NCBI GenBank assembly: GCA_963575745.1
Contig: CAUYUJ010000003.1
Span: forward strand, 1,116,001-1,180,000
Reading direction: 5' to 3'
DNA from: Prorocentrum cordatum
Lineage: Eukaryota
DNA: 64,000 nucleotides
Below are positions 1-64,000 of the stretch, one piece after another; the stretch's first letter is position 1; each line of letters starts with the position of its first letter. The notes beneath the pieces were generated by a model. The model worked only from the letters and a program-made list of their open reading frames with translations, did no database searches and had not been told where the DNA came from. A program made the translations under genes and the position numbers.

Positions 1-2215
1 GTTATTTAATATTGCTGCGCAGTTCTAGCATAGGGTTGTCCGGCAACGTGCTCGCGCTGTTGGGCGTGAACTGCTGGACACGCGACCGCCCCAGCCAGGA
101 CACAACACACACTCCCAAAACCACGGGGTGCGGCGCACTCGCACGCGCGCGCACTGAGCAAGCAACGAAAACAATGCATGGTCGATGACGCAAGGAAGCC
201 GGAGGTTGCCAGTGGGTGTCCCTGGCCCGAGATGCTCTTACCTTCTCGCACCGTTTGGAGGCCCGTGGGCCCTCTGGGCCTTATGGGGGCCTCCCTGGAA
301 AAGCTAGGGCCACATGGGGCCAGGGACACCCTTGGCAGCACCCGATGTATGGTCCATGGGGATGAATGGCACGCCGGCAGATCTGGAAAGAAACCCGAAG
401 CCTCGCCGGCCATTGCGGAAACAGGGAGGGCTGCAGGGCTGGGGTGCGGGCCTCGCCAAAACTATTGGCTTGCAGAGCGCGAGCGGGCGGGGCTGGCCAA
501 GCTCGCTAATGTTATACCAAACGACAACTTTTATAGAATGCGCACTAAACAACTGCGCCAATGATGCTTGAGGAGCAACGTCATGGCAAATCCACAAGGC
601 GATTCGCAGAGCACGCCGTGTTACGAGGGGCCTTCGAATCAGATGCTGCATCGGGCCAGGCGGATCAGCAACCACTCGCCACCTTACGGTAGGGACTCTC
701 CCGTCGCGGTCTGGAAACAGTGGTTGATAAAAACCTTGCGGATCATTACCTGCAGGAACACCTCAACTCGGGAACTATGGGGCGACGCGTTGGCGTGCAT
801 GTGTGCGTGGGGAAGAATGAGGGTGCGGGCGACGCCCAATGACACCGAGGCACCCATGCTCTACATTTCGGGGGCGGCCTCTCTCGAAGAAACCCACAAC
901 TGGACTGGCACAACCCAATCGTGCAAATCATCGCACACAGTGGCGAACTCCAGCCATGCCATCTCTACAGGTGTTCAAGAAGTTGGCAAATGTGGCGCTA
1001 GCGGTGAAAACAACGTGGTCTCCCGTATATGCACAGCTTTCCTGAGAGCACGAAGCAGGACTTAGCACCACTACAGCATACACAATGACTTCAACGGACG
1101 ATGTATATAACTTTGCAAGCATCGTACAATATGCTGACTGGCCTCTTCTCCTACTCCTCCCTCCTCCTCTTCTTCCTCCTCCTCCTTACCCTCATCACCA
1201 CCATCACCATCATCGTCATCATCAGCATCAGCATCAGCATCAGCATCATCAGCATCAGCATCAGCATCAGCATCAGCATCATTATCAACATCATCAACAT
1301 CATCAACATCATCAGCATCATCATCATCAGCAGCAGCATCATACCTCCCTTATCTCCGCGAGGGGGGGGCGAGGGGATGGAAGGGGACAGCTCAGGGCAA
1401 GGGCAGAGAGGCAACACAGTCTGGGGGAGCAGGGGGGAGCATTCGACGAGAGTGGGGGGACACTGGTGAAACAACCACAGGAGACACAGCGGAGCCGACG
1501 GCGGGGTGGACACTTGGGGGAGCGGCCAGAGGGGGTACAGAGAGAAATGGGGGTGCCTGCCCAGCCGTTGATGATGAAACTCATCTGCCACGATTTTACG
1601 ATACCACTACACCCTGCCGAACCGACTGTGGAGTCTACAGCAGGTCCCACGGACAATAGACTCCATGTGACAAGACCCGCTTGCTCAGCCAATCAATTAT
1701 GTGCAGCACGGCTCAGAAATCAAACAGCCGACATTGGTGTTCAGGAAGGCGAGCAACAACGAACACACACTTTGCCCAACTGTGCGCACGCTCCCACTGT
1801 AGCATAGCAAATGCTGCAGGGAACTTGCAAACAGCTACGGCAATGCTAACGGCACAGCGCGACAGACCACCCTGGCGAAGACCATGGAACCGACTGGAGA
1901 AGCCAGAAGCCGATCGAAAAGCCACAAAAGGTGGTTTGCAGCCGAGCCCGAGGGCAGCCCGACGTTCAGTGCACCACGCGGGGCATGCTGGCCCAGGGGA
2001 GACCGAGGGAGCCAAGACCTGGAAAAGGGCTGAAGCCAGGCATATTGCCATCACCAAAATCGGGGGCCACACCCATCGAAGGAGGCTGGCCCAAGATCTT
2101 GGTGCTGGTGGCGTGACGCATCCGCACCACCCACCCAGGTCGGGGATCGCCCTCCCTGGCCCTGATGACGGTGTCCACGTCGAAGCATCAAGACAGGGGG
2201 GCATGGAGATGAGCG

Positions 2216-2251
<36 letters not shown>

Positions 2252-2770
2252 GAGAGGGAGCTACAACAAAAACAAGTTGGAGGCTCATTCTGGAACCTGC
2301 CTGGATCCACTCGCTCCACTCGTGCGTCGAAGCTGCGTCGAACTCGAATCGAGGCTGTGTCGAACCTGAGTCGAACTCGAGTCAAGCTGTAATCGAACTG
2401 GAATCGAACTGGAGCCGAACAGATCGGTTATGTGGTCCCTAGGAAAGTCCCCGAAACGAACATCTATACAGATATGCATGTATACACACATGTATATGCA
2501 TATGTGCATAAATTTATGTATAGATACACAATGGGACGGAGGGCAGAATAACATCCGTCAAGAACGTGAGACAATCCGCCGGCCAAAACACACAGAATAT
2601 CCAAGGGTACCCACCCCAGGATGCACATAACAATCCAACAACCAAAATTTACATTAGGGTACCCTCCCCAAACCGACCTCGATCTCATACCTCGGTCCGA
2701 CCGTGCTGACAAACGCTGAAATCTAACGCATCGGGCTGGGGCAGGTCAAGATAACTCAACGCATCTAGAA

Positions 2771-3110
2771 AGGATGCGCAGCAAATATGCAGTGGCCTTG
2801 GAGGTACATGCCGAGGCCCATCGACCGGGCCTTGCCATCGAACGTGGTTGAGGATGGGCCAAAGATGACCGAAGAGGCAGAGGCCAAAAAGGCACCGATA
2901 CCGCTACTCCCTGGACCTCTCCCAGGGTGCGTTCTGACCAGACTTTCGAGGCGAATCTGGAGATGACGACGCGGGTCTCGCAGGAGGCCGAAAAAAGAGA
3001 ATACGAGGGAAGGGTAGAGGTGTGGGGTATGGGTACCTTTTTCATCCCCTGGGAAGAGGCAAGGATGCAAGGGTACCCTTGGGCAGTCGATCGCCCTTAC
3101 TATCAGGGGG
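2771..3110 (+). repeat. Dispersed repeat shared with ~62163-62320
   Basis: GCCATCGAA.GTGGTTGAGGATGGGCC and GAAGAGGCAAGGATGCA.GGGTACCCTTGGG are present in both copies. Confidence 0.7.
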
Positions 3111-3258
3111 GACTGTGCGTGTGCGGCGCGGAGCCTACCCTGCGCAGGAGCCCGCAGCTTGGCGATGCCTGGGCCAGCCAGCCCAGGCTCGTGGGCGCAT
3201 GCGGCTGGGGATCCTGGGAACGTCATACAATAGGAACTCGACCACAGGAAACCTTCGA

Positions 3259-3387
3259 CAAGAAACCCGGCCCTGAGACCCCAGGACGTCCATCGATGTT
3301 TGGTGTGAGAACTTCACGCTTCCCAAAGCAAAACCATCAAATACCAAGAAACCCAGGGCACCCTGGAGGCAAACAGGGTGTTTCTTG
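3259..3387. mobile_element. 129-bp MITE-like repeat, copy 1
   Basis: CAAGAAAC...GTTTCTTG inverted termini. Same-length copy at 16152-16280. Confidence 0.55.
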
Positions 3388-4603
3388 CAATTGGTTTCCA
3401 CTGTATGTCTGAGGGACTGGGAAGCGGGGTTTGTTTTGATCATCCCAAATCACACCCCCACCACCGACGGCGGCACCCGCAGGCATCACTGCCAGGCGGG
3501 ATGCCGGGCCCCGGGGTGAGGGTGAGATTTCGGCGGCCTTCGAGACTGGCGCTCGAGCGTGGGCCATTCCCCAGATGCCCACCCCCAGTCGAGGCACCCG
3601 TTCGGTGAGGCTGCCCCCTCCCCCGTTGTGGCCGGGGGTGGGGGTGTCATTGTGGGTTGTCACTGTTTAGTTTGCGGCGGGCGAGGGGGAAGCGAAAAGG
3701 AGAACGCCTTCTCAGAAGGCGGCGGGACTCCCCAAAAACCCTCGCGCCTTCAGGGACGTCTCCTGCGTCTTCGGGGAAGGCTCAGGAAACTTCTCAGACG
3801 GCCGGGGACCTCCGCGCCTTCTGAGAAGGCCCGCCCCTTCTCACCTCCCCTGGGCTTGCCGCCGAAGGGGGCAAAATGCATAACACGGAGCGCCAACCAT
3901 TTGATCACATCACCCCCTCGCGGTCGTCGGCACTGACGGGCTTTCTGCGCGAATGCCGAACACGTCAACTCTTTCCTCGGCCAGCACCTCCACAGAAACA
4001 GCGCAGGCTAAAAAGTCGCGGCTCTATTCCAGGCCGCGCTCTGGCACTGCGTTCCCGAGGCACGAGAGCTGGCATCGAACAAGGGCGCTCTGTGGCTCGC
4101 ACTCCGTTGGGTGCGCGCGCCATGTCACATCGTACTTCACAACGAAGTGATCTAAACGCAACGCCGGCGCAGTTCGACCGTCAAGAAAAATCCGCCGCTG
4201 CGCTTGCTTGATGGTGGAGTGTCAGGGCTTGCTGTTTGTCTGGTTGGGTTGCTGTTGTTCCCCAAACCCTAAGATGGGGGTTCTTGTTGTCCTCAATCTC
4301 CGAAGGATTACTGTGACCGCGCGGACCTTCCTTTCACCTCCTCCTCCCTTCTCCTCCTCCCGCTGGCAAAATATGATGATGCCAAATGATGGCGGTAAAT
4401 GCGATACGGCATGTTATGGTATGTGATGTTATGATAGTATATGATATATCACGTTATGTCAGGGCGTGGCATGTTGTTCTGTTATGATGTGAAGATGATG
4501 ACGATGACGATGCTCATGATGGTGATGGTGGTGGTGACGATGATGATGCTGATGATGATGAAGATGAAGAATATGATGATGCTGCTGCTGGCGATGAAGC
4601 TGC

Positions 4604-4662
<59 letters not shown>

Positions 4663-4789
4663 GCTGAGCAAACTCTGAGGATGTCTCGAGCGAGGCGCGG
4701 GTTTCAGCACCCCCAAGTGGGAGCCGCCAAGGGGCATTGCACTCCTCCGTTCGCGCCCAAATGGTGGCGGGGATGTCTCGAGAAGTTCT

Positions 4790-4935
4790 CTTGTTTGCAT
4801 GTTCAACATCCTCCGCTTTCGGAGCAGAGTTGGAGGATGTCCCGAGCGAGGCGCGCATGTTCGCCCCCAAGGGAGGCCAGATGTTGAGGATGTCTCGATC
4901 GGTTTGCCTGTTTTGGTGGGCAGACTCGTGGGCAC
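4790..4935 (+). repeat. Dispersed repeat with hairpin, copy 1 (copy 2 at ~23291-23430)
   Basis: Both copies share CATCCTCCGCTTTCGGAGCA...TGGAGGATGTC..GAGCGAGGCGC. Confidence 0.7.
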
Positions 4936-4944
4936 AGATTCTCC

Positions 4945-5240
4945 CCAGGATGCCACAAGAGGCTCCAGCAGGCTCCAGGAGGCCCCAGGAGGCCACAGGA
5001 GGTCCCAGGAGGCATCAGGAGGCCACAGGAAGACTCGAGAGGCCACGGGGTGTCCCAAGAGGCCCCAGGAGGCTACAGAAAGCTCCAGGAGGCCTGAGGA
5101 GGCTCCAGGATGCTCCAGGAGGCCGAGGCCACAGGAGGCCCCAGGAGGCCACAGGAAACGCCAGGAAGCAGCGGGAGACCCCGGAAGGCAACAGGAGGCC
5201 CCAAGAGGTCCCATGAGCAGGAGGCATCAGAGGGCCACAG
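4945..5240 (+). repeat. CCAGGAGGCC-type ~10-bp minisatellite
   Basis: Tandem degenerate units. Confidence 0.8.
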
Positions 5241-6405
5241 GAGTGGCTCCAATCCCATGTGTTTACGTATGCTCCCATAGGTTGGGCCTCACCTGGAGCA
5301 CGAATCCTTGGCGTGTTACGTATGTTTCTATAGACGGTCCTTCTTATGTGCATCTAATCCTAAATGTTTTACATATGTTCCTTTTAAATTGGGCCTCCCC
5401 TGGGGAACGACTCCTTGGTGTTTTATGTGTGTTCCTATGGATTGCTCTTTTCCTGTGGCCCCAGCGTAGTGGGGCGCGCGAAGTCCTCGGCCCTGTCGTT
5501 GCGACGGCGAGAGGGTCAGCTTCGACGCTGTCCGATCCATTTCTGCCACCATCCTGCGCTCTTCCTTTCCCGCGCGGATTTGGCTCAAGATTTCGAAGTG
5601 TGCCTGGGTGAGAACGGGGCTATCCGCCCCCATTTCTAACTGGCGAAACACCCTCCATTCTTTCATATATGTATATATATAGAGAGAGAGGAAAAACAAA
5701 GGTTTCTTATGTTCCATCCGTTTCTTTTCTGCTTCAGCTTCAGCATCGGCCATTTTCTGCGGACAGAACATGCGTCTCTTAGAGCTGGCGCCAGCGTGGG
5801 CGCTGCGCTACGGCGCGCCGCGCTGGGCGCTGTTCCCCCGCATAGGCAGCGAACAGAAATTGCATTTCTCCAATGGAATGCCGGCCTCCCCCCCTGGGGC
5901 GCTTGCAGCGACCGCGGGCGCTCGGTGCTCTCCGGAGCAAACCCGCGCCCACTGCCAACCGACTGGACCGGGACTAGGGGCGGGGTCGCTTGGAGGAGGA
6001 GGCTGAACGCTCCTGGGACGATTCTGACGGCTTGGCCTTAGCGTCTGTCCAACAAGGAGTTCTGGAATCATGGGGGGCCAAAGCGTGATGTCCGACGCCG
6101 CAAGCATGTTTACCCTGAGGCGCGGGCAGTCCCCCTTGCCTTTCCTTTCGTTGCTGAGCGAGTTCTGACTGGCGAAGTTCTAGATTAGTTTGTGCGCTTC
6201 TCTGTTTGATCACTCCTGTTCCTGCTGCGCCGCGCTGGCAAACTGAGCCGTTCTTGCGCGGGGAACAGCCGCCGCTTTCTGCTCGGAAATTAATGCAGCC
6301 CCACGGGTTCGCTCTATCTCACGCTGCATCTGACGCTCTGTGTCAGCCATTTCCTCCGCTGAAGACTTGCATCCCCCCATGATTGTCAATCCGCCTTCTT
6401 CTTCC

Positions 6406-6688
6406 ATCTTTACCCAACTTAGGCCCAACCAGGCCAATATCGTCAAGTAAGGTAGTCCTCACTGTTGGGGTCCATGCTAGCGGGTCAATGGACATCGTGG
6501 AATGTAAAAGGATATGTGTATCCAGTTAAGCTTTGGCTAAGGAGAGTATACAGTATGAGCACGCGCGCGCGGGGGCGGGCGCGGGCCTTTTTCCTCTCCG
6601 ATCCACGAATAGCTGCAGACAGCCAAGCATGCGTCTGCGTATGTGGTTATATTTACATCGACGGCGGCAGGGAGCGCATGGCAACGAC
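6406..6688 (-). repeat. 3' LTR of the Tpt1-carrying element
   Basis: Copy of 15733-16016. Preceded on the - strand by the PPT-like run GGGGGGAG (about 6688-6695). Confidence 0.8.
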
Positions 6689-6699
6689 TCCCCCCGCGG

Positions 6700-9210
6700 C
6701 GGCCTGGCCGCAGCGCCGGCCAGGGCCGACGTTCTACCATCGGGACTCTTCGTTCCCGACGGCGTCGAATTACAGCGCGCGCGGGCGCGAGGCTCTCGCA
6801 GCCGCCAGCAACCCGCAGGTCAAGCGGCATTGATCACACGGCCATTGGCCGGTGATAGCAGGTGCTGATGGATGGGGCGAAGCTCCAACAGCCTCGAGCC
6901 CTTCCACGTGCGCCTCTTGTCGCATTCTCTGGCGATAAGCTAGGCGCGCATGCGCCGGCACAGCCTCCAGAAAGTCATTGGCGTAAGGCGTCTGTCGCTT
7001 GCAAGCGCCATCCGCTGTCACGGCGCCACGGGTCCCAGTCGTCATTGCGCCGATCGGGCCAGTTGCTGTAGTCGCCCTTCCCGCGGTCTTCTCCCGGCCC
7101 TTTGCTCCAGCCCCGGCTGGGGGTGCCCCTCCACGCGCTCCAGGCGTTGTCAGTAAGGGTTCGGCTTTGCCCCCTGGCCCAGGGGCGGCGCTATTCCTCG
7201 GGAATCTGCTGGGGGGGGCGACGGCGCCGCGCCGCCAGACTCAGTTTGGCGGAAGTCCCTGTACAGGCACGGGCGGACAGCGGGCGGTGAGGCCGTGCGA
7301 TCACTCCATGGCTATCTCGGTCGCTTCCCGCCCTTGCCCTTGCCTGTAGTGTCTGGAGGGGGTGGAGCAGCGCCGCGTGGCGCGCTGCCCCTGCCACCCT
7401 CGTTCCGCGGAAATGCAGCCGCTTGTTTCGCTGTCGCTCTTGCGGGCGGTGACGCCGAAGGGCCGTGCGGCCGCTTTCTGCTGATTGACCGCGCAGCCCG
7501 TGCGGTGGTCGCCACGGGCTGGCGAGTCCGAGCCCCTCGTGCCATTGGCACGCGTGAGGGGCGACGCTCGTCATCCGAGTCATGGGGCGCTGACACCCCG
7601 TGCTGTGCCCGCGCCTGTAGTGCGTAGACAGCAGCTTCGTATACGTGCAGCGCCCACTTCTCAGCCGCCGGATGCCTGAGCGCGTCGACTGTGAACTGTT
7701 GACCTGGGAATTGCGCGTCTGACTGGGACTGCAGCACGTATTGCATGCAAGCCTCGATGGTAGGCGCGTCGTCTGCAATGTTCGGCAAGTCCTGCCGGTT
7801 CATATATGTATATATACACATATATATAAATATATATATATATGTCCTTGTGAACTAACTCGACGAGCGCGTGATGCGACTTAATGATGTCGAGCTCCCG
7901 AGAGAGTGTCTCACGGAACCTGTCCACCTTTTCGCGATGAACGCGTTTGGCATCATTACTTGCGTGATCCATGTCAACCAGTGTCCACTGGTAATCCTTC
8001 GAGACTTCGATGGTAGCCCTGTGTGCTCGTTCAGCCAGCCATGTCTCACTTGCATCACCTAGGTCTGGGTCATACGCACAGAGCCGTGGCGGATCACTCC
8101 ACATTGCGTATAGCTGTTCTTCGCATGAAGCGCAAGTGTCCGCCTTGTGGTGCGTGAGAAAGACGTTAACCGTGGTGAAGTACGCCACCACCTCATAGGC
8201 TGCCTGTCTGATACGGCACTGGTTGACCTTGCTCGTCACGTCGCCCTGGTATGTGCTCTGGCCCCTGCCGGGTGTGCGTGATCCCGTTCGCCTGCGCATT
8301 GCGCGGCCCCTGAACGCCATCGGCGCATCTGCGGACCGAATCCTTCGCTGGCTGTTGGAGCGGGCACGCCTACCCTGGGCACGCGGTCTTGGCCTAACGG
8401 AGGGAGCCCGGGGTGTGCGCGCGTCTCGATGGCGCACAGCCCTGTTCCCTCCATCTTCTGGGGCGGCCAACTCTTCTCTTGGTTTCCAGAACTCCTCGGT
8501 TTCGTATTCAATCACATTCAAGAGACTGTCGAGGCGCTCTGGGAGATAATCTTCATTCTCGTAACACCATTGACGCTATCCTACGGTAGGCTCAGTGAGA
8601 CCAGTGGCATCAGGGTCCGTTGTGTACCAATCAAAGATGTTCAGTATTCCCATATCTGTACCATAGCCCGTCTTGTCTATGCGCCGGGCCCAAGATGTCC
8701 CACCATTTCCATGGCGGGCAGACAGCTATTGTCCAGCTGGCGGGCAGCGGTGATATACCTGATACGACATCCATCGATGTGCCTGCTTGCGTGCCTGGAT
8801 CTCTCGCGCCTTGTTGCCATGGGCAGGGCGTTTGTCGTTCGGCGATGCTGGGGCCCATGCGAACACCGATCTTTCGGCGGACAGAACTGCCGTCTTGCCC
8901 GCCATAGCGGCATAAGATCGCGCGGTGGCCCCGTCGTAGGCATCCTTTCTCCATCCCTCGCGGTAACGCGCTTGTGTGCGATCAAGATTATTAACAACTG
9001 CTGCCCTGGACATTGTCCGGCCGTCACTGCGTGTATGGTACGGGCCTGGATCCCCACGGTCTCTGAGGAACCGTGCGGCTCCCCAGCCAATCGCTGGTCT
9101 CATCTTGTCCCCAGATATCATTGATGCCTCGTATATGATCCCTTCACGGCAAACGACACATACTATCATGCCGTACCTCGACTTGCGCCCCATGTGACAC
9201 ACGAGGCATA
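6700..9210 (-). pseudogene. C-terminal part of the element polyprotein, unknown function (Cys pairs, basic/Gly tail), interrupted by (TA)n
   Basis: Same-strand ORF fragments 8726..9202 (GMIVCVVC), 7661..8521 (CASC), 7312..7821 (KGKGGKR) and 6770..7045. A TA tract at about 7801-7843 splits them. Confidence 0.4.
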
Positions 9211-9439
9211 GATCGTCTTCCCAGCCTGTGCTTGCTGAACTTCAGCAGCGAGCTCTGCGTCGAAAGGACCAACATTGTGTCCTGCTCGGATCTGCTGCTT
9301 TGACTCCAGCACGTCGACGCACCCGGTCTTGGCGCGGGTGACGACTTGAACCGTTGTTAGCCGTCTATCATAAGTGACGTGCCATGACAGCTTGTTGCCA
9401 GGCGATTCTGAAAACGTGAAGATCTGCCAAATGTTACCC

Positions 9440-10330
9440 CATAACAATACACTGTCCGTAAACATTTGGCCCGTTGGCAGTCTCCAGTGCTGATGCGCCT
9501 CTAAGTGTCGTGCACTCATGGTGGCGAAATATTTGCCGTTGAAGTCTCAAATGTACGTCAAATACTGACCGCTTAGTCCGACCCAAGATAATCCTTAGAA
9601 GCCCCGTCCGGGTGAAGGAAAGTCGGGAATCTATCGTCGCTTTCCTGGCGGATGCGTCGTTCGTCTCTTTCTATTAACTGTTCGGCTTCCGAGAAGCTAA
9701 ACGGGACATGTATCTCCCCGGGCGTCAGCGCGTCAAGATCCTGGATCTCATGCGCGTTTGGGGACACTGCCACCGTGTATGCTACAGTGCCATATTGCCT
9801 GATACCCGTCGTCACGTCATAGAGCGGGGCTATCGTCCCAGCCTGACTGTGTCGCACGTCAGCGTCAGTCAACGGAATCAGTCGTGCACCGTGCTTCTCG
9901 CTCATGCCAGGATCGTATCTGACGCTTCTGCGATATAGGCTTATGATCCTTAGCGAATCGCCGTGCGCGGCCCTGATCAGGAGAGGTCGCGTTGTCGGAG
10001 TTATATGCACATCACTTCCCTGTGACGAGTCAGTCTCCGTTGATTTCGGAGGCTCCAAACCCTTTCTAGGTGATTTCATAGAAGCTCGAGTCCCAGTCCA
10101 TTGGGCGGGAAGTGGGGCCTTCGTGAGCCGCATTTATCTCTACTCCCAACATCTGCACTTCGTGCGGCGAAAGCGTTGCGACCGCATGCATTAACTGGGC
10201 CCACGGGCGATCGTAGCCGGCATCAGTGAGCATCCTTATCAGTACGTCCACTTCCACCCATCCTCCCGACCTCAGCACATGGGCTGAACTGCGTCTAAGA
10301 AGGTGGAGCGCGAGCTTGGCAAGACGGAAT
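9440..10330 (-). pseudogene. Tpt1/KptA (RNA 2'-phosphotransferase, ADP-ribosyltransferase fold)-like domain, frameshifted
   Basis: Motifs in the correct order: LAKLALHLLRR (~LSKxLSxxLRH), RSGGWVEVDVLI (~DxDGWVxVDxLL), IRAAHGDS (~IRANQGHS), ALTPGEIHVPFS (~GLxPMxRxHVHLS), ETANG..FTD (~SxNGVWLTD; needs a frameshift). Confidence 0.65.
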
Positions 10331-11689
10331 GCTTCACCGCGGCCCAGCCCGCTCGCGATAGCATATAGCTTCGGGCGTAAGTGTGGATACATCGGCACCA
10401 AAGCATTGTCTGATCCAGGCAAATTGCGGCTCTCGATCGTGTTATACCGAGCGCGCAAATATCTGTTTACCTTGGCACGCTCGGCCTCTGGCAGGTGCCT
10501 GATGTAATCCAACAGCGGGTCAGCCACGAAGTCCGCGTAGGCGGATAGCCGATCACTTAATATCGCCCGGGCCATTCGCTGGCTAGGGAGCATTGGCCAA
10601 TTATTGTGTAATTCATCTATCAGTCGTGTTTTTTCAGGGGTCAGTGCAGAAATATTGTTTCGACGGTATCCTGGCGATGCAAGAAGAGGGACTCTTTCGC
10701 CATTGGCGAGTAACCCCTCATAGGTCAGCTCTTCGCGTTCGAGTCCGATCTGGGCTAACCCGCCTACGTCCTCATGCGACGGCCACAGTGTCATCATATC
10801 CTCCTCTGATATCTGCCTCTCTTTGGGAAGCGGAAGGTTACCGTCGATGAGAAAATAGTGTTTACCAAATGGCGTTCCCTCATCTGGAACATACGGACGA
10901 ATTTGCGGGTCGATCTGTAGCGCAGCAACAAGTTTCAGTCCGGTTGCTTCCGCGCTCTCTTCTTCCCTTCACATGCATTATCGACATCGTCGGTGCGCTC
11001 GCCTTCTTGATCGGCCGCAAAGTCCAGCTCTGTTTCCTCTTCAACTTCAGACGAGGATTCGTCGGACTCATCGACAGTCACGGCCATGATCTGTTTCCTG
11101 CACCACTTTTCGTATTCCGTCTTCTCATGCTCGATTATTTCTGCTTTGGCCCTCTTGTGGTGGGCATCCGCCCATCTGCTGTGCATCCGGCACCTAGGCG
11201 TGCATCTATCCAGGTGTATGGCTGTCGGGGGCCAATCCATGCATCTGCAGCGCCTTCGCGCCAGGTGAGGCTTCGAACCCTGGGTTGCGACCATCCTGGT
11301 CGCCCTGAAGCATCCAATGTTCGAGCATATGTAGATCTGTTCGATGCGGGAAGCAGCCGGCGACGTGATGACGTAGACGTTCCTCATTCTCTCAAGCTTC
11401 TCCTTCGACATCGTCGGGGGCTGATGCGCCGGGGCTCCGAACCTCGGATCTTCGGGCTGCGTGAGCGGCGCCCCGCGGGGGTTTTCGAAGCGCGGCTGTT
11501 TGCGATCAACCGTGTACGACCGCTTGAATCCAGGATGAGAAAGCTCCGGAAGAAGCCGATCGCCAAACTCCGGACGATGTCCCTGGCAGAACCGAGCCCC
11601 GTGGGCAGCGCAGGACAATGGGCCAAGTCAGGCGGGGAGGTAGGCAGGCCATGATGCAGAAAGCGGCGACGGCGTGGCGAGAGGCGCAG

Positions 11690-14543
11690 CCTTCTTGCGG
11701 CGCAGGTACATGCAATCTTGTCGGCTCAGGGGACATTGCCCCTTTTGCCAGCGTCGGCAGATGACGGACTTCTTGAGCCTCCCATCTTTCATGGTAAGGG
11801 AGTCCTTGTCCCCCCCACCAGTCTTGTCGCCGCTGGGTCTTGCCCCTCGCATGTTGATCTGCTGTGTTGGATCCTCCTGTTATCTTCTCCCCGGTCCTTC
11901 AGTATCTGGTTTGCAATTCTCCCCAGCAACCATTCATGCGACTTCATGCCCTTTCCGTACTTGTCGTTGCTGTTGTCATACATTGCAAGATTCATCGTCA
12001 TGCAAGGGCACTTCTTCTTCTGTTTTTAGAAGTGGTTCTCTATGGAGGGCCTGAAGGACTTGTGGGGTGTCTCCATCCAGTGTCACCCTCATCCATTCAT
12101 CGTAGAAGTGGTAGAGGTCGCGATCCGCCTCTTTGCCTTCCCTCTTGATCTAGATGGCCATAAGGTCCTCGTAATTATACACCTGCCATGGTCTTCGCGA
12201 GTAGTGACATGGGTTTGAATAGTGCGAAGAATCTATCTTCCTGCAAGTAATCCCCCGTCCTTCATTAGGGCAGAGTCAGCGAGATCAACCTCGTTAGCAA
12301 GGTGCCCTAAGGCATGAGGAGCACTTGGGCCCCTTTGAATATCATTAATGTTCGCGATGGGGTCCGCAGCTATCCGTATGTCCAGGTTCCCGAAATAAGG
12401 CCCTGGGTCTTTCAGAGCCTTTGCCTTGACCTGTTCTGGCTCGAATGCCTCGGCAATCCACTTTGACGCCAACACATGATTTTGTTGCGAGCTCGATGCC
12501 ACCGCTCGAATGACAGATTTCTTCCGCATACGGAAGGATCCCGCGTCTGGCAGCGGGTCCAGAGATATCTTGTCGATTCGATCTGCCGCAATCTACGGTG
12601 TCACCACAGGTACCAGACTGCCGGAGTCCGGGAGCCCTGGGCCCCCGCCTCCTCCTCGAGGTCCCGAGGGCGGTGGTCCCCCACCCCCCAGATCGCCTTG
12701 CCCGGCTCTCTGGGCATCGGCGTATCGTCTGACTCTACGGTTCGCAGCATCCTCATCTTCTTCCTCGGAAGATTCATCATCCTCGTCGTCGGAATCTCCT
12801 TCCTCGGAATCCTCCTCTTCGGAGTCGTCTTCATCGTGTGAATCGTCTTCGTCGTCGTCATCGCCGTCGCCGCCATCATCAGGGTTACCGCCCCCAGGCA
12901 CGCGACCGGACGCACCCTTCTTCTTCCCCGGCCCGTCTCCGTCACCGTGGGCACTGCCCTGGTGTATGGGGCTGATCGCCATCCCCTGCGAGGCCCCCCG
13001 CAATGGCCGCGGTTTTCTTCGGCCGGGCTGGCGTGGTGCATCCAGGGAAAGTGCTGACAGGCGGTCCGTTCGGTTTCTTTTTCTTCCTTTCTTCCTTCTG
13101 TTCCTGTGTTCTGCTAGGGGCCAATTCCCTTTGATGGCTGTCATTGTCACTGGCCTTGGCAGCGGCAATCTCTGATTCTCTCATTATTGCCTCCGCCTTT
13201 TCGCGCATCTCCTCAGCCTGCGCTCGCGCTGGTTTCCCCATCGCGTGCGCGCGCTGTTCGGCTTTCCCTTCAAGCTCGTGAATGCGTCGAAGGGCTACTG
13301 CCTCTTCATTGGCCCTTTGCTTGTCTCTGGACCGATTGGCTTCTTCCTCTTCTTGCATCCTTTTCTTCACCATGGCTTCCTCCTCTTCATGCTGTCTTCT
13401 CAGCGCTGTCTCATGGTCACGCATGCGATCAAACTCGCACTGCGCGCGCCGCCTCATGACCCAATCAAAATGTTGTTCACAAAGCTGCCTCTGGCATCTT
13501 TCGCATGTGCGCGGAGCATCGGCCACGTGGCATGTAAAGCACCTGGTTGCATCTGATGTAGCCGGCCTGGATCGTGAATCCTCCCGCTGGGACATCGCCC
13601 CACGAACGGGGCAAATCCGCGTCGCCGATGCGGAGACGGCCCCCCTTGCCGCGCTTGTCACACCTTGGAGCCCTTCCTGCGCCATTTGCATGGCCTGTTG
13701 TCTGTAGGATTGTTCACGACGTGCTTCCCATTCCTGCACGTTTGATACAGCTTCTCTGTGGAGACGCTGCTTTGTCTCCTCAGCTTCGGCCTGAGCTTGC
13801 ATTTCAGCTCTCCGCAGTGCTTGCATTGCCTCTTCTGCCTCGGCTTTCGCGTTTGCGTGACCTGCCTGGGAAGGTGCCACAACTATCTGTGCATTATGTT
13901 GCAGCGATTTCAACTCCGTCGCCTTTCGTAGGGCCGCCTCGTGTTCTGCGAAAACTTCTGCCCTGACTCGGACCAACGCTTGGGCTTCTCCGCATGCCTC
14001 CCCACGAATCGCCATAGCTGAATCAGAAACACGCTGGAGTTCGGCCTGCACACTGGCTGCCCCAATGTGTGCCTTCCTGGCTTCGTTCTCCATCTGTTGC
14101 TGTTTTGCCTGGGCTTCCTGTAGGGCCATATCTGCTGTCCTCTTCGCCTCGACAGCGTTCTGTTCCAATCGGCGCCCCTCGGCGATGGACTTGGCTGCGA
14201 TCTGTTCCGCCTCGGAAACGGACCGTTCCTGCGCCGTGGTTGCCTCTCGGAGCTTGGCGCGAACCTGTTTCTCGAACTTCGCGCGGAGTGCTTCCTGGGT
14301 CTGTTCCGCGACCGCCTGTTCGGCCCTTCTCTGCTCCTTGGCCCATTTATCTGCTTTTAGCGCAGCCTCGTAGAGGACATCCTTCTGCTCCTTTTCCCTT
14401 TTGAGAATTGCATTAAGCTCATGTTCGGCCTGCTGTGCCGCCCGTTCATCCTGTGGACTCTGCCTTGCTTCCATGTCTGCCATCATTGCGCGCATGGCCG
14501 CTATTTCGGAAACGCGCTCCTGCTCAAGTTGGTTTTGCCTCAT
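11690..14543 (-). pseudogene. Decayed Gag-like region: long coiled coil, acidic/Gly linker, capsid-like segment, CCCH zinc finger
   Basis: ORF 12942..14543 (E/A/Q/R/K-rich coiled coil). Then 12233..12529 (KWIAEAF...LDIRIAA...LLAGR*IL), a YNYEDLMAI segment near 12155-12180, ORF 11789..12001 (KSHEWLLGRI...NR) and ICRRWQKGQCPLSRQDCMYLR (about 11700-11763, final His read as Arg). Resembles dinoflagellate LTR Gag from memory. Several frameshifts. Confidence 0.6.
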
Positions 14544-15732
14544 TTCCTGTTGCAGCTCCCACTCGCGGTGTTTTCACGCAAAGCAATTGCGTTGCTTCGG
14601 TGGCAGACATTCCCGGCAAAGATACGCGAGATTGCACGGGCCACATTGGACGGAACAGCCCCGGCACACGGGCTTCTGACATGGTAGATCATCGGCAGTC
14701 CTGCCCGGGCACCGACTCTCGTGGCCCAGCTCGCACGCCGGCCCGCGATTCGCACATGACTCCCTAATTGAGAATCGAGGCGTTGATGATCTGGACAGGG
14801 AAGGCCCGTGAACGGACCCCCGTGAATTGCGACTTCGGCCGCCCCTCCCCGACCTCGACCTCCTGGAAATCGAGCCGGGTGACTCGAATAATTGCCTTCC
14901 ACGGGGTTTCAGATCAGGGGCCGGCTCGGGGCCCTCTTGGCCACTCGAGCCGCCAGGCTCGGTCATCGGGCGCTTCTCGCACGGAGATTGCTTCGCGTCC
15001 ACCGGGTCGCCCCCAGGGGTTTATCCGCGACGTGAATCTCTATCCCAGACCCCCCGGGCGAGGCCGCGAGGTCCTTTGACGTCCGACACTGCCCCGCGGG
15101 CTTTGTGACTTCCCCTTTCTCCGGACATAGTCCGCATCCCACTTCTCCGGGGCCCGATCGGACGCCGATCCAAAACTCTTCTCGGACGAGCTCGACATCG
15201 CCATCGCCTTCGCAGGCGCGGCGACGCGCGCTGTCGTCGTCCTCGCCCATGAGCTGGAGTTCGCGACATAGGCCTGATCCACGTCCCCCAACAGCGGGTT
15301 GCGCGGGCAGGGCTTTCCCCCATGCCAATCATCCTCCTCGTCGATGTCATCGCCTCGTATTGGGGGTGTCTTCTCGCCCACGGTTCACAGGGGTATCATC
15401 ATTTCCCGATGGCTCACATGCTGGAGACGGGGTTCGTCTATTGGCGAAGGGGTTCTTCTTGATCAGCTTCTCAATGGCCTTGTCATCCTCCTCTGCAGGT
15501 GATATTGGTCTCTCAGGTGGTTGATATTATGCAGCATTGTTGCCTTTGTCTCTCGGATGCGTTGCGAGGTCGACTTCGCCGGTCCGTCGACTCGTTCCTA
15601 AAACATTTCCATACCTTTGGGGCTGGCCCCCCCTCCCGTGTTCTTCTCCACGTTCACGGAGGTACTCGTAGTTGCCCCATCTTTATTGACGTGGTCGACT
15701 GCCCATAACCCAGAGCCTTCGGCTGATAATCC

Positions 15733-16016
15733 ATCTTTACCCAACTTAGGCCCAACCAGGCCAATATCGTCAAGTAAGGTAGTCCTCAGTGTTGGGGCCC
15801 ATGCTAGCTGGTCAATGGACATCGTGGAATGTAAAAGGATATGTGTTTCCCGTTAAGCTTTGGGAAAGGAAAAAAACGCAGTATGAGCACGCGCGCGCGG
15901 GGGCGGGCGCGGGCCGTTTTCCTCTCCGAACCACGAATAGCTGCAGACAGCCAAGCATGTGTCTGCGTACGTGGTTATACATACATCGACGGCGGCAGGG
16001 AGCGCATGGTAACGAT
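15733..16016 (-). repeat. 5' LTR of the Tpt1-carrying element
   Basis: Copy of 6406-6688. Imperfect inverted termini ATCGTTACC...GGTAAAGAT on the - strand. Confidence 0.8.
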
Positions 16017-16151
16017 TTCCTCTCGTGCTCAGCTTCCTGCGGAAGCATTTGAGGCGCCTCCGAATGTTGTTGAATCAGGCGGGCACTCTGGGCCAACAAC
16101 ATCAATATTTCCTTCTCTTTCTGATGCCGTGGAGGCCGGTCCACCCATCCA

Positions 16152-16280
16152 CAAGAAACCCGACCCTGAGACCCCAGGACGCCCATTGATTTGTGGCGTG
16201 GGAACGCCCACTTTCCACAGCAAAACCATCGAAACCCAAGGAAACCCAGGGCACCCTGGATGCATATAGGGTGTTTCTTG
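16152..16280. mobile_element. 129-bp MITE-like repeat, copy 2
   Basis: Colinear with 3259-3387 and has the same termini. Confidence 0.55.
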
Positions 16281-16999
16281 GCATGGGCCTCCACTGTACT
16301 TCATCTGGGCAGCCATCAGCTCACCAAGGAGATTCTCTCTTGCGGCGGACCTTGCCTGATTCTTTTGTTACCATTCCAGGGACATGGGATACTGGCAGTT
16401 GTGTTCTTGTAAATCAATGCAGTCCTCAAACAGCCAGACAACAATGCAATGCCTACTCGGCAAAAATATTACCCGCGCGCTGGCCTTCGAAATGGGCAGT
16501 TTTCTCTCCCCGATTTTCCCGGTCAGCGATTCTCTTTTGCCGTTCGGGATGTATGATCCCCGGGCCCAAGAGGGTATACAATTATTTTGTTTGGAACAAT
16601 CCCCGCCGAAACCTTCGGCGTTTGTTCCCAACGGTGCGCGCGCCTACTGGAACGACGCGCGCGGGGCCCAGCGGTCTCGGCCGGCGCGGCGGCTGGGCCA
16701 GGTCGCAAGGCTATGTTCCCCGAAAGTCTTGCAGCCCCAGGGCCCCTGACGAAAGAAACCAAACCACGTCCCTGGAGCGGCAAACCAGCCCCCAAAACGA
16801 GTTTTGCGCAACCCCAAAACTTGTTCGGAGAGAATACGCAGCCTGTTGAAAGAAAAAAGGAAGAACAACTACAGTTGGACGAGAAAGAGGCGGGCGACGA
16901 AGGAGGAGGAACTGAGGCGGACATTTCCCTCCGCCTCCTGATCCGGACGCCACGTCCTCCTCTGACAACGGGTCGCATGTCGCGTTTGACCAAGACGCC

Positions 17000-19040
17000 G
17001 TGAAGTGGTGGCTGGCGTTTTCGTGATATTGTGTTTTATCCTGGTCGGTTCGTTTTTGACCCAAGGTCGTATCTGGCAATATGTTATGCGATCTTTTGTT
17101 GTGGACTGGCCAGCGTGACGTCGTGGCGCCTTTCGCCTTTGTTATGGTTGATATTCGGTCGTGGGTGCTACTGTTTATCTATATGGCCAGCCTGGGCTTG
17201 GCGCGCGCGTCGCGTATGATGGGCCGCCCGAACTCGGTCTTTGCTGAATTATACGCTATCGCGTTGTGTTCATGTCTCATCTGTTCTATATGCATATGTT
17301 CGTTTCTGTTGCGATATCGACGGGGCAGCGCGACGTCGCGACGCCCGTCGCGCTTGATATGTCGTCTAATCGGTCGTCGCCGCGCCTGCTTCTTCCCGTG
17401 GTCAGGCGCGGGCGCGACTGCGCCCTTGATTCGCCGTTGCTGTCTTTAGCTGTGTGCAATTATGTTACGCTCGATCAAACATTATCCTGCGTTGCTACCA
17501 TATGTTAAATTATGTAGCCGACGGGGCGGCGTGACGCCGTGACGCCTGTCGCATTTTACCCGTCGTCCGATCGGTCGTTGCTGCGCTTTTTTTGTGCTCT
17601 TGGCCAGACCGACTTCGGCGCGCACCTCGCGATTGATTCTTCGTTGGTACGGCCTAGTATGTCATGATGTTATTATTCGACTGTATGTGTCCTTTCAGTT
17701 CGCGTATGCTCTGTTATGATCAACTCTGTCATCGTGCGAGTTGGCATGGCATGATGTGACATGCCCTGTGGCACCGCGTGGTGACATCGGATCGGTTATG
17801 CTTACGCCATTAACTCTGATGTGGCTTAGGGTGTGATCAGTTCGTTATTCTATGCGACATGGCGTTCTAACAAATCATGGTATATCGATATCGTTGCCGC
17901 GGGGGTAGCGTTAAACTAATAATTATGCCTTGGTATGCTGGTTACGGTGCGGTGCATTCGTTATATGATTCAGATTTCATAATGTTCGATGGCACTGTGC
18001 TCTATTGTGCGTGTTTTGTTCCCGGCGGGCGACCGTGACGCCGCGGCGCCTGTCGCGCTAGATACGTCGTCCGATCATTCGTCCTTGCGCCTGTTCGGTC
18101 CTGTGGCCAGCCTGGCCTCGCAATGCTTTGTCATGTTATGAAACTCTGTGAGCCTGTGAATATGTGTTCTGTTGTAATGTGGTACGCCATGGTGTGTAAT
18201 GGTATGATATGTCATACTACGCTATGCTATGGCGTGCCCTGGCTTCGGGTGCTCTGACATATGAGGTGTTGTTATGCTCTGATTGCTTCATGAAGCCATT
18301 GCATGATTTTTTCCTCTGCCGTGTCCTCTTACGCGCCGCTATGGCATGCTCTGAATTGGTACGCGCTGTTATGTTATGGTGGCCTGCTACATTGGTATGT
18401 GAAGATATAATGTTTGTCGCGCTACGTCATGGTATGAATTGTCGTTGTTTGGAATGGTATGTGTTTTGATGGTGTGCTACGGTGCGCCGTGTTATGTCAC
18501 TGTGTGGTAATATGAGATGTTATACCTTCGTCTGCTATGGTATAATATGATATGGCATGACATGACGCGTGGTGTAGTGACACGTTATGCGTGACCTTTT
18601 ATGTCATAGAATATAATGGTATGCTATGCGCTGCTCTGGTATGATGTCGCGTCATATGCCGCGCCCTGTCATGCGATGATATGTCATATGTGTTGCTGTG
18701 TTGTGTGTGGCGTTGTATGTGCCGCGATGACGTGCTATACCATGACATGCCATGCGTTGCGAAGCTGTGGCATGTCCGGTTTGGGCGTGCTCCGGCCAAC
18801 GATGTTTTCATGTGGTACGATTGCTGTGCCATGATGGACGGTCCTCTGCGCTGTGATGCTGTGTTATAGTATGCACGGATTTGCCATGGTGTGCCATGAC
18901 GCGACAAGGCATGTCATGATTTGGTATGTTTACGCTCGGACATGTTATGTTATGTGGTGTGCCGGTGCGTTCTGCGCTGTCATAGTTTACGGTGTTGTGC
19001 TGCGCGGGTTCCCCCTACCATTTACCACCGCTGTCATGTT
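17000..19040. repeat. Degenerate TATGT/CATGT pentamer-rich region with a recurring GCGTGACG..G.CGCC.GTCGC block
   Basis: Block recurs at ~17113, ~17327, ~17529 and ~18033. ORF-poor. Confidence 0.55.
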
Positions 19041-19929
19041 ATGGTTTTTACGCGCGGAGCGGGGCTTTCGGGGATACTCGGGGGACCTGGGGATCTGGCG
19101 GCCGCGGTGTGCAGAAGGGCGCGGGGCGAGGGTTTCGGGGGCACTCGGGGGCCCCGGGATCTGGCGGCCGCAGTATGCAGAACGGTGCGAAGTGGGATTT
19201 TGGGTCGGGAACCTGAGGAGTTGGTTCCCGCGGTGTGCACAGCGGCTGGGTCGGGGGGTCTGTTCTTGACACCTAACGACCCCAACCTGTCGGGCGGTGA
19301 ACAAAAAACATGCTAGAGGACGGTCGTCAAAAAAGGCCGGTGGAACCGCGACTGCTCCTTGATCTAGTGCGATCCATTTAAGGATGTCCGAGTTTGCCTC
19401 TGCTGACGGGGATCGGGGATCTTGGGGGAGGAGTATATATATATACACACATATACTAGAATCATCGCGCGCTTCGCGCGCTTTTTGATTCTAGCCGAGG
19501 TCAAGGACAACTCGAGCCAAACTTCGTCGAACCGCGTCCGGAGAAAATAAAAAAAAAGTCGACGGAAGACTCGAACAAACATAACAGAGCTCGTCCTTAG
19601 AGCTCGTCCTTAGCGCTCGGGCTGCTTGATTAGCGTCATTGTCGTTCGCGCTGCTCTCTGATCGACTAAAGTCCGCTCAAAAAGACCCCCTGGGGCTGAA
19701 AACCGAAAGACCTCGTCGAACCTCGATCCTCGATCGATCGGTCCTCGACTGGCGCCTGCGACGACGAGCGCGACGACGGCGGAGGCGACGACGACGACGG
19801 CGGCGACGATGATGACGACGACGGCGGCGGCGCTGACGACGGCAAGGGCGACGACGACGACGACGGCGGCGCCGCCGCCGTCGCCGTCGAGGTCGTCGCC
19901 GTCCCTGCGCGGGGGGCGGGCCGCGGGGG

Positions 19930-21000
19930 GGTTCTTGGAGTCTCTTAGGGGCCTCTTTGGGGGATCTTCCCCTCCGTAAGCCCCCGCTGGGTTTGGCCTA
20001 TTGGGGGATCTCTTGGGGGCCTCTTGGAGCCTCTTAGGGGCCTCCAGGGGCCTCCTGGGGCCTTCTTGGGGCGGAAGGGTCGGATTTTCGGGTCGGGCTC
20101 CCCCTCTTGGGCTCCTCTTGGAGCCGTTTTGGAGCTCTCCTAGGTCGCATTGGGGACCTCTTGGGTGTCTTGGCCCCCTCTCGGGACGTCTTCGGAGCCT
20201 CTTGGGCCGTTTTGGGACTCTCTTGGGGGCCTTTTGTACCGTCGTCATCGCTGCGAAGACCGACATGTCGTATATGCTAAAAATATACGTTTCCAATGCA
20301 AAATCAATGAGTTTGGCCTCCGGGGACCCTTTTGGGAAGCCTCTTGGGGCGTTCTCGCGGTCTCTTGGGCACTGTGAGAACCGTCTTGGGCGTCCAAGGG
20401 CTAGCTTTGAGCGCTCCGGGGCCGCCGTGGAACGCTTTGGGAGCCTTATGGGGCCCTCTGGCCACGCCTTGGCCGCCTCTCGGGCTGTCTTTGGCCGTGC
20501 TGGTAGCCTCTTGGGGCCGTCTTTGGGGCCTCTTGTACCGTCGTGCGCGCCGTGAAGACCGAAAAGTCGTAGGTGCTGAAGATGTATGTTTTCTAATGCA
20601 AAATCAATGATTTGGGCCGCTTGGGGCTCCCTTGGAAAGCTTCTTGGGGCGTCGTAGCGGCCTCTTGGGCTCTATGGGGGCCATCTTGGGTGCCCATGGG
20701 GCGATCTTTAAGAGCCCTGGGGCCGTCTTGGACCGATTTGGGAGCCTCTTGGGGCGCCGTGAAGACCGAAAAGGCGCTGATGCTAAACATGCACGTTTTC
20801 CCATGCAAAATCAATAATTTTGGCTGCTTGGGGCTCCCTTGGAAAGCAGCTTGGGGCGTTGTAGCGGCTTCTTGGGCCCTATGGGAGCCATCTTGAGCGT
20901 CCAGGGGCGATCTTTGAGCGCCCCGGGGCCGTCTAGGACCGGTTTGGGAGCCACTTGCGCCTCCCTGGGCACGTCTTGGCCGCCTCTTGGCCCGGACAGG
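19930..21000. repeat. CTCTTGGGGC-based repeat with three higher-order units
   Basis: GAAGACCGA...ATGCAAAATCAAT recurs at ~20255, ~20554 and ~20761. Confidence 0.75.
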
Positions 21001-21073
21001 AGCGTTCCCGGAGCCCCGGGGCGGCCATGGGGGGCGCAGGTACCGGCCTGGCGGCCCCGATTCCCTTCCGCCA

Positions 21074-21144
<71 letters not shown>

Positions 21145-23054
21145 CATATATATGTATGTATATATACATATATGTACACATATTTACATATATATATATA
21201 TGCATGTATATATATACACTCTCACTTTTCCACGCCCTGGGCTTGACGGGTTGAACCGGTCAAATAAACCCTGCAGCCTCGAAACTGACGGGGTAATGGG
21301 ACACCGCTGCATGGCCCCCGGTTGAATCAGTAGTTTGCACTAGCGAATCATATGCCTCTATACTGTTGTCACATAGTCATTTCGGTTTTTCTGGGAACGG
21401 AATATCCCCAAATGGGTCCCTCAGATGTTCTATCGTATCTGACTCTCGGGGGCTCAGTACTTCAACCGGTGACCGAAAGATTCCCTCAAACTCTGCTCTC
21501 CCAAAAGCCTGCGACCGGGATACCTGAGGGATGGTTGAACCAAACCCCGGCATACCGACGCACTCTGCTAACACCATGCCGCGATCGTTAGCTAAACCAC
21601 CGTTCAAACCGATCGCCTGGCTCGCAGCATTGCGGGATTCTGCTTTCAATGATGAGTTCAACAAGCTGATCTCTGAATCGATGAGCGCGGATAACTCTCG
21701 ATCAACGTCCAATTCCCTCAAGTCGGTCTTATCTTGTTGTATGAAGGGGATCATGATTCGGCATGTGTATCAAAGGAAACTCTATTGGCATCATGGATTG
21801 TGTACCGCGGCGCGGCTGACTAGCCAAGTCGTCGATGTGAACAACATCAAGACGCTCGGCAGCTGATAACAACTTCTTGGCCAAAGGGCCCTAATATTTT
21901 GACCTATTGATTGGTAGATGACCTTGTTGTACTATAGACACTTGGTCTCCATTCTCAATGGCTGGAACCTTGACCGATGACACGTCTGACTAACAATATC
22001 CGGTAAACGAATCTACTGTAGTCGATATGTGCGTGCGCGAAGGCGCCACACCCGGGAAGAGGAGAGGGCGCGCGCGCGAACCGTTTCATCTTGAAGCAAC
22101 AAACACAAAAAACGTTCGGCATAAGTCAATGGCCCACGGCAGCAAATTACGACGGCGGCGTCGGCGGGCGACGGCATGGATGGAGTTATATTAACTTTCT
22201 CTAGGATCGATCCTCCCCCTCATCGCGGACCCAATTATACAATGTACCATCTGATTCTGCGTCCCAGCGGCACTTCCTAGACGGCCCCAGGGATGCATTG
22301 ACGAGTTCGTGCCCCCACCCACCACACCAGCCCAAGACAGCCCAAAGGCCCCCAGGGAAGCCTAGAGGCTCCGAAAAGTCCCCCCAGAAGGTTCCAAACA
22401 GATCCCAAGAGCCCTCATACGTCTCCCAATGAGGTCGCCCCTGGGGCCTCCAAAGGGCCGCAAGAATCCACGCAACAGCAGCGGAGGAAAAAAAAAAGAC
22501 GAATCAACAACACCTACACGCAGGCAGCGCGAGAGGAAGCGGCAAACACCACATACAACATCGTAAGTCACACAGATCCTCGTTTAGGGGTCAGCGGAGT
22601 GGCCTGAGCCTCTTGAAAAACGAGGGACTCTGGCGATACATAAAAGGAGACGAAGTGATGAAGACAAGGAAGAGGACGAGGCAAAGGGGGGAGGGCTGGA
22701 TGTGAGAGGTAAGAAATAGGGAGCAGGACGAGAAAGCAGGCGGGGGGAGTAAGAAAAGGAGGAACAGACAACGAAGACGTGGAGTGAGGAGGAGTCGGGA
22801 GAAAGAGGAGGGAGAAGAGGAGGAGGAGGAATGTGATGGGAGCAGTGAGGAGAGGAAGAGGAAGGAGTATGAGAAGGAGGGGGGCAGTTCGGAGGAGGGA
22901 GAGGCGTAGCGAGGAAACGGGCAAGAATTTCACTCCCCCCCATGTTTGTCCTGGGCATACCGCTCGGATTTGAACCCTTCGGAGCCCACTCGGGGACGAA
23001 CGATATTACACGGAGGGCAGGAGAACCATTCCACCTGTCTCTTGACAGCTGATG

Positions 23055-23270
23055 CCTGAGCCCTAAGCCCTAAGTCCGAAGTCCTGAGCCCTAAGCCCTG
23101 AGGCCTAAGCCCTGGCCCCTAAGCCCAAAACCCTAAGACCTGGACCCTAAGGCCTAAGGCCTAAGGCCTAAGGCCTAAGCCCTGACCCTAAGCCCTGGAA
23201 ACACTAAGCCCTTGGCCCTCAGTCCTAAATCCTAAGCCCTGAGGCCTAAGCCCTAAGCCCTCAGCCCTAC
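23055..23270. repeat. Interstitial telomere-like array (CCCTAAG)n, degenerate
   Basis: About 30 heptamers: CCCTAAG, GCCTAAG and CCCTGAG. Confidence 0.8.
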
Positions 23271-26200
23271 ACCCCGAGCGGTTAGCGTGCTTGCATGCTC
23301 AGCATCCTCCGCTTTCGGAGCATATTTGGAGGATGTCTCGAGCGAGGCGCTCATGCTCGCTTCCCGTGGGGGCCAGATTGCGAGGATATCTCGAGCGGTT
23401 TGCTTGTTTTGGAGGCCAGACTCGTGTGCGCTCGGAGCAGATACCTAGTGGCCTCGCAATGACAAGCTCGAAAGACAAATGAGACCGGGACATCCACCCC
23501 ACCTGCACAGTCACCGTGATACCATACGGAACGCCAAACGAGGAACGAGGGCGCCCTTCCGGTCACGGCGAGCCTCGGCCACGAGAGAGCTCCGCCACCC
23601 AGATCCAGGGAACTGGGAACGGCCCGAAAACCGGATCACTCAGCGGCCAGTATTTCTGCAGATCGGCTGTGTGCTCACAGGGCAGGCCGACAGCCGCTCG
23701 GCCTCGAGCCCATCTGCGGGGACCCTTCGAGGCCACCCAGGGACGAAGGAGAGGCACACGGAGAGCAGGAAGCCAACTCCACCTGTGCTCTCACGGGGCA
23801 GGCCGATACGGCAGGTTCGTGTCGAGACGACCCCCGCGTTGGTTTCTGACACGACGTGGATCGTGCAACCTTGAGCGCTTCGCAGCCTTCCGAATCGCCA
23901 GATCGTTCCATATTGGCGGATTCTAGGCCGCTGGCGGCGTTCAACCTTGAACGCCCGCGGCGGGATCGCCGCCGCGTCGACACGACACGAATCTGCCCTT
24001 AGAGGCCTCCTGGACGGGGTCCGCGACGTCGGCGTGGAGAGCCCGGGCTCCGCATCGAGCCGCATCGCAGATGCCTCGGCGATGCGGCGCGATCCCACAG
24101 CACAAAAATCAATCATACCCGTGACCGTGTTTTTTCTTCCCGCGGTAACGGTCGTTACCCAGGGGGAGGGGGGGCGGGCCGGGCGGGAGGATAACTACCG
24201 GTGACGGGGGCCACGGCGTGCACCCGCCAGGGTGCGTCTGCGCTACTGGCGAATCAATCGCCTGCGTGCACCACAACATGTAGGAGGGGGGTCCAGGCCC
24301 CCCCTCCCGCAGTACGATCGTTAGCGTTGCCCGGGGGGGGGGCTTGGCCCGGGTAGCGAGCGCGATCCTGGGGAGGAGAAAAACGCTCACTGGGCGCAGA
24401 CGATACAGTGTTTTGCGTCGCTCACCTGAGAGGCCCAGTGCTGGAGCCGCTCGGAGTCTCGGAGCCCCCCGGCGGGGACTCCTCGGGGACGATCCTTGAC
24501 GTCTGCGGGGACGCGGGCCGGGGCCCTGCGCAGGTTGCACGAGCTCGCGGAGCTGGGGGGCTCTCCGAGCACGCAAGCGTTTGAGCCCTCGGGGGCCCCT
24601 GGGGGGCACGTTGGAGAAGCACGGACCGGGTGTTGCTAGTATCGGCAAACGCGTTCCACCACTCGCAAAGTAACTTCTCGCAGATGGCCTGGAATCCGCC
24701 GAGGGGAGTTTACGACAAATCACACGGAGGCAAACATGTGTGTGTGTTAGGACGTTTGCGAATAGGCACTTTGCGAGTAGTGGAACACGCTCGGTGATAG
24801 AAGTGACCCTGTCCCAAGATGCCCCCAGGATTCCCAGGGAGGCCCCCACGGCCTCCAGAGCACCCTTCACGAGGCCCAGAGGGCACCATGGACCCCAAGA
24901 TTGAGCGAAAAGCTGGGGGCACCTTGGGCCAGGGGCACCTGTAGCAACCCCCAGACGGAGAGCGGGACGGCTGGTCAGTAAAATCCTGCACCGCCCGCAC
25001 GACCAGCATGCCGGCGCGAACTTCAACGCGCCACCCATGCCCCTGATTCAACGTTGATTGGCATCGCCAGTCGACAGATCGACACATCGCGTCGCAGACC
25101 GCCAATAGTAAATAGGGGGCGCGGGGGGGGGGGTCGTAGAAGTCAGCCTAACAGGTGAAGAATGTTGTAGGTCCTCTTCACCAGTGCATATCCAGGGTAG
25201 GCCGAAGGCCGCTCGGACTCGAACTCTTCGGCGGGAGTCCGTCGGGGGGGTGGGCACGTCACCTCTGTGCTGCGTGGTCTGCCCGTGGGCGAGAGCGAAG
25301 ACGATGCAGAGTGAAGATGGCGAGTGCAGGTGAGGATGGGAATTGAAGGAGTGATGGTGCAAGTGCCGCTGAAGATAAGAGCGAATGTGAGAATTCAGTG
25401 GATACGACGGTGGGAGTAACAACTGTTGGCGATTAATGATTGAAGATGAGAGCTGAAGATCAGGCAAGCAAGAATGTAGACTGGAACGAACGGAGCGATA
25501 ATGACGAGGAGGGTGGTTACATGGTGGCAACGGTATTACTCCACATTCGATATGAGGATCCTTTGTCCTGGGATCAAGGAGGTAGCGAGAAATAAACGGC
25601 GTGCATTCAGCTCCACGCGAGGTGCAGCTGCCTGAGCCGATCACCTTCGAAACATCCAGGAGCTCTTCAGAGGTTTACGCTTTCAGTTTCTCGCCCCATC
25701 CACCTGGGAGAAACAAGCGAAGGAGGGAGCAACGCGACGCATGAGGGGGCCCAACTATTATGGAGAGCCCTAGCGAGCCGCCGCGGTACTCAGACCTCCC
25801 CCGCAGCCTTTGCCGCCACCAGCTTGGCGCTGGCCTGGAACTGTTCGCCCAATCCTTCGATGAAGCCCTCCAATGTATCACCTGGGAAGCCCAAACACAC
25901 GCAAATCCCGTGACGCGCTTTCATCATATTCTACGCGCGTGGTCATCCTTGTATCCGTGCATCCACCTCCCTCACTCCGTACCACATCCTTCACTCACAT
26001 CCACTCATACGCTAACCCGACATTACTCAGACCACTCCCTGCTGAGAGTCACTCACACGCGCCCTCACTCGTATTCAAATTCGCTTACAAGCCAGACCCA
26101 CATATGTCCAGATTCACTCACATGCAGACTCGCCCATCCACCCATACGCCGTCCACCGCACTCAGGCCCAGACACGCGCACACGAACACACACACACACA

Positions 26201-27628
26201 CACACACGAACACACACACACACACACACACACGTTTCGGTCGTAACGGCGCGGCGACTCGCCAACAAGTCGGGCAGTGCCGTCGGGAAGAAAAGAACAG
26301 GGGAGACGGCCGCTTGACGCTGAACCCCCGCCCTGGCGCGCGGATGGCCCCAGGGGCGGCACCAGAGGCGCCGCCAGGGGGGGCCCAGCGCCGGTCCGAG
26401 AAATCCGCGCGGAGCTCCGAAAAGTTCTGTCTATGGCAATCTCCCTTCTTCGGTGACTTTCGGCCTGCCCGTGGCCCATGGCTGCGTCGTGTGACCCCCT
26501 TTTCGAATCGGGGATCCACTACAGAATTGATTTGCTCCCAAATTCATTATCCCGCCGTATGTGCAAGAAACGCGCAAAAGGTCAGTGGATCTACGGGACA
26601 TTGTACGTATTTGTTTCGTAGATTCGGTTGGATGAGGTCAATCAATTCTGTCGTCGATCCCCCTTTCGACCTTGTCTGCCTGGTGGTGTCTCGGCCTTCG
26701 ATCCAGCTGCCCATGGCCGATGGCCGGCCCCTCGGGGCCCTCGCGTTGGCGCCCCGTGGCTCCGCGGCCCGTGGCTACCGCATGTTTTGCGCCCTGTGGC
26801 TCCGCGGCCCATGGCTACCGCGTGTGGGGTGGCGACTGGGCGCTGTGCCGGACTTTTCCCGGACATGCTCGCGTCGAGAAAAAAACACCCCGGACGGGGT
26901 TTGGCAATTCTTGGCTCCCAGAGGCCCTCGCCGGGCCTCAGGACCGACAAAAACCAACTCGGGATGAAAAACTGGCTTTCAAAGAAGGGTCGGGACTTCC
27001 GGGGACCGTGCGAAAAAACACGAGGACCCCAGACCTCTTAAGGTTGCAATTTAATTGTGACGGTGCTTTTGACTTGATTTCTGGGAATGATGTTGATTTT
27101 CGATTCCGATTCTGCGGTGTCCTAATTTTGTTTTTCATGTACCAATTTTTGCTTTACTTCCTGATCTTGACGTCGTGTATTCTACGTTCCCCAATGAATT
27201 AATGAGCTTCAGACTTGCCGATCGCGAGCCAACGCGATATCGATCGACAGACACCCCCCCTCCCCCTCAAAAAAAACCGCCTCCCTCCTCCCCCTCGCTC
27301 CCTCCTCCTCCTCCTCCTCCTCCTCCTCCTCCTCCTTCTCCTCCTCCTCCTCCCCCCCCTCCCCCCCCCCCTCGCGCGGAGCTCGCGCGTGCCCCGCGCG
27401 CCGCCAGCTGCGCGACACCAGCTCGGCTCGAGCTGGCGGCGCGGCAGAGGGCCACAGCTGGCCCCGCGGCCGAGGGCCGCCCGCTGCAGGCGACGTGGGG
27501 AGGGGATTATACATGTCCGCCGATCCGCTAGATCTAGATCTGGCGGCGTGTCCATGGGCTTGGCGTGGGATTGTAGATGCAACATAACATTGTTGTGTGC
27601 ACATGCATACACATACTCTATGTAATAT

Positions 27629-30600
27629 ATGGCGGACATATACAATCCCATATGCCAGGCGCCCATGGAGCCGCCGCCAGGCGAGATCAACGATGAGGCG
27701 GACATGTGGGATAGGGCCTTCGACCGCGCGGGGGTCCCCGCGTGGTCGGCCGAGGACGTCGGCCCTCCTCGGCCCCTCCTACCCCCCTCCTCCTCCTCCT
27801 CCTCCTCCTCCTCCTCCTCCTCCTCCTCCTCCTCCTCCTCCTCCTCCCCCCTCCTCCTCCTCCTCCTCCTCCTCCTCGCCCTCGAGGCCTCGATCCTCCT
27901 CTGTTTAATGTTTCCCCCTCCTCTTCCCCATCGGCTCTCCTCGGCCCCCTCCCCCCCAGCCTCTTATAATTTCATCCTTCCCCCTCCTCCTTCCCGCCCC
28001 CACCCCTTCGGTCGTCGGTCCCCTCGTCCTCGTCGTCCTCGTCCTCCTCCTCCTCCTCCTCGAGCCTCCTCCTGGTATTTGAGGAGGTCCCCAAACCGAT
28101 CGTGATGTCGAACCACCCGCGGGCGCAGGTTGGCGACATGGCCCCAAGGTGTTTGTGCAGGCGTTGGCGTCGGGAGTTCGTTGCTCGATACCGCCAACAC
28201 GTGGAGTTTGTGAAGGCCACATACATAGAGAGAGAGGGAGAGAGAGAGTTCAGGAAAAAACACACGAAACAATCACAAAATGGATCTCCAACATCAACCT
28301 CTCTTGTGCCTTTTGTTCTGTTTGTTTTGGGGGAGGGGTCTCTTCCACACACCCTCCCCACGCCAGGCGATTGAGAAGGAGAGGAAGATCTGGACGTCCA
28401 TGGCGCACGCGAAGCTGCGCCACTGCAAGACCGCCGACATAGATGTCGATGCGATGGCCGAGGCGTGGCGCCGCCGCATGTGTTTGGAGGGAGAGGATGG
28501 GGGAGGAGGAGGAGGAGGAGGAGGAGGAGGAGGAGGAGGAGGAGGATCGAGGAGGAGGAGGAGGAGGAGGAGGATCAAGGAGGAGGAGGAGGAGGTGGAG
28601 GATCGGGGAGGATTTATATATGAAAGTCGGACACATGTTTGGGGGCTGCTGAGAGGGAGGAGGATCAGGAAGAACAATGTGAGCTTGGAGTGGGAAGGGG
28701 AGGATTCGAGGAGGTAACCTCGTCACCAGCATCGTTGTGTCCTCTCTCCCTCCCTTCCTCCGTGCATCATCGTTGTGTCATCCCTCCCTCGTCAGGCCAT
28801 CCGCAACACCATCAGCGATGGCCAGGAGAAGGTGCCAGGACACGGCGCCGCGCGGCTGGGATGAGGAGGGAAGGTAGGGAGAGGAGGAGTGGAGCGAGGA
28901 TGAGGACAAGGATGAGGATCAATGAGGATGCGAGGACGAGGAGGACGAGGACGAGGACAAGGACTTGCCTCTTGATACTCACTCGCCTCACGAGCTCGCC
29001 TCTTGATCCCCACTCGCCTCACTCGCCTCTTGATCCTCACTCGCCTCACTCGCCTCTTGATTCCTCCCCCTCCCTCGCCTCTTGGTCCTCATTCGCCTCA
29101 CTCCTACGTTCCCGCACTCCCGATCCCCATCTCTAGCTCCTCGCGCAAACCCCGATCCCGATCTTGCGGGGGGCCGCTCCGGCAGGATATGACATGATCC
29201 CCCACTGGGGGAAGTACCCGTGCAAGGACAGCGGCGCTCGGCCGCAACTTGGAGAATTGGAGGAGGGGCTGCGGGGGGAGCGAAGGGAGGGGGGAGGGAG
29301 AACCGAGGCGGAGAGAGCGAGGGAGACGGATTAGGGAGGATGGGGGGGATCGGCGGTGGTAACGATGAGGATGACGATGGAGGGATGGAGGGAGCTAGGG
29401 ATGAAGGGATGAACGGAGGGATGGATGGGTAGACGGAGTCATGGTAGCGATGGAGGGATGGATGGATAGGCGGAGGGATGATCGATGGAGGGATGGATAG
29501 ACGGAGGGATGGTAACGCTAGACGATGGGGGGAGGGATGGATAGATCGACGGAGGGATGATCGATGGGAAACCGTGCAGGTTGAAGATAGAAGGAGGATG
29601 GATGGCAACGGGGATGAGGACATGGGTGGGGGATGCATGTGATTTCGGTGAGTTCCAGGAGCTAGGATGAGTATGAAGGGTGAGGGGTGAAGAGATCAGG
29701 GGAGGTGTTCATCCCCACCTTGACGGCCATGGCAGAGCAGATGAACTACAAGCGCATCAGCCAGAAGAACATGGAGGCGGCATCGGGAGGGAGTCGTCGT
29801 TCGTCGTCGTCGCCGTCGTCGTCTTCGTCGTCCTCGTCGCCGTCGTCGTCCTCGTCGTCCTCCTCGTCGCCGCTGTCGCCGCCGCCGCCGCCGCTGCCGC
29901 CGTCGCCGTCGCCGTCACCGTCGCCGTCGCCGTCGTCGCCGTCGCCGTTGCCGTCGCCGTCGCCGTCGTCGTCGTCGTCGTCTGCTTGATCCAGAGATCT
30001 CGAGAGCAAGGGACAGCTAGGATGAGGACCAGGATGAGGATGCGGATGAGCCTCATGATGAGGATGAGGATGAGGACTCGGGTGAGTACCAGGATGTGAT
30101 CAGGATGAGGGCCAGGATGATGAAGATGGTGAGCCTCATGAGGATGAGGATGAGGATTCGGGGGAGGACCAGGATGAGGATGATGATCAGGTTGAGGACC
30201 AGGATGATGATATTGATGATGATGAGGATTCGGGTGAGGACCAATCTGAGGATGACGATGAGGATGAGGACCAATATATACAGATAAGGATGAGCCTCGT
30301 GAGGATGAGGATGCGGATCATGCGTGATGATGACCAGCATAGTGATAATGATGAGGTTGCCGATCATCATCCGACCTCGCCCTTATCTCCTCCATTCACC
30401 CCCAGGCAGTGTGGGACAAAATATTCAGCCAGATCTTCTCAGAGACATACAAGGCGAACAAAGGCAGGTACCCGACGGTGACCGTGCGGCAAGCCATGAG
30501 GCCAGCTGCAGGAGGAGTCATGATGGGCAGTCGGACGTTCAGAGTCAGGATGAAAGGGGAGGAGGAGGAGGACGAGGAGGAGAAGGAGGAAGAGGAGGAG

Positions 30601-33184
30601 GAGAGGGGAGAGAGGGAGGAGGAGGAGGAGGAGGAGGAGGAGGACGAGGAGAAGGAGGAGGAGGGGGAGGAGGCGGAGGATCCAGGAGGAGGAGGAGGGA
30701 TGGAGGATGAGGGATGGAGGAGGTTGACGAGGATGAGTAGGAACACGGCGACGAAGACGACCTCGACGACGACGACAACGACAGCCTCGACGACGTCGAC
30801 GGCGACGACCTCGACGAGGATGAAGAGGAGCACGACGAGCACGACGACGACGACGTCGACGAGGATGAGGAGGAACACGACGACGACGACGTCGACGACG
30901 ATCGTATGGGGGGCCGCGCCAGCAAGGTTCCTGCAGTCGCGAGCGGTGAGGATCATGTACGTGCACTGGCAGCGCAACGTTATCCAGGACAAGGAGGATA
31001 GCCAGATCGAGGAGGGGCTTCGGGTGGGCGCAGTGTTAGTGCATTGTTCGTCGGGCACGTCGTGGCTCTAGTGATCTGCTATACGCTCTGCTCTGCTCTG
31101 CTCTACCCTACTCTACTCCAGTCCAGTCTGCTAGACTCAACTCCATTATCGTCTACTCCACTCCGCTGTTCTACTCTACTCTAGCCTCTAGTCTTGGCCA
31201 AGTCGAGAGCCACGACGTGGTCTGCTACACCTATACCCTATACTCTACTCTAGTATGCTCTACTCTAGTCTACTCACGTGTACTCTAGTCTACTCTACTC
31301 TACTCTACTCCAGTGTACTCTGCTCTACCCTAGTGTATTATACTCTACGTCACTCTAGTGTATTTCTATTGTGCTGCTCATCGGAGAAGAGCGGACCTGA
31401 GGTCACGGTGGAGCAGATGCTAAACCTTCACAGTAGCGTGGAGCAGAGACGGCGATACAGAGAGAGAAGGATAGGGGGAGAGAGATCTCGAGAGAGCGAT
31501 CTACCCTTTGTATGCCTTAGGGGAGAGAGGGGAGGGGATCGAGTTCGGCGACGAGGTCGAGAACATCGATGACGAGCAGCTGATGAAATACCTCGAGGAA
31601 GTACTCGAGCGCGCTGAACACCAGACGGCACTGGGGTGGGGCTGAGCACGGGATCGGGCTTGCCCTGCTCCTCCTCCTCCACGCTCCTCCACGCTCCTCC
31701 ACGCTCCTCCTCCTCCGATCCTCCTCCTGGTTCTCCTCCCTGCTCCTCCTCCTCCTCCTCCTCCGCCTCCTCCTCTTCCTCTCTGCCCCCATCGCTCTCT
31801 AGGAACCGTCCCTTAAGAATTTCGGTGTGCGAGCTCGATAGGAGCTGGCTTCTCTTGTCAGCGAGAAGCGTCTCGATACGAACTGCTGCTATCCTGGTAT
31901 ACTCCCTGCTCCCTGTTGCTCCTCCTCCTCCACCTCCTCCTCCTCCTCCATCCTCCTCCTCCTCCTGATCCTCCTCCTCATCCCTGCTCTCCCTGCTCGC
32001 CTAGGGGAGCAGGCCTGCTCATCATCCTCCTCCGAGCTCGTCCTCCCTTGCCCTCAGGCCTGTTTCAATGCTTTGAATTCCAGCCCCGTGCATTTCACTG
32101 CTGCGGTTCACTACCTCCTGCCTCCTCATGTTGAGCTTATGTCTGCTATTCCTGCCTGACATTTCCAATGGTATGGAGGGGAGGCCGTGCCGAACATGGA
32201 CACAACTACATTCTTTGGTATGCCTTGGACTAAGACGTCTGACGTGGTCTCGACCGCCCCCGCGTCCGAGCTCCCCTTCTACGGCAGCATGACGGGCACT
32301 GCGGGCGCCAAGCAGAAGAGTAAAAAAAAAGCCGCGGGAAGAAGCACAAAAAGGACAAACGAAAGAAAAAACACAGACATGACAGCAGCAGTGACACCGT
32401 CGAGTTGATGGCGAGCCCAGTGCCGCACGCGCCCAAGAAGCATGACAAGCGCACGCCCAAGAAGTCCAAGGCCATGACTGATGAGGTCATCCCGCTCGAG
32501 GTCGCCATGAAGAAGCCAGCTGCAGCTCCGACTGTGGAGAAGAAAAAAGGTGGAGCGACGATGAAGCGGCCTGCTGCAGCGTCGAAGGACGAACCGATCA
32601 TGAAGAGGCCAGCTGCAGCACCGCCGCCGCCGCCCAAGAAGGAGCCCAAGAAGAAGGATGACGACCCCATCGATGACGGGGAGGGCGACCTCGAGGAGGC
32701 AGAGGAAGAGAAACCAAAAGTGGTCGACGAGGAGGTGGACGTCGACGACGCCGAGGCACGCGAGGATGACTACCAGCCAGCTGAGGGAGAGCTCGACGTC
32801 AACAACGAGCCCACCACCATGTACGAGCTCGGCGCCCGCAGCAACGTGTACACGTTCAAGTCGGCGACCGAGGACAAGACCTACCAGGTCAAGAAGCTCA
32901 GGCGCAGGACGGAGCACATCAGCACCATCGCGCACCGCGTGGTGGAGCCAGATCCGACAGGGTGGTCGCAGCTCGTCCAGCAGATGGACCATCCTCTCTC
33001 GGATAACGTCTTGTACCACCTCGGGGTGCACCCAGACAAAGCAGCCGCGTCTGAGCTGATCATCACGGAGACGCTCAAGACCATCGTCAAGCGGCGCGTC
33101 GGCAAGAAGGCTGAGGCGCAGGCGGTCCTCTCGCACGTGTGGGCCAAGTTGGGCCTCGACGCGACGGCCATCTCAATCGACTGA
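27629..33184 (+). CDS. Multi-exon gene of unknown function; C-terminal K/P/A-rich MKRPAA repeats and an acidic tract
   Basis: GC3-rich exons join in frame: 27629-27754, 28367-28462, 29137-29226, 29705-29776, 30406-30500, 30927-~31014, ~31535-31624, ~32234-32293, ~32410-33184. Donors are GC/GA and acceptors AG. Later boundaries are approximate. Confidence 0.65.
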
Positions 33185-33719
33185 GGTGGGAATGGGAGTG
33201 GGTGCAGCATATATACGTGCACACATACATATGTGTATACTTATACATACACACATGCATGCATGCATGCATCCATGATTACATGCATACAGTCATACAT
33301 GCATTAAGACATACATACAGACATACAAACATGTTTGCATGTGTACATACATGCATACACACATACATACATACATACAGACAGACAGACAGACAGACAT
33401 ACAGACAGACAGACATACATACATATATGCACTCATACATGCATACCTACATGCCTACATACATACATACATGCATGTATACATGCATGCATACATGTAT
33501 GCATGCATGTATACGTACATGTTTATATACACACGAACCTACATATCTACATATATAGATATATGTCAACACACAACTACACTCATGATAGTAGCGCAGC
33601 ATCCGTGCAACGTTGCATACATTTATACATACCTTTACGTATACGCGAACACACACGCACGCATGCGTACACATACTTACGTGCACATACACACCTAGCG
33701 TGGAAGTTAGAGCTTCGAC

Positions 33720-34886
33720 TCGATGCTCGAACCTGATCTTGCCAAATCGGGGTCCCATCTTCCTTCGCCCAGCCCGTAGCCCGTGGGAGGTGCGGACCTA
33801 TGAGACGATCTTCGACCACAGAGTCGCGAAGCACACGGCTTGGAGGCGCGGAGGGGTGGTTGAGCTTTTTATTTTTTTCGTGTACACAGATATACACAGG
33901 CATACACCCACTATATATAGGGTGTCATGCACACTGTGGCTCGTGTAGGCATGTATTACATGTATATGCACTATGTATGTGGGCTGCACAATCTAGACGC
34001 ACGCGTGTACACACATATATGCACTATTGGGTACACACAGTATGTTTACACACAGCATGCATGCACACATTACATGCGTACACGCACGCACACACACACA
34101 CACCATATACACAGTCATGTGGTAGGTGCGTCTTCGAGGGGCCCAGCAGGGGGCCACCAGCCTGAACCCATGAATACACCCGACACGCGGGCCGACTTAA
34201 GTTCAGCGTTTCGGGGTTGCTCCTCCATCGTCATTCCTCCCTTGAGCGATGTGCGCAATGATCGCGGGTGGGGAGGGCAAGCTGTATTTCGACATCACCT
34301 ACACCCGCGCGAACTTCTGTACAGTGACTGGAGGAGGCGCGGGGCCGTGATTTGGAGCCCCGTCGTCGACAAGACGAGGAGGAGGATGAGCAACAGCAAC
34401 AGGAGGGGGGAGGAGGATGAGGAGGAGCAGGATGAGGAGGGTGAGGATGAGGAGGAGGAGGAGGAGGATCGAGGACCCAGGAGGAGGGGGAGGAGGAGCT
34501 AGGAGGAGGATCGAGGAGGATCGGGATGAGGACGATAGGGCGGAGGATGAGGAGGGCGAGGAGGAGGACGAGGATGGCAGGATTCTCGAGATGTCGACGG
34601 GCCCACGCGTTCCATGTCTAGTCGCAAGCATGTGCACTATCTGATTTGCTCGTGTAGTTTCTTGGGCGCTGGCGACCCCGACTCCGACCGCCAGTTCGAG
34701 CTCCAGCGGACGAAAGGCTTGGTGCCACGGGATCGGGGCATGAGCTCTTGTACGTGCGTCCATATGATTATATATACACATATATATATACATACATACA
34801 TACGTACATACGTGTGTACGTACGTACGTACGTACCATATGTACGTACATACATACATATACATACCCACATGCATGCACATACGC

Positions 34887-34919
<33 letters not shown>

Positions 34920-35302
34920 CCTGCAGGTATACACATACATGTCTACATACCTACCTGTATACATACACCCATACATACACACACACACACCTACATACAA
35001 ACATACATGCACATACATACATACACATACATACATACATGCATGCATACACACACATATATACATATATATATATATACGCGCGTACATGCACACATAC
35101 ATACATGCATGCATGCATGCATGCATGCACATACATACATTCACACATACATATATAAGCATGATTCCATATACATATATATATATATACATATGTATTT
35201 ATATGTATACACGCTGGAAGAATTGTGACTGGCTGTGCCGATCGGGCATTCCCTCCAGATGTGGTCGGCGTGACTCAATCTATGTTGCTTCAGGCTCCGT
35301 GA
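33720..35302 (+). CDS. Possible small multi-exon gene, unknown product
   Basis: Coding-like islands between microsatellites: NLILPNRGPIFLRPARSPWEVRTYETIFDHRVAKHT (~33730-33836), EGKLYFDITYTRANFCTVTG (~34273-34333), FLGAGDPDSDRQFELQRTKG (~34659-34718), RIVTGCADRAFPPDVVGVTQSMLLQAP* (~35218-35302). Splice joins not verified. Confidence 0.35.
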
Positions 35303-36414
35303 AGTGAAAGTGCATTTGCATTCGTGAACGTGCCGTGCATTGATTGCTCCCCTCTTGAAGTGAACGTTCCCGTGCAGGCTCGAGGATACATGAAGTGACC
35401 GTGCCCGTGCATTGATTGCCCCCCCTCTTGAACTGAGCGTGCCCGTGCATTCACATGTGCTGATTGCCCCCCCTCTTGAAGTGAGCGTGCCCTCATGTGT
35501 TGATTGCCCCCGTCAATTTCTTGATGCCCGTGCATATTGATGGATCCCCCATCTTGAAGTGAGCGTGCCCTCGAATGTGGTTGTTCAGTGCGCCACCGCA
35601 CGCTCGAGCCAAGACCACCCGTCGCCCGAGCCCCGCGGCGCCCCCCCGCGAGCCCGAGGGCTGCAGCAGGCGAATGGGGAGATCGGGCCACGAGCAAGGG
35701 AAGGAGAGAAGCATCAGTTCGGAAGCGATCGATTGTCGAGGCAGGATCCCACAACACAGCATCACGGCAACACACGACACGCCACACATACAAATTAGTG
35801 CGACACAAGACACACACGACAAGACATGCACGACAATAAATGCAACACAATATGATCACGAGGCATGCAAATAAAGTGCAGCACTACGTATATACAACAA
35901 AGTTATAAACTACAAGGTACCTGAACACAGTAAACCAGGAAACCCCACACCAGATTAATCGAGAAGCACCCACCATCCACAGACCGAGCTGGCCACCACC
36001 CACCACCCACCTGGGCCCACAACCCACCACCCCACCTACGTGGACCCAGCCACCCACCCGACCAACCGATCCGAACCGACGAGATCGACCGAACGAGCCG
36101 CGCTCACCCCCGACCGACCGACGACCGAACGGACCCGAGCGATTCGACGATCACCCGATCGGTCGATCGAGAGAGGGGCATGCCTGTGCCGCCCAGGTGA
36201 TCCTGGGCTTCCCCGAGGATATCGGGACACGGCGCCGCCGACCAGATGGTTCACTAACTACACGCTTTTTTTTTTACTACACGGCCCTCGGGGCGCCTAG
36301 GGGGTGGGCGATCGATCGTCTGAGGGCCAGGGGATGTCGTGGGGCCCGTGAGCGTTTCTGTTGTGGGGCCCCGTCTTGGTTAACCCTTCGGTCTTAAGTT
36401 ATGTTTAAATTCGT

Positions 36415-37099
36415 ATGTTTTTAATGTTTTTTAATGTTTTTTAATGTTTTTCTAATGTTTTTCATGTTTTTCATGTTTTTAATGTTTTCGATGTTTTCAA
36501 TGGTTTTTAATGTTTTTTAAATGTTTTTTGATGTTGTTCATGTGTTTCATGTTGTTCATGTTTTTCATGTTTTTAATGTTTTGTAATGTTTTTTAATGTT
36601 TTTTATAATGTTTTTTATGTTTTTAATGTTTTTCATGTTTTTAATGTTTTTAAATGCTTTTTTTAATGTTTTTTTTTAATTTTTTTATGTTTTTAATGTT
36701 TTTCATGTTTTTCATGTTTTTAATGTTTTTAATGTTTCATATGTTTTTTAATGTTTTTAAAATGTTTTTCTATGTTTTTAATGTGTTTCATGTTTTTAAT
36801 GGTTTTTAATGTTTTTAATGTTTTTTAAATGTTTTTTTTTTTAAAAAAATGTTTTCTATGTTTTTAATGTTTTTCATGCTTTTAATGTTTTTCGATGTTT
36901 TTAATGTTTTTTGATGTTTTTTAATGTTTTTTAATGTTTTCTATGTTTTCCATGTTTTTCATGTTTTTAATGTTTTTCATGTTTTTATACTGTTTTTTAT
37001 GTTTTTAATGTTTTTTAATGTTTTTCATGTTTTTTATGTTTTTAATGTTTTTAATGTTTTTAATGTTTTTTAATGTTTTTAAATGTTTTTTGATGTTTT
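36415..37099. repeat. AT-rich satellite, ATGTTTTT(T)(A/C), 9-10-bp unit
   Basis: About 680 bp of phased T-tracts in a GC-rich context. Confidence 0.95.
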
Positions 37100-38120
37100 C
37101 CTTAGGCTTTAAAGGCCGCCAGAGCCCCCGCGGGCCCTTGCGGGGCCTTGAGATCGATCGCCCCCCCCCGCCCCCCCCGCCGAGGCCCCCGAGCGGGCGG
37201 GCGCGCCGTGCGCCGCGTCCCACCCCGCGGCATTTTGCAACGTCGATCGGGCGCGCGGTGGCCGAGGCGCCCCGCAGGGGGCGCGCGGGCGTGGCTCGTG
37301 GCGCGGGATCGATCGATCCCAGCTGCAGTGCGCCGCGAGCTGCCAGCAGGCGAATGGGAAGACGCGCGTGCCCGATGTGGATATTGCGAGCATTAAAAAA
37401 GGGGAGGCGGGGCTCATCGAGGAGGGACCGACGAGGGGGGATGAGGCCCGCGCAGGATCGATCGAGGAGCCTCGATCGGGGGATTCCTCGAGGAGGAGGA
37501 TGAGGGGGAGGCGGATGAGAGGAGGAGGGAGGCCCAGGGAGGAGGGGGGAACGAGGGCCCGAGGCTCGAGGAGAAGGAGGACGGACCCGACGAGGCGAAT
37601 GTGCAGGCGCACGCATGCACGCGACGAATGCACGTGCAACGTGTGTGTATATATATACACACACATGTTCACGTACACATATTTAAATACGGGTGCGCAC
37701 GTGTATATTTATATAGGTATATATATATGCATGTGTGTGACACGTTCACAAATGCGCACGTACGAATAACTCGTATACCCGAATATGTACGCTTGCATGT
37801 ATATGCATATGTGTATACGTGTACGTATGTGTGGAACTATGCGTATATATGTATATATATATATATATCAATGATAGCATACGCATATCCACGGTCATCT
37901 GTATATGTAGACACGCATCGACTTCGGATAGATGGAGGTAAACGTGGAGGGACACGGACGTGCAGACAGATAGGGATCGATGTGGATATTGCAAGCCCGT
38001 GCGGTTGTCGGCTCTTCAGAATACACGTGCCCCTCGTCCGGGCTGCCCACCATGTTCCTTGCCAGTATACGATGTACCCCCCCCCCCTTCCCCGTCACCG
38101 CCCTCGAGGGGAGGCGATCG

Positions 38121-40300
38121 ATGGCCCCCAAAAAGAAGAAGTCGCCCGAAGAGATCGAGGCGCAGAAAAAGAAGGCCAAAGAGCGCAGGGCCGCGAACGC
38201 GGACCACGAAAACGAGATGCAACGATTGAGGAACGTTGCCGCCCTATAGTTACACGGGCATATATCTATCATATCATATATGTCGCAGTCAAGTGTCTGG
38301 CTCTCCAGCGACGAAGCGGTGAGGGGTGGAGGAATGGATAGGGAAACGGGAGGGGAGGACGGCGCTGGCAAAGGAGAAGGATGAGGTTCAGAGAGAGTAC
38401 AAGCTGCAGGGCCACAGCGGCCTCAAGAGGTGGCTCAAGAAGTTCCAGGAGACAGGCCGCCGCGAGCAGGGGACGGAGGGATTTGTGTGGCATACATATA
38501 CATAAATATATGTATGTATGTATGCATACATGGATACATACATACATACATGCATGTATGCATGTATGCATGTATGCATATATACATACATACATACATA
38601 CATACACACATACATACACACATACATACATACATACATACATACATTCATACATACATACATACATACATACATACATACACACACACCCATCTGTATA
38701 TGTATGCATGTATATATATATATATGTATATACACATCTCATCCTCCTTCTCATCTGTGCCACCTCCTTTGTCCTAGCTAGGCGGTCCCTGCTCATCCTC
38801 CTTTGTCCGCCTCCTCCCTCGAACCCCCTATCCTGCTCGAGGGGCTCGCCCTCGGGACCCCGATCCTCGACCGATCCCCAGCAACTCACGGGAGGCAATT
38901 TCGAGTGGGCCGAGAGCAACAAAATCGAGAAGGAAACCATGCGCAATCGCAACATGAAGGAGTTATTATGGATGTCATCTGATGACCTCCTCGCTCACTT
39001 TAAGTGGACGGAGGAGAACCAGCACACGCAGTGGGGACAAAGGACATCTTTGTTTGAGTTGATGGAGTGGTTCATTGTGTTTTAGTGCTTGAGTTCACTG
39101 ATTGGTTGATTTGTCCATGGTCGTTAGTGCTTTAGTTCATTGATTGGTTGATTGGTCATTGTGCTTCAGTGTTCTACTTCATTGATTGGTTGATTGGATC
39201 ATTCTGCTTTAGTGCTTTAGTTCATTGATTGGTTCATTGTGCTTTAGTGCTTTCGTGCTCCAGTTCATTGATTGATTGATTGATCAGGGAGGAATGAGGA
39301 GGAGGCGGCGAGGAGGAGGAGGAGGAGGAGGAGGAGGGGGAGGGGGATGAAGAGAAGGAGGAGGAGGGGGAGGAGGAAGAGGAGGAGGAGGATGAGGAGG
39401 AGACGGAGGATGATGAGGATTGATGCACGCTTGAACTCTCCAATCCCTCTCGCTTAATCGGCCTCCAGGGCTTGGCTCCGCGCGGAGAACGTGAAGAAGC
39501 ACTGCATGGCCATGAAGAAGACCCACACCAAGGTGGGGGGAAGGGAGGGGTATATGTCGAACGAGTTATCTCCAGGGGTATCGAGATAGGATTTGGAGCA
39601 GCGGGGGATGGAGAAGGGGGTCGATGACGGAAGGACGGAGGGAAAGGGGCATGGAGGGCAGGAGGACGAGGAGCTCCAGGGATTGATCACATAAAAAAGG
39701 GACTGGGCAGCGCGACGAGCAGACTGGCGAGCTGTTGTACAAGCGCGTGAACTTGAAAGATTTCGAAGAGAAGGACGCCTCATCGGTGTTGAGCTCGTTA
39801 GTGCCACGTTGTTCACATCGAGTGGCATGGCGTCGAGTCTGGTACGTCGTGGCACGCGCTGCTGCTATACATATGTGTGTGTGTGTGTTGGCCATGAGTG
39901 TGTATGCTTGGGTGTGTGTGTTTGTATGTGTGTTTGTGTTAGTGTTTGTGTTTGCGTTCGTGTTTGTGTGTGTGTGTGTGTTTGTGTGCGTGTGTTCGGT
40001 GCTTGCGTCACACGTTCCACGCATGTAGCGTTGTTGCGCTGTTGCTTTGCATTCTAACGCATCGGCGCCGCAGGACAAGGAGAAGACCATCCAGACGAAG
40101 ATGGGGAGTGGGAAGCGCCGCCTCGATCCGTCGACGTCGGCTGCCGCGTCGGGGTCGGGTTTGAAGGCCGCGAAGGCTTTTGGATGAGATATCGATCATC
40201 AGATCCCTCGGATCCGAGGGATCCGATGAAGGGGGATGCTGATGGGAGGGAGGGGGAGGCTGGGGACGACGTCGCCCTCGTCGCCGTCGTACGACGGCGA

Positions 40301-40343
<43 letters not shown>

Positions 40344-41576
40344 TGGGAAGGGGGAGGGACGTACGATGGAAGGGCAAGGCAGGGGGGCTGGGCGCCCCCG
40401 GTTGCTCGTCCAAGTCGGGGGTCTGGAGTCGGGAGTTTGGTCATCGCCGCCCAAGGCAGAGTCGTCGTATGGATCCACCTCGAGCGAGGATCACAGCAGC
40501 AACGAGTCGGAGGCGAGCGAGAGCGAGGAGGATCGACGGCCAGATCCTAATGAACACCTCGCTCCACCAGATCCCGATCCCCGATCGTCTGATCCAGCGG
40601 TGAGGTCGGATCTGTCCTGGTTCTGCGTGTGCTCGGCCATCCCTCCCAGGAAGAGGAGACAGCCAAGAAAATCTTGGCCAGCTCGAGTGCCAAGAACTCG
40701 GCCCCGCTGAAGATAGCCCTGGGAGATGTGACGAATTACGAGGCGCTGCTTACTGGCCTCGACGTGGGGGTCGGGGAGAGCAGCGCTGCAATTCCAAGTT
40801 AACCCAAACGTTTGGTTGCAGATGTCGAGCGTCGTCGACGGCCGATGCACCTGGGCAATCGCTCGAGCGGGCGATCCATCCATGAGGGTAGGAGGAAGAT
40901 GAGAGGAGTAGGGTCGGAGGGTAGGAGGGAGGAGGAAGATGAGAGGAGTGCAAGAGGGTAGGAGGGAGATAAGAGGAGTGCACCCTCGAGGGACAATGGG
41001 CTGCATGGACGGCTGGGTCGAGGATCGGCGAGGGGAGGTGAGCACTTACCAGTTCCTGAAGCCCTTCCAGAACGAGATCTCCAGCAGCATCAAGAGCCTC
41101 GAGACGTGGTCCAAGACCATCAAGTCAGCCATACAAGGGAGGTCAATGGGCATAGGGGATCGACGTGGAGGGATAAAGGGAACGAGGCAGGAGGAAACTT
41201 TTAGGATGCAGATTGTGGATGGTAGCAAGTAAAGGCCGATCGAGTAAGTCAAGAGGCGGCTGGAGGGCACGATGAGGAGGAGGAGGGCACAATGAGGAGA
41301 AGGATAATGAGGAATAGTAGGATGAGGATGCGGATTGAGGATAAGGGGGTAAGGACGAGGATGAGGATGAGGAGGGGGAGGATCGTGATGCCATCGACAG
41401 GGGAAATGCAGTTGGCTGCATGTGATCGCGATTCCCGCTGGCGAGCCAGGTCGACGATCAGCGCCGATGAGTACAAGGAGCTCGACGCGAGCATCGAGGA
41501 GGCAAAAAGGGTGTGGGAGCTCGTGTCTCCAGTGATGACGTCGGTTGCGGCCTTGCAGAAGCATGCCCAGAAGTGA
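38121..41576 (+). CDS. Multi-exon gene of unknown function; N-terminal MAPKKKK (NLS-like), helical/coiled protein
   Basis: Exons 38121-38230, 38358-~38451, ~38882-39031, ~39470-39532, ~39710-39773, ~40074-40103, ~40456-40512, ~40650-40763, ~41035-41137 and ~41450-41576 (TGA). The first junction was checked in frame (QRLR/TALAKEK, AG|GA...AG|G); the others are approximate. Confidence 0.6.
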
Positions 41577-42414
41577 CTTGCTGTGCAGTAGTCTCTCCTG
41601 GGGGCTGGCTTCACGTGCTTACGTTTCAGGTGCGGTTGTCTGTATTATTGTGTGTAATCGGGTGCATCATGAACACCATCATGCTTGTTTCATGTCTGAG
41701 GGGAACTCCACTGAACGGGGGCCCTCAAGCTAGGCATGGTTCATGTCACATGTGTTAGTTTCAGGTGTAGTGATGTCTCATTGTGTTTGGTTGCAGTGCA
41801 GTTGCCAATTTGTTCAACGCACGTGTCATCATGAATAACCTTGTGGTCGTATCACGTGCGGAGCTCTGGGATCAGGGATGCGAGTGGCCAGCATCTTCAC
41901 TACTCCAACTCGTGTTTGCCGATCGCGTGTCCAGCGATTGTGCGCAAGTGTGGACAATAGCACGTATCTATTGCCCTGGGGTCGCTTAGACTACGGCACG
42001 CGCTAGTGCATGCGCGTGCGCGGGGAGTTGCCCCCCTGCATCGTTGGCGGTACCGCCCGCGCGACGCTCGAGAGAAATGCGTGGTCGAGTTAAGTGCGGG
42101 AGGCAGCAGCTTGAGGCAAAGCTCGATCGACTGAGCGATGTGTTAGTTGTTTGACGGCGGCGGCGACGACGACGCCATCAGCGATGATCAGAAGTGACAA
42201 GGTCACGTGCATGCACGTGCAACGCCCCATGTGCAGGAAAGTAGCTTTCGCTCAGGCTTCCAGTGCGCCTTCGGGTATTCATAATCTCAATTGCACCTTC
42301 GGGTATTCATACATATATACATCTACCTTCATATTGTGCAAAATCCAGCTTACACCTTCGGGTTTTCATATGCCTTCGGGCCTCTTGTTCTTGCGTGCCC
42401 TCGGGGTCGTTCTG

Positions 42415-44818
42415 ATGGCAGGGAGGGCAGCAGCAGCACGACTCGATGTGGAGCTTAACCCCAGTGGGGCACGATCGTGTGGCGACGAGGGTGGCATAGA
42501 GGAGAACGATAACGGCGTAGGGCTGCGACGCTACTTGCTTACCAAGTACAAAGAGGGACGCATGACAGCAGTAGATATCACGAGTATCGCGTTTCACGCT
42601 ATGCGGGGTGGATCGTCTGGGGTGGGGGACTTGGCCCTCGACCCCCAGAAGAGCGCACATGCGGCAGAACACGTTCGGGAAGCACTGCAGGTACGATCCC
42701 AATGTAAATTCTACTACACCGATCTCCCCGCATGGGACAGTGAACGGAATTGTCGCGTGCACATCCGCTTCCCCGTGAACCTCCCCCACGAGCAATGGGC
42801 ACACTCATGGGCCGAGGATCCGCGTCAGTGGGACCCGCTCTCTTTCTCCTTGGACGAATGGCCAGTGGGCTTTGCAGACAACGAGGCGGGTGAAGGAAAC
42901 AAATTGGGCCGACGCACCCGCGAAAAGCAGGCCCCCGATGGGCCCTAAAAACTTCGGCTCCCGCGGGCCCCATGGACCCCTAGCTGGGTCTACGCGTTCG
43001 CGGGTGCAGTCGGGCATTTTGTTTTCCCTATAAGGTTGTGCGAGAGGCCCCAGACAGAACGACGTCCATTGGTTTCTTTTCCGATGGGGTACCTTGGAGT
43101 AAGAAAGATACGTTTGTGATATACTACATGTCCAACACGTTTACCAAGAAGCGGTACATGTTATGCTGTATACGTAAACAAGACACATGCAAGTGTGGAT
43201 GCCACGGCCACTGCAGCTTTGGACAAATATCTCGTGTTCTTAAGTGGAGTTTCAACAGCCTCGCAGAAGGCACGTGGCCTTCTCTCAACCACCAGGGCCT
43301 CCCACTGGATGCAGACAGGGAAATGTACAGGGGTTTGCCCCTCGCGGATGGATGGAGAGCGGCCTTGACTGAAATCAGATGTGACTTGCTCGAGCTGACC
43401 TCTGCGTTTGGCTTTAAAACATGGCAGAATGCCACGAACCCGTGCTCTTTCTGCACCGTGCGCAAGGCACGGATGTTCGAACACCCACAGACTTTCGAGG
43501 CGATCACTTGGAGAAAGAAAGACAAGACCGTTTACCAAGAGATGGTTGATGCGTGCCTGAAGAACGTGCGTGTTGAGAATAGAACCGTGCTTCGAGAGCT
43601 TTTGAGATGCATGAGGGTGGATCCTGACTATGGCGGTTTCGCCTTGTGGAAGAACTTCCCAGCCCTTGGGCTCAAAACTGGGTTCCGCGTGGTGGAAAAC
43701 GAGGCCGTCAACGACGTCCACAAACTCTCGGAGATCGACTTGCCCGCCAACCTCATATTCTTCGATGCGAAGAACTCCAACGGTCTCGACCTCGTAGCAC
43801 CCTTGCTCACGGTCAAGGGCGTGTCCGTAGACACGCTGCATGTGGACGCCATGCACGTCATGGATCTTGGAGTTACACAGTACGTCATCGGAGCAGTATT
43901 TTGGCAGTTGGTAAAGAACAATTTCTCGCAATCGGTCAGGCGCAGGGTGGCCCTGCGGCTGCACGACAGCCTGTTGCATTTACGCAGACGCATGAAGGCA
44001 TTTTACATATCGATCGGCGCCAACAGGAAAGACTCCAACAAGAGCAGCATAAGGCACATCTCCATGCAAATGTTTAAACCGCCCAAGGCGAGCGGCAAAC
44101 CCAGACTCAAGGCAAAGGCCGCTGAAACTCGCAATTTAGTTGCGCTTCTACCGCAATTGTGTAATGAGAGCTACGCTTTTTTAGGCCCACGGAAGCAGCA
44201 TCTGAAGGATGCGTGTGGTTTCTTGCACAACGTTTACACAGCTCAAGACGGTGAACCCCGTCAGATGAACCAAGCTGCAGCAGATAGCTTCCATTGACAA
44301 GTTCGGAATTTGCATGAAGCCCCACCCAGTGGATCAACACCACTGTCCTCGTAAGCCGCGCTTTTTGCTGGATCTGCTGATCGAAATTCATCTCGTGCGC
44401 CACGTCTTTGCTGGGTTAAGGTTCGGAATCATATATGAATATATATACTCCCTTCCCCTCTTCTCCCTCCCCCCCATCCTCAGTCCTCTCTCCCTGCCCG
44501 TCTTCCCTCCTCGATCCCTCCGCCTCCCTCCCCTCTGGACCCCCTCTGGGTGGGCGCATGCACTGTCCTTCCTTGTCCCAGACGAACATGTTGCAATTTC
44601 TGCAGGCGTGGACGAAATACAGAGGCCACCAAGTGTATAAATTCCACGTGGCCATTCACTTGGCCGAGCAGGTCGTTGCGAAGGGAAACCCCAGGGCGTA
44701 CTGGACGTACCCTGACGAGGCGGAGAACCGCCTCATGAAGACGGTGGCCATGTCCCTTCACGGCGGAGGCACATTTTATGTTAGGTTCCTTGAGAAGGTC
44801 ATCCCTGAGATCCTGTGA
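42415..44818 (+). CDS. CMC-superfamily (CACTA/EnSpm/Mirage-like) DDE transposase, three exons
   Basis: Exon 1 ends at 42885. The GC-AG intron 42886-43034 gives an in-frame DNE/VVREAP join. Exon 2 runs to ~44290 and exon 3 spans ~44582-44818. Motifs: FSDGVP, CKCGCHGHC, RCDL, PCSFC, DAMHVMDLG, KAKAAETR, KFHVAIH, GNPRAYWTYPDE. The second donor is unclear, and the start may be 42370. Confidence 0.7.
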
Positions 44819-46721
44819 TCTCAGGGAGCCTTCGAGAAGAACCTCGCGTAAAATGGGCCGCAATCTGCCGCGATAACATGGCCACCGTCTTCGTGGGGCG
44901 GTTCGTCGCGTCGTTCGGGTGGTCCGGTACGTCCTGCAGATGTGGTTATGATTTTGTTTATCATACGTGCGCACATGACAATTATGATCATGGAGTCTTG
45001 TTCGTGTGGGCTGATGTGGTTTCCCTTCGCGACCCTGCGGCCGCGCGCAGGCTGGCGTAGAGCAGGGTATCCTGGTACGAGTATATATACATACTACAAC
45101 GTACATGCGCATGTGCGTACGTGTGTACATATATATATATATGTATAGATACACATATATAAGTATGTATGGCTTACCCTGCCTGCCAATGATGTTCTTG
45201 CCTGCTCGCCTGCGTCGCGGCTTGCGGCCGCAGACATGTTCCAGGCATGTGGGGACTTTCGGCAGGAGCGAGAAAGGGAACACGATCTTGTTTTCATTAT
45301 TGTCCCTCCTCACTCGATCCCCCTCCATCCTGCCCGCCTCTTCCTTCCTTTCTCTCCTCCTCCAGGGAAGGCCAGCATGGCTGCTTCGAGCCACCTCCTT
45401 GACCTGGCGCCTTCCCTCCTGCAGCCCACGCACGGCATGGATATCAGCCGTCCTCTTCCGATGGTCCTCGTCCTCGCCCTCGTCCTCGTCGTTGTCGTCG
45501 TCGTCGTCCTGGGGGAGGCGGAGGAGTGGAGGATGTCGAGTATGATACGGTGCGTGTGTGCGTGTAGCGTGTATATGGAGGAGGAGTCGGAGGATCCCCT
45601 CATCCTCGTCGTCGTCGTCCTCGGACCCCAACATTCTCTCAAGCAGCCCAAGCGGCCCAGCGGGGCCCCACCACAATGCCCAGCCGATCTGCGGCAGTGG
45701 AGAGCGGGGAGCCCATATTCTGAAACTTGCGGCCCATATTTGTTGTTCGGGGGCTTTGGGGCCCTGGGGCCCTCGGCACCTCCCTGGCGGTGGGCCCCTG
45801 AATTGCCTGGTTAACTGGACTGCACTTGCAACCCGTGATGGTGATCGGATCTGGTGGGAGGACAGCGAGCCCTGGGATATCCAGGCTCACTGGTCGATCA
45901 CAGTGGACGTCCTCGCTTGGGTTTTTTCCGCCTGACGTTCAGGGGCCAGCCCTCCTCCCCATCATCCCCCCCGCAACCGCAACTCCATCGCCCCTCGATC
46001 GAGGACCTTCCTATTGTGTGCGCCGTGCACGCTATATGTCGGCGCAAGTGTATGAAGCCCGCAGGGAGAATGTGAGGTTCACCATCCTACTTGCTCCTCC
46101 TTCGGCCCTTTTCGGCAGGAGCGAGAAAGGGAGCACGATCTTGTTTTCATTATTGTCCATCCTCCCTCGATCCCCCTCCATCCTGCCCGCACCGATCGGC
46201 CGTGCGTGGGTCCGACGCTGGAGGTTTCGCTCGGGCGCCCGCTATTTCTATCTCCTCCTCTTCCTCCTCCTCCTCCTCCTCCTCCTCCTCCTCCTTCTCC
46301 TCCTCCTCCTTCTCACCACAAATTTGGCTCAGCCCGTATAGGCATGGCGCCGCGCGTGGATTCGAGGCCCTACCTGGTAGCAGAGCTCTACGAAATAAGT
46401 CTCTGCAGAAGCTTCGAACTGAACAGCTCGCTGAATTCAACAACTTTCGCGTTCTCAGTGTCTCAATTTTTTGTCAAAGAATTGTTTTTTCTCGGACGTT
46501 GTGATTTAAAATCATGACGCTGCAAGACGTCTTGAAAAAACTGTGACCGTCTGGGGTCTGGGACTTCGCATGTCTGCCCACACCCTCGTGTGGCATGCTG
46601 TCGACAGCGAAGACCGCGACCTCCTTGGCGTTGCACTCGGTGGCCCGGGACCGTTGGCTCCCTCGCGGCCGGGGCTTAGGATGCGGGCCAGGCAGGGTGG
46701 TTCCCGAAGGGGGTCCCAGGG

Positions 46722-46889
46722 TGTGAAAGCGATGTTGCTTGCATGCGTGCGCTTGACCCTCGTCTCACCCAAGCCTCCTCCGTATGATATGATGGCTTAC
46801 CAGGGCCCTTGAGCTATAGGCGTTATCCGAAAACGCTCGCTAGCACACATTGCCATACGTAGCATCGCATCTGGAGTTGCATCTTCACA
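46722..46889 (+). repeat. 5' LTR of Copia (168 bp)
   Basis: TG...CA with 6-bp inverted termini. Matches 55661-55782. Confidence 0.9.
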
Positions 46890-46890
46890 T

Positions 46891-46908
46891 TGGCAACGGA
46901 GCAGTTCG
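46891..46908 (+). promoter_or_regulatory. Candidate primer-binding site
   Basis: TGGCAACGGAGCAGTTCG begins 1 nt after the 5' LTR. TGG is complementary to the tRNA CCA end. The cognate tRNA was not identified. Confidence 0.55.
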
Positions 46909-47072
46909 ACCCGCGGACTGCAGAGCTCGTGGCATCGAGTGGCTGAGTGGATTGCCCGCTATCAGGTGGATTGACAACCACCAAGCATCTGATCAAACTG
47001 ATGCTGGAGTGCACACAGCTGGACGCCCACGTGTTTCTGAAGTACTAGAAAGTGTTCCAGTTATCCAGACAG

Positions 47073-48730
47073 ATGGCGCCGAAAGCGACGCCAGATGATG
47101 ACGAAGCCGGGGCCAATACAGGTTCCAGCTACACAGTGAGAGTGCCAAGTTTCGACCACCCAGACGATGACAATCAAGGATTTCCAGCGCCGAGTGGCAG
47201 TATTCAAGATACGCACGCGAGTGCGAATGGAGAAACAGGAAGCAGAGTTGCACGGTGAGCTCAAGGGAGACGCCTGGGCTAATGCAGAAGATCTCGACCC
47301 GACAACGCTGCAGGAAGAAGATGGTGTTCAAACGCTGCTCGATTTCCTCGCCGATAAGTTCGATGATGAAAAATGTTGGAGCTGGAGACATGACTCACCA
47401 GGATGCGACGTGAAGCTGGAGAGGAGATGAGAAGTTACATCAATAGGTTTAGCACGTAAGTTTTGATATTGGAGACGTTGAGCATTGAATTCCCCGACCA
47501 AGCGCTGGCGTGGCTGTTTTCATGTGGTGGTCAGGCCTTCTGCCCGACCGAGAAGCTGGAGCTCTCAATGCCAACCAAAACAAGTATGTCTCAAGCCGTT
47601 GCAGAAACAAACGCTACTCAACGTGAAAGACGTGAAGGCCCTGGACTGCAACAACCCGAGAAGACCGCCGCCACCGCAAGCAGCTCACTCAGCATCAAGA
47701 CCTACTGGGAGTCGCCCGCCGCAGAGACGATGCGGAGCTCGCATGACCGAGCAAGAGGCGGACGACGAAGCTGCTGACAACGAGGCGCTTGAGACCGAGG
47801 CCGACGCGGAGGACCTTCCAGAGGAATTACTCGAGGAGCGAGACGAAGCGGAGGCCGAGGGTTTCAAGTTGGAGAAGATGCTTGCCATAGCCAAAGATCG
47901 ACAACGAGATGCCGAACACACTCGAGGATTTTACCATCGTGAACGCTTGCCGGGATCCGACAAGGGCGGCTCTGGCAAAGGACGAGGTTCAGGAGGCGGC
48001 AAGGGCAACGGGCGCATCGAGAAGCTGAAGGCACGAACATATTGCGCAGTTTGTCATAAGCTTGGACACTGGAAGGGAGATCCCGAGTGCCCTGGTCCGC
48101 CAAAGAAAACACATATGACTTCAGGATATGACTTTAGGGGACAGTGACGGTCAGCACGAAGAAGGAGATCGTCCTACCGAAGGTTGTTTCACTACGGCCA
48201 TGAGCTGCAGCGCCAAGGAGCAGCAGATCGCCAAGCAAAGTTCCTTTATACATCCGAGGCCCGCCCACGACAACTACCCGATGATGAATGTGGTCATGGC
48301 CTCGAAGGAGGAACTACTACAACAATGTGGTGGAAAGATTTTGCCATATTCCTGTTGTGCTAAGGCCGTTGGAGGCCAATCTGATGATATTAAGAACCGT
48401 TTCGCCAAGTTGGGATTGAAGCCGATCGAGATCGCCGAATGAGAGATGTTTCGATTTGGAGCTGGACACCCAGTTGCAAGCACATTCGCCGCTCTCATTT
48501 CCCTCGCCGTTGGAAGGACGGCATTTCACGCTGAGGATTTCTATTGTGCCATGACTGGTGCCGGGATTGCTATCTCAACGCGCGCTGGGACATTTGGGAG
48601 CTGTACACGACCATGGCGAGGGAGCCGGCGAGAGTACCATGACTTTCAGGAAGCTCGGAGTGCAGCGACTGGAGTTGGGCCAGATCAAGAGCGGTCACCC
48701 GAGCTTCAATGTGCTTGAGTTCGGCAAGGC
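47073..48730 (+). pseudogene. gag: Copia gag (zinc knuckle) and aspartic protease remnants
   Basis: ELKGDAW...DGVQTLLDFL. CAVCHKLGHWKGDPEC at 48043-48090. Protease-like ILPYSCCAKAVGG (degenerate D[ST]G), FRFGAG and PGLLSQRAL. Confidence 0.75.
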
Positions 48731-50004
48731 ACGACTTTTCTCAGTAGCTCCAGACATGAGCCCCAACCAGACAGAGATCAGGCTGCTTCCGCCTTCATAA
48801 AGGTGGTGGAAGGTGCTGGAAAAGGAAAGCCATCAACATCAGGATCACCATAACATGCATCATGCGAGTCAAACCGAACCCGAAGAGCGATGCGATCAAG
48901 CACGAGCTCAAAATCAAGAACCCGAAGAGCGAAACGATCAAGTACAAGAAAACACAGTCTCAAGACCAGCACGGAGCCCAAACAGAACAAACAGCATGGG
49001 CAACAATCGACGGCTCAAGTGAACTTAGAGAATGGGACGTCCTCGACCCGAGATGCCAGCAATTGCCGTCCTCTCATGGATTCAAAATTGGGACATCTTG
49101 GACGTGGGCACCAACAAGCGCTACAACACGGCCTCCCCAGTACGCTGGAAGCGCCTGTTTCAGACGATGTACACAGCGGTGGTGATGGCAAAGGATACGG
49201 CCGTGGGGCTGATCTTTCACAGTGGACGCCGCTACGGGGAGAGCATCATGAAGGGCAAGACCGAGCGAGAACCCCGGGCACCGCGTCGTCTGCTGCCGCT
49301 GGGCAACATTGTCAAGGCGGAGCTTCAGGACTAGATGGAGGACAACGAGTTGGAGTTTCCAGGGTTTAAACTGCCGGGAGATGCGAGTCCTTCTCAACGA
49401 GAAGAGGACTCAGAACGGCCAGATCAAGAAGAAGCACTCGGCGGCGGACCCCGACCTAAAGGGAATCTCCAAGATAACGCGCGCGGAGCTCACCGCTCTG
49501 GCCAAAAAGAAACGTATCAATGTCACAGAGGGCATGCTCCTGGACAACTTCATCTGCTTGCTTCAGGGACAAGTTCCGAAATCGATCACGAAGGACGAGC
49601 TGAAGGAGGAAGAAGCGCTGCGGCAGCTTTCGACTACGAAGGATGCTTCAAGGGCTACTCGCTAACGCCCAAGAGGCCTCCGTGGTCAGGCCAAGCAGGG
49701 CGATCAAGGATTTCCCGAGCTCAGCCGCCTCCGAGAAGGACAGGGACTCGATCAGCGACGAGGTCCTTGTCGCCGAAGACAAAGTAATGGCGGAGGACCA
49801 GCCGTGGGCGGTGATCGCTCCAAGCGGGAAGAGGAAAATGAAGCCAGGCCAGACCAAGCGCTTCAAGGACATGATTGGCAAGGCCCTGATGTTCCTCACG
49901 TGGCAGACGGCGTTCCTCGGAACATTTCTGCTTAAGCCTCTCTTCATAGAGGGCAAGGCCATCGTTCAGGACATGCGCGACGTCGTCAACATCAAGGCAG
50001 AGAT

Positions 50005-50640
50005 ACGTTATGACCTGATGCAGACGTTCGCGGGCGAGGCCCTCCTGCCCAATGAGTTCTGTCGAGCAGGCTTGAAGGTATGCGAACCCACAGACCAACG
50101 GTACAACTACGACCTGCGCAAAATCCCGACCGATACAACAATATGAGTACGCACCATGCATGCAAATCCCGGCTCGTAAAGCTGTAGTTTCCGTGTACGC
50201 TCTGAACGCAGCTTGCCAGAGTCAACTACCGAGGCGAATGCCGACGGCAAGAGTTAAGGAGAAAGAGGCTACGTGACAAGCCGTTGCTTGACTTCGTGGA
50301 GGAGATGAGTACGCTACGGCTGGGCAACAAGAGCGACATCCTCGTCGAGAACCCTCGGGAATCAGAATCTTTCAAGCAACCGCAATTCCTACATGTGATG
50401 AACCATCCGAGAGTCAAGGAGGTGAGAGTTGACATGTGCTGCTTCAATCCACGACATCCGAGAACGGGAGGCAAGGTTCGAAAGGCGATCAAGCTCCTAG
50501 TACCGAGCGATTCGTACGTCAAGAAGCTGAGCAGAAGGTGCGACAGTGAACATCAACATGATCACTTGGAAGGATCTGACCATACGCGACTGGCGGGAAG
50601 ATATACGAAGGAGTTCGCGGGGGCAGTTCGGGTGGCTTGC
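50005..50640 (+). pseudogene. C5-cytosine DNA methyltransferase domain inside Copia pol
   Basis: Motif I-like DLMQTFAG, catalytic FPC (PC at 50191-50196, flanked by two stops), motif VI ENP (50347-50355), VDMCCF, and RRCDSEHQHDHLEG...AGRYT. Confidence 0.75.
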
Positions 50641-51019
50641 CAGCACAGCAACGACCTACATGATGGAGCACGGAGTCTACGCGACTGGCGACCTGACGGA
50701 CCTCATGGGCGAAGAGTCGGACGAGTGGTTCTACTACGAGAACATCGGTGACTACAAGGAGCTGCCGACTGAGCTTCCGGATGGTCCTGATTGGTCACGA
50801 GTGGGACGTCGCCGTATCACAGATCTTGACGGTGAGGTGGTGCTGCAGGACTTCGAGAAAGCAGATACTCCATTGGATCACGTACGAGCCAAGCAGGACC
50901 GCACGGCCAAATTAAAGATGCAACTGTGGTACAAGCAGGAGCCTCTGCCCGGAGATCTAGGCGCAAAGGCCATCCAGTTCGAACATGAAAGCTCAGACTG
51001 CTCGAGCAAATATCAGACA

Positions 51020-52080
51020 GCACTGCGGCAGCTTCACAAGAACGTGGGCCACCGCAGCAACGAGGACCTGGCCCGATCGCTGCGACTCTCAGGCTGTAGA
51101 GCTCAAGTGGTCAAGTGTAGAGCTCAAGTGGTCAAGGCAGCTGTAGAACTCAAGTGGTCAAGTGCTGCGACTTGTATGAACAAAACCAAGAAGAAGATCG
51201 CACGACAAACTCGATTGTCACATACAACCGACTTCAATGAACCGATAGGCTTGGACTGCTTCACTATCAAGGGCGCTGACAGGAAAGCTTGGGATTTCCT
51301 CAGTGGTAGAGTTGGGTACTACATGTCACGTTGTGGGACTGATCGAGAGCCATCATTCAGAGACGCTGGTGAGAATATTCACTCAAATCTGGACGAGCTG
51401 GGCAGGAGCTCCATCAAGTGTCGTGGTGGATCTCGAGGGAGTTTTTGATTAGATGTTCCAGATGCTCGACAGATGTCACTGCACCGTCGTGCCCGTATAT
51501 AGCAGGACAAGCAGCTTGGCAACAAGGACGGACTGAACGGTAAGGAGGCGGGTGAAAGGAGCTAGCCGAGAGGACGATAGCACACACTCAAGCAGCAAGA
51601 TAATCAGATATGCGTGTGCTCGCGTGGGTCGTCACGGGACCCAAGAACTCTCTACGCCGACAATGCGGGTTCAGTCCAGAGCAATGGGTATTGGGCAAGA
51701 GTGCCCGCCTACCAGCCGACCTGGTGGATGGAGCTTATCATGATGCTGCTCACGAGGGCTCTGAGATCCAGCCGATGGAGAGGCAGCTTAAAATGAGGAC
51801 GGCAGCGCGCAAGACTTTCATGGAGATGCAGAACGACAGCACCTTGCGAAGGGCTCTTCTTGGACGAGCTCAAGTTACTCCTCATCCCTTGGAGCAGGGA
51901 GACTTGTGGTTCTACTATCGGCGGCTCAAGAAGGGCTCCATCAAGAAAGGGACCTGGCTCGGTCCAGCAGTGGTGGTAGGCAGTCAAGGTCAGAACTATT
52001 GGATTTCCCACAGTGGTTTCACGAAGCTCGTAGCTCCAGAACATGTTCGACCTATCTCATCCGAGGAGATCTGGTGGCCA
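51020..52080 (+). pseudogene. pol: Copia integrase
   Basis: LHKNVGH (HH of HHCC), FNEPIGLD, WAGAPSSVVVD, AWQQGRTER*GG, GFSPEQWVLGK, and C-terminal WLGPAVVVG...APEHVRP. Confidence 0.85.
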
Positions 52081-52779
52081 GGTATCGGCGATCAACATGG
52101 AAAGGGTATTGACCAGCTGCAGCGGGCCAACAGGGACGCGGATGCTACCGCCGACATGGAGTACGAAGACCTACGAGCAGAACCACCACCGCCAGAACAA
52201 GGAGAAGCTGTTGACGTCGAGACGGGCCCTCTGGAACCTGAACTACCTGCAGAAGTTGCGCCGCCGCAAGAAGACGCTGATGTCGAGCTACCTCAAGCCG
52301 AGGCCGAACTCCCAGCTGCCCAACCTACGCTGGCATCATCATCGTCAGCACCGCCAACAGTGGCTCTGGCTCAGACAAGGCCAGGACATAGAAGTTGGAG
52401 CCGCGAGGAGTTCCAGCGACGCCGAGCGGTGTACAACCCTCTCGACGACGTGCCGCCATGCATCAAGGCATCGAGAGCGAAGGCGGAAGCTGCTCGTGAA
52501 GCAGCGCAGCCCTACTACACGTGCGCGGACGACGGCCTGGGCGATGGCAGCATTACCAACCCTACGTTCGCCACAATGCTGCGAGGAGTCCGAGCTCAAA
52601 GCGAGAGGCTCCGTAGGAAGCTGCAGGACAAGGAGATCGCACGGAAGGACATCCCCGACCGGCAGAGGCCTCTCTACCAGAAGGCGACAGCAGAGCACTG
52701 GGAAGAGTGAAAGAAACTCGGCTCGGTGGAGGTGATGTCGCCCTAAGCTTCGGCAAAGGCGAGAGAACTGAACGACAAG

Positions 52780-54310
52780 AATCGCTTCCTGCCCTCGAGG
52801 TTCGTGTTCCACAACAAGATCGCTACCATACGCACGGAGGCGAAAATTCGACCGTGCGCCAAAATTATTGAGACCCAGATCTACAGACTGGAGCTTTGAG
52901 GACCGACGCTCCTACAATGACGCGCACGAATTCGCTGCTCTTCTTTATCATGACTGCCCGGCATGGGTTGGAGCCCGTGTGTGCAGACATCATGTCCGCG
53001 CTCACACAGGGCGAGAAGCAACCTCGCGAGAAGGAGTTGTTCATGATGGAGCAACCAGTTCAAGGATTGCCCGGACTACAGCCAGGACAAGTGTTGCGAG
53101 TGGTGAAAGAAGTATTTGGACTTGCCACGGCTCCGAGGCAGTGGTGGGCTGCCCTCACGAGGACGCTACTCAAGCTGGAGCTGATCGGCGTGAACGGACA
53201 CAAGTTCAACTCGGTGCAGAGCCTGGTGGATCCTGCCTTGTTTGTGGGGCATGGCTCGGATGGATCCCTGCAAGCTATTGTGTGCGTGCACGTCGACGAC
53301 CTTCTAATCGCCGCCAGCACGAAGTCCAGTTACCAGACCATAAGGAGCTGTTTCCATTCGGAGGTTGGCTGCCCGAAAGACGTGGTCACTCGAGCAGATG
53401 GTCAATTCACTTGTGCCAAGAAGTATTCGCGGACAAATTGGAGCCACTCGACGTAACCGGGGTGGCGCAAGAGAGATCTAGGTTGCCCGGCCACCGACTT
53501 GGAGGCCGCTGAGAACAGGAGTCTGATTGCGAGCATAGGCTGGCTCGCAACTCAGACACGACCGGATTTATCAGCAGGAGTTCCGATGTCGCAGAGAGTT
53601 CAAAATTCACCAGTTGCAGCCGACCTTATCGAGACACATCGCATCGTATCCGAGGCTAGACGCTACAATGAGACGGGAGTCACTATTCCGAAGATGGAGG
53701 GCTCCTGGAGGGCGAACTGTGCGCCCTCGTGTTTCATGACGCGGCCTGGGCAAACGTTGAAGAGCCTGACGACAAGGTCTCATGTGTGACATGATGGGGC
53801 GCGCGCCGTGCCAAAACGGCTTTCGCATCGGAGGCGCCCAAGCGTCTCAAGGCCAAGAGTCAAGCAGGATTCCTCGTGGCCGAGAAGAAAGTCCTGACGG
53901 ATGGAAAAAACAAAGCTGCCTCAGTGGACTGGCGATCCGCTTCCATCAGACGAGTGTGTCGGAGCACGTTTGCCGCTGAAACTGTGAGTGCAGTTGACGC
54001 GCTAGGAGCAGCCATCGTGATGCGAGCTTCAGTGCCGAATCGTATCTGCCCGAATATGACGATCGACGACATCGATCCTAGCTTGTGTCCTATTCAATGC
54101 GTGACCGACTGTGCCTCTCTGTGCGGCGCCATACATCGAGAAGGGGCAGTAAAACTACCAGCAGAGCGAAGAATGGTTTTGGATTTGATTGGTTAGAAGA
54201 AACTGCTCGAAGATGAATTGTACGAGGAAGTGGCTGCCGCTACCAAGTCAAAGTTTCCTTGATCTTGGTGTCCTACCAAATACATGATGGCATATGCTCT
54301 CACGAGAAGA
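52780..54310 (+). pseudogene. pol: Copia reverse transcriptase and RNase H
   Basis: RT: LPSRFV, RTDAPT, ADIMSA, VFGLATAPRQWW, DPALF, VHVDD (VDD at 53292-53300). RH: FHDAAWAN, SQAG, RRVCRSTFAAE, TDCASL, WCPTKYMMAYALT. Confidence 0.9.
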
Positions 54311-54379
54311 ACAGCTGGCACGCAGATGCGAGCAGCAATGAATGGCAGAGTCATGTTGCATCAAGATACACCTCCAGCA

Positions 54380-54443
<64 letters not shown>

Positions 54444-54929
54444 CTGGTACTGATGATGATAATGACACGTTCTGAACCTACTGGGCTACGACTTGGGAGA
54501 CATGGATCTGCTGGTGAAAGATTCATGATGAGGCGAACGGCTTACGAACGATTGTTTCACTGGTCGTGCCGACTCCAATGATCTGCTATTTGGCTGTTCG
54601 CCTGCAGCCTGCAAATCACACCAGGTAAAACTTACGTGCACCCGCCTTCTTTTTGTGCACTGTGAACGGTACGCCTGTGAATTATAATGCTGACCACCAG
54701 CTGGCCGCCGTGTTGTTCTATCTAGATGTGCTTAGCAGCACATATGCATACATACATACATACAGACAGACAGACAGACAGAGACACAGAAAGAGAATAT
54801 TGTTTCTGCTTCTTACTGTATATTGTTACTGTCCGCGCGAGGGGGGGGGGGGCGAAAAGGGCCCTGGCTAGCGTCCCCGAACCACACCCTCAGAATTTCT
54901 GGGTGGCCTGGGACATGTAAAAATACATG

Positions 54930-55335
54930 GGATTCGCGCTCCCGACGCAATAATCCCTCGTAGTCTATGCTGTGTTCGCGCCCCCGAGGCCAAGATCCCT
55001 CGTACGTCACACTGTGTTCGCGTCCCCGAAGCCAAGATCCCTCGTATAACACACCGTATGTTTGCTCCTGAGGCCACGGTCCCCTGCAAATTAAGCCACG
55101 TTCTCGCCTCTGGGGCCACGACCGCTCGTAAATTACGCCATAGTCGCGCCCCCGAGGCTACAATCCCCCGCAAATTACGCCGCATTCACGCCCCCGAGGC
55201 CACGATCTCTTGTAAATTATACCGCATTCGCGTCCCCGAGGCCACGATCCCGCGTAAATTACGCCACCCTCGCGCCCCCGGAGCCACGATCCCTAGCAAA
55301 TCGCGCCACATTCGCGCCCCCGAGGCCACGATCTC
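54930..55335. repeat. ~40-bp minisatellite inside the Copia 3' region
   Basis: About 10 units of TCGCGCCCCCGAGGCCACGATCCC..GTAAATTACGCC. Confidence 0.85.
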
Positions 55336-55660
55336 CAACAAGAGGCATCCAAGAGGCACCCAAGAGGCCTCCAAGACGCCCCAAAGATACCCCATGAGGC
55401 CCCAAGAGGTCTCCAAGAGGCGCCCAAACCGCATCCGCGGCCCCCGAGAGGTTCCCCACGACACCCCAACACTATAAAAGAGGCCTCAGACCCACAACCA
55501 AAACACGGTGGCGGGATTGATGCGCCAAGGCAGCGCCGAGACGCACCGACGCGACTCTGTTATACATCACATTATGATAGAGAGGGGGCCGGTGGCAGGG
55601 GACGAAGCCCTTACGGATATGTCTCTCGATCGACAAGGGGCAACAAAATCTTCGAACGAG

Positions 55661-55782
55661 TGTGAAAGCGATGTTGCTTGCATGCGTACGCTTGCCCCTC
55701 GTCTAACTCAAGTCTCCTCCAGAAAACGTTCGCTAGCACACATTGCCATGCGTAGCATCGTATCTGAAGTTGCATCTTCACA
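55661..55782 (+). repeat. 3' LTR of Copia (122 bp)
   Basis: Matches the 5' LTR but lacks about 46 internal bp. Confidence 0.9.
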
Positions 55783-57090
55783 CAAAGGGTCCAGGGGACT
55801 CCCCTCCGAGGCCAGGATGTCTGGAATCCCGGCGGTCCTGGGAGGTCCGGGGGACCCCCCCCAAAACCTCCCCAACCACCCATGTGTGTGCTCAGGTGGT
55901 GCGGGCTTCCGATCGAGCGGTCCCTGGCCTGCGGCTATTTATCTGTGGGTTGGGGCTCCCCCTCGTGTACAGGGCGGTGTCTCGAATGGTTGTAGCCGTT
56001 GCACCCCCTATAAACGGAGTGGAGGAGCGGACGGAAGAACCACCCGCACGATAGGCACACCTGAACCCGAGGCCCTTCAGTGAACGCGCATTGTGGAGAA
56101 ATCGACCAGGACAAGGGCTGCTCAGTAAGCGCACAGGACAGCTTGGCAAGCGCCGTTCCATGGGGGTTGGGGGGTTGTTTCTCACTCGCCTGCTCATGGG
56201 GGTCAGACGACTCGAGGGGCAAACTAAGGAAATTATTATCTGAGGAGGCGATGGGCCCAGGCCAAGAATTTCAAAAGGATCTACGACGAAAACACCAAGG
56301 AAGTCATATGTTTTGAGACAACTGCAGCCCCGAACAGGGAGACATCAAGAAATTTAGCTTACCTTGTCCTGCTTCCTAAAATCGGCGGCAAGCCTGGGGG
56401 GAAATGAGAAGGGGCGGGCCTTCTTGGCAGGCTCAAAGTGCCCCAGTCTTCCGAGAAGTTGTCTTAGCTTTCCCCGAAGACGCAGAAAACCTCTAAGAAG
56501 GCGCGAGGACTTCTGAAAAGCCCCACCGCCTTCTAAGAAGGCCTTCTACTTCTCTCGTCCCCCCCCTCGCTCTCCGCCGATAAGAGGCTGACCACCATTA
56601 GCAGGCGAAGGATGCTTCTCCCTTGATCACAGGCGAACGAGCAGAAACTTCAGGAGGTCCGCGCGAAGCTCTCGGGATCGGTGCTGGACCCTCTTCTGGC
56701 GCGCGGAGCGCGCCCGGGGGCGAACTCCCTTGCAAGGTCCCAGGGACACACACATAGATAGACATCAGTCCGAGAATTCTCGATGTTTTCCGTATTTCCA
56801 AGATTTTCGTCTTCCCCTCCACTTCCCATACATTCCATATTTTCCATTGAAATCCATGATTCGAGTGAGGGGGCCGAACGGTCATTCATTGTCCCTGGGT
56901 GCGTGGCTGAAGTGGGGATCCGTGGTGAAGATTATGCTTGTTGCGTTGTTGTTGGTGTTGTTATTGCTGTTGCGATTGCGGATTAGGATCGTGATTTTGA
57001 TTGTTGGTGTTGGTGTTGGTGGTGTCGTTGTTGTTGGTGGTGGTGTTCTTGTTTTATCGTTGTCGTTGTCGTTATTGTTGGTGTTGTTGC

Positions 57091-57125
<35 letters not shown>

Positions 57126-57554
57126 TTGAACTCCCACTCTTGAAAAAACCATTTGTGATCCCCCCCCCACCGGTGCACATTGATTCTTTTCCATTGAAGT
57201 GCCCCCACCCCCGGGGCTCGCACCTTGTTTTTTATTAATGAAAATCATCCTGCTCAAACTGGGCCCCTGGCCCCCGGGTTACAACAACAACGGCTCCCGC
57301 CTGAGACTTCCTCGCACTTGATTCAAGAATCGCGCTCTCGCTGGGGACTTCCTTACGATTTATTCAAGAATCGCTTCCTGCGTTCTGGAGTCGCGCTCTC
57401 GCTGGAGACTTGCTTGCAATTTACTGAAGAATAACGCCCTTGCGTTGGAATTTCTTGTAATTTACTCCAGCGCCGCGCCCCCGACACCCAGGCACCCAGG
57501 AGTCGCGCTCACGCTTAGGACTCCTTCACATATTACCTAGGAGTCGGGATCTCG

Positions 57555-58315
57555 CTGCCCTTCGTGGCCCCGTTGCAGACCTTCGTGGCCCCCTTGCTTT
57601 GTTTCGTGGCCCCATTGCAGCCCTTCGTGGCCCCCACGCTTTGTTTCGTGGCCCCGGTGCAACCCCTCGTGGCCTCCTCGTTGCCCTTCGTGGCCCCGTT
57701 GCAGCCCTTCGTGGCCCCCTCGCTTTGTTTCGTGGCCCCGTTGCAGCCCTTCGTGGCCCCCTCGCTGCCCTCAGTGGCCCGGTTGCAGCCCTTCGTGGTC
57801 TCGTTGCAGCCCTTCGTGGCCCCCTCGCTGCCCTTCGTGGCCCCATTGCAGCCCTTCGTGGCCCCCTCGCTTTGTTTCGTGGCCCCATATATGTATGCCC
57901 TTCGTGGCCCCCGCTCGTTCGCGCCCGTGGTGGCCCCATATGCATGCCCTTCGTGGCCCCGCTGTCGCCCTCCGTGGCCCCCCCACTGCCCTTCGTGTCC
58001 CCATTGCTGCCCACAGTGGCCGCGTCTTTACCCTCCGCGGCCCAACATACGTATGCCTTTCGTGGCCCCCGCTCGTTCGCGCCCGTTGTGGCCCCATGTG
58101 CATGCCCTTCGTGGCCCCGCTGTCGCCGTTTGTGGCCCCCTCGTTGTCCTACGTGGCCCTGGTGCTACCCTCAGTGGCCCCATCGTTGCCTTCTGTGGCC
58201 CCGCATAATCTGCCCTTCGTGGCCCACGCTCGTTCGCGCTGTTCGTGGCCCCATACGCATTCCGTTCGTGTCCCCGCTGTCGCCCTTCGTGGCCTACTTC
58301 GTGTCCTTCGTGGCT
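57555..58315. repeat. CCCTTCGTGGCCCC minisatellite (~19-22-bp unit)
   Basis: Many tandem degenerate units. Confidence 0.9.
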
Positions 58316-58347
58316 CTGCTGTCGTTTTCTCTCGCTCTCGGTTTCGC

Positions 58348-58383
<36 letters not shown>

Positions 58384-58669
58384 TTGCCGTCGTCGTCGAC
58401 GTCGTCGTCGTCGTCGTCGTGGTCGGTCCCCTGTCCGTCCCTCTTGGGGTCGGGTCGATGGTCCGCGGCCGCCCCGCCGATCAGCGCTGCCGCTGGCCAG
58501 GCCGACGGTCCGCGACCGCTCCGCCGCTTGCCGGGGCCCGGCCTGCAGGGAAGAGAGGTATACCCCCCAAAAGGGGTTCGATCGAAGACGAAAAGGGCGG
58601 GTATCGAGGGTTTGGGGAATTCGCGTTATTCGACACTCGAGCAGATAAGGGCGAACAGTCTTAAAATGA

Positions 58670-58702
<33 letters not shown>

Positions 58703-58732
58703 CTGTTGTTGTTGTTGGTGTTGTTGTTGTAG

Positions 58733-58782
<50 letters not shown>

Positions 58783-58804
58783 GGTTGTCGTCGTCCCCCC
58801 CGCG

Positions 58805-59072
58805 GCGCGCGACCCCTTCGCGACCCCTTCGCGACCCACCCAGTGACCCGCGCGCGACCCACCCGTGACCCACCCGTGACCCACCCGCGACCCACCCGCG
58901 ACCCTGCCCGCGACCCCTTCGCGACCCCTTCGCGACCCACCCCGCGACCCGCCCGCGACCCACCCGCGACCCACCTGCGACCCACCCGCGACCCACCCGC
59001 GACCCGGCCCGCGACCCGGCCCGCGACCCACTTGCGACCGACTCGCGACCGACCTGCGACCCACCCCGCGAC
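58805..59072. repeat. 11-bp minisatellite CGCGACCCACC
   Basis: Tandem units. Confidence 0.85.
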
Positions 59073-60200
59073 TCACCAACATTGCTTGAACCAGAAAATC
59101 GGCGCCTGCGGTGGGCTCGTTACATAATTTGTCAGACTTTGGCGCCTGCGGCGAGCTTCTTCAGAGCCTCGCAGACTGCCGACGTCCCCGCCGCCCCCTT
59201 ACTCTTATCCGCAACTGCGGGGTGTTACGTTATTTATTTGTGTCTGTGTGTGTGTGCGTGTGTGTGTGTTCCTCCTGATCCCTTCAGGCCCCGCCCCGAC
59301 GCGGTACGGTGCACAGCTTTTCGGCTCAGAAGGCCGAACACTACGCACCGTGCCAGTCTTGGGCACAGGTCGTCCGCAGAGGTTAGCGAATACACAGGTC
59401 GTCTGCTGAGGGTAAATTAATCAGCTCGCGCAGCTGGTGTCTCCTGCGCCTCCAGGCGCCCCCCTCTCTTGCCTTCGCTCGGACGTCCTCTCCCCGTGCA
59501 TTTTGCGGTTTCGTGCGTGAGCGCGTTCTGTTCCGCGAGATGCTCCTGGATGCGCCTCGATGGTCCTCGCCGAGAAAAAAATGCACACATCCGAGCGATG
59601 CCAAGCTATCGTCCGAACCGAATTTCTGGCCGCCGCTCGCCGACGGCAATCGGCCCCAGCGACCCGGCGCCCGCCAGGAGCACGTCGCCCCTCTGCAGCG
59701 GAGTCAGCGCGCTGGCGTCGGCGACCTGCTCCTGGACCGAGAACTTCATCCTCAGAGGCCTCCCTAACGCGGTCCGAGTAGATGTTGGCGGCGAGCGATG
59801 GGGGGACGTGAGAAGGAGAAGGCTTCAGGCCTCCGGCCTTCTGAAATGTTCTCTGCGTCGTCGGGGAAGGCTTAGAAAACTTCTGAGAAGGCCAAGGGGC
59901 TTCCAAGCCTTCTGAGAAGGCCCGCCCCTTCTCACTCGCGCCCGGGCTCGCCGCCGAAGATGGGGTCGGAGGATCGCGCCGCATCGGCAATGAATCCCCG
60001 ACGTCGGCGACGAATCGGCGCCGTCGGCGTGGAGAAAATCGAGCTCCACATGGAGCCGCACCGCCGATACATCGGCAATGGGGCGCGATCCTCCGACTCC
60101 GTCCACTCTAATCGTCTTTGGGAGGCCTAGAAATCCTGGACATGCTGTCCCGCCCCACCTCCTTGCCGTTGACCTCTCTCGGCGGCGCGCCCGGGAGAGG

Positions 60201-60366
60201 TGAGAGGGGGGCAGGCGCTTCTCAGGGGGCGGCGGGACCTCGCAGAGGCCCTCCAGCCTTCTGAGAACTTTCCTGGCCCTCCCCCGAGGGCAGAGGCGCC
60301 TTCTCAGAAGGCCGGAGGGATTCCGAGAAGCCCCGCCCCCTTCTGAGCAGGCCTGCCCCCCTCTCA
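60201..60366. mobile_element. MITE-like family built on CCTTCT(C/G)AGAAGG palindromes
   Basis: TGAGAGGGGGGCAGG...CCTGCCCCCCTCTCA inverted ends. Relatives at ~3685-3850, ~56400-56560 and ~59808-59936. Confidence 0.5.
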
Positions 60367-63309
60367 CTTCCCCTGGGCGCGCTGTCGACTCTCATCGGAA
60401 GGGGGTCAGCCGAGACAACGGCGGCGCTCCCTAATGCGACTCGTCCCTGGTGGGCCTTCTGGAGGCGCCCTCTCGTCGCCACGGCTGGACACGCTTCGAG
60501 ACAGGGATCAGGACGGACCAATGGGGGAGTCTCAGGACCGGTTTGGAGCAAGAGGAGCCGCCGTTGTCTCAACCTCGCCCTCCTCCGACCTCGGGGCTTC
60601 GGACGACCGACGCGGGGACGGAGAGAGCTGGGACTAAGACCGGCAGCAACCCCGGTCCATGTCGAGCAGGGCTGGCAGGTCCCGTGCGCCGCGGACGCTG
60701 CCTGTGGAGGACGAGCATCGCCTGCACAGCAGCCAGCCAGTGGTGCACAACAGCTGCGGCCATTAGACAGCAACAAATCTGAAGGAATCTAAACGCTCGA
60801 GGCTCCGCGCGGACTTGTTGGATCGGCGCCAGGGGCGGCGCCGCCAATGCGGTCCAGCTCGATGCTCTTCGATGCTGGACGTCGTGCAGCTTTCGTGCCG
60901 TACCCGCTCCGGGCGCGTCGAGAGGGCGCGTGCCTGGCCACGGCATCGCACCGAGCAGCCCCTGGGCCGCCATGCCGCATCGCTGCTACCCAGTCTGGGC
61001 TGCCACACCCGGGCGTGCTGAAATGCACGCCCTGAGCACCTGGCCACGCCCGCAGCCCACTCTCCGCGGCCGTCCGCGCCTCTCCCTCTCTCTGGTCCGC
61101 AGCCCGACCAGGGCCCTCCCTACGCCACGAGAATATGTACACAGACACCCTCCGACGAACCCTGCATGTACCCTCAGGGAGGATGGCGGCGTTTGAAGTC
61201 CCTGGCTCTATTGATTTATACACCGCCACCTTCCCGGAGACCCAGGAACAATCACATTGGAAGGTACCTGTGCATGTATTTTTGCGGCAGACTCCCGCGC
61301 TGGGCGATCGCCAACGCCGCCGCGACCAAGAACTGCGTTGCCACGGGCACCGCAACATGGGGAAAACGAGTCCTGAGGGAAACGGGTTCTGGACAGTGGG
61401 GCCTCCCCCCAGGATCAGCTCTTCATCCTGAGTCGTTGTACGACAGTCCCGGGGCCCGAGGAGGGCGCCAGGAAGCCAAACACGGTGAAAATTCAACAGG
61501 ACCCATTTCTCTCAGGACCCGTTTCTTCACACATCGGTCCTCGGCAGTCTCAACCAATATCGGGGTCGGCCGGCCGGTTGGCAGCTCCCTACCCGAAGTC
61601 GCCGCTGGGCCTGCGAGTTTCCAGTGGGGGGGCGCTCCGACACATCGAGACAGCGCTGTGGAACCCGTACACCACCCAACCCGAAAGTTGGCGTCTCTGG
61701 GACCTTCGGGTTGGGTTGGAGTAGTTTGGCAAGATCTGCTGCCGAAAAGCCTGGGTCAGCCAGAGTAGAGGCTTCCTAGACGCGGTCCGAGCAGATTCGG
61801 AGGATCGCGCCGCATCGCCGATGCATCGTCGATGCATCACATGCATCGGCGATGCATCGGGGACGTCGGCGACGCAACGGCGCCGTCGGCGTGGCTAGAA
61901 TCGGGCCCCTCATCGAGTCGCACCGCCGATGCATCGGTGATGCGGCACGATCCTCCGGCCCCATCCACTCGGACCCCATCTGGGAGGCCCAGATAGAGGG
62001 AGCCAGCTGCCTCTTGCTCGCCGAGGCCCCGGCTGCGTCAGCCACGAGGCGGTCCTCATGGGGCTCCGCTGGTCCCCTGCGGGACTTCGCCAAGTCCGCG
62101 GCGGGCGGGCACCGGGAACGAGGATCTGGACGCCCAAGATGGGCACTGTCAAAGCTGATGATAAGGATTCGTGATAAGGATGCAAGGGCCTGGGAAGGCC
62201 ATGTCGAGGCACTCCGAGCAGGGCTGGCCATCGAAGGTGGTTGAGGATGGGCCGAAGGTGGCCGAAGAGGCAAGGATGCACGGGTACCCTTGGGAAGTCG
62301 AGCATCCTTACTATCAGTGTTGACTGTACGGGAAAGATGGGCACGATGCACAACAAGAAATGCCGGTGGCAACTCATGGGAGCCTCACATGCCATCTTAC
62401 TGGCTCTTGCGAATCGACGCTGGTCGACGCCAGTCGACGCTAATCGACGCTAAGCCAACGCTATCTCCTCGACTACCAGACGCTAGCCGACGCGAATGCA
62501 CTCTAAAGACGAAATTACGAGGGTAATTATGAAAGGCTCCCATGATTCTCGACCCAAGTGTAGCAAGGAGAAGGTTGGCGAATCAGCTGCTTGGGGTTGG
62601 CAAAATTCTGACCTCCTCAAGTCATGTTTTTTCATGACGCTCGTGCTGAATAGTTTGTATGTAGCTCTCGAGGTCGCCGCGCAATCTATCACCACGTGGT
62701 CAACCGCGTGGCGACATTCCGAGCGGTGACCTCGGAATCCCGAGGGACCTCACCGCACGGTCCTCACAGCACGGCTTCGGGACGGGACCATGGAAGCCCC
62801 AGTCGCCCGAGACGGTGACCCCGAATCCCCACTGACTCTCCCGCGGAGTGGTTACCACGTCGTTCGGGGGCCCCCGAGGATCAGCTGCGCGCGGCTGGTT
62901 TCCCCCCCCGTGCGTCGGGAACCATCGGAACGCGGCAATTTCAACATCCGCCTTAAGCGGGTACAGAAAAAATGCGCACGAGGTCCAATAACAAATGTTG
63001 CCCCAAAGCTGACAGCGGCCGCTGTTGGGCAGGCGGCCTTCTCTCTAGAGGGACGACGCCCGCGGCGACACCGACAGCGAGTCAGATTCAAAATGAACCC
63101 GAAATTCTGTCGCTCCTGGTGCCCATGTTTTCCGTACAGTCTGACCGAGGCCGCAAGAACATCCTTCAAGAACATGAAATCCTCCGCCGGCCAAAATGAT
63201 GAGCGCTGGAAGGTACCCTTCCCCAGAAGGCACAAAAACATGCAAGACACGAAGAACAGTAGGGCACCCTCCTCGAACCGACCTCGATATTGTACCTCGG
63301 TCCGACTGT

Positions 63310-63343
<34 letters not shown>

Positions 63344-64000
63344 AACGCACGCAGTGTACCACGCCGCAGCCCCACGGCGCCTGGCGCCGCAGAGCCCGAG
63401 ACTGATGCAGCAAGCCGCCCACTCTCCACTCGCGGGGCTTCCCCTCTCAGGGAGCAGCCGCTGGGGCGGCGTGCCCACCTCGACCGTCCCGATTCTCGCC
63501 CGACCCGAGAGCAGGGGCGGGGCCGCCGTTCCGTGGCCAGGTGCTGCGGCCGGGCGGGGCACGACGAGCGAGGAGACAATCGGCGCGCGGCGCGGCAGCG
63601 TGCCGCCACGCCGTGTTTCACGTCCGCCCGCTCTCGCCCCCGAGGGTGCACAAGAGGTGCTGTCGATCGGAGGAAGAACGGGAAGAAGGGGCAGGGAGTA
63701 ATTTTGAGGAAGGGGAGGACGGGGCGTGAACACAAACTTCACCTGATTTGGCCTCGACCGCTGTGCGAATCAATAGGTCACCAAGCAAACTGGGAACACC
63801 ACGAGAGCCGACCTGCGATATGCAAACTCGTGCAGTTCACCGTGGTCTGAAAGAGGAACGAGCGTGAAGGGTGGCCTTTGGCAGGGCGGGCGCGGCGGCC
63901 GAAAACCGAGGCTCGCCACGGCCGAACTTCACACCCATTCAACAGGGCGCAACGTGTAACATGGATAATAACTGGGAACCGACACGGGACCGAAAACAAA

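Follow-up and report, generated by a model that had tools for sequence, protein, structure and literature searches.

The repeat-bounded unit described here, within the 64-kb stretch of DNA analysed (the window), is best explained, with evenly balanced confidence, as an old, broken copy of a pol-less family of ~9.6 kb. The unit is bounded by 286-bp repeats, and the family appears to carry a module resembling the N-lobe of Tpt1 within a large protein. Under this explanation the family would spread as an LTR-type element with replication enzymes borrowed in trans, and the Tpt1-like lobe of the large protein may grip a phosphorylated nucleic-acid end or a 2'-phosphate. The original prediction proposed a non-autonomous LTR family with a Tpt1 module fused to Gag. 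The repeat-bounded, pol-less repeat family is retained from that proposal, while the Gag fusion is not.

The two repeats are 93.0% identical across 286 bp (E 2.4e-119) and are spaced 9.3 kb apart. They form a direct pair with no inverted pairs detected (n = 0), and no third copy is present in the 64-kb window. The 80 nt outside the repeat ends are dissimilar, as their observed scores were reached by 403/500 and 322/500 shuffles, and the repeat edges are therefore considered real. In a MAFFT alignment the repeat seemed to run on into both flanks, but these shuffles ruled this out. Paired repeats of ~283 bp were part of the original prediction and are confirmed here with sharp edges.

Other terminal hallmarks are less clear. 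TG..CA termini are absent from both repeats on either strand; read on the minus strand, each begins with TCGTT and finishes with GATGGA. A flanking TTCC duplication had been proposed, and these letters are readable at 6402-6405 and 16017-16020 amid pyrimidine-run flanks. However, the TCC of the left TTCC (6403-6405) also opens the right repeat (15730-15732). As TCC is common to both repeat copies at that end, a target-site duplication is not callable. The proposed PPT-like run, GGGGGGAG, does adjoin the left repeat, but the outer flank of the right repeat is likewise purine-rich on the minus strand, which makes the signal weak. Just inside the upstream repeat, within the first 30 nt, lies a TATCAG hexamer that is reminiscent of the site used by plant copia elements for an initiator-Met primer. 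A tRNA scan and an Rfam scan of the whole 64-kb window returned no matches.

Table 1. Features of the repeat-bounded unit, listed from the upstream to the downstream side of the ORF chain.
Feature	Position	Strand	Description
Right direct repeat	15730..16015	-	5' (upstream) side of ORF chain; 93% identical to left repeat
First 30 nt inside upstream repeat	15700..15729	-	Expected primer-binding-site location; starts TTATCAGCC
543-aa ORF piece	12945..14573	-	Long E/A/Q/R/K-rich helical-looking region and Cys/His cluster (CFTCH...CERCQ...C)
Basic then acidic (D/E/S) tract	12596-13180	-	Same-frame continuation 12236-12592 after one stop codon (whole 12236..13180)
CCCH-like Cys cluster	11631..11879	-	Same-frame continuation 10938-11627 after one stop codon
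230-aa ORF piece	10938..11627	-	C-terminal 89 aa 87% identical to P0001 N-terminus (E 5e-44)
300-aa ORF piece	10069..10968	-	N part of conserved module: winged helix, LLRR, SGGW, LMHA
186-aa ORF piece	9576..10133	-	PLLIRAAHGDS, then conserved KHGA, VRHSQAG, IRQYG
Further coding-like pieces	9169-9546, 8729-9241, 7664-8575 (span 7664..9546)	-	8729-9241 with Cys pairs CLVCH...CVVC
Purine run GGGGGGAG	6688..6697	-	Directly upstream of downstream (left) repeat; PPT-like by position only
Left direct repeat	6403..6687	-	3' (downstream) side of ORF chain

Coding-like ORF pieces, arranged as one chain along the minus strand, nearly fill the interior of the unit (Table 1). Eight pieces display a coding-like GC1>GC3>GC2 pattern, with values of 0.69, 0.59, and 0.46, respectively, in the 543-aa piece. 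The 300-aa and 186-aa pieces are in different frames, indicating a frameshift within about 10066-10133, and an (AT)21 microsatellite lies at 7802-7843 inside the piece at 7664-8575. Two of the breaks are bridged by protein relatives. P0001, which carries the label Pyramimonas sp. (a green alga) in EukProt, joins 10938-11627 to 10069-10968, and P0026 joins 10069-10968 to 9576-10133. P0026 is 73% identical to the latter piece over 74 aa, and its N-terminus matches the preceding piece. The single chain of ORF fragments on this strand was thus correctly predicted. If it was formerly one ORF, the chain would comprise well over 2,000 codons. The impression of a coiled coil within it reflects composition only.

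No known mobile-element protein was recognised in the chain. Pfam gathering scores were applied to 137 stop-to-stop ORFs of at least 45 aa from both strands, and the threshold was reached by 0/137. Among these ORFs there were no matches to RT, integrase, protease, RNase H, or DDE families at E up to 0.1, nor to Gag, CCHC, transposase, recombinase, or capsid families. The coding-like pieces also leave no space for a 3-kb pol. The claim that pol motifs are missing is borne out, as RT, integrase, protease, and RNase H were detected in none of the ORFs. The label "Gag-like" is dropped since no Gag family was matched, leaving a Gag fusion unsupported. Likewise, the "CCCH" assignment is not upheld; zf-CCCH (PF00642) aligns to 11631-11879 at E 0.048 with 14 bits, under the gathering cut-off of 20.5.

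The remaining pieces are similarly sparse in matches. The 543-aa piece is unmatched in Pfam and, up to E 0.01, in PHROGs, NCBIfam, and the PDB. For 12236..13180, only low-complexity, sub-threshold Pfam matches were obtained (Nop14, E 0.0064). The pieces across 7664..9546 have no match in Pfam, or in PHROGs and NCBIfam at E up to 0.01. PDB sequence searches at E up to 1 returned nothing for 7664-8575 and only a composition-type CpcN match for 8729-9241, in which 0 stretches pass. Apart from the 300-aa and 186-aa pieces, four pieces were searched against the PDB, and this was their sole match. One PHROGs match was obtained among the ORF pieces, to a phrog of unknown function (E 0.0024), and PHROGs and NCBIfam were otherwise empty.

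The evidence for a repeat family comes from the contigs of one public DNA run (X1). In total, 4084 contigs align to 4500-18000 at 80-99% identity, with 292 at 99% or above, 787 at 95-99%, 1393 at 90-95%, and 1612 below 90%. These cover 21/21 interior bins, and at position 12152 up to 16 distinct contigs all differ from the letter in the window. Depth, given as sums over contigs and not as copy numbers, falls from 89.8 in bin 6304-6754 to 0.95 in the left flank bin 5853-6303; interior bins range from 29 to 261 and neighbouring short repeats reach thousands. The X1 contigs represent the entire unit in many diverged versions, and it is therefore identified as a repeat family. Judged from these alignments, it belongs to a multi-copy family of which the window holds an old and broken copy. 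Contigs of a second run (X2) gave no alignments and those of a third (X3) aligned only on simple repeats. A single contig joint from 6605 to 15935, skipping 9329, was considered as a solo repeat and rejected, as a repeat-only contig fitting both copies would mimic such a joint.

Relatives were also found at the protein level. Among 1.84 billion representatives, the 300-aa piece has 33 relatives within E 1e-3 (14 within 1e-10), and a word-indexed protein search retrieved one relative for this piece and three for the family alignment. The only named relatives of the family carry the EukProt label Pyramimonas sp. Continuation of the C-terminus of a further relative, P0030, into 9169-9546 was ruled out (BLASTP E 41). 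Two metagenome scans and one scan of 2.9 million viral contigs for family loci produced pattern matches of which zero were confirmed, leaving no relative among the viral contigs. A viral structure library gave no usable match, with all rows shown having an rmsd >14.

The best-conserved part of the chain is a module of ~1 kb (roughly 10560-9600), with protein-level conservation extending down to 25–30% identity. At its core, a winged helix precedes a strand, and its motifs (LRH, GGW, and IR…G(H)S) stand out better in diverged relatives than in the window copy. The winged-helix part of P0030 was modelled by AlphaFold at pLDDT 76–93, and VIA-align of this model against 48,161 chains placed Tpt1 at ranks 1, 3, and 4. 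The top match is T. kodakarensis Tpt1 (9ld3_A, chain 2-82, 78 aa, rmsd 2.2, 23% identity), with a Z of 8.0 that falls inside the typical background best of 7 to 8. It is followed by an ESCRT-II winged helix (Z 7.5), Runella Tpt1 (7kw9_A, Z 7.1), and mouse TRPT1 (7yw2_A, Z 7.0), and 97 chains have a Z of at least 5. The three Tpt1 matches come from three domains of life, and Tpt1 chains have the highest identities among the matches listed, at 20–24% vs. 4–20% for the other 47 rows. In Foldseek, Runella Tpt1 (7kw8) is at rank 2 with a probability of 0.60, E 1.0, an rmsd of 2.9, and 24% identity over 63 columns.

Profile comparisons point to the same likeness at marginal strength. Using hhalign, the family aligns to 25 KptA relatives over 41 columns spanning LRH..GW (probability 44%, E 2.3e-4), with the IR...GHS strand in a separate alignment (E 0.035), and the real score was above 86/86 column shuffles. 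Under default settings the score is 26.7 (probability 4%), against 22.7 for a reversed-profile control. When the family profile was run against the PDB, Tpt1 8tg3 was found at E 2.2, ranked under three unrelated glycosidases. As a positive control, E. coli kptA reaches 160.9 bits with the PTS_2-RNA model (PF01885). The model has no match in two window pieces (E up to 1), the 137 ORFs (E up to 0.1), or 20 relatives (E up to 0.1). With phmmer against the PDB (E up to 10), 10069-10968 matched no chain and 9576-10133 matched one unrelated mitochondrial ribosomal protein (E 1.2), so that Tpt1 was absent for both.

Taken from the model, the winged helix is, among solved folds, probably closest to the Tpt1/KptA N-lobe, the part that binds RNA phosphate, and the domain is accordingly termed Tpt1-N-lobe-like. 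The description "Tpt1-like" in the original prediction is therefore kept for the N-lobe fold and the weak profile likeness, but not for a PTS_2-RNA match or a complete enzyme. The HMMER check proposed with it was negative on the window ORFs, with PTS_2-RNA and RVT_2/rve-type families unmatched and zf-CCCH sub-threshold.

The catalytic tetrad of Tpt1 is Arg-His-Arg-Arg. For the T. kodakarensis enzyme, whose structure is 9LD3, PMC12678800 names the residues Arg17, His18, Arg65, Arg118, and Arg136. The window copy reads LLRR, with Arg in place of the motif His, and IRAAHGDS, with GDS for GHS; due to these two changes it is not expected to be active. In the motif table of the window and its relatives, the His is present in 16/20 rows and the Trp of GW in 17/18, while the Arg of LRH preceding the His is kept in only 8/19. 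The Arg of IR is found in 7/7 of the rows in which the strand aligns and its flanks are conserved (P0030, window, P0016, P0024, P0010, P0026, and P0034), from 12 rows printed for this motif.

Beyond the GHS strand, no NAD+-lobe Arg could be placed in the family alignment, and hhalign gave no NAD+-lobe alignment in local, global, or zero-threshold mode. The AlphaFold model of 9576-10133 is unusable (pLDDT 44.8), and a Foldseek search with it listed no Tpt1 and no usable row; the C half of P0030 is also of low confidence (<50). By eye, a suggestive order can be seen, in that P0030, the window copy, and P0016 share K/L-HGA, then (D)S/V-I/V-R..Q.G, then R.YG after this strand. For comparison, the order in the KptA-relative alignment A7 is HGT, SIR.QGL, R.Y, and the GHS-to-HG spacing is 20–22 residues in the family vs. 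19 in A7. As no NAD+ lobe was detected, NAD+-dependent chemistry is unproven. The complete Tpt1/KptA enzyme of the original prediction is not supported, given the silent PTS_2-RNA model, the lack of an NAD+-lobe alignment, and the Arg for His in the window copy.

These data bear on several other explanations of the module. It is doubtful, while still carrying some weight, that it is a generic nucleic-acid- or protein-binding winged helix with no kinship to Tpt1, belonging to a structural or regulatory mobile-element protein, with motifs shared by chance or convergence. The statistics are indeed marginal, with the PDB profile, Foldseek, and a Z of 8.0 or less all modest and ESCRT-II close behind; the reversed-profile control lies near the real score, and, compared with Tpt1, an insertion of ~100 residues separates the helix-turn part from the IR...GHS strand. 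Conversely, Tpt1 from three domains of life accounts for three of the best four among 48,161 chains, with the highest identities listed. The same Tpt1 segment was picked by three different methods, and the Tpt1 motifs fit the relatives better than the copy that prompted the idea. At the other extreme, the full original reading holds that a Tpt1 enzyme removes or ADP-ribosylates RNA/cDNA-end phosphates during replication, or counters host defence. This is quite unlikely, even though the N-lobe likeness, the shared motifs, and the KptA-like order and spacing of the short motifs after GHS agree with it, and the purine run and ORF direction fit an LTR-element layout. Against it stand the failure of hhalign after the GHS strand, the unreliable AlphaFold models of that part with no Tpt1 listed by Foldseek, the silent PTS_2-RNA model, the missing Gag family, and a catalytic pair whose first Arg is often lost in relatives. 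A bolder version is very unlikely. In it, a family of algal LTR-type elements would have exchanged pol for a giant protein in which a highly diverged, NAD+-dependent module of Tpt1 descent still works and edits RNA/cDNA-end phosphates. Such editing might heal or label the nucleic acid of the element, or else defeat a host defence.

The retroelement nature of the unit can also be questioned. The repeats may instead be the ends of a DNA-level element, the attachment repeats of a virus-like element that integrated, or two insertions of a short repeat unrelated to the unit, around an interior that is a multi-copy gene family or viral relic. The absence of TG..CA, a callable duplication, RT, and Gag would fit this, as would a protein family without links to known transposon families in Pfam, PHROGs, or NCBIfam. 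This explanation is nevertheless unlikely, as the repeats are direct with no inverted pairs, and transposase, recombinase, and capsid families are also unmatched. The depth of the left-repeat bin, which is of similar order to the interior bins and unlike the thousands of neighbouring short repeats, also speaks against it, as do the empty searches of viral contigs and structures. The favoured explanation remains that of a pol-less, repeat-bounded family with a Tpt1-N-lobe-like module.

If the module is truly derived from Tpt1, this would be a selfish element carrying nucleic-acid phosphate or ADP-ribose chemistry, and a new place to seek roles of Tpt1 outside tRNA splicing. Were a working NAD+-dependent module present, such chemistry would be known from a mobile element for the first time. 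Even without a Tpt1 origin, this is a large coding, pol-less, repeat-bounded family that is unmatched in Pfam, PHROGs, and NCBIfam, has no significant PDB sequence match, and would merit entry in repeat libraries of green-algal genomes. In the literature, as represented by titles and abstract openings, no description of a Tpt1-bearing transposon was found, and PMC4053983 has no bearing on the matter.

Several known systems share parts of this architecture. Like LTR retrotransposons with a captured ORF, the unit has a foreign-looking protein module inside a repeat-bounded element. Such elements usually retain gag-pol or a recognisable host gene fragment, whereas the window unit holds only an uncharacterised chain, for which the protein searches made found no full-length cellular counterpart. 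Non-autonomous LTR retrotransposons lacking pol include large retrotransposon derivatives (LARDs) and elements with gag only, such as BARE-2. As in these, terminal direct repeats surround a long interior without RT and integrase and the family is multi-copy; both types would therefore need to be moved in trans. The window unit differs from LARD/BARE-2 elements in missing TG..CA ends, and from LARDs, whose interiors are described as non-coding, in having a long coding chain conserved in diverged relatives. The module itself appears to resemble Tpt1/KptA/TRPT1 (PF01885) in its N-terminal winged-helix lobe followed by a strand, with LRH, GW, and IR...GHS in the same order. It differs in the ~100 extra residues within the lobe, the absence of a PTS_2-RNA match or detectable NAD+ lobe, and the frequent loss of the first catalytic Arg, with Arg for His in the window copy. 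Finally, Tpt1 is a free-standing enzyme of ~180–230 aa, whereas the domain of this family sits in a very large multi-domain protein.

The element is most likely one dead member of a repeat-bounded mobile family that lacks pol and is so far undescribed, with an interior that most likely encodes one very large protein. The paired repeats that led to the original prediction of an LTR element are real. Repeat finding recovers them as two stretches, and blastn joins 6403-6687 and 15730-16015 at 93.0% identity over 286 bp (E 2.4e-119), with no third repeat copy or other interior copy within the 64-kb window. The outer 80 nt at each repeat end are unrelated, the observed local score being reached by 403/500 and 322/500 shuffles, so the repeat edges are sharp; the same shuffles rule out as chance an extension into the flanks suggested by MAFFT. 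The repeats lack a TG start and a CA end on either strand. The letters TTCC, proposed as a flank duplication, occur at 6402-6405 and 16017-16020. However, the right copy starts (15730-15732) with the same TCC that stands at 6403-6405, and the sequence on either flank is a run of pyrimidines; no target-site duplication can be called. At the place of the proposed PPT-like run, the purine run GGGGGGAG (minus strand) adjoins the downstream repeat.

Positions of the terminal repeats, the coding-like interior pieces and two neighbouring arrays
Feature	Positions	Strand	Property
Repeat pair, first stretch	6403-6543 / 15730-15870		95% identity
Repeat pair, second stretch	6551-6692 / 15879-16020		94% identity
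Coding-like piece	12945-14573	-	GC1>GC3>GC2
Coding-like piece	12596-13180	-	GC1>GC3>GC2
Coding-like piece	12236-12592	-	GC1>GC3>GC2
Coding-like piece	10938-11627	-	GC1>GC3>GC2
Coding-like piece	10069-10968	-	GC1>GC3>GC2
Coding-like piece	9576-10133	-	GC1>GC3>GC2
Coding-like piece	9169-9546	-	GC1>GC3>GC2
Coding-like piece	7664-8575	-	GC1>GC3>GC2
(ATG)60 array	4484-4662		
10-bp-period array	4943-5217		Consensus CCCCAGGAGG, 27.9 copies, 68% matches

Contigs from a public DNA run, X1, which contains 26% of sampled words, were placed on 4500-18000 at 80% likeness. The 4084 contigs comprise 292 at ≥99%, 787 at 95-99%, 1393 at 90-95% and 1612 below 90%, counts that take in a pair of very abundant repeats nearby. 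No interior bin is left uncovered; summed contig depth (which is not a copy number) is 29-261 in these bins and 0.95 in the left flank bin 5853-6303. Up to 16 distinct contigs lie at single positions, all differing from the letter of the window. It can be said that the whole 9.6-kb unit exists as many diverged variants in the organism of this run. On the left, the repeated DNA ends within the bin holding position 6403; on the right, its end is hidden by another abundant repeat from near 16148. This different, very abundant repeat (about 16148-16676, depth 3388 and 2553) starts ~130 bp right of the element, and loose contig ends are found at 16148 (89 contigs) and 16206 (48 contigs).

The window looks gene-poor and repeat-rich. 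To the left of the element, summed depth is very high in bins 4500-5401 (5177 and 5946), marking 4484-5217 as an abundant satellite-like repeat. Outside the element, none of 36 stop-to-stop ORFs of at least 200 aa in the 64-kb window reaches the Pfam gathering score. The only sizeable match there, MINT_RAM7 at 57461-58645 (46.7 bits vs a cut-off of 108), is probably low complexity. Neither tRNA genes nor Rfam families are found across the 64 kb.

As predicted, stop-to-stop ORFs make one minus-strand chain across the interior, with eight coding-like pieces in which GC2 is 0.43-0.55. Two chain junctions are single in-frame stop codons (12593-12595 and 11628-11630) and the remaining junctions are frame changes. 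Two of these are proven breaks because database relatives of the element protein read through them: P0001 has 87% identity to the end of 10938-11627 and 70% to the start of 10069-10968, and P0026 matches the end of 10069-10968 with 73% identity to 9576-10133. If the chain was formerly one ORF, the window copy would carry about nine breaks, two of them verified, and the rest could include introns. Together with the 7% repeat divergence, the breaks indicate that the window copy is old and dead.

An (AT)21 microsatellite at 7802-7843, inside 7664-8575, translates as IYIYIY, and similar AT runs occur near 21080-21200 and 34760-35080. An acidic D/E/S tract at 12779-12881 has a 15-bp period and is the sole interior part matched by contigs from X3, the run of a second organism (<95% likeness); this match is simple-repeat similarity and not the element family.

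The absence of Pol held throughout. A Pfam scan of 137 stop-to-stop ORFs of at least 45 aa on both strands of 6403-16020 (E up to 0.1) gave no row for RT, RNase H, integrase, protease, transposase, recombinase, Gag or PTS_2-RNA, and no ORF reached the gathering score. The 14 largest minus-strand pieces likewise matched none of these families at E up to 1, and PHROGs and NCBIfam searches added nothing on the element pieces. As coding-like pieces fill the interior, there is no room for a hidden pol. The proposed Gag-like segment found no counterpart in Pfam. The CCCH segment gave the only relevant match, which is below threshold (zf-CCCH, E 0.048, 14 bits vs a 20.5 cut-off). The best guess is a trans-mobilised LTR-type retroelement, since the repeats are direct, a purine run adjoins the downstream one, the orientation of the ORFs fits and no transposase was found. 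Apart from the repeats, no defining retroelement feature was found in the element.

A word-indexed protein search with the 300-aa piece (10069-10968) found one relative, P0001 (EukProt label Pyramimonas sp.). An exhaustive phmmer search, covering 1.84 billion representatives, gave 33 relatives at E up to 1e-3, among them 14 at E up to 1e-10 and 4 at E up to 1e-30. The majority of the 33 are short fragments, and one, P0028, is a repeat protein treated as a false match. Several diverged relatives have 27-44% identity, including P0030 (378 aa), P0016, P0020 and P0008. The alignment of these relatives, A2, shows a conserved module of helices followed by A.RLg.L...LLRHss..V.sSGGW.e...i...l.daGydRaWArlmHA, a variable insert and P..PLl-IR-...-G(H/D/Q)S-lR, with more conserved sequence beyond (alignment A3). 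MAFFT places QQIRAGHNV of 9169-9546 (minus strand) on the IR...GHS motif, which could be a second degenerate copy or chance; no significant similarity links this piece to P0030. No Pfam family of interest, PTS_2-RNA included, was found among 20 relatives checked.

By sequence search, the family would not be called Tpt1 at any usual threshold. Window ORFs lack PTS_2-RNA, phmmer of the window pieces against PDB found no Tpt1, and the A2 profile placed Tpt1 8tg3_A fourth (E 2.2). Profile-profile comparison of A2 gave a probability of 11.8% with E. coli KptA and 44% (E 2.3e-4) with A7, an alignment of 25 KptA relatives, over 41 columns spanning the helix, LRH and GW. At local default settings the A7 comparison scored 26.7; none of 86 column shuffles exceeded 23.9 (mean 14.7, sd 2.6), but a reversed control scored 22.7. 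This likeness is weak, yet points to the right place.

The Tpt1 motifs fit the relatives better than the window copy, the source of the idea. The motif His of LRH is present in 16/20 rows, with Arg in the window copy, the GW Trp in 17/18, and the strand Arg in 7/7 rows aligning at the strand. P0030 and P0024 have GHS and the window copy GDS. Only 8/19 rows retain the LRH Arg, which argues against a conserved catalytic role.

Support for an NAD+ lobe is statistically nil. Beyond the GHS strand, no hhalign mode gives an alignment with KptA relatives, and AlphaFold models this part at pLDDT <50 in P0030 and 44.8 for the window piece, the poor model of which retrieves no Tpt1 in Foldseek. By eye, HGA, [SV][IV]R..Q.G and R.YG come in the same order as the HGT, SIR.QGL and R.Y motifs of KptA relatives, at roughly similar spacing, a possible lead and not a result. 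Enzymatic activity of the window copy appears unlikely.

The best support for Tpt1-likeness comes from predicted structure. AlphaFold of P0030 with A2 gave pLDDT 76-93 at residues 10-145 and 190-199, and poor values elsewhere (mean 54). Foldseek with this model gave nothing at E up to 1e-3, and the only compact alignments in its output are to Tpt1, 7kw8 (rank 2, prob 0.60, rmsd 2.9, 24% identity) and 8tfz (rank 36). Among 48,161 representative chains, VIA-align ranked Tpt1 first (9ld3_A, Z 8.0, rmsd 2.2, 78 aa, chain 2-82), third (7kw9_A, Z 7.1) and fourth (7yw2_A, Z 7.0), values within the tool's common background range. What carries the case is thus which chains come first, together with their higher identity. 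PMC12678800 describes 9LD3 as a complex of a mutant T. kodakarensis Tpt1. Between the Tpt1 chains falls a winged helix of ESCRT-II (Z 7.5), and generic winged helices follow from Z 6.4 down. Through the predicted Tpt1-N-lobe-like domain the element protein probably binds nucleic acid, and we consider it reasonably likely that the lobe of the conserved module is akin to the Tpt1 N-lobe.

Follow-up and report, generated by a model that had tools for sequence, protein, structure and literature searches.

A probable Tpt1-type RNA lobe in a decayed copy of a multicopy algal gene family

The RNA 2'-phosphotransferase Tpt1 is known as a small enzyme that stands alone and has a unique chemistry, and its roles beyond fungal and plant tRNA splicing are debated. 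Its Arg-His-Arg-Arg tetrad is described as essential and as gripping both phosphates (2' and 3') of the junction; in the HGT motif, His and Thr bind the 2'-OH of the NAD+ adenosine, the double mutant being dead; and the third active-site Arg is Arg68, which lies in the RNA lobe (aa 1-85) of Clostridium Tpt1 (PMC6333775). Our search of the full-text literature found no paper linking a dinoflagellate with Tpt1 or KptA.

Here, we describe a Tpt1-like region within a 64,000-nucleotide window (the whole stretch of DNA that was analysed). Our preferred reading, to which we give a probability of about 0.62, is that the window holds a decayed copy of a multicopy algal family whose module starts with a Tpt1-type RNA lobe and would bind phosphate ends. 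Under this reading, positions 11689-7008 on the minus strand would be a non-functional, 5'-truncated member of a multicopy gene family from a eukaryotic alga. The intact family protein would be ~1,900 aa long and would carry a central module at about residues 1085-1330 of its full-length relative P0001 (window 10335-9454), the first half of which would be homologous to the winged-helix RNA lobe of Tpt1/KptA. Better-preserved relatives retain the three active-site residues of that lobe (Arg-His in LRH, Arg in IRAxQGHS), from which we infer, by analogy with Tpt1, a role for the intact module in binding phosphorylated ends or junctions of nucleic acids.

The family resembles Tpt1/KptA/TRPT1 (PF01885, PTS_2-RNA) in its N-terminal winged-helix lobe, in the matching order and register of LRH, GW and [IV]R..G.S within it, in a His-Gly-x placed at the HGT spacing, and in a consensus that retains three of the four Arg-His-Arg-Arg tetrad residues. 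Unlike Tpt1, it falls below the Pfam threshold, and a variable acidic linker of ~50-60 residues splits its lobe ahead of the last strand; GHS is mostly GDS, HGT has become HGA, and neither a conserved fourth Arg nor RxHVH was found in the family. Whereas Tpt1 stands alone (~180-230 aa), the family module lies centrally within a ~1,900-aa protein without any other recognised domain, and the family is multicopy, with decayed copies. Generic winged helices (ESCRT-II Vps22/25/36, the La motif, linker histone, the Rpa2 winged helix), which were compared structurally only, lack the phosphate-binding residues of LRH and R..GHS, and their identity to the models is mostly 4-17%, against 23-24% for Tpt1 (model 2, below). 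We take the family to represent a new, divergent variant of the Tpt1 domain, which the window carries as a pseudogene. A diverged Tpt1 RNA lobe missed by curated libraries, in a giant multicopy algal protein, would widen the known reach of the fold and, if true, would offer a first functional handle on a large family without other recognised domains.

The window has a GC content of ~57% with sparse long ORFs, and no Rfam family was found across it. An earlier note on this DNA had pointed to five colinear Tpt1 motifs, with LRH read as LRR and QGHS as HGDS. All of the quoted strings lie within 9440-10330 on the minus strand, and both substitutions are present as described, the second within RPLLIRAAHGDS; the strings are nonetheless spread over three frames. 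The first frame is the ORF 10968-10066 (300 codons from stop to stop), which holds LRR and GGW, carries EAFRLAKLALHLLRRSSAHVLRSGGWVEVDVLIRML followed by VQMLGVEI, and terminates at a TAG. The second, 10133-9573, contains RPLLIRAAHGDS, KHGARLIPL, RQYGTVAYTVAV and DLDALTPGEIHVP, so that HGDS and EIHVP both fall here, and the third, 9546-9166, carries YFATMSARHLEAHQHWRLPTGQMFTD. The motif strings are thus real and colinear, yet do not form one open frame (Table 1).

Table 1 Positions of the family copy, its motif strings and its lesions in the window
Feature	Position	Strand	Remarks
Degenerate, 5'-truncated family copy	11689-7008	minus, changing frames	tblastn; corresponds to P0001 residues 709-1887
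Piece corresponding to P0001 residues 709-747	11573-11689	plus	tblastn E 1.75e-6, 51% identity over 39 residues
Tpt1-like domain region	10335-9454	minus	EAFRLAKLALHLLRR through HWRLPTGQMFTD; agrees with the extent given in the earlier note
First part of the winged-helix, RNA-lobe-like module	10335-10141	minus	LRR, SGGW, DRPWAQLMHA, VQMLGV; HHalign against KptA residues 5-72
LRR	10299-10291	minus	LRH in relatives
SGGW	10269-10258	minus	
In-frame TAG	10068-10066	minus	EIT-stop-KGF in the window, EITKKGF (Lys) in P0009
1-nt frameshift in the acidic linker	10035-10030, near 10033/10032	minus	deletion relative to family fragments
RPLLIRAAHGDS	9989-9954	minus	counterpart of the Tpt1 IRAxQGHS strand; third tetrad Arg kept, GHS replaced by GDS
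KHGA	9896-9885	minus	likely HGT counterpart, by spacing and family conservation
194-nt stretch holding EIHVP	9725-9532	minus	no counterpart in P0001; ends in stops in the window copy
EIHVP	9716-9702	minus	inside the 194-nt stretch
YFATMSARHLEAHQHWRLPTGQMFTD	9531-9454	minus	conserved family segment; possibly the counterpart of Tpt1 C-terminal NGVWLT, non-significant (HHalign P 0.21-0.26)
HWRLPTGQMFTD	9489-9454	minus	last motif string
Further in-frame stops	8728-8726, 8578-8576	minus	inside homologous, aligned sequence

P0001 (1,899 aa; 'unnamed protein product, partial [Prorocentrum cordatum]') matched 99% of a 300-aa query at 55% identity (E 1.4e-94) and was the only full-length relative found, in a search among longer proteins; among proteins of similar length, none of the 1,396 candidates scored was a homologue. 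An exhaustive search of representatives identified 33 relatives at E ≤ 1e-3, with 14 at E ≤ 1e-10 and four at E ≤ 1e-30, most of them fragments of 61-212 aa. Searching with profile A1 gave four matches, two of them new and both short fragments. Ten relatives were traced to their sources, seven to a EukProt set labelled Pyramimonas sp. CCMP1952 and three to ENA; P0030, from JGI, is an uninterrupted ORF call on a metagenome contig. P0001 carries no Pfam, PHROGs or NCBIfam domain, the ESM Atlas held no usable match for its residues 1040-1400 or for P0030, and scans of metagenomes with both proteins and of viral contigs with P0001 returned no relative. The family alignment, which is shallow (Neff 2.7) and largely made of fragments, shows conservation across the Tpt1-like region.

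Taxon labels within the family conflict: P0001 is labelled Prorocentrum cordatum by NCBI, whereas the closest fragments (76-89% identical) are labelled Pyramimonas sp. CCMP1952 by EukProt, a conflict noted among P0001, P0002-P0009, P0024, P0026 and P0034-P0036. The host is accordingly called here a eukaryotic alga, with a dinoflagellate as the most likely kind. Another relative, P0023 (566 aa), has LLRH, R..KGHS and His-Ala-Ser at the HGT position, with only ~25 residues from LRH to R..GHS, so that most of the winged helix is gone; the gap may reflect alternative splicing, mis-assembly or a deletion.

Direct sequence searches did not reach Tpt1. PF01885 (gathering score 26 bits) matched neither the window ORFs nor P0001 and, even at E ≤ 10, neither the 304-aa domain stretch nor any of 18 family members; PHROGs and NCBIfam scans gave nothing useful, and phmmer and profile-to-sequence searches of the PDB returned no Tpt1. 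When 1,260 six-frame window ORFs of at least 30 aa were scored with a home-built Tpt1 HMM from bacterial genes, the ORF 10968-10069 ranked first over LRR..GGW, at an E-value of only 0.024 (next, 0.46). We compared the family alignment with Tpt1 by HHalign, using E. coli kptA (NC_000913) and bacterial PF01885 genes from two phyla as the reference, in alignments of 21 and then 25 sequences. Against the 21-sequence profile, the 18-row family alignment gave a probability of 92.6% (E 4.6e-7) over 63 columns, pairing family columns 53-115 with KptA 7-72, and against the 25-sequence profile a probability of 95.6% (E 1.3e-8). The lobe columns alone gave a probability of 95.2% and a score of 50.2. As controls, reversing the alignment gave 11.7, and 100 column shuffles averaged 12.3 (sd 2.9, maximum 25.5), one value of the 100 being a repeat of the preceding one. 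Compared with KptA as a single sequence, the family profile reached a probability of 23% (P 9e-4) with the register unchanged. In that register, the family LLRH falls on Tpt1 LRH and SGGW on the conserved GW, and the winged-helix N-terminal lobe was accordingly scored as homologous to the Tpt1 RNA lobe. At the profile level, similarity to Tpt1 thus appears strong for one part of the domain, the N-terminal RNA lobe, and is limited to it. Of the Tpt1 similarity proposed in the earlier note, it is this RNA lobe that stands, by HHalign; the Pfam and PDB sequence searches recovered no Tpt1, and the NAD+ lobe reached only P 0.21-0.26 in HHalign.

AlphaFold without templates predicted a winged helix, a three-helix bundle on a small antiparallel sheet, both for the initial ~80 residues of the P0001 stretch (model 1, pLDDT 82-88) and for the equivalent part of P0030 (model 2, pLDDT 70-83). 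Both models were aligned to 48,161 PDB representatives. Tpt1 chains aligned in every case through residues 1 to ~85, that is, their RNA lobe; among the entries concerned, 9ld3 is presumably KptA, judging from the neighbouring entry 9ld4 ('TkoKptA'). The top structural matches were winged helices of ESCRT-II, and many unrelated ones fell within 1-2 Z units of Tpt1; for model 2, Tpt1 chains were highest in sequence identity among the structural matches (23-24%). Foldseek with both models found nothing at E ≤ 0.001, Tpt1 chains appearing only at E 2.3-3.6. In the P0030 model, IRVGVGHS, which follows the long linker, is a predicted strand (191-198) and falls inside the part that aligns with Tpt1 RNA lobes. 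Structural comparison with KptA, as suggested earlier, thus bore out a confident winged helix to which Tpt1 RNA lobes align, but not the part after GDS, where pLDDT was below 50 in both models.

We tallied the catalytic motifs after hmmalign of the stored relatives, which covered 18 relatives at LRH, 10 rows at IRAxQGHS and seven rows at HGT. At the LRH site, R-H was found in 7 of 18 relatives and x-H (x = Q, K, H, M, T, L, V) in 8, and the His was lost in 3; the Arg is therefore missing in 11 and the His kept in 15. By eye, P0023, outside this table, also reads LLRH. The window copy has lost the Arg-His pair of the tetrad (LRR). This loss is copy-specific: LRH is present in P0006 (86% identity to the window), and the His in 15 of 18 relatives. 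The Arg of IRAxQGHS is present in nine of ten rows (P0001 has His) and G-x-S in all ten; the window, with IRAAHGDS, retains this third Arg. The middle residue of G-x-S is Asp in six rows including the window, His in three and Gln in one, which supports GDS for GHS as a subfamily trait, as judged from these aligned rows. At the HGT site, His occurs in 7/7 rows and Gly in 5/7, and the third residue is Ala in 6/7, Ser in 1/7 and Thr in 0/7. The alternative raised earlier, a catalytically altered RNA/NAD-binding variant, finds support in GDS, shared by six of ten rows. Read across the family, the consensus shares GDS and HGA with the window but keeps the LRH His.

The earlier note had also found no clear HGT and had read RxHVH as EIHVP; an HGT-like motif is present, and equating EIHVP with RxHVH is not supported. 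KHGA lies 19 residues after GDS, close to the 18 from GHS to HGT in E. coli KptA, and its His is kept in all seven aligned rows, which suggests that His-Gly-Ala at this position could be the remnant of a much-diverged NAD+ lobe. From RPLL onwards, the best local HHalign alignment places LVHSVHGDS..KHGAL in register with IRAVQGHS..YHGTA, only at P 0.005. For the part after GDS, HHalign gave P 0.26 and 0.21, with PSGQIFTDRIP / ENGVWLTSTVA as the top local pair, and a PDB profile search with this part was empty. Relaxed HHalign runs disagree on where the RxHVH segment falls, and a conserved fourth tetrad Arg was found at neither placement. At low confidence, model 1 has a strand at GALL, a helix at STDVRQIQ and a strand at FTV, an order weakly compatible with the start of an ADP-ribosyltransferase lobe. 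EIHVP itself sits in a 194-nt stretch at which P0001 passes directly from HDLNAV to EVTYFATLS, and is not supported as a family motif. This stretch may represent an intron, an alternative segment or one peculiar to the window copy; by eye, no convincing pair of splice sites would make it a clean intron. At the same place, P0030 has ~100 extra residues, which would fit a conserved intron position.

The window copy is damaged. By tblastn, P0001 residues 746-1817 map to window 11594-7600 through frames -3, -2, -3, -2, -1, -1 and -2; the last two pieces (7347-7008) are weak (E 0.12-0.17), and P0001 residues 1-708 are absent from the copy. The plus-strand piece at 11573-11689 overlaps the start of the minus-strand match, which indicates a small inversion where the truncated copy ends on its 5' side. 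At the in-frame TAG, all three covering contigs of run X1 (one DNA run) carry T at 10068 where the window has A, giving AAG (Lys) on the minus strand. In the acidic linker, the window reads GD-stop and TDSSQGSD resumes in the next frame; P0026 and P0034 read GDTDSS uninterrupted, and the slip near 10033 is therefore a 1-nt deletion relative to them. No indel near 10033 appeared among the run X1 contig variants, although a missing row does not prove that the contigs match the window. Besides this frameshift, several more frame changes occur along the copy. Single-base indels are frequent errors in long-read assemblies, and those seen here may be assembly errors.

Run X1 contributed 424 short contigs on 7600-11600, 73 at ≥99%, 139 at 95-99% and 212 at 90-95% identity. 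A single site variant was carried by up to 10 contigs, and paralog contigs show indels at 9227, 9546, 9589, 10968, 11033, 8698 and 8726, of which 9546 and 9589 fall in the 194-nt stretch with EIHVP. These tiers and variants, together with the stops and the frame slip, indicate that the family is multicopy and that the window copy is damaged. No second copy of the region was found within the window, no direct or inverted terminal repeats flanking the copy, no poly(A) on its 3' side, and no relic of the dinoflagellate spliced leader within three mismatches. Decay, which the earlier note had offered as one explanation, is borne out by the three stops in homologous stretches, the frameshift and the copy-specific change of His to Arg in LRH. 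From the alignments, LRR, the TAG stop and the frameshift are read as copy-specific damage, and the odd 'catalytic' residues would in part be mere damage. The window copy is very probably inert, a pseudogene. The earlier interpretation was thus right in part, and each of its two alternatives, decay and an altered variant, holds in part.

Several other explanations bear on these data. The module could be a winged-helix nucleic-acid- or protein-binding domain without specific kinship to Tpt1, in which LRH, GW and R..G.S would be convergent and no NAD+ lobe would exist. The leading rank of ESCRT-II winged helices and the narrow Z-score distance between Tpt1 and unrelated winged helices fit this explanation, as do the absence of Tpt1 from Pfam and PDB sequence matches, the C-terminal part without significant similarity, and the presence of the first tetrad Arg in only 7/18 relatives. 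We nevertheless consider it unlikely, given that the profile match is at the sequence level (93-96% probability), lies far above the shuffles and the reversed control, and is exactly in register with the catalytic motifs; moreover, the segment from IRAxQGHS to HGT is colinear by a separate alignment (P 0.005), and Tpt1 chains lead in sequence identity among the structural matches of model 2. That the motif string is a chance resemblance, with no Tpt1-related or winged-helix domain at all, is scarcely credible: although the window sequence alone gave a marginal Tpt1 HMM score (E 0.024 among 1,260 ORFs) and curated libraries are silent on the region, the region is conserved in the family, the HHalign match stands clear of its controls, and two independent models are confidently winged helix. 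The HHalign and structural alignments already disfavour it.

A different objection concerns the state of the copy rather than its kinship. It could be an intact, expressed gene for a catalytically altered Tpt1-like RNA/NAD-binding protein, whose frame changes are introns and whose stop and indel are assembly errors or allelic differences. The P0001 gene model skips 9725-9532, so that some frame changes may be introns, and GDS, common to six of ten rows, is a stable family trait. Yet the TAG and the stops at 8728-8726 and 8578-8576 fall inside aligned conserved residues, not between blocks; other contigs have AAG at 10068-10066; the frameshift near 10033 breaks a stretch that is continuous in family fragments; the copy lacks the first ~700 residues of P0001, and its 5' limit carries an inverted piece; and by eye 9725-9532 has no acceptable pair of splice sites. 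We regard this explanation as very improbable. The preferred reading, a decayed copy of a family with a Tpt1-type RNA lobe, could also be carried further for intact members with LRH, R..GHS and HGA, such as P0030. These could be active, highly diverged Tpt1-type enzymes that use NAD+ to ADP-ribosylate phosphorylated ends or junctions of RNA or DNA, within the ~1,900-aa protein of an amplifying, possibly mobile element. We hold this extension to be distinctly unlikely; active enzymes of this kind would represent a new deployment of Tpt1 chemistry.

Several further features of the window were recorded. Directly upstream of the decayed copy, a 533-aa open frame (12942-14543, minus) is rich in Ala, Glu, Gln and Arg with a coiled-coil look and is Cys-rich in one part, CFTCH...CERCQRQLCEQH; neither a Pfam domain nor a match to P0001 was found in it, and its PHROG match is weak (E 0.025). 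A tandem array with a 10-nt period, of CAGGAGGCCC-like units in up to 19 copies, occupies 5006-5242. A simple repeat (IYIYIY in one frame) recurs at 7800-7852, ~21075-21200 and 34758-35078 and was left out of the contig comparison. For the ORF at 57599-58648 (plus), the Pfam model MINT_RAM7 scored below its threshold (E 1.1e-9; 38.9 bits, cut-off 108), a match that is probably compositional. Finally, the plus strand shows a sustained negative AT skew over 4000-22000, turning positive from ~22000; the long minus-strand frames at 7000-14500 fall in this stretch, and the skew may reflect strand-biased coding.
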